From Callorhinchus milii (Eukaryota): a DNA stretch of 64,000 nucleotides. The notes below the pieces were generated by a model, which did not search any database, had not been told where the DNA came from, and saw only the letters and a list, made by a program, of their open reading frames with translations. Positions within the stretch are counted from its first letter, which is position 1; every line of letters starts with the position of its first letter. The translations under genes and the position numbers were made by a program. The DNA is taken from contig NW_024704742.1 of NCBI RefSeq assembly GCF_018977255.1, forward strand, positions 86,802,001 to 86,866,000, in the 5' to 3' direction. Shown one piece after another: positions 1-64,000 of the stretch.

Positions 1-104
1 GGGGGGGGGGGGGGGGGGGGGGCGGAGCGCGGGGTGGGCAGCCTTCTGCACATCAAAACCAATGAATGTTTAATGCACCACTAAATCGACCTCAACGCCT
101 TGAG

Positions 105-376
105 TCTCTTTGACCGAGCCTTCAGCTCCCCTCTCGACTCTCTTCCCCCTAATCGCTCCCTCCCTTCCCTCCCCTCACCCTGACCATTTCCCCCTCCTCG
201 CTCCCTCCCTTCCCTCCCCTCACCCTGACCATTTCCCCCCTCCTCGCTCCCTCCCTTCCCTCCCCTCACCCTGACCATTTCCCCCCCTGCTCGGGTCCTG
301 ACCCAACTGTGCAGCACCTTGGGACGTCCTCCTGACGTGAAAGGCGCTTTATAAATGGAATCTTGTTGTTGTTGTT
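105..376 (+). mobile_element. L2 LINE 3' end with (TTG)n tail and an internal 3x ~45-bp tandem unit
   Basis: The tail gggacgtcctcctgacgtgaaaggcgctttataaatggaatc(ttg)n is shared with longer L2 copies in the window, such as 42980-43428. Confidence 0.85.
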
Positions 377-1295
377 ATATTACTCAGTACTGTTGGATGG
401 GTTCTGAAGATCAATATGTTCTGTATTACCTTCTCACTGTGTCCCACTACTCTGCAATTATTGACCCTTCCTGCCTCAGAATTCAATGGAGCATTCAGTA
501 AACATGATACTTTTAATAAGACTCAAAAGAACAACCATTTCCAAGGAATTTACAATTATTAATGAAAATTAATCTCTCACCAGTAACAGGATGGTATTTT
601 GACTGCGTATTTTTAAAAAAAGTTAAAAATTCAAGGAGTAAACCTGCCTGATCTATGCCATTTATCTGAGAAAGTAAACTTCTTAGTCCTTCTCGTGTGC
701 AATTGAGCTGCATCCCTGGTCTGTGTTAGGTTATCTGATTTCTAGTCAATGCAGCAGCAAGTTGGGCCGGGAGTGTTACAACTGACCTAAATGGCTAAAG
801 GAAGAATTCAGCCAAAGCTCTCTATTAATTGCTGACTATCTAGTGACCCCTATTGGAAAGATCAAATGTAACTGACAAAGAAGGTCAGAGTCATGCTTGG
901 AAGGGTGGGGGAGGAAGGGTAGTGCTCCCCCTCCCAGTAGTCTCTGTCCTGGCTCACACGTGTAGCAGAGCCACTTAGATGATGTACTGGAGAACAGAAG
1001 GAGGACAGCACTTATGGAATTGAAGTCCAACACGAGTCAGCACTTACTAGAGAGGAGGGAGATAGAAGCAGGAGAGCTGACCTATTCCCAGAATGTCACC
1101 AACGCTGCTATCAAATGGTCACTGGGAAAGCCTCCCTCTCTCCTCCTCTCCTTCCACACAAGCAGAGAAGCTGAGAATCAGCTCAGCAATCCGGGCTGCC
1201 CTCTAATAACACCATCATCAGCTGTATCTAGTTCAGGCTCTTCAGACCTCTCTTTTAAGAACACCATTGCTGCATGCATTTTATTACTCTGTATT

Positions 1296-1692
1296 GGCTT
1301 GATACCAGGGAATGAGGGATTTCAGTTATGTGGAGAGACTAGAGAAGCTGGGATTGTTCTCCTTAAGGCAGAGAAGGTTAAGTGGAGAGTTAATAGAGGC
1401 GTTCAAAGCACTGAGCGGTTTTGATAGAGTAAATAAGAAGAAACTGTTTCCATTGGCAGGTGGGTCAATTATCAGAGGACACAGACTTAAGATCATTGAC
1501 AGAGAGTTGTTAAGATCTGAAATGTACTGCCTGAAAGGGTGGTGGAAGCAAATTAGATAATAACTTTAAAAAGGGAATTGGATATATATTTGGAAAGGGT
1601 GGGGAGTCAGACTAATTGGGTAGCTCTTTCAAAGAGCCAGCACAGGCACGATGGAACGAATGGCCTCCTTCTGTCCTGTAAGATTCTATGAA
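1296..1692 (+). mobile_element. CR1 LINE 3' fragment
   Basis: ORF 1312-1560 (MRDFSYVERLEKLGLFSLRQRRLSGELIEAFK) is the typical CR1 ORF2 C-terminus; the copy ends in gattctatg. Confidence 0.9.
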
Positions 1693-1762
1693 TTGTGGTC
1701 ACACTCTGCAAAGAGTAGGCTAATTGCATTGGTTCAACAAAAGCACAATTGGGAGAGCTCAC

Positions 1763-1866
1763 CTTGAGGACAATGTCACCCTCCTGTAAGTTTCCATCCT
1801 TCGCTGCCAGCCCGACATTTGTCATCTCCTTGATGAAGATCTGGCTGCCCAATCGCAGGCCATATT
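1763..1866 (-). CDS. TJP2: TJP2 (ZO-2) internal exon, N-terminal part of PDZ2
   Basis: Acceptor tcaaacag|AA TAT and donor AAG|gtgagc; 104 nt, phase 1 to 0. Translates (E)[34 protein letters not shown], closer to ZO-2 PDZ2 ([26 protein letters not shown]) than to ZO-1 or ZO-3. The gene continues off the left edge. Confidence 0.97.
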
Positions 1867-2353
1867 CTGTTTGACAGAAAATATATATACAGTTTATATT
1901 TTTGTTTAAAAAAATGGATTGGAAGGCATTTGAAGTTTCTTTGACAAGGTGAAAACTGAAAGAGAAAAAAGGGTCAAGGGCAGAATGGGAACCCAAGCTG
2001 GGAAGGCCACCCTCATCGCACGGGCATCATCTAGAATCTGGTGCAAAAATCATACCCTTGAAGCAAAAAATCTTTGGTCCTTGACCTAGATTGATGAACA
2101 TCTGTGCAATGCAGACACTGACATTCCTAGGACCTTCACGTCAAGTGTCAAGGTCACCAACTGATATGGGAATCACAGGCATTTATGTACACCCTATGTC
2201 AAAAGATCTTACAATGCTTCACAGGGTTTTCTGTAAAGTATAGTAACACTGTATTCATCAGCAAGTTTGTATAACAGCCTTCCCTAAATTGCTTTATGCA
2301 TGTATAAACACCAACAACAAATCTTACGCAACCAACAAAAAGCTTATTTTCAC

Positions 2354-2819
2354 CTTCGTTGGGTTTGTTCTTAAGGAGCATAACTTTGTATGGTTTGGGC
2401 AGCTCCTGAGTGTACGAGTACTCGGAGTGAGGAGATGGGCTCCTGGGTCTGAGTTGCTCATGGCTTCGAGCCCTCGCTGGCTCACGATAGTGGTAATGAT
2501 CGCTGTGTTCATAGCGCTTGTCCTCTTCATATATTCTACCCCGGCTCCGGTCCCTGCTGTCGCTGCGATCTCTGCTCCGTTCTCGATCGTAACTCCTGCC
2601 ACGATCTCGGTTTCTATCGTGATTTCTATCGTAGCTTCTTTCTGGGCTGTAATCTCGGCTATAGGCTTGACTTCTTGGCCCGCTGTGCCAACTCCTGTCG
2701 CTTCTCTCACTGTGCACACTCCTGCGATCATACTCATCATCATCCACCACATCAAAGACACGATTGTCAGATTCAGCTGATGGCTGGCGAACCGGGATTC
2801 TTCGACCTCTTTTCACCGT
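2354..2819 (-). CDS. TJP2: TJP2 internal exon, end of PDZ1, RS/RD-rich linker and start of PDZ2
   Basis: Acceptor gttttaaag|ACG GTG AAA AGA and donor GAA G|gtgaaa; 466 nt (155 codons +1). TVKRGRRIP...RSYDRERSRDRSDSRDRSRGR...KVMLLKNKPNE joins in frame to EYGLRLG. Confidence 0.95.
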
Positions 2820-4056
2820 CTTTAAAACAAACAAAGCACAATCACTAAAAGAAATGGAAAGTGAGCAATGCTTGGGGTTGTTAACATGGTTGGCATCAAT
2901 ACACTTTTAATGCATTGAAGAATTTACAAAAAGTGCAGAAGTGGCAGGAGACTATTTTGGGTTTTATAGTGCAGCCTTTACACTAAATGAATACTGCAAT
3001 GACCTTGTCCTCAAGGATTCATGACTCCTCTTCCCCCACCCCACCAACCCTTCAGTCAATTTCCATTATGACAGAGGACTAATTAATTGCTGCTTCTAGT
3101 TATTTGCAAAATTAACTTCTGCAGTAAGTGAATTCTCTCCCTCACTAACATCATGAAACAGTTTCAGATACAGCATCACCCAGCAAAGCTGAAACGCATG
3201 TCGATCGTCGTACGTCTTCAGCCATGGTCAAGAAAACGCCACCAATCAGGCTAAATAAGCGGCATTTATGTAGCTCCATTCATGTAAATGAATGTCTCAA
3301 CATACTTTCCACGTTGGAAACCCAAGGTCACAACCACAAACATGCAAGATTATGTAGGAGCAGCAGTTTTGTCGAGGCTGTCAATCCAATCCAGTGCAAG
3401 ACAATGTTATCTCGAGAATGTTTCAGTCTCGGAGAAGCTCTGGATCTTGATGATGCCTTTTTGAAAAATATACAGTTTTTAAAAATATATAAAAAAGGGG
3501 TCACCTATTACTTGCACTATGGCTGGCACACATATTGTGCCCCGGAAGTAAGAAATCTACAATATACTGCATTAAAAAATTACAAAAATCTGGAGTTACT
3601 CAATAGTATCTCCAGATAGTTTTAAAGCAATCTATCTTCAAATTGTAGTGCAACATACTACATGTGTTCCATCCCAAGTTATTAATTATTGTACAGTAAA
3701 ACTCACATAAGTCTGATAAATCATATAATTGCTTAAGTCGTGCACCTGCCCAAGTCCCGTTCAATAGTTTATATTGATGTAAGTTTAACATAACCCATAC
3801 TTTGCAAATATACGGTCCCAACTGATATGACTTGTGAGAATTACTGTAATTTATTTGCTAAGCTTGTACACGTAGATCATAATTATCAATGCTCCAGTGT
3901 GCAAGTTATCACAAGGCAAAATAGTACGCACTAGTCAACAGTCTGTCGTTATTAGTATAATGAAGTACAATGGCAAACACACTGTACAGGGAGGAAAATT
4001 CAAAAAGATGGAAATTGGAGACAAAGAAATACACATAAATGTCAAACATCACTTAC

Positions 4057-4159
4057 TATCTGGGCCACTTTCCCACATTTTCTTAATTGTTGCACAGCAA
4101 ATGAATGAGGCACATTTTCCATCAACATGCCATTAACGTTGATGACACGATCATTTTCT
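4057..4159 (-). CDS. TJP2: TJP2 internal exon, second half of PDZ1
   Basis: Acceptor ttcacag|A GAA and donor ATA|gtaagt; 103 nt. (Q)[34 protein letters not shown] matches the ZO-2 motif [10 protein letters not shown]. Confidence 0.97.
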
Positions 4160-4495
4160 CTGTGAATGGGAGAATCGAACAGAAAGTATGAAAAGATTGC
4201 AATGTGTAAAAGTTTTGTTGGTATACATTCATAATTAAGCAACCATAGCCCTACTAATTTTAATGACACCACAGTGTCGTTTACATTAGAAACCAATTAT
4301 TTTGTAATTCATATAATTTCACTCCCCAAACTTTATAAAAGGGCATCAAATTGAAAGAAAGAGCCACCTGTTCTTTTTGAATGGCATAGATATTCATATA
4401 GGTTGAATCATTAAATGTACATTAAATCAGTACAATCTTACCCTCTGAATGTAGAAGATACATGATTACTTCGCCAAAACTCTGCTACTCCACCC

Positions 4496-4930
4496 AACAA
4501 CAACAAATTATATTTGTATAGCATCTTTCATGTCAGGAGGATGGTCCAAGGCACTGGACAGTCAGGGATTTGGACCCGAGGAGGGGGTTGGATTCAAGAG
4601 CGGTGGAGGGCAGGGAGGGTAGAGGTAGGAGGGTGGCTGAAGGTGTGGTTGAAGAGGAGGGTCTTGAGATGTGCCTTGAAGGAGGGACTATGGGATGGAG
4701 CTCCAAAGAGTGGTGGAGAGCCTGAAGACCCGACCACCAATGATGGGCCGGGTGAGGGATGTGAAGCAGCTTGGAGCCTGCTGAGCAGAGGGAGCGGACA
4801 AGTTGATATTGTGTTAGTTGGTCACAGAGGTAGGGAGGGGCAAGGCCATGGAGGGCTTTGAAGGCTAGGATGGAAAATTTGAACTCTATCCTTGGGGGAT
4901 GGGGAGCCAGGCGAGGTTGGGGGTGATTAG
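4496..4930 (-). mobile_element. L2 LINE 3' fragment
   Basis: (CAA)n tail followed by the L2 3' stem-loop and degenerate RT C-terminal sequence; similar to the copies at 34641 and 52175. Confidence 0.8.
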
Positions 4931-5755
4931 ATCACCCAGATACTTGATGAGAGATTACAAATGAACGGAGACTGATGTCAACCACTTAAACTTTCCTGCT
5001 GTGTTTTATAGCAGTTGTTAACTTCAAGATAAGATTACAAGTATAGAATCACTCCAGAGTATCGGTTAATATTACTCATGGCTTTCGGTTCAGCGTTTGG
5101 GGTAATTGCAGAGACAGCAGTGGACAGTCAGTCATCTCAGTTGTCAACTCCCTACATAATCCACGTCACTGATGCACAATTATGTTCACACTGAAGAATT
5201 AATGATTGTCAGGACTATAAATAGATGATCAATAATTGATAACGGCACCAATTCTGAGAATAATGGCGTGATCGATTTCAAGCACAATTCTCATCTTAAT
5301 GAGAATCGATTCAGTTATAAACTCACTCTTGTGGATTCTGTCGTGCAAAACCTTGATGAGATTAATTTTGAAATCAGTTTTTCCCCCAAAAAACCCTACA
5401 GTGACATTTGAAAGAAATTATTTTAATGCTACTGTTGAAGAGATTTTGCTTTGCTGGTGGCGATCATACCACACACACACGTCATGAAAGTTGTACATGA
5501 TAATGGCCTCACTAACAGATTAACAATTCAATGTGATCATTTCAAATTTGAGTGATAATCAATTCTGGAAAAATAATAGGTCTGTGTTTATTCTGATGGA
5601 AACCTGTCACCCAGGTTGAAACGTCACCTTTTAGCATTAGAATCAGACAGATACCCGTCACTTTCAAACAATCAGTATCAGTATTTATAATATATACATT
5701 TATAATAACAGGAATCATCTTTACATTTGATATAACTCAAGTCAGGAGGATGTTT

Positions 5756-5948
5756 CAACAACAACAACAAAATTTGTATTATGCCTTTCACATCGGGAGG
5801 ACGTCCCAAGGTGCTGGACAGACAGAGTTTCAAAGTGCTTTACAAGATTTACCCCCTGCTCGGGTCCTGACCCAACTGTGCAGCGCCTTGGGACGTCCTC
5901 CTGACGTGAAAGGCGCTTTATAAATGGAATCTTGTTGTTGTTGTTGTT
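5756..5948. mobile_element. Two L2 3'-end fragments in inverted orientation
   Basis: Minus copy about 5756-5826 ((caa)n...gcctttcacatcgggaggacgtcccaaggtgctg) and plus copy about 5852-5948 (cagcgccttgggacgtcctcctgacgtgaaaggcgc...(ttg)n). Confidence 0.85.
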
Positions 5949-6009
5949 ACCTAATTCCAGAAGGTATTTGGCGCAGGTTGGCAATAGCCAAGGCTTGTGG
6001 ACTGCGGAG

Positions 6010-6225
6010 TCCAGGATGACATTAAGGATTAGTGGTTTGACCTATGAGAAGAAACTGAGGGAACTGGGCCTATTTTCACTGGAATAGTGTAGGTTAAGGG
6101 GAGACCCGAAAGAGATCCTTAAACCGTTAAGGGGTTTTGATAAGAGTCGACAGGCAAAAATTATTTCCACTGGTTGGTCAGTGAATCAGTGACTAAAGGG
6201 CATCAATTTAAGATAAATAGCAAAA
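6010..6225 (+). mobile_element. Degenerate CR1 LINE fragment
   Basis: tatgagaagaaactgagggaactgggcctattttcactggaa...aggttaaggggagac is the YEEKLRELGLFSLE-type CR1 C-terminus. Confidence 0.75.
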
Positions 6226-6599
6226 CAAGCAGCGGGTGGCTAGGGCTAGAGGGAGCTCAGCCTCCCGAAATCTACCAACAGCTCACGTCTTTAAGGGGAG
6301 TGGACAGAGGAAAGCCCTGAGGAGGACCACGACATCCTCTGAGCAGCTCCAATCCACGGCATCCACGCGGCCTCTCTTGCCCTTCCCAACTCATTGGCTG
6401 TGTCTGCTCACTTCCAGTCCAGGGGGCTACTCGTCGAGGCTTCCTCACCTCTGACTGGCCGATGGACTTGTCGGTCTAGCCAACAGCTCACCCGTCTTGG
6501 AGTGGACAGATCCTTTAACTGAGTTTTATGGGTGGGACTGTTGTTCTCATAACCACATTGCACACTGGAGGAAGAGAATAAAGCAATCCTGGTTACTTA

Positions 6600-6725
<126 letters not shown>

Positions 6726-7665
6726 CTAGACAACATAAATAACATTAGAATCCTAAACTGAAGGAAGATCACAAACGCTAAGAATGTAATACAAGGCAAT
6801 AAAGATTTATTTATTAATTCTAATAATCACTAGAGAGAAAGAGAGAACAAACAAGCACTTCAGAACATCTTCACGTAAGTGTGCCAAATGTAACTGCTTT
6901 TCTTTGTAGATAAGCATTGAAATTATTTGGGGGAAGACCTCCCCCCCCCCCGCCTCCAATTGTCATGAGAATAATTCCTAGTTAGTCTGGAGTTATTTTT
7001 TGATTGGTGATGGCTGAAAATGTTACAATGTACCTCAGGTACTTTCCATTATTATTTCAAACATGTTCAACGACCACAATAAAGCTGGGTATTGCGAACT
7101 GGTTAGATACACCACCTGAGAATATAACCCCTTCAAAGAGAATAAACTCTTCAGCAGTTAGTAAAACACATAGTACTTAAGCACAACTGCACCAAGCTCC
7201 TTCACACATCATTTCATGGGGGAGGAAAGAGAAACACAGAGAAACAGACACACGCATACACACAAATACACCCGAGAAAGAGAGAGAAGGGATACACACA
7301 CACAAACAAACAGATAACTACAGAGAGAGAAAAGCAAATCACTGTGCAGCCTCAGGACTTCCTCTCCCCCTCCCATTTGATACTAATTTCCCTCATCCTC
7401 TCCAGGCGTCTTGAAGCTTCTAACGGAGATTCACAATTCAGGACAAAATTAAGGTCAGCTTTTTGCTATGAGGCAATGTCCTCCAAGACATGTGTTGAGT
7501 CTGCCTAAACTCATTTCACAGCCAACAGGCGGCGAAGACACTTTCATCCAATCAGCCTGGATCTGGGAGCAATATCCGATTCTTTTTTATGACGATAAAG
7601 CAAATGCGGACAATTTTTAGTTTTAAATATAAATCCTGGATAAAGAAATGGGAAGGTTATCTTAC

Positions 7666-7719
7666 TTTATGTAATGTCACCGTATACTGCTCCCACACAA
7701 GCTCCTCCATGGCTGTGGT
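7666..7719 (-). CDS. TJP2: TJP2 common second exon, containing an in-frame Met (7710-7708) that could start a short isoform
   Basis: Acceptor tttccacag|ACC and donor AAA|gtaaga; 54 nt, phase 0 to 0. TTAMEELVWEQYTVTLHK versus human ZO-2 APGMEELIWEQYTVTLQK. The internal ATG has a strong Kozak context (gccATGG). Confidence 0.96.
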
Positions 7720-8159
7720 CTGTGGAAATAAAACAGAGCATTACAGTATTAGAACTATGCAATACTGTATCTTACTTTGAGATCCTGGTGCTGAAGGCAA
7801 TCACAAGGACAGTTTTTAACTGAGAATTAATAAAACACTGGAGTAGTGATAAGAACATAAGAATTTTCTAGGCGAAAGAAGACTAAGGTCCATCTAGTAC
7901 TCCATCCTGGCAGTCGACCAGAAATGCACAGAATATACCACTGATTTGCAAAGTAGCAGGATTAGCCCACTATTTTGACTCAATATTGCCCTTTTAATAC
8001 AGTCCAGCATCTGGTTTGCCTTACTCATTGCATCTGATCTCGTGCTTCAGGTGCTAACCATGTCCCATAGTTTTTTTTATTTAGTAATCAGCACCTTGGG
8101 GTGTCCTCCTGACTTGAAAGGCATTATTATATAAATGTAAATTTGTATTGTGTTGTGAT

Positions 8160-8478
8160 AATCATCATCATATTTACCTTTGACATAGCATTACTAACAA
8201 TTGAAATGTCTCAAAACAACACAGGAAATTGATGTCTGGTGAAGTGTCTGCATTTTTAGACAAATTGCAGCAGCCAATTTGCACACAGCAATGCTCCACA
8301 AACAGCCAGGAAGTGACTGACTTTTATCTGGGGATTGTTGGGACTCTGGGATAAATTCTCTTCTCTTTTTTAATAGTGCCTCTGGATCTTTAAGGACCAG
8401 CTGAACAGGCAGACTAGATCTCAGTTTGATGTCTCATCTGTCTGACAATGCAGTGCTCCCCCAACACTGCACTGGAAC
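8160..8478 (-). mobile_element. Degenerate Deu-type SINE, tail-to-tail with an L2 3' end at about 8088-8152 (+)
   Basis: gatgtctcatctg...gacaatgcagtgctccc...cactgcactgg is the reverse complement of a Deu-domain-like core; gcagccaatttgcacacagcaa is shared with other SINE copies here. Confidence 0.6.
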
Positions 8479-8649
8479 AGTGTGTCAAACTAGCATCCAT
8501 GGGTTAGGGAGTAGGAAAATCAGCCCAGATCACTGTCGTCTGAATGTGCATAGACCATGTGAGGACAGGATCGATGCCTGTGTGATGCTCTATAAAAGGT
8601 CAAATTAACTGCAAACTCTGAACATGTAGGCTCACACCTAACAACAATT

Positions 8650-9000
8650 ACTAAGGAAGAGGCTGGATGACAAACAGCACCTGTGGAACCAGGTGAAGGG
8701 AAAGGGAGTGAAGACATATTCAAGTGTTGGTTTTGAAAGCAGAGAAGTAGGGTACAAGGCAGGGAGATTTAGGGAGAGAGTTTCAGTTGGCAGGGGAAAA
8801 GGTGCTGTAAGCTTGCCCACCAAAGGTCTAGAGAGGAAGATGAAGCAGGTCAGAGTTGTCAGAGCCAGGGGGCAGGACAGTAGATTAAGGAGATAGGGAT
8901 GGGGTAAGGCTGTGGAGGCATTTAAAGGGAAGGACAAGGATCTTAGTCGATCTTCTGGGGAATAGGCTGAGGTTGAGAGTGATCAGTTTGTGTGGGCTTG
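8650..9000 (-). mobile_element. Old L2 fragment
   Basis: Degenerate similarity to L2 RT C-terminus/3' UTR (ttttgaaagcagagaag...gggagagagtttcag...ggcatttaaagggaaggacaaggatctt). Confidence 0.55.
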
Positions 9001-10126
9001 CATTGACAGTCATGAAGGAGATGAATCGCAGGAAGACCAAAGAGGAGGGAGAAAGCATAGTAATAACATTTTTTTGTAACCAGATTTACAAAATGTTCAC
9101 AATTTCAGTCCACAAAAAAATCTCCAATGCATGCCATGTAAATCATTCTAATATTGAGAAAGAATATTTGATTTAGATCAACTGATTCAATGACAACCTT
9201 CAGTAATACTGTAGTGATGAAGTCTCATCTCATGCATTAATCCTTCTTGCAAGTAGATAAGGTTTTCTAAAGGTTACATTAATATCAAAAGACAATCCCT
9301 GCATAATGTAAGATTGAACAAGTTTTTCCTTGTCAGATGGAGGTCAGTGCTGTCTTCGAGTCAAGCTCACTCAGGTGGAAAACACCGAATGTTCAGTCAG
9401 TTTCTTTAATGCTCAGAAAACTACAACGAATGCTAGTTTGAGTTCTTCCAAAGGTTACCACGGTATTCAAAGGCACATGCACACCAGGTTTTAACCCTAC
9501 TCCTTTCTCCCCTTCACTACTTCATTACCACCATCACCACTCTCCTGAAATCTAGAGAGTGACTTTAAAGAACATCTTAAAATTTTATTTTGAGAAGATT
9601 TTTTAAAGAAGAAATTGGCTGCTGCATTTTGCCCACAAATACTTCCATAGTCAATCCACTATAAATCCTGCAAAGTGCTTGGGACACGTCTTAACAACCT
9701 GATCATGCGCAATATCAAATGCAAGGTTTCTTACTATTAAGAGTTTTATTGCTCAGCTGGGCAGATAGGTTCAAGAAGGAATTGAATAATTATTTGATGG
9801 GAATGGAGTAGGGAGGTAGATAAGGAGACAGTGTTTGACAATAAGTTGACAAAAAAACACTACACTTCGCAGTAAATCCTGTAAGGGACTTTGGGATATC
9901 CACCCCACAAGAAAAGCACTAGACCAAATGTAAGGATTATTATTAATTATTGCTATTATTGTTGATAAGATGCTCAACTCTTGTTGACAAAAAGTTAGAA
10001 CTGAGTTCTCTCCCCGCCCCCACCCTCTCCACTTAAAGATCAAATAAATGTATTTTGGGTCATCCTTTCAATCTAACAACGGAGCATATGGAACACTCCA
10101 TGTTTCCTCATCCTGTGACCCCAGAT

Positions 10127-10483
10127 TAATAATAATCCTTGCATTTGATATAGTGCCTTATCATATCGTTGAGACATCTCAAAGTGCTTCACAAAATATA
10201 CTGTAAAGTGAAATGTATATTTTGCGGAATGGACGAAATACGGCAGGTAATTGCACACAGCAGTGTCCCACAAACAGTGGTGGATTGAGTGTCCAAATAT
10301 TTTAGGGGTTATTACCCCAGAAAGCGATCCGCCAATTGACTAACAACTAGGTTCCTACTCACTGCTAAGTAAACAGAGGCATCTAGAGTAAGGAAACTTG
10401 ACAAACATTTCACCCTGCTTGGAAATCAAATCCGGGTTCTCACTTGCGAGGCAAGTGCTCTAACCAATACACTACAGGACTCC
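10127..10483 (-). mobile_element. Full-length tRNA-derived SINE, long subtype
   Basis: The minus strand begins GGAGTCCTGTAG with tRNA-like A/B boxes, has the central gcctctgtttacttagcagtgagtaggaacc block, and ends in an L2-like tail with (ATT)n. Confidence 0.9.
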
Positions 10484-10849
10484 ACATTTGCACTACAGGC
10501 TGGCTCTTACAGCATGTTTAGATGACAGTAGCTCTGCCACCAGTGATAACAATCTTTGGAAGCACAGGTCAGGAATGCAAAGAGACTGCCATAATCAGAG
10601 GTTGGCGAGTGCTGAAGGCAGTAAACTAAAAGAAGTGTCTCAAGTGGTATGTCGCCGTTTTTGGGGAGGGAGACAGGACAACGACGTCTCAACTCTGTCC
10701 ACCAATGCAGCTTTATTTGTGGTCTGTACAGACCTACCTCAAAAATTCACCTCACAGAAAATGAAGTTGTGATTCACAACGTGTAAACGCACTGCACATG
10801 GATGAGTTCGCAACACAAGGCATTTCCAAATTGCTGTCGCACGCAAGCT

Positions 10850-11330
10850 TCCAAACACCTTGCCTTGCTCCGTGGAACTCTCTCCCTAAATATCTCTGCC
10901 TAGCATCCCCCACTCCATACGCCCACAACTGTTGGGTGGGCTTTCACCACTCGGCTTCTGCTCTCTGAAACTCTAATCCTGGATCCTTCCAACTTGCTCC
11001 CTCCTTCCCTTCTTTCAAAGTACGTCTCATTGACTCAATGTCTGTGCTTTTGGTTATCAGTTCCCTCCTCAGCTCTGGTGCCCAGCAAGAATCCTCAAAT
11101 GCTTTGGGACATCCTCCCCACGCAAAAGGTGCTATACAAGTCTATATGGTATTGTATCGTATCCACCCTCTCAGCTTTACCAACTTTTGTAAAACCTACC
11201 TAATTGACTGCACCTTCAGTCACTTCCCACATAACTCCGCACCCCACCTTACACCCTCCTCGTCTCTCTCTGGTCAATCCTGCAAAATCTTTTCTTCTGT
11301 GAAAAGTGTTATACGAGTGCATGTTGTTGG
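10850..11330 (+). mobile_element. Cluster of degenerate L2 3' fragments
   Basis: tggaactctctccct and gctttgggacatcctccccacgcaaaaggtgctatacaa-type motifs. Confidence 0.55.
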
Positions 11331-13269
11331 GCACTCTGCCTCGCAGTGTAATTAGGATGAATCCAGATCAATAGTAGCCTCAGGTTGCTGCTTCTATTTT
11401 AAGCAATTCAATACAAGAGCTTTGAGAGAAGAAATGCACTATAAAAATGTAGAACACTGTGTTCTGTAATTACCTGGTGGAAAACATAATTTGTGTGCAT
11501 GTCGGAAAGGGTGGTGGGGAGGGGGAAAGATGTCAAGTATGGTATAGTGAAGGAGCCCACCCAGTCCACAGTAGTGCTATAATGCAGTATTTCCTCCACC
11601 TCAAACAGAGGCTACACTCCTGTATAAATTTAGAGAAAATATTTTATTCGAAGCTTTCATTTGCTGTGAGTGGTCATCAAATTGTTTGGTACTGGTAGCT
11701 ATTGGAATGGGGTTGTGGAGTGTCGGGGGGGGGGGGGGATGAGAGAAAAGAGTCTACATTTTTAAAAAAATGTCCCATCATCCCTAGTCTTCCTTATTGT
11801 CAAAGGGTTTGGCTCAGTTGGAAGCATACAATCCTTTATATCAAACGATGTGGGAAAGAAAAGGAAAGGATATCAGGAAATGAAAATGTTTGATTTCCAG
11901 TTGAATCATATCACATGGTTTGAGTACACTTGCTGCTCAATGGGGAAAATGTTTGCCAAAGATAAAATAACTGCAGCGCAAACTAATAGTTGAATGGGCT
12001 CCCTGATACATAGCTATACAGTTATAACAAAGCACAGTTAAAAAAAAAAATCCTCCCCTGCTGTGTGGGGCTTTGTTTAATTCTGCAACTTAACACACAT
12101 GAATGAAACGAGAGAGCAAAGCACAATCGCTTTCTTTCCTTAGACTTTTGTTTAACCAAAAAATCATTAAATGTGATTTTCTCAGCATTAAATAATTTTA
12201 AATAAGCAACAGAATAACAAAGCATATACTTTGTCATTCCCGAGATAAGAAATTTGTTGTGGGGGGAAAAAAAAGTTCAGAAGACAATTTCACCTGCATG
12301 AGTTAATTGGCTAACGCTACACTTTACATTCTGATAGTTTCGATTTGAAGCAAAGGAACAAATAAAACCATCACAGCAATGAGAGTTTATGCCAGGTAAT
12401 GTTCTGCTATCTTAAACTTGACAAATACAGGATCATCCGACCTGAGCAGCTGGCTGACAGGAGACTGAAAGTTTGAATTAAAAACGAGATAACGACACAA
12501 ACCAAAAACACAGCCAACAGAACACTCATTTCAAAGCAAGAAACTCACAATTCCACTGAAAATCCTGAGTGAATTCACTGCATGGGCCCATTTTCTTTGC
12601 AATGCTAGGACGGACTTCATTCTGAAATGCAGTGCTGCAGTATGGACAGGATTCGCCCTACAGTAAAGACCCCAGCAGCAATTTCATCCATTTCCAGAAT
12701 TCATCAAGCTAGATTATGTAACCTTAATACAGTGCTGGCCTACATGCACAACAAATCCAGCAGCGATTTTACTGGGAGGCAAAACCATTCCGTTCAGGAC
12801 ACGATCACTCATACGTCCTTGGACACTGTACCAAGTTCGGCACATTATTCCATTGCTTACACTAAGTAAAAAGTATAAACTTCTGTGATAGTGCTATAAG
12901 GTAACAGTGCTCTAAGGTAAGGTAATTACATCCACTCTTACAAAACAACAAAATCAGACAATATTTGTTTGACTGATTATTCAACTTAATTCCACTTACA
13001 TTTTTTATCCACTGTAAAGTAATTATGAAATAGAAATCTCACAGTATTACACTAAATGGATTAACAACTGAACTGCAGGAATGATTACATTTTTAGCTAT
13101 GATTTCACATTAACCTTTGCCCAATCGGTCGAGGCAGGTATGAAGTAAATTAAAACCGCTTTTTAAATTTCAGAAATAATTTCCTATAACCATGTTTTGA
13201 ACACAGATCCGATTCAAAGCATTTTTTTCATTTCCACAAAGAGTTTAGCTGCTGAGTGAATGGCTGAGC

Positions 13270-13500
13270 TGTGCAAACTGGAATGCTCCAGGTTGTATTG
13301 CCCACTCATTGCTGAGTTAGCCAATCCTAACTGAGGTAAGAGCAAAGGGATTACAATCTGTCTCAGCAGCCCTGGTTAGAGAAGCAAAGAGGGAAAGAAA
13401 ATCCCTTTTGGAGACATGTCTGTCATCTGGCAAGGACAGGACACACTCTGTTGTGATGCCCTCTCCTCCCACTCCCCTAACCACTGTCATGGAATTGTAT
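13270..13500 (+). mobile_element. Old SINE-like dispersed repeat, related copies at about 710-900 and 8490-8600
   Basis: Shared degenerate blocks (gagttagc...ttacaa.tg.c.tc...gggaaagaaaatc...gaggacagg...tgtgatgcc). Family not identified. Confidence 0.35.
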
Positions 13501-15863
13501 CTCGATGGAAAGTAAAAAGACATCAAACACCCTTAAGATTCAAGGATATAAGAAACGTGTTTTAATACACAATGATACACATCAGTTTCCTAATTATTAA
13601 CTGTTGAAATCTGATCAAAGAAACCATAGGACTGAGAACGCCATCACGACAAATACAAAAGACTTATGCGCACACACATGCACAGCCATCACAAAATCCC
13701 ATTTTTGCGTGAAGAACATTAACCTCCAAAAGTGCCTTATAGGTCCAAACAAGCCTGTGTTCATTCAAACGTTCTGGAAATGGCTTCATAATTTATATCC
13801 ACAGCGGTTATGAAAAGTTGTGAAATAGGTCAAAGTATTTCAGAAACCACTGTTGAAAACAGGAGTACATCACTTTAGTAACCTGAGGTCCTGTCCATAA
13901 GCCATACTGATCTAAGAATATATCAAATGATAAGCACCAGGAAGTGAAGGATGCAAGCATGTATTCATCCACATCAATACAAAACTGGGTTATAGGTCAC
14001 AGGTGCTCAGTCACACCTGCCAATTCTACAATAGGTACAAATCATCAATCGATTTGATGCACAAGTCACCGTAGCTTGGTTTGCAAGCCATGAAGAGAGG
14101 GGACATTGTTATATTTATTTTTGTGGGGAAGTGTCATGGGGGGTGAAAGTAAATGATTTGCAATGTGAAAGTGCTCCTCTTCGGAAGGTTTTTTTCAGTT
14201 AAAACAAATAATAATTTTGTTTATCGTTGCTAAAGCAGTTTTGTGGAGAAATACAGTGGAAACCATAAAAGATTTTTCTCTCTCAAAGCTACAAAGTACC
14301 TGAAAACAAGCTTAACTTGGGTACAGGCTGTGCAGATGAGCATTCCTTACAAAACCTCTGTGGGCAGAAGCGAACCCAAATTTAATAAAAAAAGACCACT
14401 AGCCCGGAAAGATCTATCTAGATGTGCCAAAAGTGAACACAGTGGAGTCTTCTTGTCATTGCATTCAATTATCAGATGAAGTAAGTCACTTACACACTGT
14501 TCTGCGCATCCTTCTAACCTAAGCAATACCGAAGCCATTAATGCTTCTCCCAAGGCACGCTTTTGATTGAACAAGAATTGATTGTTGAAAATTTAATTAC
14601 ATGTTGCATCTTAAATAATCAACTCCCAAATGTCTCAAAACCCTTATTGTCCCTCCTATTTATAACCATTTCACATCTGTGGATTCCTGTTTTTCTCGCT
14701 TTCTAATCCTGTGCTGCAGTGATTCCATTTGCTATAATCCAGCTTCCACAGTCATTGTGACGAAGCCATTTGTTGGCTGGCTCGAGGCGGACAGGAGCTG
14801 GGGGGGTGGAAGGAAAGCAACAACCTCAGGCCCAAGAGACAGAAAGGTGAACACTTCCAAACTTCTACCATCACATCCCAAAAGTTGACAAGCAAGTTTA
14901 TAGAGGGTGAATCAAAAGTCCTTACTCATAGGGCTATATGAAATGTTCAAACTGCATGCCAGGTAGACATTTACACATATCCACTCGGTGACAAAAAAAA
15001 TCACGAATGTAATGAAAGACATCTCCTGTAATAGCTATATGCTCTTAGTGAATGCAATCTTAAAAAAAACATAATAATTAAAAACTCTGAGTAAGGACGT
15101 ATGATTCACCCTGTATAGTGAGCAATACTTGGTGACTGGGCCTATTGGTTCCATTCCACCCACCTTCCATCCAGCCCTACTTCCTCATGAGTGGCAAATG
15201 CGTCTCTATTTGTAGTTGATATTAGGAGTATACTGTGTGAGGTGTCATAGGTTTTCTGATGTTCAGTTGCACTCCAGCACCAGATTAAACATCCAGGGTT
15301 ACGTGTAGAACACTGATCTCTGCTCACCTTCACTCTTCCAGAGATCCCCTCTGCACATTCACAGGGTCCAATCACCAACACAACACTGTCCTTTCAGTGT
15401 TTATTCAAAACTTCCATCACTCTTTCTAAGCTTTTACATTCCATAAGCCTTTGTTCTACTGCTGACTTCTGCTCATGAAAGCAGTATCAAATATACTTTA
15501 ATTTATAGATACACAACTGTACCACAGCTAAATCACACCCACGTGCCATTTCTTTAATGTTCCTTCAGCAGTGACCAACAACTGAAAACCAACCGCCAGC
15601 TTTCTCCATCCTCATCTAAAACAAGGTCACAAGAGAGGTTTGCGTGAAAGGCCCATTTGCCCCCTTCCTTCCAGAATACCCACTCAACTGTAGCTTCCTA
15701 CATCGCAGCGGATGCAGTGCTAAACTATGAAGACAAGGAAGTTCCAGGGGTGAAACATGATCTGTGTAGAACAGTCAATTTCACCTGGGGCAATCCTATA
15801 CTGTAGGAGCAACACAATAAATCTCCTTTTTATTCTTGAATGGGAGAGGAGAAAGGAAAGAAT

Positions 15864-15866
<3 letters not shown>

Positions 15867-15910
<44 letters not shown>
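15867..15910. repeat. (GA)n microsatellite followed by a degenerate SINE head on the minus strand (15915-15952)
   Basis: Directly visible. Confidence 0.9.
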
Positions 15911-15911
<1 letters not shown>

Positions 15912-17809
15912 CATTTTGCCCTACTGGGAATCAAACCCAGGTTTCTCACTTCAACTCCTTTATGATGTTAGAAAGATGCGAATTGTTGTTCGCATTCCAC
16001 TGACGTTCTATCCACTTGACCGTCAAATATCAAGGCCTGGATAAACCTCAATTTCTTAAAATGGCCAAGCCAGCACTGGAGGGAACTGAGGGATCCATCA
16101 TGTTTAGTTCTTCGAGAAGTCCTTTTGATGTGAAAAGCACTATATAAATGTAAATTGTATTGTATCCTCCTTGGCTCTGGCCAACATCTCCTCACTTCTG
16201 GGTCTTCATTTTCACCACATTGTCTGTCTCCAACCCAATCTCACATTAAACACTGTTAAATCATCATTTACGCCTTAATTACCTTACAACTTGACTTCTC
16301 AAGCGCACTTCGTTACGCCATCTATAAGCTCCAGTCAATACAAAACTCTGCCACCCTCACACTCAACCACACAAAACACTGCATATCCATCAGCCACAGC
16401 CCTGCACAGATCCTCGTCTTCTAAGTGCTCACCATCATCTATATATCCCTTCGTACACCAGACCTGCCCATCTCCTTAATATTCTCCTACACTACACTCT
16501 TGCTCAGCTAATGCGGGCTTGCTGAGCACTTATATAGCGCCCTCCACGAAGGGTAGCGTCTCAGTGGTGGAGCCCAACTCCGATGCTGGGGGTGGGGTGG
16601 GGGGGAGGAGGTGCTCCGAGGCATTATTCTATGTGAAGGACTATGTAACTGTAGGTTTCTAGTGTTCCTATCCTTACCCTCGGTTAATAAGCACATGGGT
16701 GGATGTCATATGAGGACAGCAAAATCGCAATGAAGTGTCTACCAACACTCACTTGACTCGGCTGACGTAAAGAAAAGCTACTTGACTGGGTGCTGGAGAA
16801 CAGCCCAGTGTGTAGCAGTGCACGGAAAAGAGGGGGGTGGGAGATTGTGCAACAGTAATGTACATAGTTACTGGTGTTCAAATGTATACAGCAATTTGGC
16901 TTCTCTAGTTTGCTTAAAACATTCATACTGAAGCTCCTGCAGGCGCCAGTGGCTTTTACAAAATGTTATTAAATACAATATCTCTCTTCGTACAATATAA
17001 ATCACTGAAAAGCGTCTGTAAACAAAAACCAGTAACTCCATTTTCTGGCTGAACCTTTCTTACTGTAACCCCAATCAGGAATTGAAAATAAATGGGACAA
17101 AATATAAAAACAAATGTTATAATCTGGCATATTCTGGTGGGTGTGGTTACACTTGCTTCTTATGGCGGTCTTGTTTAGGTTTTTCATGTGTCCCATCGGG
17201 GAGTGGGGAGCAGTCTTGCAACAGAAATTGCTACAGGTGAAAGCATTAAGAAGTACGAGTCACATTCCAGACAGCATGAATGGGCACTGTACATATAGTA
17301 ACGTACTTACAGGGGAATATTATTGGGAACATTGTGACAATCAACATTTATAAGTGCCCGGACAACTTGCCAAAACTCTCTATAGGCCTCTGAAGTTCAG
17401 TGAGGGTGTGCATTGTTGACCAAGTTTCGAAAACAAGCATGCTGTCAAATTATTTCTTCACAAGTAAAAATCCCTGTTGATGGGCAGATGAAATCCCATT
17501 AGCAAAATTATCTATGCGGCTTTGATTTTAGCAATGAGATAAACTTTAAATTTTTCTTACAAAAAAAGTCACGTGATATAATAGCTACAGAGAGGGTTTA
17601 GCAGACATTCACTTGGAGGATACGAGATTATAGTTATATGAAGAGAATTAAAAAGTTGGGGGCAGCCAATGGTACAGTAGGTAGGTGTTTCAAACCACTT
17701 TACAGTGTAGTGACTGCGTATTTGTGTGTGACTAAAATTTGGTACTGTTGCTTCCCTGGGCAGATGTGTGGGGCACGTACAAGGTATGAAGCTGGGGGAA
17801 AACATTTGC

Positions 17810-17982
17810 AACTCATGGTTCTGGTATTTTTAAAATCACTACCAAACCAGATACTGTGGACCTGCTACCAATCAGATTGCCCGAGGTGAAATATAGGTCA
17901 GTGAAGTGACTTTGTTGTTTTAAATTATAAAATTGATTGAAATTGTAACTCATGGTTCTGGTATTTTTAAAATCACTACCAA
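17810..17982. repeat. 36-bp perfect direct repeat (17810-17845 and 17947-17982)
   Basis: aactcatggttctggtatttttaaaatcactaccaa occurs twice, 137 bp apart. Confidence 0.95.
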
Positions 17983-18469
17983 GTTCACATTGCATCATTG
18001 TGATCCCATTAATTAGGTAATTAACAAGAACACAGTGAAATGAGGAACAGTAACCTGCCATGAATGGGAGAGCTCAAACCAGCAGTAACGTAGACTCTTA
18101 AGGAAGCTTGATTGAGACACGAGAACACAACAAAAATCTTCGCCTCGCCAAGCGTATAAAATATTTTCATTAGGTATTTATACAATTTCATGACAAAATC
18201 CTTGGTCGAAGCAAGATAATAACAATAATAATAAGCTTTGCAATTGATAATTGTTCACTTCTATGGAGGAGCACACCATGATAAGCTGATTGATACCACA
18301 CTGATACCGCATTAGCCACACAACCTACCTCAAAACAAAACCATTACATGATAAAAAAAATTCTAATAAAATTCTTTAAAAAACTCAGTAGACTGCATTT
18401 TGTACATTTTTAAAAAAAACAAATCTTAAAATTTGGACAACCACCATCACCACAACAATTTTACAACAG

Positions 18470-19135
18470 CGAGAAGCATTTATATAGAACGCTTCACATA
18501 GGATAATGTCTTGAGCACTTTACAATGACAGGGTCGGACACTGAGTAAGGGAGAAGGTGACAATAAGCACATTTGAAGTGGTAGGTTTTAAAGCAGAATT
18601 TGAAGACAGAGAAGAGACAAGGTGGAGGGGTAAAGGAGAAAATTCCAGGGAGGTTAGGAGTGTAGTAACTGAAGGCTTGGTCACTGATGGTTGTGAGGAG
18701 GGGGCTGAAGATGGAGTCAAAATATAGGTTTTTGAGATGGGTTTTAAGAACCAAAAGGAACCCAGATTGTTGACACAGGGTGGGTAAAAGCCACAAAGGC
18801 ATTTAAAAAGATAAGGAAGAAGATGTTGAAGTTGATCCACTGGAGGATAAGGAGCCAGTGGAGCTGTGCGAAAATGGGAGTGATGGGCTTGTGGAACTTA
18901 GTATGGGAGAGGATGGGCATTTAGATACTCTGGAGCTTGTGAAGAGTGGAACTGGAGATGTTGAGTCTGGAAGTTACAATATATATAGCGCTCTTTACGC
19001 AGGGCACCATCTCAGAGACAGAGGCGTGGATGAGGGATGAGGTAGTAGGGATCAAGCAGAGGTGGAAGAAAGCAGATTTGGTTGGAGCCCAGATGAAGTA
19101 TTTAGAGAGTTGAGGTTTGAATAAATGGGATATGA
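18470..19135 (-). mobile_element. Degenerate L2 fragment with a nested short L2 tail (about 18970-19020)
   Basis: ORF 18921-19139 (-) contains remnants like SAFFHLCLI and TSRLNISSSTLHKLQ of L2 RT; the 3' UTR resembles other copies. Confidence 0.65.
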
Positions 19136-19220
19136 ACAATAAGTCTAATTAATTTATCAATAATCTGCAGTTAAAAAGAAATACTTAGTCAGTTCAGACT
19201 GAGGAGACCTGAATTCTTAT

Positions 19221-19787
19221 CATAGAATTATACAACACAGAAGGAGGCTATTCGGCCCATTGTGTCTGTGTTGGCTCTTTCAAAAGAGCTATCCAATTCA
19301 ATCCCACTCCATCACGCTCTCCCCATAGCCCTGCAAACTTGTCCTCCTCAAATAATTATCTACTTCTCTCTTAAAAACTGTTATCGAATCAGGTTCCACC
19401 ATCCTTTCAGGAAATGCATTCCAGATCCGAACAACTCGATGTGTAAAACAATTTCTCACCTGTTTCTTTTAACAACCATTTTAAATTGGTGTCCTCGGTT
19501 TACCAACCCATCCTCCAGTGGAAATAGTTTGTCCTTGTTCACCCTATTGAATCCCCTCATAATTTTGAAAACTTCTATTAAATCTCCTCTTAACCTTCTT
19601 TGCTCCAAGGAGAATAATCCACATTCTCTAGCCTCTCCTGATAGCTGAAGTCCCTCATTCCTGGTATCATCCTGGTAAATCTCCTTTGCACCCTTTCCAA
19701 TGCCTTGACATCTTTTCTAAAGTGTGGTGCCCAGAACTGAACACAGTACTCTAGTAGAGGCCTAACCAGTGTTTTATAACAGCTCAT
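19221..19787 (-). mobile_element. CR1 LINE 3' fragment
   Basis: ORF 19590-19787 (YKTLVRPLLEYCVQFWAPHFRKDVKALERVQRRFTRMIPGMRDFSYQERL) is the canonical CR1 RT C-terminus; the 3' end starts catagaat. Confidence 0.93.
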
Positions 19788-19998
19788 CTAATAATCCCTC
19801 CAAAAAAACAAAACAATAATAAATTGGTCATTTTCAATCCACGACTGTTTGTGGGACATTGCTGTGCGCAATTGGCTGCCGCGTTCGCCCACAAATATAC
19901 AGTCAATTCACTTTACAGTATATTCTGTGAAGCGCTTTGGGACGTCTTCAAGACGTGAAAAGCACTATATCAAATGCAAGGATTATTATTATTGTTAT
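19788..19998 (+). mobile_element. 5'-truncated tRNA-SINE (3' half)
   Basis: Near-identical to 25480-25693; ends gcactatatcaaatgcaagg(att)n. Confidence 0.9.
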
Positions 19999-21877
19999 AG
20001 CTATGCATTATCCACAGTACCAATGTTCAAAAAGCCCAATACCAATTGAGTATTCCTCTTACACAAGGGCATTTGTATACTGCAGAACGATTTGATGGGC
20101 TTTGAAAGCTGAGAGGGAGGGAAGCAAGGTGGAGGGATTTGGGAAGAGAGCTCCAGCGGAAGTGAGCAAAGTGGCTGAAGGTTGGCCCGATGATGATAGG
20201 GCAGAATAGTAAAGGGAGTGTTGGCAGAGCAGGGCATAAGGCTGCAGAAGATCACTGAATTAAGCCATTTAAAGGTAAAAATGAGGATATTTAAGTTGAT
20301 TTGCTGGAGGATAGGTGCCAGTGGAGCTGGGTGAGGACGGATAGAGTCCTCGATTAGAAGACCAGGCTCGCTAAAAATAGTACAATATTGAGGCTCAAAG
20401 AACTTAACAAAAAAATTACATTTTTAAAGTGCCTTTCACATCAGGAGGACATCCTAAGGCACTGAGCAGTCAGGGATTAGGATCAACTCACACATACAAA
20501 TCAGTTTTCAAAGACTGTTTATTTCAAGGTAGTTCAAACAATGTACAAATTGTCATAATAAGGTTAGACTATCCACAACGTATCTAAAGAGTCACCAAAA
20601 TTGCCAACAATTGTGTAAACTCACACTCATTTTGAAAAACGGCAAGCCATGCTATAAACAATGAAAAATAAGTTTAATAAAAACCTGCGTTCCATTAAAT
20701 CTCATCTCTGTGTACTAATTAAATAATTCATCCAGCACATGCAGTCCAGAGTGATACCAGCAATGACAGTTGAGGAAAGCAACTACAATTTGCCCTTCTT
20801 GCATCACATGCAATTAACTGGCGGACAGCTGCAGACAACTCAGTCCACCCACCTGTAAAATACCAAGGCAGCTATGGCAGGGAGGCATGATGCAACATCC
20901 ACTTAAAAAAACCACAACTTAAACGTCTTGGGAGGTCGTTGCTGCCATGAAAATACTACATTTCTCAATTCTTTCAATTTGCTGGTAACATTCTTCAGTT
21001 CACTCCATATTTTAGACATGATGCAAGTCTGTTAGCAGACTGGGTGCATGTTCACAAAAAGCGATAAGGTGAGTATTTTTGTTTAAAAAATAACAGGTTA
21101 GTGTGTCAATAGACTGTCAATATTCAACCACCAGTCTCCAACAGTACAATTCGAGCACAGAACAAATCTTGGAATGGACACAACGTGAATGATACACAGT
21201 TTTGAAAGAAACCATACCAAATTGGAAACAAATCTTTGGGATTATAGAAAAGAAAGCACCAGAGTACAATGAATATAGTAATGACTACTTGTCTTCAGCA
21301 AAAACCCTTCAGGTCTATATGCTTTTCCAACTTCTAAATAGAACTGCAAATCTGTTTCCCTTCTTGCTTTGTTTTCATTTATCAGTGTCATATTCATTTA
21401 TCATTCATTCCTCCTTAACTTGCCAACAAAAAGTCACTGCTCTTGAGAATATTTACCTGTGAACCACTTTGCAACAAAAATGCAACTTCTTTAATTCTAT
21501 TTGTTTATCACCATTGTATATATTACTTTGTATTTACTGGCTGGCACATTTGCCAGTAAAATACTGTGAACCGTTTTGAGACATTTCATTGTTCAACACT
21601 CACCCATAAAAAAGTCACTATACCTCACAGTAAATCCTATGAAGATCTTTGAAACATCCTCCAGAAGTGAAAGGAAATAATATTAAATGCAAGGATAATT
21701 AATCATCATTATTGCTACTATATGTACTAAATCAGATCATTGTTCATTAACAACCAGTAGGAGTAATCTTTCACTATTTATCCTTTTAACAAGCTTTCAT
21801 AATTTTGAAGGCCCTTTTCAACCCAATTTTTTCAAGCCTATCTTGATAACTATGATCTCTTCTTAGTCCTGTAATAA

Positions 21878-22200
21878 GGAGTCTTGTAGCTCAGTAGTTA
21901 GAGCACTCGCTTTGCAAGTGAGAGACTTGGGTTTGATTCCCGGCAGGGCGAAACCTTGGGCAAGTTTCCTTACTCCACACGCCTGATAATAATCCCTCAA
22001 GAAAATAATAATAAACTGGTCACTTCAATCCACGACTGTTTGTGGGACGCTGCTGTGCGCAATTGGCTTCCACCTTTTGCCCAGAAAAATACAACCAATT
22101 AATTTTACAATATATTCTGTGAAGCGCTCTGAAACGTCTAGAAATGAAAAGCGCTATATCAAATGCAAGGATTATCATTATATTATTTATTATTATTAAT
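21878..22200 (+). mobile_element. Full-length tRNA-Ala-derived SINE, short subtype
   Basis: GGAGTCTTGTAGCTCAGTAGTTAGAGCACTCGCTTTGCAAGTGAGAG (A box, TGC anticodon loop), B-box-like GGTTTGATTCCC, L2-like tail and (ATT)n. Confidence 0.92.
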
Positions 22201-23024
22201 AAACCTATACTCACTTCCCTAAAATCAATTATTCACTCATGGCCATCCCTCTCAGTATCGACCAATCCCTTTGTGAACAATCAATCTGTCTGCTGCCCAG
22301 TGCAGCCTTCCTCTTTATTTGTATCTATTCGTCACAGAGGTATGAGGTTCCCTCTTTACTTTGTATTAATAACTATTATAATATAACAGTGTTTCAAAGT
22401 ATCGAAATAATCTTCACCTAAATGGCCAGAGTGAAGGATTCACCAACGTGGTGAGGTTTAGTGAATTCGGGCGCCACCCGACACCGCAGTGCACTCCCAA
22501 TTGCTGTAGGCAATGGGGTGAAGTTTTTAAGCCCAAACCTGAACAGACTCACACAGGGTACAGACTATTATTTAGTATGAGGAGGCAATGCCTTCAGTTA
22601 GATTGTGGAACAGCCTAAAACAGTTTGAAAGGTGCGGAGTGCGCTCACATACCACTCCCTTGACTTCAGGGAAGTGATATTTATGAACTCAGAACCATTG
22701 CAGCTCAGATTCCAGCCAAGAAATGCACATGGTGGGTTTCAAACCTCTCAAAAGTCACTAAAGCTACTGACAAGTGATATCGGACCACACCAGACCCCCC
22801 CCCACACACACACACACACACACTGCCTCTCACAATTACACAAGTCGCAGACAATTAAAACACACTCACGGGTGTGCAAGTTAATAGGAGCGGACAGGCA
22901 ATGGCGATGGCAAACGTCTACCGTCTGTGCAAACTTGCAGGTGCTCTGAAAAGTCCCTCCCACAGAAAGAAAAAAACACACCACACAAGTCATATCAGAT
23001 CGTGAACATAAAGCAAGTACTTGC

Positions 23025-23048
23025 CTGATCCTGGAATCTGACAGCCAT
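23025..23048 (-). CDS. TJP2: Candidate alternative first coding exon of TJP2 (MAVRFQDQ) with GC-type donor
   Basis: gcaagATG GCT GTC AGA TTC CAG GAT CAG|gcaagt. Strong Kozak (A at -3, G at +4), otherwise perfect CAG|GCAAGT donor, phase 0, and GC-rich promoter-like sequence upstream (23100-23520). Confidence 0.6.
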
Positions 23049-23099
23049 CTTGCAGATCAGGGGCCAGGTAACAAGATCAGCTCCTCAACCCGACACCTA

Positions 23100-23520
23100 G
23101 ACCCCCCCCACCCACACACACACACACACAACTCACTCAGTCACTCCCTCCCTCCCTCTCTCTCTCTCTGAGTCACTCCCTCAGCACAGCACAGCACAGC
23201 GCGAACGCAGCAGATTCCACCCCAGTCAGGAGGGTCACAGCGAGGGAGGGGGGGAGTGAGGGTGAGGGGTGGGGTCGGGGGGAGACTTTGTATCTTTGTA
23301 CCGTCTCTCAGGTGCCTGTACTACCCCGTACTCACTGGTCGGGAATTCCCACTGCTCCCATTATCCTTTGCAAAGTCTGCCAGCTCAGCCTCCCTCCCCT
23401 CCCCTTCCCTCCCCCGGGACAGAGCCTATCAGCTCCCTGGTTACACCTGGTCTGGGCTGGGCTGGCCTGGTCTGGGCTGGGGCAGGGCACAGGGTGCAGA
23501 GACCAGCCCAGGAGCTCTCT
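23100..23520 (-). promoter_or_regulatory. Candidate alternative promoter/5' UTR for the MAVRFQDQ exon
   Basis: GC-rich with (CA)n/(CT)n tracts, GGGGTGGGG boxes, an AP-1 motif TGAGTCA near 23169 and repeated CTGGG pentamers. Confidence 0.35.
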
Positions 23521-23579
23521 GCGTGACGAGCTTAGGCGCTATATCAAATGCAAGAATTGGTTTTATTGTTAAGGTGTAG

Positions 23580-23675
23580 TATTGTTAAGCTCCCTGGAGT
23601 GCAACCGAGGGAGTTCAGCTGCTGATCCGTCAAAAGAGCGAGAGTGCAGTATGCACTCCAGGGAGTTTAACAATA
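23580..23675. repeat. 96-bp palindromic MITE-like element with 24-bp inverted arms
   Basis: tattgttaagctccctggagtgca (23580-23603) and tgcactccagggagtttaacaata (23652-23675) are complementary at 23 of 24 positions. Confidence 0.85.
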
Positions 23676-23910
23676 ATCCTCGCATTTGATACAGCGGCTT
23701 ATCAAGTCATCGAGACGTCTCAAAGCACTTCATAGGAGTTAGTGTAAAAGTGGATTGACTGTGTGTTTTGTGGGTGAAACGCAGCGGCCTGCAATGTCTG
23801 CAATAAACAGCCAAGGAGTGAGTAATCAATTTGGTTTTTTTTGGTGGGTGGGGCGCGGTGGGGATTGTTGGCCAGGACACCGGGAGAAGCTCAACTCCAC
23901 AGAGCATGTG
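23672..23910 (-). mobile_element. Deu-type SINE 3' part
   Basis: aataatcctcgcatttgatacagcg tail and gttggccaggacaccgggagaa block, shared with 38795-39060 and 45550-45820. Confidence 0.75.
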
Positions 23911-25029
23911 TTTTGTACAACCCAGCCAAAAAACACATGCTAGCTTGAAGAGGCAACACCCAAGCTTGAGATCTACATTTGACCACCCCCGATTTCAGTT
24001 AATTGTGGAAATAAAACGCTAGAACCACATAACGTTTCAATGAGTTAGATATGAAAAAGGTGAAGGCCATTTGGTACACCCAGCCCTCTCCGTCAGACCA
24101 CATACTACAACTTAATAATAAAACTAATTCTTGCATTTGATATAGCGCCTAATCACGTCATTGAGAAGTCTCAAAGCACTTCATGTGATATACTGTAAAG
24201 TGGGGTGATTGTGGAGTTTACGGGCAAAACTTGTATTTATATAGCACCCTTCACACAGGGTAGTTTCACAGAGCACTGAACAATTTATCCCATATCCCAG
24301 CTCCCCACTATGTCCCTCATTATTTTTATTCCCCAAATATCGATCAGTCTCCATCTTAAATTGCTCATCTGTGGATTTCGCAAGAAGATTGTTTTCCGCT
24401 TTATCTTGGTCCTTGCGTATCGGGTTGGCTCAGTTAGCACTCTCACCTCTGAGGCAGAAAGTTGTGGTTTCAAGCTATGTTGAATTGGACCCAGAAGGGT
24501 ACATTATAGACTTCCTCCCTCAGGAGGGAGCATTATACATTGGTGCTGAGTGGATGAAGTAAGGGCAACACTCCTGTATATAGTGTGATTGATTAACAAA
24601 GAGATTGACTGTCTAGAGGGAGTCAACAGCTTTTAGGATTTGGGGGATTTTCAAAACCAAGTCAATACAATATTACGACTTAGGGGATCATTGGGCAGGT
24701 TAGACAGATTTATTTTAGTGTGAGGGCCATGGTTTGATTGACTGCAAAGTGTACTTCTACTATCATCAGACATCTCCATTTTTCCTGTCTACTCATAAGC
24801 ACAAGTGAAGGATGAAAACCAATTTCTCCTTTATTTCTTTAGGTGTACTTTGGGAAATTTGAGGTAACACAAGTGATGGATATTGCCACATTGCTTTTCG
24901 TTTGCTGTGGTTCCTCTTTTCTGTTTTATTTCAGGCCTTTGATGAAAAGGTCACAATTTTGTATTAGTTTGTATAGAACTGAAAGCACATTTGACAGAAC
25001 GTAACAATCTTATAATTTAAAATGTCTCT

Positions 25030-25330
25030 CACCTTCTCATTCCTCCCCCTCCCCACCTTCTTATTCCCACCTCTCCCTGGCATCTCACCACCCTCACCCT
25101 CCCTGCCATCTCACCCCCCCCACTCTCCCCACCATATCACTCCCCCCCCTCCCTCTCACTCCTCCCCGCCCTCTCACTCCCCCCACCCTCCCCTCCCCCC
25201 TTCTCTTTCCCCCCATGCTCGCTTTCCCCCCCCGCCTCCCTTGCCTCTGCCCCACCCGCCTTCCCTCCGCGCCCCCGCCTTCCCCCCTCCACCTGCCTTC
25301 TCATTCCCCCCCATGCCTTCTCATTCCCCC
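25030..25330. repeat. C-rich low-complexity tract
   Basis: Directly visible; explains the Pro-rich ORF 25022-25480. Confidence 0.9.
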
Positions 25331-25371
25331 TATTCTTCTACCATACTGCAAGAACTGATGTGCAGATCCTC

Positions 25372-25693
25372 GGAGTCCTGTAGCTCAGTGGTTAGAGCAC
25401 TCGCTTTGCAAGCGAGAGACCCGAGTTCAATTCCAGGCAGGGCGAAACCTTGGGCAAGTTTCCTTACTTCACACGCCTAATAATAATCCCTCCAAAACCA
25501 AAAACAATAATAAATTGGACATTTTCAATCTACGACTGTTTGTGGGACATTGCTGTGCGCAATTGGCTGCCGCGTTCGCCCACAAATATACAGTCAATTC
25601 ACTTTACAGTGTGTTCTGTGAAGCGCTTTGGGACATCCTCCTGACGTGAAAAGCGCTATATCAAATGCAAGGATTATTATTATTATTATTATT
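25372..25693 (+). mobile_element. Full-length young tRNA-Ala-derived SINE, short subtype
   Basis: GGAGTCCTGTAGCTCAGTGGTTAGAGCACTCGCTTTGCAAGCGAGAGACCCGAGTTCAATTCC head with an intact CTCGC/GCGAG anticodon stem and TGC anticodon; L2-like tail and (ATT)n. Confidence 0.93.
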
Positions 25694-25899
25694 AATTGTT
25701 CCCTTCTCATCATTGGAGTCAGTGCCATTGATCCACACAGAGTCAGATTTTAGTTTGGTTTAGCATGTTCAGCGAAGATTTGCTGATAAGCGCTTATTAA
25801 TCCTCATGAACTCTGCATATACCCAAACAGTCATCCCTTGAGCAGTCATGAGTGGATGAGAACATAATAGTCTGCTCCGAAGAGGATTATTACACGTCA

Positions 25900-26290
25900 G
25901 CTTGGCTCATTGTCGCCTCTGGTTCATAGGGTTGTGTATTCAAGCCCCTGACAGGCTGATCAACCTCACGCTGATACTCCAGCGTAATATTGGTTCAGGG
26001 CTGCATTGTCAGTGGTGGCTTTTTCTGGATGAGACATTACACTGAGGTGAGTCACGTCTGTTGTTCAAGTGGACGTTAATGATCACACAAAACTATTTGA
26101 AGGGAATTTCCCCGGTGATCCTGGCCAACAATCCTTCAAATTAAATAGTAATTCACCTCATTGCTGTTTGTGAGACCTTGCTGGCACAAATAGCTGCAAC
26201 ATTTGCATACACAAATAATCACTACACTTCACAATAGTCACTATAAAGTTGTGAGACATTTTGACATGATAGTGTGCTTTAAAATGCATT
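25900..26290 (+). mobile_element. Near full-length old Deu-type SINE
   Basis: tRNA-like head (ttggctca...tcgcctctg...gttgtgtattcaagccc), Deu-like core gctgcattgtcagtggtggctttttctggatgagacattacactgagg, then cctggccaacaatcc and the tail. Confidence 0.7.
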
Positions 26291-28129
26291 TTTTTTAAAA
26301 AATCACTCCGTGCTTAAACAACCGTAAACATTTCATTATTAGCATGGATTGAAATTGCTTTGACGTTTTAGTCACATGTTGCAGGGGTTATCAAACACGT
26401 TTTACCTTGAACTGCCTGCACTGATTATTTCAAGGTCTCGCTTTCAGGATCTGAATTTTTGAGAGGAATAAAATGTTGCATGGTGCCAAGATGCTTCAAC
26501 ACCCATGGAGGCCACAGTGCAAAGGTCCAGATAAAACATCACCACTGAAGCTTCTAAGGTGGCACCTGTACCAGAATCAGTGTGCTATTGGAACATTCCT
26601 GGTCCTATTTTTCCACATCTAGATAACCTTTCCACCCCTCCTGAAAAAAGTGCATGATTACAAATCAATTACTGTATCTGTGTGTGTATATATCTATATT
26701 TATATAGATACACACACTATTTTAAACCAGTTTGTTTCACTGTACACATCTATAAAGTACTCCCTCATGTGGTGAACCAGTATATTGATAACTCCAAATG
26801 ACATTGATGGGGTGGGGGTGAGGCTACAAATCAGTGAAAAATAGGAATGCTGCTTTTCATTTTAAGGTCCACATGTGCTGACAACATTCCAATTCATGTA
26901 CACGTTCCAACACAAATTCTTTTGCCATGAATTTGGTGAGAAGCCCAGCTTGAAAAGAGGTTTTGTCCAAGCGATCATTTGCTCTCCATTTGCAACTACT
27001 TCTCCAGTTCTGTTCCTATCAGAGCAGAATTGTAAACTTCCAGGATCCACGACAGACCTTGCTTATAAAAATTCTCTGCAGAAAAGCGTTGCCAGGCTTC
27101 CAAAAGAAACCTCAAAGAGCACTAAAGAATGTCAGGCTTAAAAACTAGCTTTTTGATTACACCACAATGCTTTCATTCTTCTACCATACTGCAAGAACTG
27201 GAAACCATGTACACTAAGGATGCCAGTAATTTGTTTTTAAACCTTTATATTGTACAAAAACTAGCACCTCTTTTATACAGCTCTATTCAATGCTGCAACC
27301 CTCTGATACACAGCACTGAATAGAATCATGACTAGAACCATGCTGCAGCCTCCATTGCCATGATCCAGATCAAACCAGGGCAGCTGAATCAGAGGCAACA
27401 TATTGCAAATGACAACCATTCCTATTGATTAATATATGGCCAGCTTTGTCGCAGTTTAGCACCATTTTATGAACATTATAAAAACAACAAAGCACCTACT
27501 ATTGTGTCATTTTGCAGGAAATGAGTTTGCCCTCAAAAAGCATAAACGTGGGAAAGACACACAATAGCCACTGCATCCTTCAAAAGGTTGGGGTGGGAAA
27601 ATTGGGAATGAGGAAACATAACGGGAAGTGTAGTAGGACAATTCAATGCTAAACCATTAGATAGATAAAAATAACTGAGGAAATTTCTCTTCCTGCATTT
27701 GTTCTAAACTTTAGTTGTAACACAAGTAGATGCCATCGTGATAAAGACACTCTTGGTATTTAGGAGCCACCAGTACCATCTAGCTCAAGATTTTTTTTCA
27801 AAATTTGTAATGTGTGAGATGCAGCCATCACATTTATTCAATTCGATCCTTATTTAGACCATTGTACAGTCAGGCTTATACCAGCTTTATCAATGGGTTC
27901 CAACTAACCAAGCAGAAAGCGAAACGGATTGTTTTTTCACCAGTTGATTACACAAGCATGAGGTTGCACAACGCCCAATATGTAGAATTGATAGCAGAAT
28001 TGGGACTACAATCTCCATAAAAATCAAACTCGGTTCTAAAATCATTTAGCTATAAATGGTTTCTTAGGAATGCCAGTCGATGTACTTTACCAACATTAGA
28101 GGGCCCACATCTGTTTGTTTTTGAAAAAG

Positions 28130-28880
28130 GTTTGTTTAAAGGAAAAGGAAATCCTTTGAAAGGCCGTATTTTAAAAAGACATCATCTGAGAGCAACCTTT
28201 CCCCAATTCGCTGTGGTCGCCATGAATCTGCTCTCAAATGGCTAGTGAGTGACAGGCGTGTTCCCTGGGATGATCTTCTCTCCTGCCCCATGGGAAAGAG
28301 CCTGCATGTTTGGGAAATGAACATGATTGTTCTTTGACACCTCTCACTGCTGTTGAGTGTGCCTGGAGGATCATAAACTCGGTAAAGGAGGCCCTTTGGC
28401 ACTCCCAAAACCAGGTGTTCTTCTGGCAGAATGAGGGAACAGTGAGGGCCTGCCTCAGGCTGGTGCACACTAGGATCAGGGACTATATACTGAGGGACAA
28501 GCTGAAGTTCGCCTCAACTGTGGTAAAGTCCAAATGGGGCCTGACCCCGGCAAGAACTGCTCTAGAACAAACTGCTCAGGCGCACCCACCGGTTAGCTCA
28601 CGAGCTCACCCAAAATTGAATGAACAGAAGGACACTCGAGGTGTAACCTTATCAGGGTGTGCGCGAGTGTGCACATGGATGTGGTGCACACAGGGGCGAC
28701 TCTTGACTGTTTTAAAGGGAGTGTCCCAAAAAACGTGTGCACAACCTACGTGCAGTGAAGGAATGTACTGTAAACAACGGAATGCTTTTTGTATTGGGAG
28801 AAATTGTGGTGTCATGCATTGTGTTTGTTTTAAATTTCTGTTGTACCAAATATATTTATAAATATATATTTTCAAAAAAA
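28130..28880 (+). mobile_element. L1/Tx1-clade non-LTR retrotransposon 3' fragment
   Basis: ORF 28310-28861 contains CAWRIINSVKEALWHSQNQVFF...CLRLVHTRIRDYILRD, resembling the W..RN..(V/I)F motif at the C-terminus of Tx1/L1 ORF2. Followed by a T-rich 3' UTR and an A-run at 28873-28880. Confidence 0.7.
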
Positions 28881-28929
28881 TCTCTCACTGCTGCTGATAC
28901 CTGCTGTTTGATAAGAGAAATAAAGGCAT

Positions 28930-29510
28930 ACAACCACAATTTACATTTATATAGTGCCTTTCAGGTTCAGAGGAGGTCTCAAAATGCTTCACCCAGTGGA
29001 CTGGGAGCACAAGCTGGGGGGTGACAACTGAGGAAGGTGGTCAGGAAAAAGGTGTTAAAAGTATGGTTGTAAAGATAAGACGGTGGGGAGGGGGGAACCC
29101 TCAAGGATGGAGTTCCAAGGAGAAGGGATAGAATGCGCACCAGGACGCTACCCCACATGAAGGAGACTATATAAATGCAAGTTGTTGTTGGGACGTTCTC
29201 CCGATTTGAAAGGCGCTTTACAAATGTAATTTTGTTGTTGTTGTTGAATGGCTGAAAAAATTACCCACCTATAGAGCACCAGATTGGGCAGGGTATATGA
29301 AGCAGACTGGTCCTAATGATGTGAAAGGCACTATACAAACGTAATTTGTTGTTGTTCGTGTTAGCTGAGCGGAAAGAGTGCCAGGAGGGGGAAGGGGGGT
29401 TGCAAAGGTAGGGTGGGGCAAGTCTATGGAGGAATGTCAACATGAGAATGAGGATCTTGAATTCAATCAATTGGGGGATGGGGAGCCATTGGAGCCGGGC
29501 CAGACTAGAT
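28930..29510. mobile_element. Nested cluster of L2 fragments and 3' tails
   Basis: Minus L2 end at 28930, plus tails at about 29140-29190, 29190-29247 and 29310-29356, and a minus RT remnant (ORF 29261-29539 LARLQWLPIPQLIEFKILIL). Confidence 0.8.
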
Positions 29511-32500
29511 ACAAGGATCCACATAGGATAAATAAACATATGTTTGTTGAGGGTAGCAAAGACAGAGAGGAGAGAAAATTCATTTGGGAATTGTATTGAA
29601 AGTTTCCTTCCCCTTAAATCTAAAAAAAATTTGAAGAGTCAGAGGAATGCAAGGAAAATTAAGCACACAAAATGTCCCAAAGCAGATGGTTAACAACACT
29701 AACATTTAGCTGTTCTGCACAGCAGAACTTCTCTTTCAGAGCCAAAGCATTTCACTTCAAAGCTCTGATTTTCATTTCTGTACCAAGCATGAATTAACCA
29801 AGAGTCATGTTCAAGAATGTGGGAACCCACAGAGAAAACATTTCGTACACTGTAAATCCCACAGAGTTTCCATTACAGCGATAGTGGTAGGAAATGCTAC
29901 GTTGCAGTTACTGGTCATTGGAATTATAACCATTGTTATTCGAGTGGTGAGTAAACTGCCCCTTTAAAAATGTTTGTTTCCACAAACTAAGTGTCTGACT
30001 ACTACAGTGAATTCCATTTTTAAAGCCACAAATTTGGTGGCAGTTTTTTTAGAACATTGTAACAACTATAAGCATATTGCCTCTTACATCTAGTTATAAA
30101 CTTATATCTATTGGCTCCTGTATCCATGGAGCAGGCCAGAGCACGCTGAGCAAGAAATCAATTTAAAGATTTAAGATGCATGCTGTTATTTACCTATAGG
30201 CATACAAAGAACAGTCCAACTAGTCTATACTCCGCAGTCCCTAGGCTCTTCCTATATCCCTCTATTATCTTCTCGTATTTATTAGCATTCTTGTGCCAAC
30301 ACTCCAACAGAGCTTTATCCAGGCAGAAGGGAACAGAGGGTATGATAAGGAGCAAGGAGTGGGTGGAGACTGATACAGAGTATAAACACCGGCATGTACT
30401 GGTTGGGTCGAATGGCGTATTTCTATGCCGTACGTACAATCTATATAATTCTATTTCCCCCGGTTCATTGTTGCATTTCACTTCAACACATTAAAAGCTA
30501 TTTTTGCTCAACAGCAAAAATCCCATTTGCAATTTGCCATAAAATTAAGCAGGCAGATTTGGTCATGCCATTAGTATTTGAACATTCCCAGCCTTTTGGC
30601 AACTGTTAATCGCAAAGTCTTAAATAGAATACACTTCAATATCAGGGCTCTGGGAGAATGGAATAATTCAATTTTGGCAGATTTTCCAACCATCTGAACA
30701 AATCTCAGCTTGAGGTCAAAACCACAGTTTGCTTTATAGATTCTGACAAAAGGCATTTTCAAGCCCCACGCAGTCTATCTGTAGGACATACCAAACCGAG
30801 TGCACACTTCTCCAGTTTCCCAGAAATGAAGCAGAGACAACTTATGACTATAGTAGTTATAATTGTACTAGTTTTGGGAACAGATCAGTGATTCAGTCTC
30901 TCACTGAGGAGGAGGGAAGGGGGAGGTGGAATGTATATCAGAGGGAGCCTGAGAGAATTGAAGGAGATACACTAAAATGGGGAATAAACTACTTTTCCAA
31001 AACAAGAGGCTTATCCCTTAATATTAAATCAAACTCTGGAGAAGTTGAAGGAAAGGGTAAGGCTCTCTCTTCTCAAGAAGAAAAAAAATACAGGGAAGGT
31101 TTTAGGTGGCTATTCATCTGGATAGGAAAGCCAGGTTGTAATAATAAGGATTAGGATGTGCAAAGCCTTCTGTTGCTTTAGATAGTATTAATATATTGTA
31201 TTTATAATCATCCCGGGCACTTTATTTGTCCAAACGCACAACATGAAAAGGTCAACGAATTGATTCAAATAAATTGGGGGTATTGCCAAAGGGCCAGGGA
31301 GTTATTTTAATCTTTAAGGACTTAATCGAGCTGTCCAAATGAATAGGAGCACATTAAAAACAAAGACTGTCCCAAAAAAAAGAAACATTATTGACCACCA
31401 GCATTTTATTAGTTTAGGGTACATAATGGATAGGCGCACCATTTGTAACCTTGTAGTTAGGGTGCATTCATTTTCTTGTATTGTTTAAAAATACTGTGAT
31501 TAGGAAACACTTTCAAACACCATACATTCATGTGATTCTAAAACTGTGAAACAGCAACCCCACTCAATGCGATGTCTCAGGCAGTAAAGCAATAAACTTA
31601 AATTGTGTTTAATAAATGACAGTTCTGTGGATACTTCATGGAGGTCTGGGCAACGGGGGCTTTATATTCACAAGAGTTGAAAGGCATCACTCTGACCTCC
31701 AGACAAGTCTTCATTGTATTTGTATCAAAGTATTTGTCGTGTTTGTATCCCATATCATCCTCACATCATGAACTGCAGTAAACACAAACAAAGATGGGGG
31801 AGAAACTTCACTTGGGTCTAGATTAATTCTACTTTCGTTGCATTTTTAGAGTGTGCAGAATGTGGCATATTTTTAAATACAGCTTGAACTTCGAAGCCGG
31901 TATTCTGTAAGTTCTTTTAAGAACCACAGAAAACCAGTTTCATATGACTGAATTCCAAACTTGTCAAATTCTGGGTGCTCTCAAATGTTACAAAAATCAA
32001 ATAACCTACAATGGCTCCCCAAATGTGATTTGCTTTCACTCCTGCGCCCACACCACCCCACCCCCACCCAACCCCCACCACCAAGTACACAATGAAAAAC
32101 AACGGATATCGGGGGGGCCAAAGTCAAGATCCCCGAGCTCTCTGTACCCAGAGGATTAACTATCCTCCCACAAACAGTTACAGTTATGATAAGCTCAGAT
32201 CACAGGATTAGGCAGAAAGATTTTATAATTTAAAATGAAATTTAAACCACTAGTTGGAAAAAAAATCACTGTATTCAAAGCAAAGGATAAGAGAAAAGTA
32301 TTAGTGGTTGTTTCAGACAATAATACAGTTCATAACCTTATCCACCCAAAACAGAGCTAACGCTATTTTACCAACAAACACACATATTTCGTCCACTTAG
32401 TACCTAAACGACAATGGTTCTCGCAGTCACCAAACATTGAACCTGAAAAGTTTAGCCGCACACAATGAGTGGTGCCAAGTTGCTATCTTCAGGGTTAGTC

Positions 32501-33099
32501 ATTTATCACTGGATGATATCCTCTGATCTTTGCTAGTTCTACTTCACCATAGCATAGCTTGTTAAACATTTCCCAAAGCGCATCAAAAGCATTTCTGATT
32601 GTAGCACCAGAGATGCGCTTGCTTTACTATTTTCCCACACAGGCTTGTTCTGACAGGCTGAGTGATTGCAGCAGAATCATTTCCTATTCTCAGTCCAGCA
32701 TGTTAGTCATTAAATCCACTGGGATGGGAACATAAAACAGGGTTACATTTTGTAAGAAAAATGTTTTTGCAATTTGAATAAATTTGAACAAAAGCAAATA
32801 ATGTTTTTACATTTCCCTGTAGCTTTCAGCCCTTTTTCGAGTATTTGAAATTCTTTGTATTTCCTTGGCTTATGCAACTCTGCAGAAGTGCTTGAGAGCA
32901 ATTTACTAATAAAGTTGATATTCAAGTTAATATACAAATAAAGCTCTATTCAAGTTAAGAACACAGGTTCATGTGATCTTGCTGATTTTCCCCACATAAC
33001 AGCTACACATTTTTTTACCATGACAAATCACTGCTCCTAAATACTGCTAAAATTCTCAGTTGCCTCGAGGGAATCATCTGAGAAAGACACCAGCATTCA

Positions 33100-33550
33100 A
33101 AACAACAATAACTTGCATTTATATAGTTCCCCTCATGCAGGGTAGCATCTCAGAGCGCTTGACAGTGGCAGAGCATGACACCGAGCCAGAGGAAGCTGAT
33201 TGTAAGCCTGGTTGTAGGTATTTAGGCACGACCTCAGGATGGGGACGGAGTGGGCAAGACGGAGGGATTTGAGGGAGTGTTCCAGTGTTTCGGGGCCCAG
33301 CCCCATTCTCCCAACCATTCCCTCCTGCTGCATTCCCCCCATCCCTGCTGTTCCACCATTAGTAATAATAATCCTTGCATTTGATATAGCGCCTTATCAC
33401 ACCACTGAGACGCCTCAAAGCGCTTCACAGAATATATTGTAAAGTGGATTGACTGTATATTGTGGGCGAAATCCGGGAGCTAATTGTGCACAGTGTTGTC
33501 CCACAAATAGTCGTGGATTGAGTGACTAAATTTTTTGGGGGAAGGATTAT
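33100..33550 (-). mobile_element. L2 3' fragment (33100-33310) followed by a SINE 3' half (33362-33550)
   Basis: Tails acaataacttgcatttatatag and aataataatccttgcatttgatatagcgcc. Confidence 0.8.
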
Positions 33551-34640
33551 AAAATGCACGGCATTTAAAAACTACATTTAGTAACAAGTAATGAGCTTTC
33601 ATCCGTTATTCTCGTCCTCTCTGGAACTCTGTCCAAAATTGCTCTGCCTCACACCCTCTCAGTTTCCCCCTGTCCTCTTTTCCCACCTTGCTTAGGTAAA
33701 TCATTCCATCTGTCTGAAGAGCTTTAAGACATTTCTCTACCTGAAAAGTGTCACGTATATGCAAGTACCCATAACCTGCATGTTGCAGAAACAGCACTTA
33801 CACAATACAGAAAAATACTTTGATTTAGTCACCCTTTTTAAAGAATACTTTGTAGTTGCACCACATTTTGAAGGTTAAATTCAACTAAATCCAAATTCTG
33901 AGACATCATGCCTCTCAAAAGAATTTGCTTTTATTAAAATCGATGCTGGAGCAAGCAAGCCCATGGCAGAGACTGTTTACTCTGTTTACCAACAAACTGG
34001 AGAACAAATGCCTGCCACATCTTCTCCCTTCTCCCGTGAAAGTCATTAGTGTAAACAGGGCATTACCAATCAATCCAGCTGCACAGATTCTCAGGCGGGT
34101 TCAGATTAGCAGATCCCACTAAACTTCTGGAGCCAATCTAATGGAGCCACCATTATATTGACTCCAGAAAAACATTCCACAGCAGCAAATCTAATTACAC
34201 GTGCAAGAATGAGAGAATGATAAAAAGCTGAAAGTGAGTCCACCTTTATCCATCATCAAAGTTCTATTTTACAGCTGATCTAATCGGTTATATGAAACAT
34301 AACAGTTCCTCTTGGTTCAGTTCTGTAAAAGCACAGTAGCATACTCTATGTCTGCTTGGACTTTTAGAACATCAAGGTGGCTCACACATCAAATAATTTT
34401 ATATAGATCCTACCACCACACTGATAGACATGATAAGGAAACTTTGAGCATGGGGTGACAACTGCTGGAAGGCACTATTTGGATGGTTTAGTGAAACATG
34501 ATCATATATTTAGGACTTGGAATCCAAATTGATTAGCATGCAGGGAGGTAAGTCTCTGCTGTTCAAGTGCCACACTACCAAGCTGTGGAACCATTGCTCA
34601 ATGGCAACGGATGTGTGTTTGAGCTATGGGCAGAAAGAGA

Positions 34641-35470
34641 CAATACAAAATTACATTTGTAAAGCCACCTTTCATATCTGGAGGACGTCCCAAGGTGCTG
34701 AACAGTCAGGGTCATTAGGACCCAAGCCGGGGAGGGGGGGGGGCGATTGGGATCAGGTAGGGTGGAGGACAGTGAGTGTAGGAGGGTGGCCAAAGGTACG
34801 CCCGAAGAGGAGGGTCTTGAGGCGTGCCTTGATGGAGGCAAGGGAGGGTGCGAGGCAAAGGCAATGTGGGATGGAATTCCAGAGGGAGGGGGCAGAGAGG
34901 CTGAAGGCCCGAATACCGATGGTGGGGCGGGGGATATAGAACAAGCCGGCAGTGGACAGGTTGATAAGGGGTTAGCAGGGTCGGAGAAGTAAGAGGGGGC
35001 AAGGCCATGGAGGACCTTGAAGGTGAGGATGAGGATTTTGAACTCAATCCTTTGACGGATGGGGAGCTAGTGAAGCCTGGTGAGAGTGGGGATGATGGGG
35101 TTACGGAGCCTGATGCGACAGAGGGCACTAGCTAGAGTTCTGGATTATCTGCAGCTCGTGGAGAGAAGAGTTGGGAAGGCCGACAAGCAGGAAATTGACA
35201 TAGTCAAGCTTGGATGAAATGAAGGCATATAACTTGGGTTTTGGTGGCCTGAGGGGTGAGGCAGTGGCGGAGTCGGGCAATGTTGTGGAGGTGGGGGAAG
35301 GCAGAGCGGGTCATGGCATAGACATGGGGGAAAAAGGATAGTTGAAGGTCAAACAAGACGCCAAGGTTTTGGACTGGCTTAGTGGAGTGTGTATCCATGG
35401 ATGGTGATGCTATCCTGGCAATCGCATGCTGACGGGAGCCAATCGGGAGAGCCTCAGTATCTCAGTATTC
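34641..35470 (-). mobile_element. L2 LINE 3' fragment with RT C-terminal remnants
   Basis: ORF remnants VQNLGVLFDLQLSFFPHVYAMTRSAFPHLHNIARLR and RAFSLSAPSLWNSIP...KARLKTLLF. Confidence 0.92.
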
Positions 35471-37194
35471 AACCATAGAGTTGGCTCTCCAAGGTTGTCC
35501 ACACTCCAAGATGGTGGCAACGCTCTCACACATTTCATGCTAAGATGTGCTGCTCAAAGAAAATTTGCAAGGAGTTTGTGATACCCACTATGTCAAATGA
35601 TCAACTAGTGACAATCCTCCTGGGAAGGGGGAGATACGCAGGATATCCTTGGAGCTGAATTGGCTCCAACAGTCACTGGGGGCAGTGATTCTTCCCATTC
35701 AGCTCATGAAAAGCGCTATATCAAAATGCAAGGATTATGTTAACTCTGCATGCCAGCTTAGCAGGCAGAGTGGTCCTAGACAAGCAGTGGGAAGCTTTCT
35801 AGTCAATGCTCTCAGTGGCAAGCTATGCAGTTTAAGCCGGTTAGACTTCAGCAGTACTCCAACACACACTTTGAAGTCCCCTTTGACTTTCATCAACCTG
35901 CACTTAATACTTTCCCGAACTAGGTGATCACAGAGTATCCTCGAGGGAGAGAGTCCACATTCCATTCCAGACACAGAGAAATTTATACACATAAAAAGCA
36001 TGGTGATAGGTTTCTGCATGTGTCAGACACCCGGCTGGCCAAAAAACATCATCGGCTATGGGACATCCTGCACAAATAAGGAATCTTGGCGATGTCTACA
36101 CTAAACAGTGAGAGCAGAGGCTGAATGTCACACTCAGGCTGCTTTCTGACCTCCACTAGCCTTATTTAGCTGATCAGCTGGTTGTCTTTAGACAAGATGC
36201 TCCTTTTTTGGACTTCAAACGGTGGCTGAGTGAAGGCAGCAAAATCAAAACCAGAACTAAGTACTGTCGTGCTCAACTGGCTCATGTATAAAAGAGTGCA
36301 GAGAATTTTCACAGGAATAGGTTAGAACATAAGAATTGCTAGACGAAAGAAGACCTCTATCCTGGCAGTCGCATGCACATGTCATCTCCCAAACTATATA
36401 CTGTATCCCACGATATTATTTCCTAAAATAAATCTATCTAATATAATTTGCTTTTGAAAGGTGAATGGGCAGGGTACATTAGACAGGCACACTTTTCAAG
36501 AGCAAGATACCCACTTGCTCGTGAAATGCTTCAAACAAAAGAAACTGTCAGCCCCTAGGTCAGCAAAAGTAAGACTGCCCTCTCGCAGAGGATTACTGTA
36601 CTATACAAAATCTGTGTCTGATCATGTGAGGGAACTCACACGACCGCTGGCTTTACGTGCTGCCACTAAGACAGCAAAGAATATACAATCCAACTGCATT
36701 TCAAACTGTCGTGCAAGCGTTTTAATGCTTTGCTCAGCTCGATGATCAACATTCACCTCAAGTGCAATAGTCAGTGCAACATCCCATTGCCCCAGGACAA
36801 CTTTACTGGGATCAAGAGAGTCACAGAAACTTCCCTCTCTCCAATTAAAACCTGAAAAACACAAATCCTCCAAAAAAAAATACTCATTCGTGAAATGTTT
36901 TTTAAAAAAAGAAGTTAATTTGGAGTTTATATTCGTCCTTGTTTTTAAACAACGCATTGATCAAATACATGGAAATAACATTAAGCAGAGATTTATTATT
37001 CCCAGGAGTAGTGAGGGGGTGGGGGGGGGGAGAGAGAGAAAACAAGTTAAGCACAGCACTTGTGTTCGAAAGTGGGAGGGTTTTTAGAAGTGCAAACGCA
37101 AGTTTATATATGTTATATATTATAAATAAACCTCACAGAGTACAGACAGCGACAGAGGCTGCTTTTAGATGCTAACTTGATCAACAAGAATCAC

Positions 37195-37215
37195 CTTTTC
37201 TCTCCTCACAGGCAT
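37195..37215 (-). CDS. TJP2: Probable TJP2 first coding exon (ZO-2A-type N-terminus MPVRREK)
   Basis: acaacATG CCT GTG AGG AGA GAA AAG|gtgatt; phase 0, compatible with the 7719 acceptor. Resembles the human ZO-2A start MPVRGDR and lies downstream of a GC-rich region. The donor is suboptimal. Confidence 0.65.
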
Positions 37216-37509
37216 GTTGTGCTGCTGTGGTGTGTAGTGTGTCTGCGGCTCCTTCCTCACAGCAGGTTCACGGGGGCTGGGCTCACAGAGGCTGAACAGA
37301 CCCCAGGCAGAGTCTCCCCCCCTCACCCACCCTCACTCTCACTCTCACCCTCTCCCCTCTCTCTATTTACTTATCTTCGAAACCAACCCCGTTCTTGTTG
37401 AAGCGCCTCAAAAAAAATTTTTAACAAAAAAAAGCCAAGAACAAATTCCTGCTTTTTATTCGCGACAACAATATCAACAATGAATTTCTCCTCTATGCCC
37501 CACACACAC

Positions 37510-38346
37510 ACACACTTCTCTATCCTCCCCCCTCCTCTCTATCCTCCCCCCTCCTTCTATCCTCCCTCACACCTCTCTATCCTCCCCCCTCCTCTCTCTC
37601 CCCTCCTCTCTCTCCCCTCTCTCCCCCCTCCTCTCCCCCCCTCCTCTCCCCCTCCTCCTCTCTCCCCCCCTCCTCTCTCTCCCCCTCCTCTCTCCCCCCC
37701 CTCCTCTCTCCCCCCTCCTCTCTCTCTCCCCTCTCTCTCCCCCTCCTCTCTCTCCCCCCTCCTCTCTCTCTCCCCTCCTCTCTCTCCCCCCTCCTCCCCT
37801 CTCTCCCTCCCTCCCTCTCTCTCCCCTCCTCTCTCCCCCCCTCTCCCCTCTCTCCCTCTCCTCTCTCCCCCCCTCTCTCCCCTCTCTCCCCCCTCCTCTC
37901 TCCCCCCCCTCCTCTCCTCCCCCCTCCTCTCTCCCCCTCTCTCCCCTCTCTCTCCCCCTCCTCTCTCTCCCCCTCCTCTCTCTCCCCCTCCTCTCTCTCC
38001 CCCTCCTCTCTCTCCCCCTCCTCTCCTCCCTCCTCTCTCCCTCCTCTCTCCCCCCTCCTCTCTCCCCTCTCTCTCCCCTCTCCCCTCCTCTCCCCTCCTC
38101 TCTCTCCCCTCCTCTCTCCCCTCCTCTCTCTCCCCTCCTCTCTCTCTCTCTCTCCCCTCCTCTCTCTCCCCTCTCTTTCCCCCTCCTCTCTCCCCCTCTC
38201 TCCCCTCCTCTCTCCCCCCCTCTCTCCCCTCTCTCCCCCCTCCTCTCTCTCCCCCTCCGTCTCTCCCCTCTCTCCCCCTCCTCTCTCCCCCCCTCTCTCC
38301 CCTCTCTCTCCCCCCTCCTCTCTCTCCCCCCTCCTCTCTCTCCCCT
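37510..38346. repeat. ~840-bp homopyrimidine/homopurine (C/T) low-complexity tract
   Basis: Almost exclusively C and T on the plus strand, built from degenerate ccccctcctctctct units. Confidence 0.97.
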
Positions 38347-38349
38347 GAT

Positions 38350-38760
38350 CTGCAGCCACTCAGCCCAGAGCTGAGCTACAATGAGAACACAGCCCCGGAG
38401 CCCCAACCACTGTGGCCCCGGGGGGGGTGGGGGGGGAGGCCCCGCCTCGCTGCTCCCTCAGCCCTATCACGGCCCCCCCCCCCCCTCCCCCCCCCGACCC
38501 ATTGCAGCACAACTTCACCGCAACAACCAACACAAATGCAGCTGTGCCCTGACACCGGGCTCCGGGGGGGGGGGGGAGGCTCGTCACCCTCCCCTCAGGC
38601 GGCAGTGGCACTGCCCGCTGTGGAGTGGTGCCCCCCCCCCCGGGGGCTGGTGTTGAGGAGCTCAGAGCAGCGGCAGCAGCTCACAGGGCGAGGGGGGCAC
38701 AGGCACCCACTTGGCAAAGCCTCAAAGGGATGCTGTCAGGGCTTTGAAGGGGGCAATGGC
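38350..38760. promoter_or_regulatory. GC/CpG-rich segment, candidate TJP2 upstream promoter region
   Basis: Locally high GC with CpGs, G/C runs and a GC-box-like gccccgcc, about 1.2-1.5 kb upstream of the MPVRREK exon. Confidence 0.4.
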
Positions 38761-38794
38761 CGACCTTTACTATTATGATTAATAACAATTATTA

Positions 38795-39060
38795 CCAATA
38801 ATAATCCTTGCATTTGGTATTACGTCTCATTACCCCAAAGTGCTTCACGGGATTTGTTGTGAAATGGAGTGACTGTGTCACGCAGGCAAACGCGGCGGCA
38901 CGATTGCGCACAGCAACGTCACACAAACAGCCATGAAACGCGTGACCGTTTTTTAAATCTTAAGGTGACTGTTGGCCAGGACACCGGGAGGAACTCCCGT
39001 CTCGTTTCCAGTCGTGCCGTAGGACCTTTAACATCCACCGGAACGAGCAGAACAGGCAGA
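38795..39060 (-). mobile_element. Deu-type SINE 3' part
   Basis: ataataatccttgcatttg tail, gcgcacagcaacgtcacacaaacagc and gttggccaggacaccggga blocks. It retains many CpGs. Confidence 0.75.
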
Positions 39061-39819
39061 CATTTATTTTAAAACGAACTCCCAAACTATAAATGTAAAA
39101 TCATTGTTGCTACTGATGTTAGCAAACCCAGGTACTAACAAATAATAAATTAGCCTCGAGTTTGAGACAGTGCCTTTCACTTTAGGTGAATGTCTGAAAG
39201 GTGCACGGCAGGATTCACTGAAATGAATAGTGACTGTGTATTTTGTAGGTGAAGGTGGCAGCCAGTTAGCAAAAATATGGTGCAAATTAAATCAAGTGTT
39301 TGGCAAGATTGTTTGCCAAAGTGATCTTTAACAAGTTAAATCAGTGCTAGCTAGTCAGTAAGTAATATCCATCTTGAGGAATGACACTTTTAAAATGTAA
39401 GTAAATTTTACATCAAGTACATTTTTCTACTTATTATTTAAAAGGAAAGGCCTTTAAGTAAATATGTTATGATCATGCCCAGACACAATGGGCTGAATAG
39501 CCTATGCTTTTTTTAAAAATGACCATTACAATGATTGTAATTCAATCATATCATTCAAGTCTGAAGGTCCCTGTTCAATTTGAAAAATGTTACACTTTGC
39601 AAACTAAGTGTAGCATATTATATATGTATGTATATACATACTAACAAAAAATTGGAAAGCTGCTTAATGGGTCAGAGAATTGGAAGGAACTATATAGGGT
39701 AGAATATCTTTTTAGAAAAGTTTAAATATAATAAGCCTTACATTTGGTAAAACAATGTTCACATCAGGAGGAAAACCCAAACCTTCACAGGATCTATTCG
39801 GAAGTGGAGTGTCTGTGTG

Positions 39820-40305
39820 TTTTGTGGACGAATGCGGCTGGACTATTCCAATGCTCTCCTCGCTGGTCTCCCCAGCTCCACCATACACAAAATACAATTA
39901 ATTAAAAACTTCGCTACCTGGATACTTACCCGCATGAAACTCCGTATCCCCAACACACCAGTCCTTGCCAGACTCCACTGGCTCACAATTACCGAATGGA
40001 TCTATTTCAAGAATCTCTCACTCGTTTTCAAAACCCTTCATGCCCTCGCACCTCCCTACCTGCTTACTCCCAACTCCACTGCCCACTGCCTCCGCTCGAC
40101 TGACTCTGGCCTCCTCTTTGTCCCTTGTGCCCTCCTCTCCACCATCAGTGGCCATGCCTTCAGCCACTATGATTGAAACTCTGGAACTCTCTCCCTTGAT
40201 TCCTCCGCCTTGTCCCCTCCCTTCCCACCCTCTTCCCTCTGCCACTGCGAAGAGCTCCGGGACGCTACCCCGCATGAAGGGGACTATATAAATCCAAGTT
40301 AATGT
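39820..40305 (+). mobile_element. L2 LINE 3' fragment (second family)
   Basis: ORF 39817-40176 RLDYSNALLAGLPSSTIHKIQLIKN...TPVLARLHWL...APPYL; tail gggacgctaccccgcatgaagggg. Confidence 0.92.
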
Positions 40306-41640
40306 TGATATTATTCCCTCTCTTAATTTGTAAAAGTCTTTTAAAATCCAGTAATGCCCTATGGTCATTATTCAAAGTCATTGCCAAACTCTGCATAACC
40401 TCTGCAGCACTAATCAATACATTTTACTGCAATTCAAGCTGTGCATTGTTTCTGAGCCTCAAGGTCAGTTATAGTTATTTAATCAGTAGCAACTGGAACT
40501 CAGGTAATGTGGTTTCAACTATGTAGATATCAGTGAATATGAAAGTAGGAGCTGAGGTATCATTTTATAACATAAAAATATAACAATAACCTGAGAGAGC
40601 AAAACTTGGTATATTATTGTTCAAATACCTTTTTTTCAAAAATATGCTGGAGGTCGGTACATATGGTTACTCACACCGAATTTGGAATTATGAGGGGATA
40701 GGTGCAGAATTGTCTAATGGGGTTGACTGAGGCTGCCTGGCAGTAACTCTTGCTACTAATCCAGTATTCAGGGCAAGGCATCTAATAATGTTTGGTACTG
40801 TTAAAATACTCATGTTTTTTAGCCCTCAAATGTTGAATAATGCAGGAGGGCAGGGCAGCAAGAGACATCTGACTTTGGAGCGAAGTACAGGATGGAGGCA
40901 ATATTGAGCCAACATCATGAGATCCCAACCACTCATTGTTAATTTACACAGCTGCGATTCAGCTGTTTCAAACAGGAGAGTAGGATTTACTTTTTTTTAA
41001 CTGGCTGGTATGGTGAATTGGGCTGGTTTTCTTAACCCTTATATTATTTATTTAATGAGATAATTCTGCTACTCTGTCCTTAATTAATATAAACTACCCA
41101 CACAAGTGGCAAGTCAGCACTGTTTGTGCAGATGCCCAGTGCAAATTTTGCCAAGATTTGCCAAGAGGAAGTCAGAAAATGTCACTGTAAAATTAGGTAT
41201 CATTCACACAAACACATAAACAAACTCTTCTTTAAAAAAGGGAAGTACTGCACTGAAAAAAACAGAAAATAGAAATGCACAGTAGGTAGATGAGATTGAA
41301 CATGAGGAGAACTACAAGCAGCCAGCTTTTGTCTTAGTTTTCATTTAACTGAAGTGGTACTGATTTAGCGTCACATCATAATTGATAATCTATATTGTTT
41401 CTACTGAACATCGCACACGTGGACTTGGTCTCACGGCGCAGTGCATGATACATGAACGGTGAAGGTGTTGAGTTCAGATTACTATTCCATTGAAAGTGTG
41501 AGCAAAAACAAGTGAAACCCACAAAACCCATGACTGGGCTGCATACTAATCGCTCAACTGAACAAGATCATCTGGCTGAAATTCCAATCAGCATCAAGAG
41601 TAGCCTTTGTTGATATCAGCCACAATTTCCTCCTTTATAT

Positions 41641-41885
41641 ACAACAAGTTACATTTGTATAGCGCCTTTCACATCTGGAGGATGTCCCAAGACCCTGAAC
41701 AGTCAGGGATTTGGATCCGAGCTGGGGGTTGGGATCAGGAAGGGAGGAGGGCAAGGAGAGTAGTGGTGACCGAAGATGGGGCCAAGGAGGAGGGTTTTGA
41801 GATGGGCCTTGAAGGAGGCAAGAGGGGGAACGAGGCAAAGGGACTGTGGGAGGGGGTTCCAAAGGGTAGGGGCAGAGAGGCTCAT
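41641..41885 (-). mobile_element. L2 3' fragment
   Basis: SAPTLWNPLPQSL...FKAHLKTLL remnant plus the tail. Confidence 0.88.
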
Positions 41886-42979
41886 CTCACATCATCAAAG
41901 AGGTAACTGCAGTTTCAGCCCCCGTCAGTCTCCCGATCAACCTTCAAGAGTGGAGAGATTGACAAAAAGTACCTGCTGAGCTTCAGCACCACATAGAATT
42001 GGCAGGAATCCGTCTTCTGTATGAAATCTGGTGTTTATAGTTCAATGACACTTGTCAGATAGCTGGGGCAGATCCTGAAAGGAATGGTAAGTTCTGAGAA
42101 TTGGAGGAGGCAGATTTTGTAAATATTTTCTCTTTTCGATATGTATTTTTTCTCCCTCGCTTTGATTTTTGCCATATCATGAATGATTCACCTACCAGAA
42201 CGCCACGCATAAAAAAACAGTCTCCTCTCAGCCTTTAGTTAATCCTGTTGTGTAACTGGAAACATTGGAGAATTCCAGTTAACTCATTCCTCCACCTCTC
42301 TCTCTCTTCTCCCCCTCCCCACGCATTAAAAAAAAACCTCAGTACATCTTACTTTCTTTTACTTTTGCCAATTATTCTTGTGTCATTTTCTCCCCTTCTC
42401 AGCTCTCTCCTCTACTGTACTGACAGCATTTGCCTTGTATTGGGATAATGGGTCCAGTCTCCCTGCGCTATCTTTATAACTGGCTTCACTGCACCTCTAA
42501 GTTTGATAATAATTATTAAACAGAATATCTTCTCCCCTGCTGGTCATCACTATCACTCACACATTCTGAAAAGGTTACGCATTTTAACGCTCTCCAGTGT
42601 TGCACAATTCCATGAATTAGAAAAACAGGTCACAAAGCTTCTGGACTTAGTAACACTGGAGCCACGCAGTTCTACTGAGATAAGAACCTCACTTGTGTTG
42701 ACTCATGAGCATTACGCCAAATCTTACTATTTTATAGAATGGAAAAAGCTTTTTAAAGGGGGATTGGGGCTAAAAAAAAGCTATGTTTGGTAACAAATTT
42801 GATATGATCGCATTGAATCTGTTATGAAGCTTCACATGTTTCCATCCTGATCTTTTTGTGAAAAAGTGTTCGGTAACCGAATCTTGTTTGGGAAGTGACA
42901 TTATTTTTGTCATTGTGACATGATGTTCAAGTGACACATTGATGAAGCAACTTACTTCACTACAAATAAGTAAAAGAAT

Positions 42980-43428
42980 ACAACAACAACAAGATTCCAT
43001 TTATAGAGCACCTTTCACGTCGGGAGAACGTCCCAAGGCGCTGTACAGTTGGGTCGGGACCCGAGCAGGGGGGACATGGTGAGGGGAGGGAAGGGAGGGA
43101 GCGAGGAGGGGGTAGAGAGTCGAGAGGGGAGCTGAAGGCACGGTCAAAGAGAAAGATCTTGAGACCGGCCTTGAAGGAGGAAAGGGAGGAGGCGGCGAAG
43201 GCACTGGGGGATAGAGTTCCAGAGCCTTGGGGCTGAGAGGCTGAAGGCCCGGCCACCGATGGTATGGCGGTTGGGGCGGGGGATGTGGAGCAGACCGGAG
43301 CCAGAGAAACGGAGGGTATGGGCAGGTAGGTAGGGGGATAGTAGGTCGGAGAGGTAGGAGGGAGCAAGGCCGTGAATGGCCTTGTAGGTGAGGATGAGGA
43401 TCTTGAAATCGATCCTCTGGGGATCGAT
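42980..43428 (-). mobile_element. Young L2 3' fragment
   Basis: (CAA)n tail, stem-loop and CpG-rich RT C-terminus/3' UTR (SFKAGLKIFLFDRAF). Confidence 0.92.
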
Positions 43429-43494
43429 AGCTTGTCACAAACACTGGTTGCTGCAGTGCCAACTTGAAACTTGAAAAAAAACTTGAAACAGTCC

Positions 43495-43709
43495 GTCCGC
43501 CTCGCCCCCTCCCTTACCTCCTTCAAGACCCATCTCCAGACCCTCCTCTTCGACCGTGCTTTTGATCACCCTGCCTCCCCCCCATGCCCTCCACCCTCCC
43601 CAATCCCGACCCCCAGCTCAGGTCCGAAATTCTGACTGTCCAGCGCCTTGGGACGTCCTCCCGACGTGAAAGACGCTATACAAATGTAATTTTGTGGTTG
43701 CTGTTGTTA
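43495..43709 (+). mobile_element. L2 3' fragment, inverted relative to 42980-43428
   Basis: ctccttcaagacccatctc...cagcgccttgggacgtcctcccgacgtgaaagacgctatacaaatgtaattttg. Confidence 0.9.
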
Positions 43710-44254
43710 CTGAAACCACTCATGATTGCCAGCCCAGCATCACAGTAGTTACCACACCTGGGTCACTGCCCTGCAAAATGGGTTAAGGCTTAATGCTCTT
43801 GATCCTGGAAGTGCTGCGATATTATGATCTACTGGTATATTGCTAGATTTGTCCTTGAAATAGTCTGCTTTTCTTCTTATCACAATAATATGATGGATAA
43901 AATGAATAAAGCAGATTACAGTACCAGGGGAAATAGTTGAATTAATTATATTCTGATTTACAATAGCTTGTTATGATGGGGAATGTTTTATGATAGCTTT
44001 AGACAACAATACTGTCTTATTAAAAAGGTTTTGTGCATTGTTGTGAGAAACAGATTGAAGGAACCCATATGAGGTTATTTTGGATTAATATTTCATGGTT
44101 TGGATGTCTTGGTGTTTATGTCACTTCTAAATTGTAAGAAGAATGCATAAATTTTACTTGGCAGGTTAGTGAGGATGCATCCAAATCCCTGGCAAGCTAA
44201 TAACCAAGTACATGTGAGTTGGTGTATTTCTGGGGATTGCTGTAATACCACAGA

Positions 44255-44525
44255 TGCTATTTTAAGGATGAGTTGTTAAACTGAGGTCCCGATTGTCTAT
44301 TGTGGTGGATGTTAATAATCCCATGAAATTATTCGAAAAGAGGTCATTTCTCCCAATATCCTTGCCAATGATCCTCCAGGTAAATTGTTTGTTCCTCACA
44401 TGGCTGTCAGTGAGATATTGCAATGCAAAAAAAGGTTGCCACTTTGGCTTACAAATACAGTTACTACACTTGACAGTAGTTATCTGTGAAGTTGTTAGAG
44501 ATTTTGAGTTGATAAAAATGCAAAC
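44255..44525 (+). mobile_element. Degenerate Deu-type SINE
   Basis: ggatgagttgttaaactgaggtcc...gtggatgttaataatcccatg...ccttgccaatgatcc. Confidence 0.6.
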
Positions 44526-45549
44526 CTTTTTTTCCCATTGCAATTGGTGTCATGTTTCACAAAATGACAGCGTAGCTGCTAACAGCAGGTTTTGGTGATG
44601 TTGCATGCATTCAAGAGGTTACTTGACTACTAAACACTTTAGTCTCTTAACTGGGACCATGTCCTCAGCTGTGGTGACCCCAGGCATTGGATCTCGAAGA
44701 TTGCCAGAAATGTTCTGAATTTATGTGAAGATGGAACATGTTTCAAAGAATTGAGGAAGATGGTATCCGAGGTATCCAGTACAGTATTCTTTTCTGCCCC
44801 CACCAACCAGAATATCTTCTATATTACAGTGGTGCCCCATTATAATACAGTAGTTTAGACATCCATAAAATCCCAACCAACACTATGACAGAGCGCTATC
44901 ACTGGTCAGCATTCACTGTGCATTTGCACAGAAAAATGAAACGACATACAGCACGAGAGAACATCAACAACAACTTGCATTTATGTAACACCCTACATGC
45001 GGTGTAGTGTTCCGGAGCACTTGATAAAAATGGTTGACTCTTGCCAGGTGCTGGGGGGGTGGGTGGGTAGGGATGGGGGGTCATGTCACCCCCAATATCA
45101 CTTCCTATATACTACATATATACGACACATTACTTTCTGCATATATACTGCAGGAAGTAATGTGTCAATGATTCATTGATTTGGTAAGTAAATGTTGAGG
45201 TCCAACCCCAATCAAAAAATAAGCAAATATTGTAGATACATTCAAGAGACCGTCACATGATGGAGAGCAGAATAAAAGAGTATGGGAGGGAGTATGGAAC
45301 AGGTGAAGACTCATGCAGAGTATAAACTTCAGCTTGGATTGGTTGGGCCGAGTGGCCTCTTTCTGTGCTGTACATTCTCTGTAAATCTTTGTAAATACTA
45401 TATATTCTACTGAATCGCTTCATAACAGGGCTTCAGTAGAATTCGTTATTCATTTCTTTGTGGAACCTTCTTGGGAAAATCACAGCTGTGTTTGTCAACA
45501 ATAAGTCACTACACTTGACTGTAATTGCAGTTGTAACACAATAAACTAA

Positions 45550-45818
45550 ACTAAAGATCGCATGGTGCTGTTCAAAAAGAGAAGAGAATTTCTCCCGGTG
45601 TCCTGGCCAACAATCCCCCAGATAAAATTGGTCTTTAACTTCATGGCTGATTGTGAGACATTGCTGTGTGCAAATTGACTAACTTATAGGTACATCTTGC
45701 AACATCTTGCCGGGTTCACCTATAAATACACAGCCATTACACTTTGCAGTAAATCCTGTGAAGCCCTTTCAGATTTTGATGAAGTGTTAAGGGGCTATAT
45801 CAAGTGCAAGGATTATCT
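45550..45818 (+). mobile_element. Deu-type SINE 3' part
   Basis: ttctcccggtgtcctggccaacaatcc...gctatatcaagtgcaaggattat. Confidence 0.7.
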
Positions 45819-47454
45819 CCCCCTCTGCTTGCACGCCTGGTGAAGCGTTTGAGATGATGGAGGTTGCACGTGTGTTAGGGCTCTTCTCTCCCCTCTGACT
45901 GTGTAGGATGGTCTTCTCAGTACATTAACAGTCCCCAAACTACACTAAAATTACTAAAAATAACCCCCCCAGAATCAAATGAATAAGTTCCAAAAAATCA
46001 GCAGCCCTAACTGTAAGTTCTTTCTTTAAAGAACTGGCAGTTGTTCAATATGACGCTGAAATAGTTGTAATCCTTCTCTGACATGAACTTAATCTATTTA
46101 GTCACTATAACATTTCTGTAAATACTGTACTTCAGTAAATTCTTCTGTGGTAATCGCAGTCTATATAAAGATAGTTGCAACAACAGAGTGCAGTGTAACA
46201 TGCCTCGACTGATCCTAGACTGCAGCAGCGATAAATAAGGAAACACCCGAACTTTCTGGTTTGAGCAGAGATCACAATCCTTATGTGTTGCAAGAACTGC
46301 ATATCTCCTCTCTTTTGGTATTTACTCGTTTCTCACTTAATGTTAGTTCTTAGTGTAATTTCCACCTCCTAGTGACACTGGTGCCTTTTCTACTCCCATG
46401 TCCATAATCAAACTCAATATGTGGTCCACATAAAACTTTTATACCAAATGTCAATAAAGGAACATGAAAAGGTTTACCTGCAGAAGTCAAGATGGCATGC
46501 TTGAATACCAAATCTCAAGAATTAAAGGCAAGTTGCACTGACTAGGTTATTAAGTCAATTCACTTTTACAGCATATTCTGTGAAGCGCTTTGAGACGTCT
46601 GAAGATGTGAAAAGCGCTATATCAAATGCCAGGGATTATTATTATTATTTAATCACTATTTTAGCTAGATTTGTACTGATGACTTGAAGTCAATTATTTT
46701 AAGCTCGATAGCTAACAAATTATTTATTTTTTATGTTATTGTAGCATCACAGCCCTAACACCGCAGTATTGCTAATGGTTTGAATCATCTTTGAAGTATA
46801 ACATTTTTGTTGCTAATTCTCATCCTTCCCTTCCTCTCGTATAAACACTATTCTTACTCCTCCTCTCCTGTAGGTACCAACTCTTACTGGGGGTAATGGC
46901 AGACTTCATCTTAGTAACAATTCTTAATGTGTGAGCTTGACTGTGAATGCAGACAATACATTTGACTATGGAAGGCTTCCCAAATAAAATCCACAAATGA
47001 ATAACTTCCAGTATCTGGATCATGATCAGGAGTGAACTCAATTCCAGCACTTTAACTAGCTAATAGCACAGATCTGTAAATGAGTGATATTCTGATCACT
47101 GTGTCTTAGTGCTGTACTTAGATGCAACTTAACCCACTAGGCCATCAGGGTAGAAGGTTTACTGTTTGCATGTTATAATGATAAGCTACAGTCCTTCCAA
47201 CACCAATCAAAGCTGCAGAGCTAATGTTTCTAATCTGAGTTTGAATCAAATCTGGTTAAAATTGCAACACTGGGTTGTAAATTTGGGAATTCTGTAGATT
47301 TGCTGCTGTATGAATTTATTAAAGCAGCCAATTTGGTAGCATTGCAGCAGAATTTATAAAGGAATCTGGGATTTAATCTTTCCCACATCTTTGCATTCCA
47401 GTGACACCAACCCTTTAAAGACGTTCAGTCTTCCTGACAGTGAGCAACCACTAA

Positions 47455-47472
47455 AGCGACCTCTAGTGGCCA
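47455..47472 (-). promoter_or_regulatory. Candidate CTCF binding site
   Basis: The minus strand reads TGGCCACTAGAGGTCGCT, versus the CTCF consensus TGGCCASYAGRKGGCRCT (one core mismatch). It lies between FXN and the TJP2 first exon. Confidence 0.5.
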
Positions 47473-47829
47473 CTGCTTAGACAATCTTGTGTGACAACAA
47501 ATCAAGGGGGCTTAGTGAATCGCCACCTAATATGATGTGCGAGTTACCTACCCATGGAGTTGTTTTTGATCACATATGTTTATTGCATCTTCCTCTGCAC
47601 AACCTAGTGGGAAAAGGCAATGCCATTGACACACTTTAATTGCTTTATCATTAAAGCAATTTCTTTCTGAAGCTGTTCTTTGTCAGACATTTGCTAAAAG
47701 TGTTGCTCTTTTCATTCCCCTGATCAGTTTCCTACCCTGAAGCTGTTTGAACTCTTTTATCTTAACCTCAAATGAGTGCCAATCACCGTGCATAAATGGT
47801 CATTAGTCATACTAAGGAAATTTGCAAGG

Positions 47830-48090
47830 CTAACGGGAAAGAACAGGGGAGTGGGAATAATTGGGAAACTCTTTCAAAGAGTCGGCACAGGCATGAGGGG
47901 CGGAATGGCCTCCTCTGCTGTAGACCATAAGACCATAAGACGTAGGAACAGGAGTAGGCCATTTGGCCTCTCAAGCCTGCCCCGCCATTTAATAAGATCA
48001 TGGCTAATCTTCTAACCTAATTCCATTTACCTGCCCTATCCCCATATTCCTTAATCCCTCTATCTTTTAGAAGATTCTATGATTCTAGGA
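47830..48090. mobile_element. CR1 3' end (+) interrupted by a second CR1-type 3' end (-, about 47925-48065)
   Basis: The plus copy ...aatggcctcctctgctgtag resumes as aagattctatgattcta; the insert starts cataagaccataagacgtaggaacaggagtaggccatt. Confidence 0.75.
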
Positions 48091-49399
48091 AGCTTACATC
48101 TTCATAATTCAGATAGTTAGTCAGGAAAATGCTTTTAATAAATATTAAATTCAATAATTTATGGGATCTCTGCAGCTTTTCAGAATTAAATAAATGTATA
48201 TTTTTTGAGACGTCCGGAAGATTTGATAAGGCCCTATATCAAATGCAAGGATTATTATTATTGCACATCCTTCTCAACCAGGATCTGGGAATTATCCCTT
48301 ACAAAAACTTAAAGAGGAGGAAAATCAAGGAATTATTGCCTCTAATTTGTTTATGAAGCCCAGTAGATTAGATTAACTGGCCTGAATATTTCCACAGGCT
48401 CAATTGCTCTTTGCCGACATGGAAAGTGGTCTCTGAGTTTATCAAGAGGACACGATCCAAACTCTGATTAAAATAGGTCAGTATGCCCTGAATAAGATCT
48501 GAAAGGCCCTTTTTTGATGCTGGAGATTAATCCCCACTAATCCCAGCAGATTCAAGATGATTGGTCTACCATGGCATTTAAGCAGAGTTTGAGCAATACC
48601 ATTATTGAGAAGGCAAGGGAGGGGGAATAGTTCAAAATACATTTTTACCTTATTCCTTAAAAAGATACGTGGTCAGGGATATCATCATTTTGATAACTAC
48701 AAAAGTACAAAAGCCTCTTGTTCTCAAACCTAAGATTTCTGCTGTAAGAAACTGCTGCACAAAACATGACAGCAAGCTGTCAGCTCATTGTAATTTTGTT
48801 CCAATAAAATAGTTCTTGCTTTCCAATTTTTCTTTTCAGCTGCTGAAGATATTGATTCACATATAGGTCCACAGGAGGTGACTGCCTCAGATATCTTGCC
48901 GAAAGGACAATTCTTCATTTATATGGAGGCATCACAGCTGAGCGTTATCCTATCCTCACCTGACAGACATACATCACACCTGATGTGTATAAAGTCACTG
49001 ATAGAAATCCACAACAGGAACATTGTGTTACTTTTCTCTCACTATTCCAGGAGCATTCGGATCAATTTTAGTGACTCAATGGCTGATGCAAGTGTAATCA
49101 GCTAACTCAGATCAGGGATTAAATCAAGGGGAACCTTCTACAGTGGTACTGTTGCAAACTATAAATCAAACAGGTTGTGAAGAGTTTAAATAGTGCAACC
49201 TTCACAAACAAATGCACACACGCAAATATGATTTAACTCCTGAAAAACAGATTGTGACAATCAAAATCTGCTATTTTATTATAAACCTAACAATTGCTTC
49301 CCTCCAGGATAGAAGTGCCCCTTTAATACAAAATATATTCAGTTTAAAGAAGAAACATCTTTACTTCTCAAGCTTTTTGACAATTGAATTCCCTCCTCA

Positions 49400-49912
49400 C
49401 TGGTCTCCCCAGCTACAATATCTAATTAATTCAAAACTCCACCACATGAATACTCACCTGAACAAAACTCCGTACCCCCAGTACACCAGTCCTTTCCAAA
49501 CTCCACTGGCTGCCAATCACCAAATTGATTGATTTCAAGGACCTCTCACTTGTTTTCAAATCACTTAATACCCTCGCACCTCCCTACCTATCCAACCTGC
49601 TTACCACTCACTCCACCACTTGCTGGCTCCGGCCTCCTATTTGTCCCTCATGCTATCCGTTCCTCCATTGGTGGCCGTGCTTTCAGCTACTTCGCCCCAA
49701 AACTTTGGAACTCTCTCCCTCAATCCCGTCGGCCTTGCCGCCTCACCTCCCCACCTTCAAATCCCATCTAAACACCTCCCTTTTTGATCGTGCTTATGGT
49801 CACCTCCTCCCTCCTTCTCCCCTTGGCTCGTTGGCAGACTCCACCACTGTGAAGCGCCCTGGGACGCTACCCTGTGTGAAGGGCGCTATATAAATGCAAG
49901 TTATTGTTATTG
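49400..49912 (+). mobile_element. L2 LINE 3' fragment (second family)
   Basis: IDFKDLSLVFKSLNTLAPPYLSNLL and GGRAFSYFAPKLWNSLP remnants; tail gcgccctgggacgctaccctgtgtgaagggcgctatataaatgcaagttattg. Confidence 0.92.
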
Positions 49913-50669
49913 AATTCTCTGACTAGTCCCCATTGGAGCGTACAACTCACTATATACTGTGTTCTAAGTCTTTTGAAATTATATTTCCTGTTATATCCGA
50001 CAATGATTTTGAAAAGCTTTTGTTAAAGTTAAAGCTTTTAGTATCTGTTTCACATGGATATCATGATCATGTGAAACAGATTGCACTAAGCCTTGTCCAA
50101 TATTGCAGATCCTCAACAGTTTAGTAATCCTCTACACTAACGAAGAACAAATCTTTCTCAGCCTCTTATTCTGACTACTGCTTTTAGTCTTTTTTCAACT
50201 CTCTCTCTGTGCTGTCAGAAGCCAAATAACAAAAAGTTGAACAGCCAATGGCCTTGGTGCTGTGCTATGCATGTTGGCAAATACCCCACATGTATACATC
50301 CAATCTTGTTCTAGGATTAACAACCCCAAATACATTTTCATTCAATAATCAGATCTCCATTAAGTATGCACAGAAAATCACACAGGCATAGGGGTACACA
50401 TCATGCTTGTTCACACAAGCAAGACCAGAAATATCCTAAATTCTTCATAATGCTCAATGACTGTGTAATTTTGTAATTTGTAGTTTGTGTAATCCCCCGT
50501 GCTACAGTTCAGTCTGAAGGAAACAATGGACCAGGTTACGTGACTTCTTTATTTACTTAACCAACTACAACTAAATAAATGTAATGTAATGACATTAGGG
50601 CAATTTCTGATATTATGGAGTTACGTAGAATAAGATGGGATGGAAATAGGCCATTCATGTTATATACAC

Positions 50670-51180
50670 AATAGATTTACATAGAATATATAGCACAGAA
50701 ACAGACAATTCAGCCCTACCAGTCTGTGCTGGTGCTTAACGCTGCATACGAGTCTTCACCCACTGCTTATTCCCTCCCGTATCCTTCTATTCCCCTCTAC
50801 TTCATTTGTATATCTCGCTTCCTCTTAAATCCATCTACACTATCAAATTCAACCACTGTTTCAGGCAGTGAGTTTCACATTCTCACTACCCTCTGTGTGA
50901 AATAGTTCCTCCCAAATTCTATTTTAGATTCCTGTTACTAACTTTGTGGAGTCCTGTAGCTCAGTGATTAGAGCCGCACTTTGCAAGTGAGAGACCTGGG
51001 CTCGATTCCCGGCAGGTGAAACCTTGGGCAAGTTTCCTTACTCCACACGCCTGATAATAATCCCTCAAACAAAGGGACACTGGTTATGGACTCACCAACA
51101 AGTGGGAACAGCCTATTGATGCTCACCTCATCAAACCCTTTTAATTTTGAACACCTCTATTAGGTCCCCTCTTAAATCAA
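50670..51180 (-). mobile_element. CR1 3' fragment with a nested SINE 5' half (50948-51070, +)
   Basis: catagaat tail and an LRGDLIEVFKI remnant at about 51130-51180; SINE head ggagtcctgtagctcagtgattagagc. Confidence 0.85.
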
Positions 51181-51454
51181 CATAACTTAAAATGTGATAC
51201 AGAATAACCACTGATATGTACAGCAGAAGTTGCTGGGCCATCCCCTCTCTCGATCTATTGTGTAAATATGATCCTCTTGATTTTGAAGGACACTTGGCCT
51301 TTTTAATTAGCATGAATACACTTGCCTAACGTGTGGGACATTGGTTTAAAATAACTTACATTCAATATGTAAATTGCCTTTAGACATTAGGATTTTCTTT
51401 TTTGAAAGTGATTATTATTCTGTGATTCACATCTATTCTTCAAGTTTTATCCTA

Positions 51455-51710
51455 AAACAACAACAATAAAATTACATTTATAGAGCGCCTTTCACGTCGG
51501 GAGGACGTCCCAAAGCGCTGAACAGTCAAGTGTTGGGGCCCGAGCATGGGGGCGGGGTTGGGGTGGGGGGTGGTGGTGTAGGGGCGAGGGAAGGCGATGA
51601 GGTGGGAGGGAGACCAAAGGCATGGTCGAAGAGAAAGGTCTTGAGATCGGCCTTGAAGGAGGCAAGGGAGGAAGCGAGGTGAAGGGACTGTGGGATGGAG
51701 TTCCAGAGTT
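51455..51710 (-). mobile_element. L2 3' fragment
   Basis: LWNSIPQSLHLASSLASFKADLKTFLFDHAF remnant plus the tail. Confidence 0.9.
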
Positions 51711-52174
51711 CAAAAATTCCTATATTGATTTTTCCATGAACCATCTGCACCTCTGAGGCATGGGTCCATTCTTAGCTAGAGTACAATCAGTAACGTTTTT
51801 AGCACAATAGAGTGTCATTGATTTTCAATAAGCTGATTTAACAAAATGTTAAATCGACAGAATGTGTCTGTGGCTACAATCTTCTCTATAATAAAATAAT
51901 TTGTCAACAATGTGTCCTTGATCATTAAATATAAAGCATCCAAGATATTAAATGTTCCACTGTCTCATGTAGATTGTAGTACCCTGGTTCAACAGTTCAA
52001 AAGCAAAACAATAAAGGCTAAAATCTGGATTCTGAACATCAGTCCCCAAGTAAGGAGGAAAACCTTCAAAAATTACCAACTTTGAAGAGAATTCAAAAAG
52101 TTCAAAAGGTTTTCACACTCACAACCAAAGACTAACATTGAACCAAACTATCTTCTGGTATAATCGAGGTAGTG

Positions 52175-52965
52175 CAACAACAACAAAATTACATTTGTAT
52201 AGCGCCTGTCATGATGGGAGGACATCCCAAGGCACTAGACAATCAATGTTTCGGACCCGAGCTGGGGGTCGGGATCAGGGATGGTGGAGGGCAGGGGGGT
52301 AAGGAGGATGATACGCATGGTCAAAGATGAGGGTCTTGAGACTGGTCTTGAAGGAGGTAAGGGAGGGGGTGAGGCAGAGGGACTGCGGAATGGAGTTCCA
52401 GAGTGGGGCCAAAGTGGCTGAAGGATCGCTCACCAATGGTGGGGTGGGTGAGGCGGGGGACGTGAAGCAGGATGGAGCCGGCTGAGCGGAAGGAGCGGGC
52501 AGATTGGTCGGGGGTTAGGAGGTCACAGAGGTAGGGGGCGCGAGGCCATGGAGGGCTTTGAAAGTGAGGACCAGGATCTTGAACTGTATCCACTGTGTGA
52601 TGGGAAGCCATTGGAGTCGGACGAAGATGGGGGTGATAGGGTCGCGGAGGGTGCGGGAGAGGACACGGGCAGCAGAGTTCTGGATGATCTGCAGCCTGCG
52701 GAGGGAGGAGTTGGGGAGGCCGACAAGCAGGGAGTTTGCATCTTCGAGCCTCGATGTAATGAATGCGTATATGAGGGTTTCGGTGGCCTGTGGTGTGAGA
52801 CCATGGTGAAGCCAGGCAATGTTGTGGAGGTGGGGGAAGGCAAAGCGGGTCATGGCATGGATGTGGGGTAGACAAGATAGTTGAGGGTCAAACAAGACCC
52901 CAAAGTTGCGGACTGGCTTAGTAAGGTGGAGTGTGCAACCATGGATGGTGATGCTGTCAGCGCCT
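52175..52965 (-). mobile_element. L2 LINE 3' fragment with RT C-terminus
   Basis: ORF 52515-52895 FDPQLSCLPHIH...TLIYAFITSRLEDANSLLVGLP...LQIIQNSAARVL...ITPIFVRLQWLPI. Confidence 0.94.
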
Positions 52966-55004
52966 GAGGCCCATTGTTACAGGATTGAGCTATGAGGATG
53001 AAACCAATTGGACTGAATGATGTTCATCATCTAAAACTCTAGTGAGCTTATTTACAGAGAGAGCAGAATGCTAACCTTCTTACAGGTGTGAGAAAATAAA
53101 GTGGGCTAAACATCTGGAAGCACAAAGGGATTCACAACATTTAAGTCAGCTTTTACGATAAATCACATGCAGAGCAAAATCTGACAGTATCTGTTCTAGA
53201 TTAGCTATCTTGCGATGACTCCAATAAATTTCCCCAGACCAATTTGTTGCAACTCTAAATAAACTGACTTGCGCTCCTGGACGCTACCCCGTGTGAAAGG
53301 CACTATCTAAATGCAAGTTGTTGTTGTTGACTCTGGTTTAGAAATAACAAGTGCAGATTGTCTCAGATAGGTAGTGTGATATCCAACATGTTGAGGCACT
53401 ATCACACTGTACCTAGGCAATGGTGGGAGAGAAGTTAAATTCCACATTCAACTATGTTTGAAAACTCAGCACAGCTGCTGTGCAGAGCCAAACAAAGTTG
53501 TCTCTCCACAAAGGGAAATCCAAAAGCAGAGTTCTCCGTGAGGCAAGTACCAAATCACCCACTAACAATCTCACTTACAGGTTGATCGAGGCCTGAGGGA
53601 GACCAGAGGAACTGCAGAGCAAATAGTAGGATTTCACATCTCACAAACATTTCTCCAGCCTTTTCCTTTTTAGAGATCATTTAGATATTTATATCTTTAT
53701 GCAGACTTACGCACTGACAAGTCTTGTTCTGTGAATGGGCTGATCTACACCATGTGGAGCAGAAGATTGGCTGACCGACTGACGGATTGCATATGGGTGA
53801 GAACCCCAAGTTGAAGACTGGGAGAGGAATCTGGTTTGGTTTTGGAGGAAGCTTGGCTTGCAATGAGTGGAACCTTTTGACAAAAAAAAGCACAGTTCAG
53901 AATCTGTGCCCATTCCTATCCTATCTATTTCCACTTGGATGCAGTAGACCGGAGACATAGACTAACATAGATATTTTCTAGTCCACCTGGTGTGCTGTAG
54001 ACAAGAGCTACTCACAGACAGGTAAAGACTCAAAGAGCAATGCTCGATCCAGATAAAGCAGCTGAATGTTCAGCTCCCCCAGCCCAAATACTGTGCGATG
54101 CTATTTTTAAAAAAATTGAGATTGACACTGTACAGCAGTATGTGAATTTTTATAGCTGAAAGCATCACACAGTAAAATGTGTGGTTTTAAAGTACGTTAA
54201 GTGTGGTCTCAAAGGAAAACGTAATTTATACACACAGCGGCTGCAGCAGGACTTAGTCAAGAAAACCTGGTGTGAAGTGGTACAACGTGACCTCTCACAG
54301 ATGGAGTAGGTTAGAGATTAGCACAGGATCTAGTATGTAAAAAAAGTAATACCATTATTGTGTAAGAATAATGTTAGTTAGTATAATACTATATGCCCTT
54401 TCTAAATAAATAACAAAGCTGCATTACTGGAAATTAACAAAACATTAACCAAACATTAATGAATGGTAGTCAATATAATTATTTACCAATTCTTAAAAAT
54501 CAATACAAGATGCAAGACACTGCTGTATGTACTGTGTTGAAAATCAGTGTATTTGTAAATGTTAAGGTAAAGGGAAGCCTCCGTTACTTCAGAGATGCCT
54601 GGGTTTAAAATCATTTGATTAGATTTGGAGCAAGGATTTGAGGCATGAATAATAAAGTATCAACAGACATCCTAAGTCTCAGAACATAAAACTAGAGTAA
54701 TTACAGTATGTCCTGCATTTAATCTTTCTAAGTGTAGGAAGTAGCAGGAACTAATGCAAACCTTCAATACTGTTGTTGTGCTGTACGAGCTAATGCAGAG
54801 TGAATCATTGTTACTGTTGAGATCTGTATCTATGTTTTTTAAATTGAGGAGCAAAATATTCTGACAAGAACTGTGATAATTAATCAAATGCTGCAACTTT
54901 CACTCCTTTAAAAGGAGCGGCACAGTGGTGAAGCAGATTTAAATGTTCAGTTATAGGGAAGGGCACGCAGAGGTCAGGCACCACTTTGATAGCATGGTGT
55001 TAAA

Positions 55005-55315
55005 ATAACAACTTGCATTTATATATCGCTCTTCACACAAGGCAGTGTTTTGGAACGCTTAATGCCAAGCCAGGGGGAGGGAAGAGGTGATCAGAAGCAC
55101 AAAGAGGGGCAAGGCAGAGGGATTGGGGCAAGACTTCCAAAACTTTAGGGTGGAGCAGCTGAAAATCCAACCGTTAATGTTGGAGCAGAGAGTATGAGGG
55201 ACAAACAAGAGGCCAGAGCCAGCCAAGGGAGGCAGCAGATAGTGGAGTGGGGAAAAAGCAGGTCAGAAAGGTAGGGAGGTGCCAGGGCGTGAAGTGATTT
55301 GTAGACGAGTGAGAC
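55005..55315 (-). mobile_element. L2 3' fragment (second family)
   Basis: Reverse-complement similarity to 39990-40305 and 49540-49912. Confidence 0.8.
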
Positions 55316-58300
55316 TGTTTCTTGAAAACATCGGACCAGGGAATCACCTCAAAAAATAAAATGTTAATTGTTTTTCATTTCAATTGCATTTAAAGATGTT
55401 GTATTTCATTTGAAAGCTTTTTAGAAATAGAATTTCGTCCTGCCCTGTTCTGCTTGCTACATCATGCAGATCAAATAGATTTGACCAGATCTTGTTTGTT
55501 CAATGGGCGGGAAACAAGTTTCAACATGTTGAGAAAGAGCAGCAAATACAAGCCAAGCAACTAGAGGAGGCAGAGAGGTTCCTGAATGCAGCTCTCTCCT
55601 TTTTAATTAATCGGATAACACAAGATTGTTAGCATGGGTAACAAGCCATCTTCAGCAGAGGTATATCCGAGTATAACTGAAAAGATTGAGCTTGCAGCGT
55701 TGACCTGCAAATAACTTCTTCCATGCTGCAGTGCAAGTTCTTTTACAGGTGTTTAGCACACAATGCTAGAACTTCATTTGTAGATTAAGATAATCCTAAA
55801 TACTTGGTTTAACACAACAGCAAATTACATTTGTATAGCGCCTTTCATGTCGGGAGGACATCCACAGCAGTATTGCAATAGGCCCTTCTGTTACCAGCTT
55901 TTGAATCACCCATGTTAATATTTCCACTTGCTTCCTTTCTTCACCAGTAAAGCTAAACTTCTGTTTAATGCAGTGAACATAATCCTAACACAAGGCAAAA
56001 CAGCTACTTTTGTTTCTACCTCGAGCTTTCATTTAAATGTATCTACTTCCTTATTCTTAAAATAATATGACCATACTAGAAATCAGAATACAAATATAAA
56101 AGCACTTGCTGCACTAAGTAAAGATACATATGGGGTACTTACTTAAAATTAAGAGCTGAGCCACTCGCAACCAGCACTCCCTCTGACTTGGATGCAATAG
56201 GTTTTGTTTAATCAAGCCAACCACTGCTCATAAATGGATTAGTTCCTGGTTGTAACTGAAACCTCAGGGACAATGTGCAGGTGACTCACAACAATTTTCT
56301 ACATGAATCAGCAGAGGGTTTCACTGGATTAAGCAGCCAGTTGGCAAATATGTGATGAGCGACAGGTAGAAACTATCCACAAGGAACGCTTCCTGATTGT
56401 GTGGTTCAACTGTAGGTTTCCAGAAATAGATTCACAGCTTTGTTATCAGTTGATTACCATATTGATAAATAGCCTTGCAAAATGATTACGTCAATTGCTA
56501 CTGGAAAAAAAAGAGATTTTTTTTATAGATAATGGGGAAATGACAATGAAGAAAAAACAAGTTCCGGAATTAGTTTGAAAATAGATTTATTTTCAATTTG
56601 CAACTGCACCCCCAAATTAAAATTCAGCAAGGGTTAACAATTCTGATAGCTATTGAGTTACCTCTGCCAGCAAGTGCAAGTGTAATCGTGCAGTGCAGAC
56701 AGTACTCGGCTTGGTTGTGGTGTCCATGGTTCAGTAGCCTGTTGACATTCGTTGTACAGGTTTACATCACTATTCTTGATAATATACATATTCTTTAAAA
56801 ATAGTGCATTTCTGTGCTCATTAAGGCAAGGATCTGAATGCTAAATAACACACTATTCTGGGCACCTTCTTGAATGTAAAGATTCCCTCTCATGAAGAAA
56901 CCTTAAGGGGAAGAAGAGCACGTTACCAACTAATATTTGCCATTTTCTATGAATTATCTCTGCAGGGAAGCTCAAGCACATTTACCTGGGTACATTATAA
57001 AGCTATCAAAGGAAGTAGGTTGCTTGCATCTCAAACAGATGCTGGAACATTTCAGTGGCAGGGCCAGTTTCAGTACATTTCTCGCGGAAGTGCAGTCAGT
57101 GCTTACCAGGGCTGTAAGAAGAACTTTACAGCAGAACAGTGTATTTCAGAAAGCAAGAAAAAGGAAATAAAAGTAGTTAAAGGGGAAGAAATGTCCAAAG
57201 AAATTTTGTTTAAAGGTTTTCTAACACCCAACGCTATCAGAAATTAACATAGTTCTAACCTAATTTTGTCATTACTGAAATATTTTCAAGGATTGCAAGA
57301 GACTGCCATTTGAGAGTTTCCTTTCTTGGGCCAACACAGTGATGCCAGTTATGTGCATCCTTCATTGCAACCTGTCATTTCAAATCTGATAGCACTTTGG
57401 ATTAGCTGGACCAAATCAGAGCTGCCTGACCACAGGAAAATGCAGTACAGGTTAGTAATATTCGCCAGTGAGCACAAACTAGTAACTAGAAAGGCTTACG
57501 CCCTTCACCCTTTAAGATGCAAAGGATTGGTGTTCAGCAAGGTTGAGCCCAAAATGGGCCGAAGAGCTTTCTTTAGCTGAACCTTTTTAAACCTTTTTTT
57601 CTGTTTCTTCATGAGCAATTTAACATAATTTGGAGCCAGCCAAATGGACCTGATGATTTTTTCCAGTTTTATTTTCCTGTATAAATTCTTCCAGTTAAAA
57701 ACTTCAAGGAACAATTTTTGACGAGGAGAAAATAATTAGGTGGATTTAAAAGACATAATAGTGTCCCAACTTTCAAGCAGTGGCAGCTGTGGGGATTAAG
57801 GTCAACATACTTGCATGATCAATCCCAACGCACAACAGAGCATGGGCCTCGGCAGGAACATTTATTAGATTGTTAACCAGTCATTCTGCATAGTGAGAAC
57901 CATTGCAACAAATTACAGTGTGGAGACTGTAGCTGGATTCATCCCTTCACTAGTTTGGAAAACAGCAGACCACAGAATTGACCACAGAAAAATAGGAGTT
58001 TCAAGTTAAAAAACTGAGAGGGACTGAAATCTGATTTCAACTTCACAAACTTATGTAATAAAGCATCTTTATATGAAAGCAGGTAGTCAATTCTGGTTTT
58101 GTTTGGTGGGTCACAAACATATGATTGTGTTAAGTTTTTAAAAAAAACCTGAAAGGATTTAGCATGCAGTTAACAGATGATAGAACTAATCCAGGTAAAA
58201 AACGAGAAAACTTTCTAACTCTGAAGTGCAAACCAATAACCAAAGCAAAACATTTGGAAACATTAACTGCACTTTGTTGTAAGAATGGTTGGAGACGTAG

Positions 58301-58497
58301 TTTTGTGATATGGAAGACACCTATTGAAAAGGTTAGATGCTCCAGTAGAACATTTTTCTTCCCCATTAAACAGAATCTTTACAGCATATGAGTTGCCATA
58401 ACAAGCAAAGTAAACACCACAACCATTATAGCTTTTTCTTNAAAAAATCTGGAAATGGTGCTTAAATTTGGCAAGGTGTAATACTGCACCTTCTCAT

Positions 58498-58648
58498 TCA
58501 CTTTTCATTTCTTGGCCTTACTAATGGCGTTAAATCTATTTCAGTCTTCAACATTGTAGAAAATTCCTTTGTAAGCAGTTCGTGCAAAAGGATTCCGTCA
58601 TGAGAATATATCCAACTGTTCCCAGTCCAATCATATCGCTTAGGTCCA
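58498..58648 (-). CDS. FXN: Frataxin last coding exon
   Basis: Acceptor ttttcttctcag|T GGA; 151 nt ending in TGA at 58500-58498. (S)[49 protein letters not shown] carries the frataxin signature GPKRYDW...W.YSHDG..LHELL. Not in the ORF track. Confidence 0.97.
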
Positions 58649-59436
58649 CTGAGAAGAAAACCAAAACATTTTAATGAAAATCAAAGTACACTTCCATTCC
58701 CCACCAACATGGAAGATTCAATAAAAGTTGATAGAAAATATATCTAGTATTGTAACAAAGCCCATGTATACTGCTGGAAGCAAAGGGAGATTGCTGTCAG
58801 CAATAGAGCAGGAGAGTGAAATTAGATCAGGTGGCTGGCTCATGTGGAGAAAAACGGCAGTGCAGACAGTGGATTGTTTCTGAACTGAAACATATTGCAA
58901 GTATGATCCTAAGAAAAAGTTTAGATTATGCTGTCAACCTACTGTTAAGCTACATAAGACTTGCTGTCACAAATTGAATGAAATTTGACAGGCTGTCTGC
59001 AGACTGCTGATGAAGATCTCAAAGGCCCAACACCTCTGTACTGTTGAGTTTAAGAACTACTGTGATCAATGCTTTCACATCTTCAGTGAGACAGTAATTT
59101 TAAATTCAATACATGTAGGTACCCTAACTGGGTTAAAATTTGATGTATTTAAGAACGTTATGGCAGAAAGTGTCATGCTCAAAGATCTGATCAAGGGACA
59201 ATATTTGCTCTGAATTGTTGTTTATTGGGATCAGAGATCAAAGAAAAGCTGTGAGGATATATAACAGCATTCTACACTACTTCAGAGTATCAGTAACTTT
59301 GTTGGAGGTCTAAGCCTTCAAGGTCTTCACTCGGCATCCAACCCAGTCCTTGTAAAGAGCTTCGAGACCTTGCCCTATGTGAAGTATGCCTCATATAAAT
59401 GCAAGTTGTTGTTGTAAGCCTCCTCCTTTGGTTTGT

Positions 59437-59797
59437 GGAGTCCTGTATCTTAGAGCACTCGCCTCGCAAGCGAGAGGACCTGGGTTCGATTCCCGGCAGG
59501 GCGAAACATTGGACAAGTTTCCTTACTCCACATGCCTCTGTTTACCTAGCAGTAAGTAGGAACCCGGTTGTTAGTTGATTGGTGGATCGCTTTTCTGGGG
59601 GTAATAATTCCTTCAATATAAATAAAAATAATTTGGTCACTTAATCCACGACTGTTCGTGGGACACTGCTGTGCGCAATTGGCTGCTGCATTTCGCCCAC
59701 ACAATATAGTCAATTCACTATACAGTACATCCTGTGAAGCATTTTGAAACGTCTCGAAGACGTGATAAGGCGCTATATCAAATGCAAGGAATATTAC
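59437..59797 (+). mobile_element. Full-length tRNA-derived SINE, long subtype, in the last FXN intron
   Basis: ggagtcctgta...gggttcgattcccggcagggcgaaac head, central gcctctgtttacctagcagtaagtaggaaccc block and ggcgctatatcaaatgcaagg tail. Confidence 0.92.
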
Positions 59798-60168
59798 AAT
59801 TGAACAAATACAGTAATATCACTGCTGCAAGAATTTCATTTCAGCAACAAATTCTGTCTTGTTTGTTTACTTTTTCTATGTAAATCTCTTAGTTTTACAA
59901 TGAGTTCACCTATGTTATTTACACCGACCTTTGTATTTATTTTTTCTCTAAAGATTTGGTTCAATTGACTAAACTTGTCAAGAGAGTAACAGCAACATAT
60001 CCAAATTAAAACAAAGCACAGCAAAGCTTATGTTGTAATACATTAAGGATCACATTTTTGTAATCCTGATAAATGTATTAGGTTGAGACACCTGAAAGAA
60101 GGGTGTAGTTCATAATGGACATGATCTATTTGCTTCTTTGATTTTTACTGGAATCTGAGGACCTCCCA

Positions 60169-60243
60169 AATCTAAAGTGCAGACAGATTTTAGAGTTTTT
60201 TTTGAGGAGTAAAACCTTCTAAAATCTGCCTGCACTTTAGATT
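60169..60243. repeat. 75-bp inverted repeat with 26-bp arms in the last FXN intron
   Basis: aatctaaagtgcagacagattttaga and tctaaaatctgcctgcactttagatt are complementary at 25 of 26 positions. Confidence 0.9.
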
Positions 60244-60594
60244 CTAAAGCACACCTTTTTTATTCAGAAAAATAAGCAGTACTTATCCTTTACAGTCAAG
60301 ATTCTATTACTAAACATTTCAGATTTTGTCTGTTCATCCTTCTTTTGGTTCATCCCTCCCTTGTTCCTCTGAAAGTCTCACTCTGACTTTCTTCTTCTCT
60401 CTTTGTATTTCTGTTTTGATCTCTCTCCATTGATAATTGTACACTGTCCGCATAACATCTTAACAATAGCATAGGGTGTCATACTTAGTAAAGTGTCAAA
60501 CTCCATCATCATACTTTCCTCAAAGTTTTGCACAAGTAATTATCAGTGTGAATCGGTGGGCACAACTTTCAATATGGACTTTCATTCTACGCAC

Positions 60595-60692
60595 CTGGTG
60601 GGAGATGATAACCAGATTTGTCGGTTTGGAGTCTGTTTATTAATCACGTACGTCCCCAAGTCTCGGCCCAGGTTTACTGTTAGCACTCCGCT
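60595..60692 (-). CDS. FXN: Frataxin penultimate coding exon
   Basis: Acceptor cctttttag|AGC and donor AG|gtgcgt; 98 nt, phase 0 to 2. [32 protein letters not shown](S) carries the CyaY/frataxin motif [18 protein letters not shown] did not find the upstream FXN exons in the window. Confidence 0.97.
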
Positions 60693-63600
60693 CTAAAAAA
60701 GGAAAAGTAGTAACCAGAGAAATTGATCTTTTGTGATTGAAATTCTAATAAAACATTCTCCAACATATAGTAACCTTGAATATAAAACAAAATGTTTCTT
60801 ATATCTGTATGATCTGTATGAATCTAAGCTTTTGAAGTGGCATGACTGTCTTACAACTGTTTGGGAAATAAACAAGAATGTGCCGAAGAAGAGAAAAGAA
60901 ATCCTAACAATCTGTTGTTAGGATGTGGGACATATAGTCAAGTCTACTGAGACTGCATCAGCATTCAAAAGATAAAAGGACAAGCACTGAATGGTAAAAC
61001 ATATTAAGTGATATGGGGATATGCTTAAAATGGGATTACTAATAAAGGGTTAGGGGGAGCAATGATGGTGTAATGATAGAACTGCAGTTTGCAGACTTGC
61101 AGCTTGTTCAAATCCTAGCTGAGTTTTCTAATCTCAGTCAGTGCTAAACAGGGAAGCTAATTTGGCCTTGGTCTTCTCAGCATCATGGAGGGGGGAAATC
61201 ATAGAACATTCGGGCTCCCCCCAACAGCACCCTTTACTGGTAATATGCCAGCGAGGCAGCCAGGTGAGGAGAAGTCCAGCGTGGCTCTGATGCCTTTTAT
61301 ATTTGAGTGTCATACTGGTACTCACTGCCAAGGTTACATATTTACAATTGCCCCTTTGGCAGGATACCAGAGAGCAATCAGTTCCATCGAACTGCACCCT
61401 CGGAGAGGCAGGTGGTAAAAGGGAAAAAAAAAGAAAAATAATTGGACACAATAGGTTTTTGAAATCAGTAAATGGATTGACAACGATATAAGTATTAGTG
61501 ACACAGACATGATGGGCTAAATAGTCTACTTCTTCCTGAGAATTTCTGTTTCTATGCATTTAACTTAACTTGCCAGTAATCAACACAGGTTCATGAGGAA
61601 ACTGATTTGCATTGTGCTGTCTTGTTACATTAACTCAAATGTTTAACAGCTATCCTTTTAAATATGTTACAAAGAAGAGGCATTTACACAAAACTGTCAA
61701 TTCAGATTATCTGTAAATAGCTGACATGAATTTGAATGCCCTGTACAATACCAGGGAAAATAGCCTTGTGTGACATGCTTTGCGATTTTCTGCCCGACTC
61801 GATTTCATTGTGTAACTACTGGGAATACACAACAATTTGTGTACGTTTCTCAATAAGTTTGTTCCAATAAATTCCATTGTAAAAAAACTGCCACAAGTTT
61901 TGTTTCAGTTTGTTTCTGTTGATATTTTGAATGTTGGGACATTTTTGTTCAAAGAATCAGAGCTGACAACATCATCAGGAAAAGAGCTTTGAAGATTTAC
62001 TGAAATGACACTGTGAAGGGGTTGAATTACCATCAGTGTACAGTGGATACAGTGATCAAGTTAGAGTACTTCAGAAGCATGTCATTTCAACTGTGGCTGA
62101 AATCCAAACGTAACCCCTTCAAGCCAATTATCCTGATGAAGTTGTCAGCAATGACTGTCAAATATACAAACAGTACTTTTGAAATAACAGAACTAAACAG
62201 AACAAAACTATGGTAAAGATAATCACATTCTTTAGCACTTGGATTTTGTCTGCCTCTATCAACACTACTTCTAAGACATGACTGTCAATCTGCATCCTAC
62301 TAATTTGATTGGCTGCATTACATTTCAGAATTAAGTTATTTTACTTTCTAAGGACAAATTAGAACAAGATGGAGAAATTAGAAAATAAGTTACAATAAAA
62401 ATTGAATGAGCAGAAAATAAATTACAATACAAAGTATTGTGGCGTTATGTACTTGTGAATATATTCTTAAAACGTTTCACTTTTACTTGTGGATATTATT
62501 GGGTTATCTTTAAATTTCTTTATCTTTAATTCTTTATTTCTACATCCCACCTGAAGACTTACATCTTTGACTGCGCTGATGTTCATCTCCCCCTTCCCCC
62601 TTGTTCCGCGTCCAAACTTGATACTATGTGCCATACCTTGGCACTAACTTGAATGGTTATATGTATTGCAAGTTGTTATTGTTGGGTCTGGCATTACGTA
62701 ATAAGACACTTCTAATGTTTTGTGTACCTTTATTACTGTATACAGAATATAACAAAGGTATAAATTATCAACTAAAATAGTCTAATTCTGTGATGTTGTG
62801 ATTAGACACATTGCCGTATCTTTGCAACAATTACTGAACCATCAGAAAACCTGAATGTGTCAATCCTTTAGATTAGTTACAAGTCAGAGATGCATTAACA
62901 AAGCTCTGTTGTAGGACATTGTAAAGCAGGAATCACAGCCTTAGAGACAGTCGTTGTGTTTTACTAACTAAATGGATGACAAACATTGATATCCCAAAGG
63001 TACAGCAAAATCCTTACTAATAATAATAATCCTTGCATTGGATATAGCGCTTTTCACATCTTCTAGACATCTCAAAGTGTTTCACAGAATATACTATAAC
63101 GTGAATTGTAGTGCTACCCATATTCAGAAACTCTTGGATCGACTTCAAATTACTTTCCAGCAGAGCCTCCCTGTGCTCATCTATTCAGATAATTATATGA
63201 ATGAAAGCTACAGAATTTGACATTGTGTTGCAACCTCGTGCAACAATCTCTAAGACTGCAGAAGTAATTTCTGATTTTAAAAAACATAAGATGTGACTGA
63301 ACGACTTTACACAACAAGCCCAACAGCTGTGTTTTTCTCGCCACAAAGTATCGGGGTTTAATATTGTGGCAGAGCTCCAGTAATGAGAAATAGTCAGCTT
63401 TAATTTGTGAGGCTTGAAAGGGCACTATTAGATTGCCCCATTCCTTCTTTCTGTGGATCACTGTGATTATTTGTGTTGAAAAATCTGGGTATTAAATAAA
63501 GCATCAACCAGGCAGTGTGGAAATATTAATACAATATGCCAGAGCGGAGAGTGGTACACATTCCATCATCCCACTCTAAGCAGCAGATTTTTGGTGTGTT

Positions 63601-63768
63601 GCCACAGAGCTTTTACTTAGTGCTCCCCAATAGGAGCAAAGGAAAACTAAATCTGAGGCATAGTGATTGACATGCGCAACACTCAATGTACAGCTGAAGA
63701 ATGATCTTAGTAGCGACCTCAGAGTGTCAATAGCCCACCCTACAGGAATGTGGGCTCGCACATCCTCT

Positions 63769-64000
63769 ACAACAACAACAAAATTACATTTATATAGCGC
63801 CTTTCATATCAGGAGGAGATCCCAAGGCGCTGGACAGACTGAGTTACAGACCCGAGCTGGGGGTCGGGGTGGGGGAGGGCAGAGGGGGAAGCAGGGAGAT
63901 CAAAACCACAGTTGAAGAGGAGGGTCTTGAGGTGGGCCTTGAAGGTGGAGAGGGGGGGAGCGAGTCAGAGGGACTGCGGGATGGAGTTCCAGAGGGTGGG
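63769..64000 (-). mobile_element. L2 3' fragment running off the right edge
   Basis: (CAA)n tail, agcgcctttcatatcaggaggagatcccaaggcgctg stem-loop and 3' UTR. Confidence 0.9.

Follow-up and report, generated by a model that had tools for sequence, protein, structure and literature searches.

Alternative first exons and GC-AG introns are both common kinds of genomic feature. The consensus 5′ splice site reads CAG/GTAAGT (the slash marks the splice point), and a C at position +2 is tolerated by U1 snRNA when the remaining consensus positions match. The same consensus is stated in PMC2490688, according to which a near-perfect context makes up for the C at +2. Among human protein-coding genes, GC-AG introns represent 0.8% of all introns and 1.2% of first introns (PMC7242645), and GC-donor counts are repeated in PMC3488318. 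The GC-AG first intron of ABI3BP, found from human to fugu and zebrafish (PMC7242645), resembles the tjp2 intron described here in being U2-type, located in the first position and kept for a long time. However, the cases in that study are orthologues across species, whereas the donor of Callorhinchus milii is common to two paralogues, a term ('paralog') that is absent from the main text of PMC7242645. As for the gene itself, human TJP2 is transcribed from promoters PA and PC, yielding isoforms ZO-2A and ZO-2C (PMC6747478), so that ZO-2 is likewise made in forms that have and forms that lack a short N-terminal extension. The extension of human ZO-2A consists of 23 residues and by sequence fits the MPVR-type leader, encoded in C. 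milii at position 37215, rather than the MAVRFQDQ exon that is our subject; the available text of PMC6747478 does not mention a MAVRF isoform of human TJP2.

The locus was analysed within a 64-kb stretch of C. milii (elephant shark) DNA, hereafter the window, in which the gene lies on the minus strand. Exon 3 (6601..6725), recognized from an RNA joint and from protein and structure comparison, encodes the first half of PDZ1 and marks the gene as TJP2: it is 100% identical to C. milii ZO-2a, the PDZ1 domain is nearer to the Tjp2 structure 2csj (E = 4.6e-20) than to ZO-1 (3e-15), and the window protein falls within the ZO-2 clade of a quick IQ-TREE tree. Searching the genome with exon 3 produced matches at three ZO loci only, and hence no retrocopy was seen. 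About 79 kb past the low end of the window (L012:206-919, minus strand), there is an apparently intronless 238-codon open frame, possibly a retrocopy, which presumably resembles a beta-crystallin.

The coding part of the alternative first exon (23025..23048, minus strand) comprises eight codons, MAVRFQDQ, and ends in phase 0, as supported by the sequence, an RNA joint and the N-terminus of XP_007890842.1. Its start codon at 23048 is flanked by A at −3 and G at +4. The exon ends with a GC 5′ splice site, CAG/GCAAGTAC (23017..23027), followed by an intron of 15,305 nt (7720..23024). Common exon 2 (7666..7719; TTAMEELVWEQYTVTLHK), known from the sequence, the RNA joint and RefSeq, has its first base at 7719, just after a pyrimidine-rich acceptor, and contains the start codon of the short isoform at 7710, so that the in-frame product reads MAVRFQDQ-TTAMEELVWEQ. 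The sequence CAGGCAAGT occurs once on the minus strand of the window. Compared with CAG/GTAAGT, the donor matches at 8 of 9 positions, +2 being the sole mismatch, and at 9 of 11 when +7 and +8 are added; the GT donors of tjp2 score lower, with 6 to 8 of 11 in the four that were scored (7 for the MPVRREK exon, 6 for exon 2 and 8 for exon 3). With GC..AG ends in spliced RNA and a near-consensus donor, this is a U2-type GC-AG intron; judging from the donor type and the pyrimidine-rich acceptor, it would be excised by the major spliceosome.

The splice is supported by RNA-type runs. Twelve sequencing runs were listed, none of them recorded as RNA, their types only guessed and their tissues hidden, and the spliced joints themselves constitute the evidence. 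Six of the twelve were aligned (X1, X2, X3, X5, X6 and X10); X10 (organism B) yielded no alignment, which speaks neither for nor against the joint. Four presumed RNA runs from two studies (X1, X2, X3 and X5) were aligned to positions 6500-23500 of the window, and all four, across both studies, contain the 23025/7719 joint, with 15,305 nt skipped and plus-strand ends CT..GC. The joint can slide by 3 nt, and canonical-type ends are obtained in this register alone. The joint between exons 2 and 3 is likewise present in all four runs, and the MAVRFQDQ exon, exon 2 and exon 3 are found together on single contigs of 4,456 nt (X3) and 256 nt (X5). By contrast, the DNA-like run X6 is colinear through intron 2 and lacks the exon 2-3 joint, a comparison that concerns intron 2 and not the GC-AG intron. 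In X1, the contig carrying the GC-AG joint has a depth of 27.5 versus 127.5 for the exon 2-3 joint, whereas the two differ little or not at all in X2, X3 and X5; given that depth is a single value per contig, these figures do not rank the isoforms. Separately, X1 has roughly 10-fold coverage over 10680-22460 within the intron and departs from the reference at many single letters, and so contains DNA or pre-mRNA from another individual or allele.

These results bear out the initial annotation, which had proposed, from the sequence alone, an eight-codon phase-0 exon with a strong Kozak ATG joining TTAMEELVWEQ in frame, as well as a GC donor otherwise perfectly matching the consensus, and had named the junction from 23025 to 7719 as the check to be made. 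Its remark that functional GC donors are often missed by GT-only annotation does not apply here, because the leader is already carried by RefSeq ZO-2a isoform X1, XP_007890842.1 (P0121), which starts with MAVRFQDQTTA-MEEL. This predicted model is the same isoform, with identical sequence, and no remark on the GC donor or on a link to TJP3 was seen in it. Isoforms X2 and X3 start with MPVRREK and MEEL, respectively, and the MAVRFQDQ leader is present in one of the ten C. milii ZO-2 entries listed.

Two other first exons deserve mention. According to the RefSeq annotation, the upstream MPVRREK exon of isoform X2 (coding part 37195..37215, minus strand; GT donor) joins the same exon 2, in keeping with the MAVRFQDQ exon being an alternative first exon. 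The two exons have equal phase and are alike at 9 of 12 nt over the first four codons, and may be tandem copies of one ancestral leader exon; in bony vertebrates, the MPVR-type exon is longer, about 20 codons. Directly above the MPVRREK exon lies an 830-bp purine-rich simple repeat (37517-38346), and above this tract a stretch of 63% GC (38400-38700) might be a promoter region. A third candidate first exon, read from the sequence (12549..12620, minus strand), has 24 codons (MKSVLALQRKW...), a GT donor and phase 0. It appears to be an intact MKS/MKT-type exon homologous to ZO-2 leaders of sharks, teleosts and amniotes; it is absent from the ten C. milii models listed and from the RNA joints among the alignments shown for 6500-23500.

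A counterpart of the MAVRFQDQ exon was found in tjp3 of the same species. Reading the DNA above exon 2 of tjp3 revealed, 3,941 nt upstream, an eight-codon phase-0 leader exon, MSVRFLDQ (L042:4590-4613, contig C21, minus strand), ending in CAG/GCAAGTAT. The donors of both leader exons read CAG/GCAAGTA, with positions −3 to +7 identical, an identity read in one species, C. milii. Ungapped, the exons share 30 of 43 nt and 6 of 8 residues. Across codons 2-7, five of the six third positions differ, versus 2 of the 12 first and second positions, statistics that cover six codons only; for exon 2, the two genes differ at 5 of the 10 third positions that can be compared. Past the donor, the introns are unrelated: intron positions +1 to +7 are identical, and +8 to +60 match at 7 of 53. 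A DNA alignment of four leader regions was informative in the tjp2/tjp3 coding part alone. Position, length, phase and donor thus agree and the codons are related, and on these grounds the two leader exons can be regarded as homologous. The third-position changes and the unrelated intron flank fit an old common descent in which the peptide and the donor were under selection, rather than recent copying, albeit on few sites.

The tjp3 junction rests on protein models, and the tjp2 junction on RNA-type runs. Two UniRef C. milii ZO-3 proteins begin with MSVRFLDQ-STV-MEE, a start for which the GC donor is needed; two other listed models are without the leader. The RefSeq-type ZO-3 model listed (P0403) begins at MEE. 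UniRef labels the ZO-3 protein of contig C21 'ZO-2' or 'ZO-2-like'. In the IQ-TREE tree, a quick search on 23 chosen proteins with midpoint rooting and with ZO-1 and an outgroup excluded, the contig C21 gene is placed among ZO-3 (SH-aLRT 100). The ZO-2 and ZO-3 clades each include cartilaginous and bony vertebrates, indicating that the TJP2/TJP3 duplication is older than the split of these groups, which took place more than 400 million years ago. In the genome, exact back-translation of MAVRFQ/MAVSFQ matched 13 sites (3 for the control), including the tjp2 exon, with no site near tjp1 or tjp3, the tjp3 exon differing at two residues. A joint exon and donor pattern matched only tjp2 and tjp3 in 991.5 Mb, but this pattern had been built from both exons and is not independent.

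The leader is not confined to C. milii. Among the entries listed, 13 of 23 cartilaginous-fish species, one of them C. milii, have ZO-2 models that start with MAVRFQ[DEGS]Q. For two clusters, 15 of 25 and 15 of 19 members were listed, and because these lists are incomplete, the ten leaderless species are not counted as absences. Among 166 named bony-vertebrate TJP2 entries listed (13 unnamed ones were left out of the count), a single one, from turkey, has a similar start, MAVRLQEM-VS, which could be an eight-codon exon read through a GT donor. Caecilian ZO-2 models begin with MAGRALTQ, eight residues with a final Q; both the caecilian and the turkey starts are possibly diverged versions of the exon. 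Metagenome scans for vertebrate host DNA gave 0 matches in one case and 20 matches with no nearby ZO exon in the other.

In ZO-3, an MxVRF leader is present in 46 of 118 entries listed, from rays to apes, a count from which two tjp2a entries were left out and which is biased toward leader-bearing entries by a query that itself contained the leader. The V-R-F core and the position before the MEE exon are the same as in tjp2. The leader is six residues long in 34 of these entries (tetrapods, including apes), eight in 11 and nine in one. The ZO-3 leaders of cartilaginous and most ray-finned fish entries have eight codons, as does the tjp2 exon, and stingray ZO-3 starts with the identical 8-mer MAVRFQDQ. 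By contrast, the tetrapod leader is the six-residue MAVRFQ, a boundary deduced from other isoforms at the protein level. The initial annotation had mentioned a human TJP3 isoform beginning with MAVRFQ, which we presume to exist: the lone human entry listed is a fragment from MEEL, and MAVRFQ-VAD opens the ZO-3 entries of chimpanzee, bonobo, gorilla and siamang. Its inference of an origin before the TJP2/TJP3 duplication gains strength from the tjp3 exon with the identical GC donor, and the conservation in other chondrichthyans that it called for is seen in the protein models; a confinement of the exon to the TJP2 of this lineage is not supported, given its occurrence across cartilaginous fishes.

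Overall, we are confident that the feature is a spliced alternative first exon of tjp2 with a GC 5′ splice site, which places an 11-residue leader before the usual start and was likely inherited, together with its donor, from the common ancestor of TJP2 and TJP3. Transcription would start at a promoter of its own 100-250 nt upstream, and exon 2 would be served by at least three promoters in all. The other donor positions match the consensus, and the C at +2 would thus be tolerated by U1 snRNA. Ribosomes would then initiate at the strong upstream ATG, and the resulting leader would form a disordered tail with its V-R-F core under purifying selection. In an AlphaFold2 model computed from a 50-row alignment, residues 1-12 have pLDDT below 50 and the first strand of PDZ1 starts at residue 13, placing the leader outside the predicted fold.

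As to what the leader does, we lean modestly toward a short binding or localization motif beside PDZ1, which seems likelier than a mere passenger of the promoter. ZO-3 expression is epithelial, and a tissue-specific, possibly epithelial, role might be guessed from it. Two motifs were compared with the leader by their definitions and rejected: for the IAP-binding motif, residue 2 varies (A, S or E) and proline is absent at position 3, and for the PP1-binding RVxF motif, no basic residue precedes the V. The passenger explanation holds that what preserved the ancestral exon was its promoter, 5′ UTR and start-codon context alone, with the leader and the C at +2 carried along, the GC having been fixed neutrally in a strong context and never reverted. 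It agrees with the ancestry proposed above, so that the disagreement concerns function only, and we consider it a serious contender, if one somewhat short of an even chance. The predicted disorder of the leader fits it, as do the numerous ZO-2 and ZO-3 models that begin directly at MEE, and the G at +4, which is set by A or E at residue 2, can reflect a Kozak effect. Furthermore, neutral fixation in a strong context is the more plausible origin of GC donors according to PMC2490688. What this explanation accommodates less readily is that V-R-F is retained in both paralogues despite the changed third positions and recurs in 46 of the 118 ZO-3 entries listed, from rays to apes; reversion, moreover, does occur, 40 GC-to-GT changes having been inferred in mammals (PMC2490688).

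Rather less probable is that the donor has no common history in the two genes, either because GC arose independently in chimaera tjp2 and tjp3 or because the exon was copied between the paralogues after the duplication. Independent origin is helped by the mammalian record, in which 298 GT-to-GC changes stand against 40 reversions (PMC2490688), by a strong context that would permit the change at both donors, and by the donors having been read in one species only. However, a GC donor occurs in 1.2% of the first introns of protein-coding genes (PMC7242645), so that a second independent GC at the homologous site is unlikely. Copying, for its part, is at odds with the differing third positions, the unrelated intron flank and the presence of the leader throughout bony-vertebrate ZO-3. 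We therefore regard this alternative as improbable and retain inheritance from the TJP2/TJP3 ancestor.

An origin deeper than that ancestor is hinted at by short leaders in other ZO proteins. In the tjp1 locus, a first exon encodes MSARSAGGK and is followed by a GT donor, while MAGRAALSK is the start of hagfish ZO-1-like models; together with the caecilian proteins, these hint at an older origin. What they share is M-[AS]-x-R, shortness and, where read, phase 0, which makes the common origin of ZO leaders a lead rather than a result. An MxVRF exon was not found in 120 kb around tjp1, nor did MxVRF appear within residues 1-300 of the new entries among 150 cluster representatives. On the minus strand of tjp1, MKYQKYL- and MSARSAGGK-type first exons lie at L053:452 and L052:1738 (contig C22), respectively. 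In bony-vertebrate TJP2, leaders of the form MRYKKY/MKFKKF match the MKYQ type, which adds another instance of leader exons common to ZO paralogues; in the output examined, neither the window nor the 120 kb upstream of it showed a match to an MRYKKY/MKFKKF-type leader. In its most far-reaching form, the scenario would be that C at +2 has been selected in TJP2 and TJP3 since before the shark/bony split as a weak first-intron donor tuning the output of one promoter, that MAVRF is an unrecognized short linear motif of ZO-2 and ZO-3 derived from a leader exon, M-[AS]-x-R, that every vertebrate ZO gene had in common (MAGRAALSK in hagfish, MSARSAGGK in elephant shark ZO-1, MAGRALTQ in caecilian ZO-2), and that the MPVR exon is a tandem copy. 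We regard this combination as speculative and, taken whole, unlikely.

The 5′ end of the exon is defined less sharply than its donor. The spliced contigs of X2, X3 and X5 align up to 23097, with 31-34 letters beyond left unplaced, and an X1 contig, at a depth equal to that of the joint contig, appears to extend to about 23295, judging from a variant at 23251. These contig ends tentatively put the start site at roughly 23130-23300, and the 5′ UTR, drawn from contigs and sequence, would occupy 23049..23295 (minus strand). A single ATG lies within 400 nt upstream, at −313 in another frame, and the reading frame above the start codon is shut by in-frame stops at −39 and −51. Of the GC-rich, promoter-like region that the initial annotation had placed upstream, the base composition stands (GC 0.54 over 23001-24000), but the region is not a CpG island, with a CpG observed/expected ratio of 0.37 against a threshold of >0.6. 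A TGASTCA heptamer of AP-1 type at 23169..23175, in what would be the promoter or UTR, was rejected as a signal, the window holding 7 matches versus 12.7 expected by chance. That the exon is instead an internal one of about 23096-23025, behind an unseen non-coding first exon and with its acceptor AG at 23098-23097, is very improbable: the aligned pieces do end on the G of an AG with letters left over, but a (TG)n/G-run begins at that point and the alignment probably skips simple repeats, the 30 nt ahead of the AG are rich in G and lack a pyrimidine tract, and the X1 contig appears to continue well past it.

The isoform itself is known from RefSeq. The literature searched, which covers few subscription journals, has no occurrence of 'MAVRFQ', and publications on TJP2 promoters and isoforms, on ZO-3 evolution and N-termini, and on GC donors in paralogues, seen mostly at the level of listings, yielded nothing on the exon. 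A GC donor common to TJP2 and TJP3, shown here in one species, was not found in print, nor was a study of the leader. The leader, conserved up to ape ZO-3, would be missing from ZO constructs that begin at MEE. A non-canonical donor in two paralogues older than the cartilaginous/bony split would, in turn, offer a clean test of selection versus neutral persistence of GC donors.
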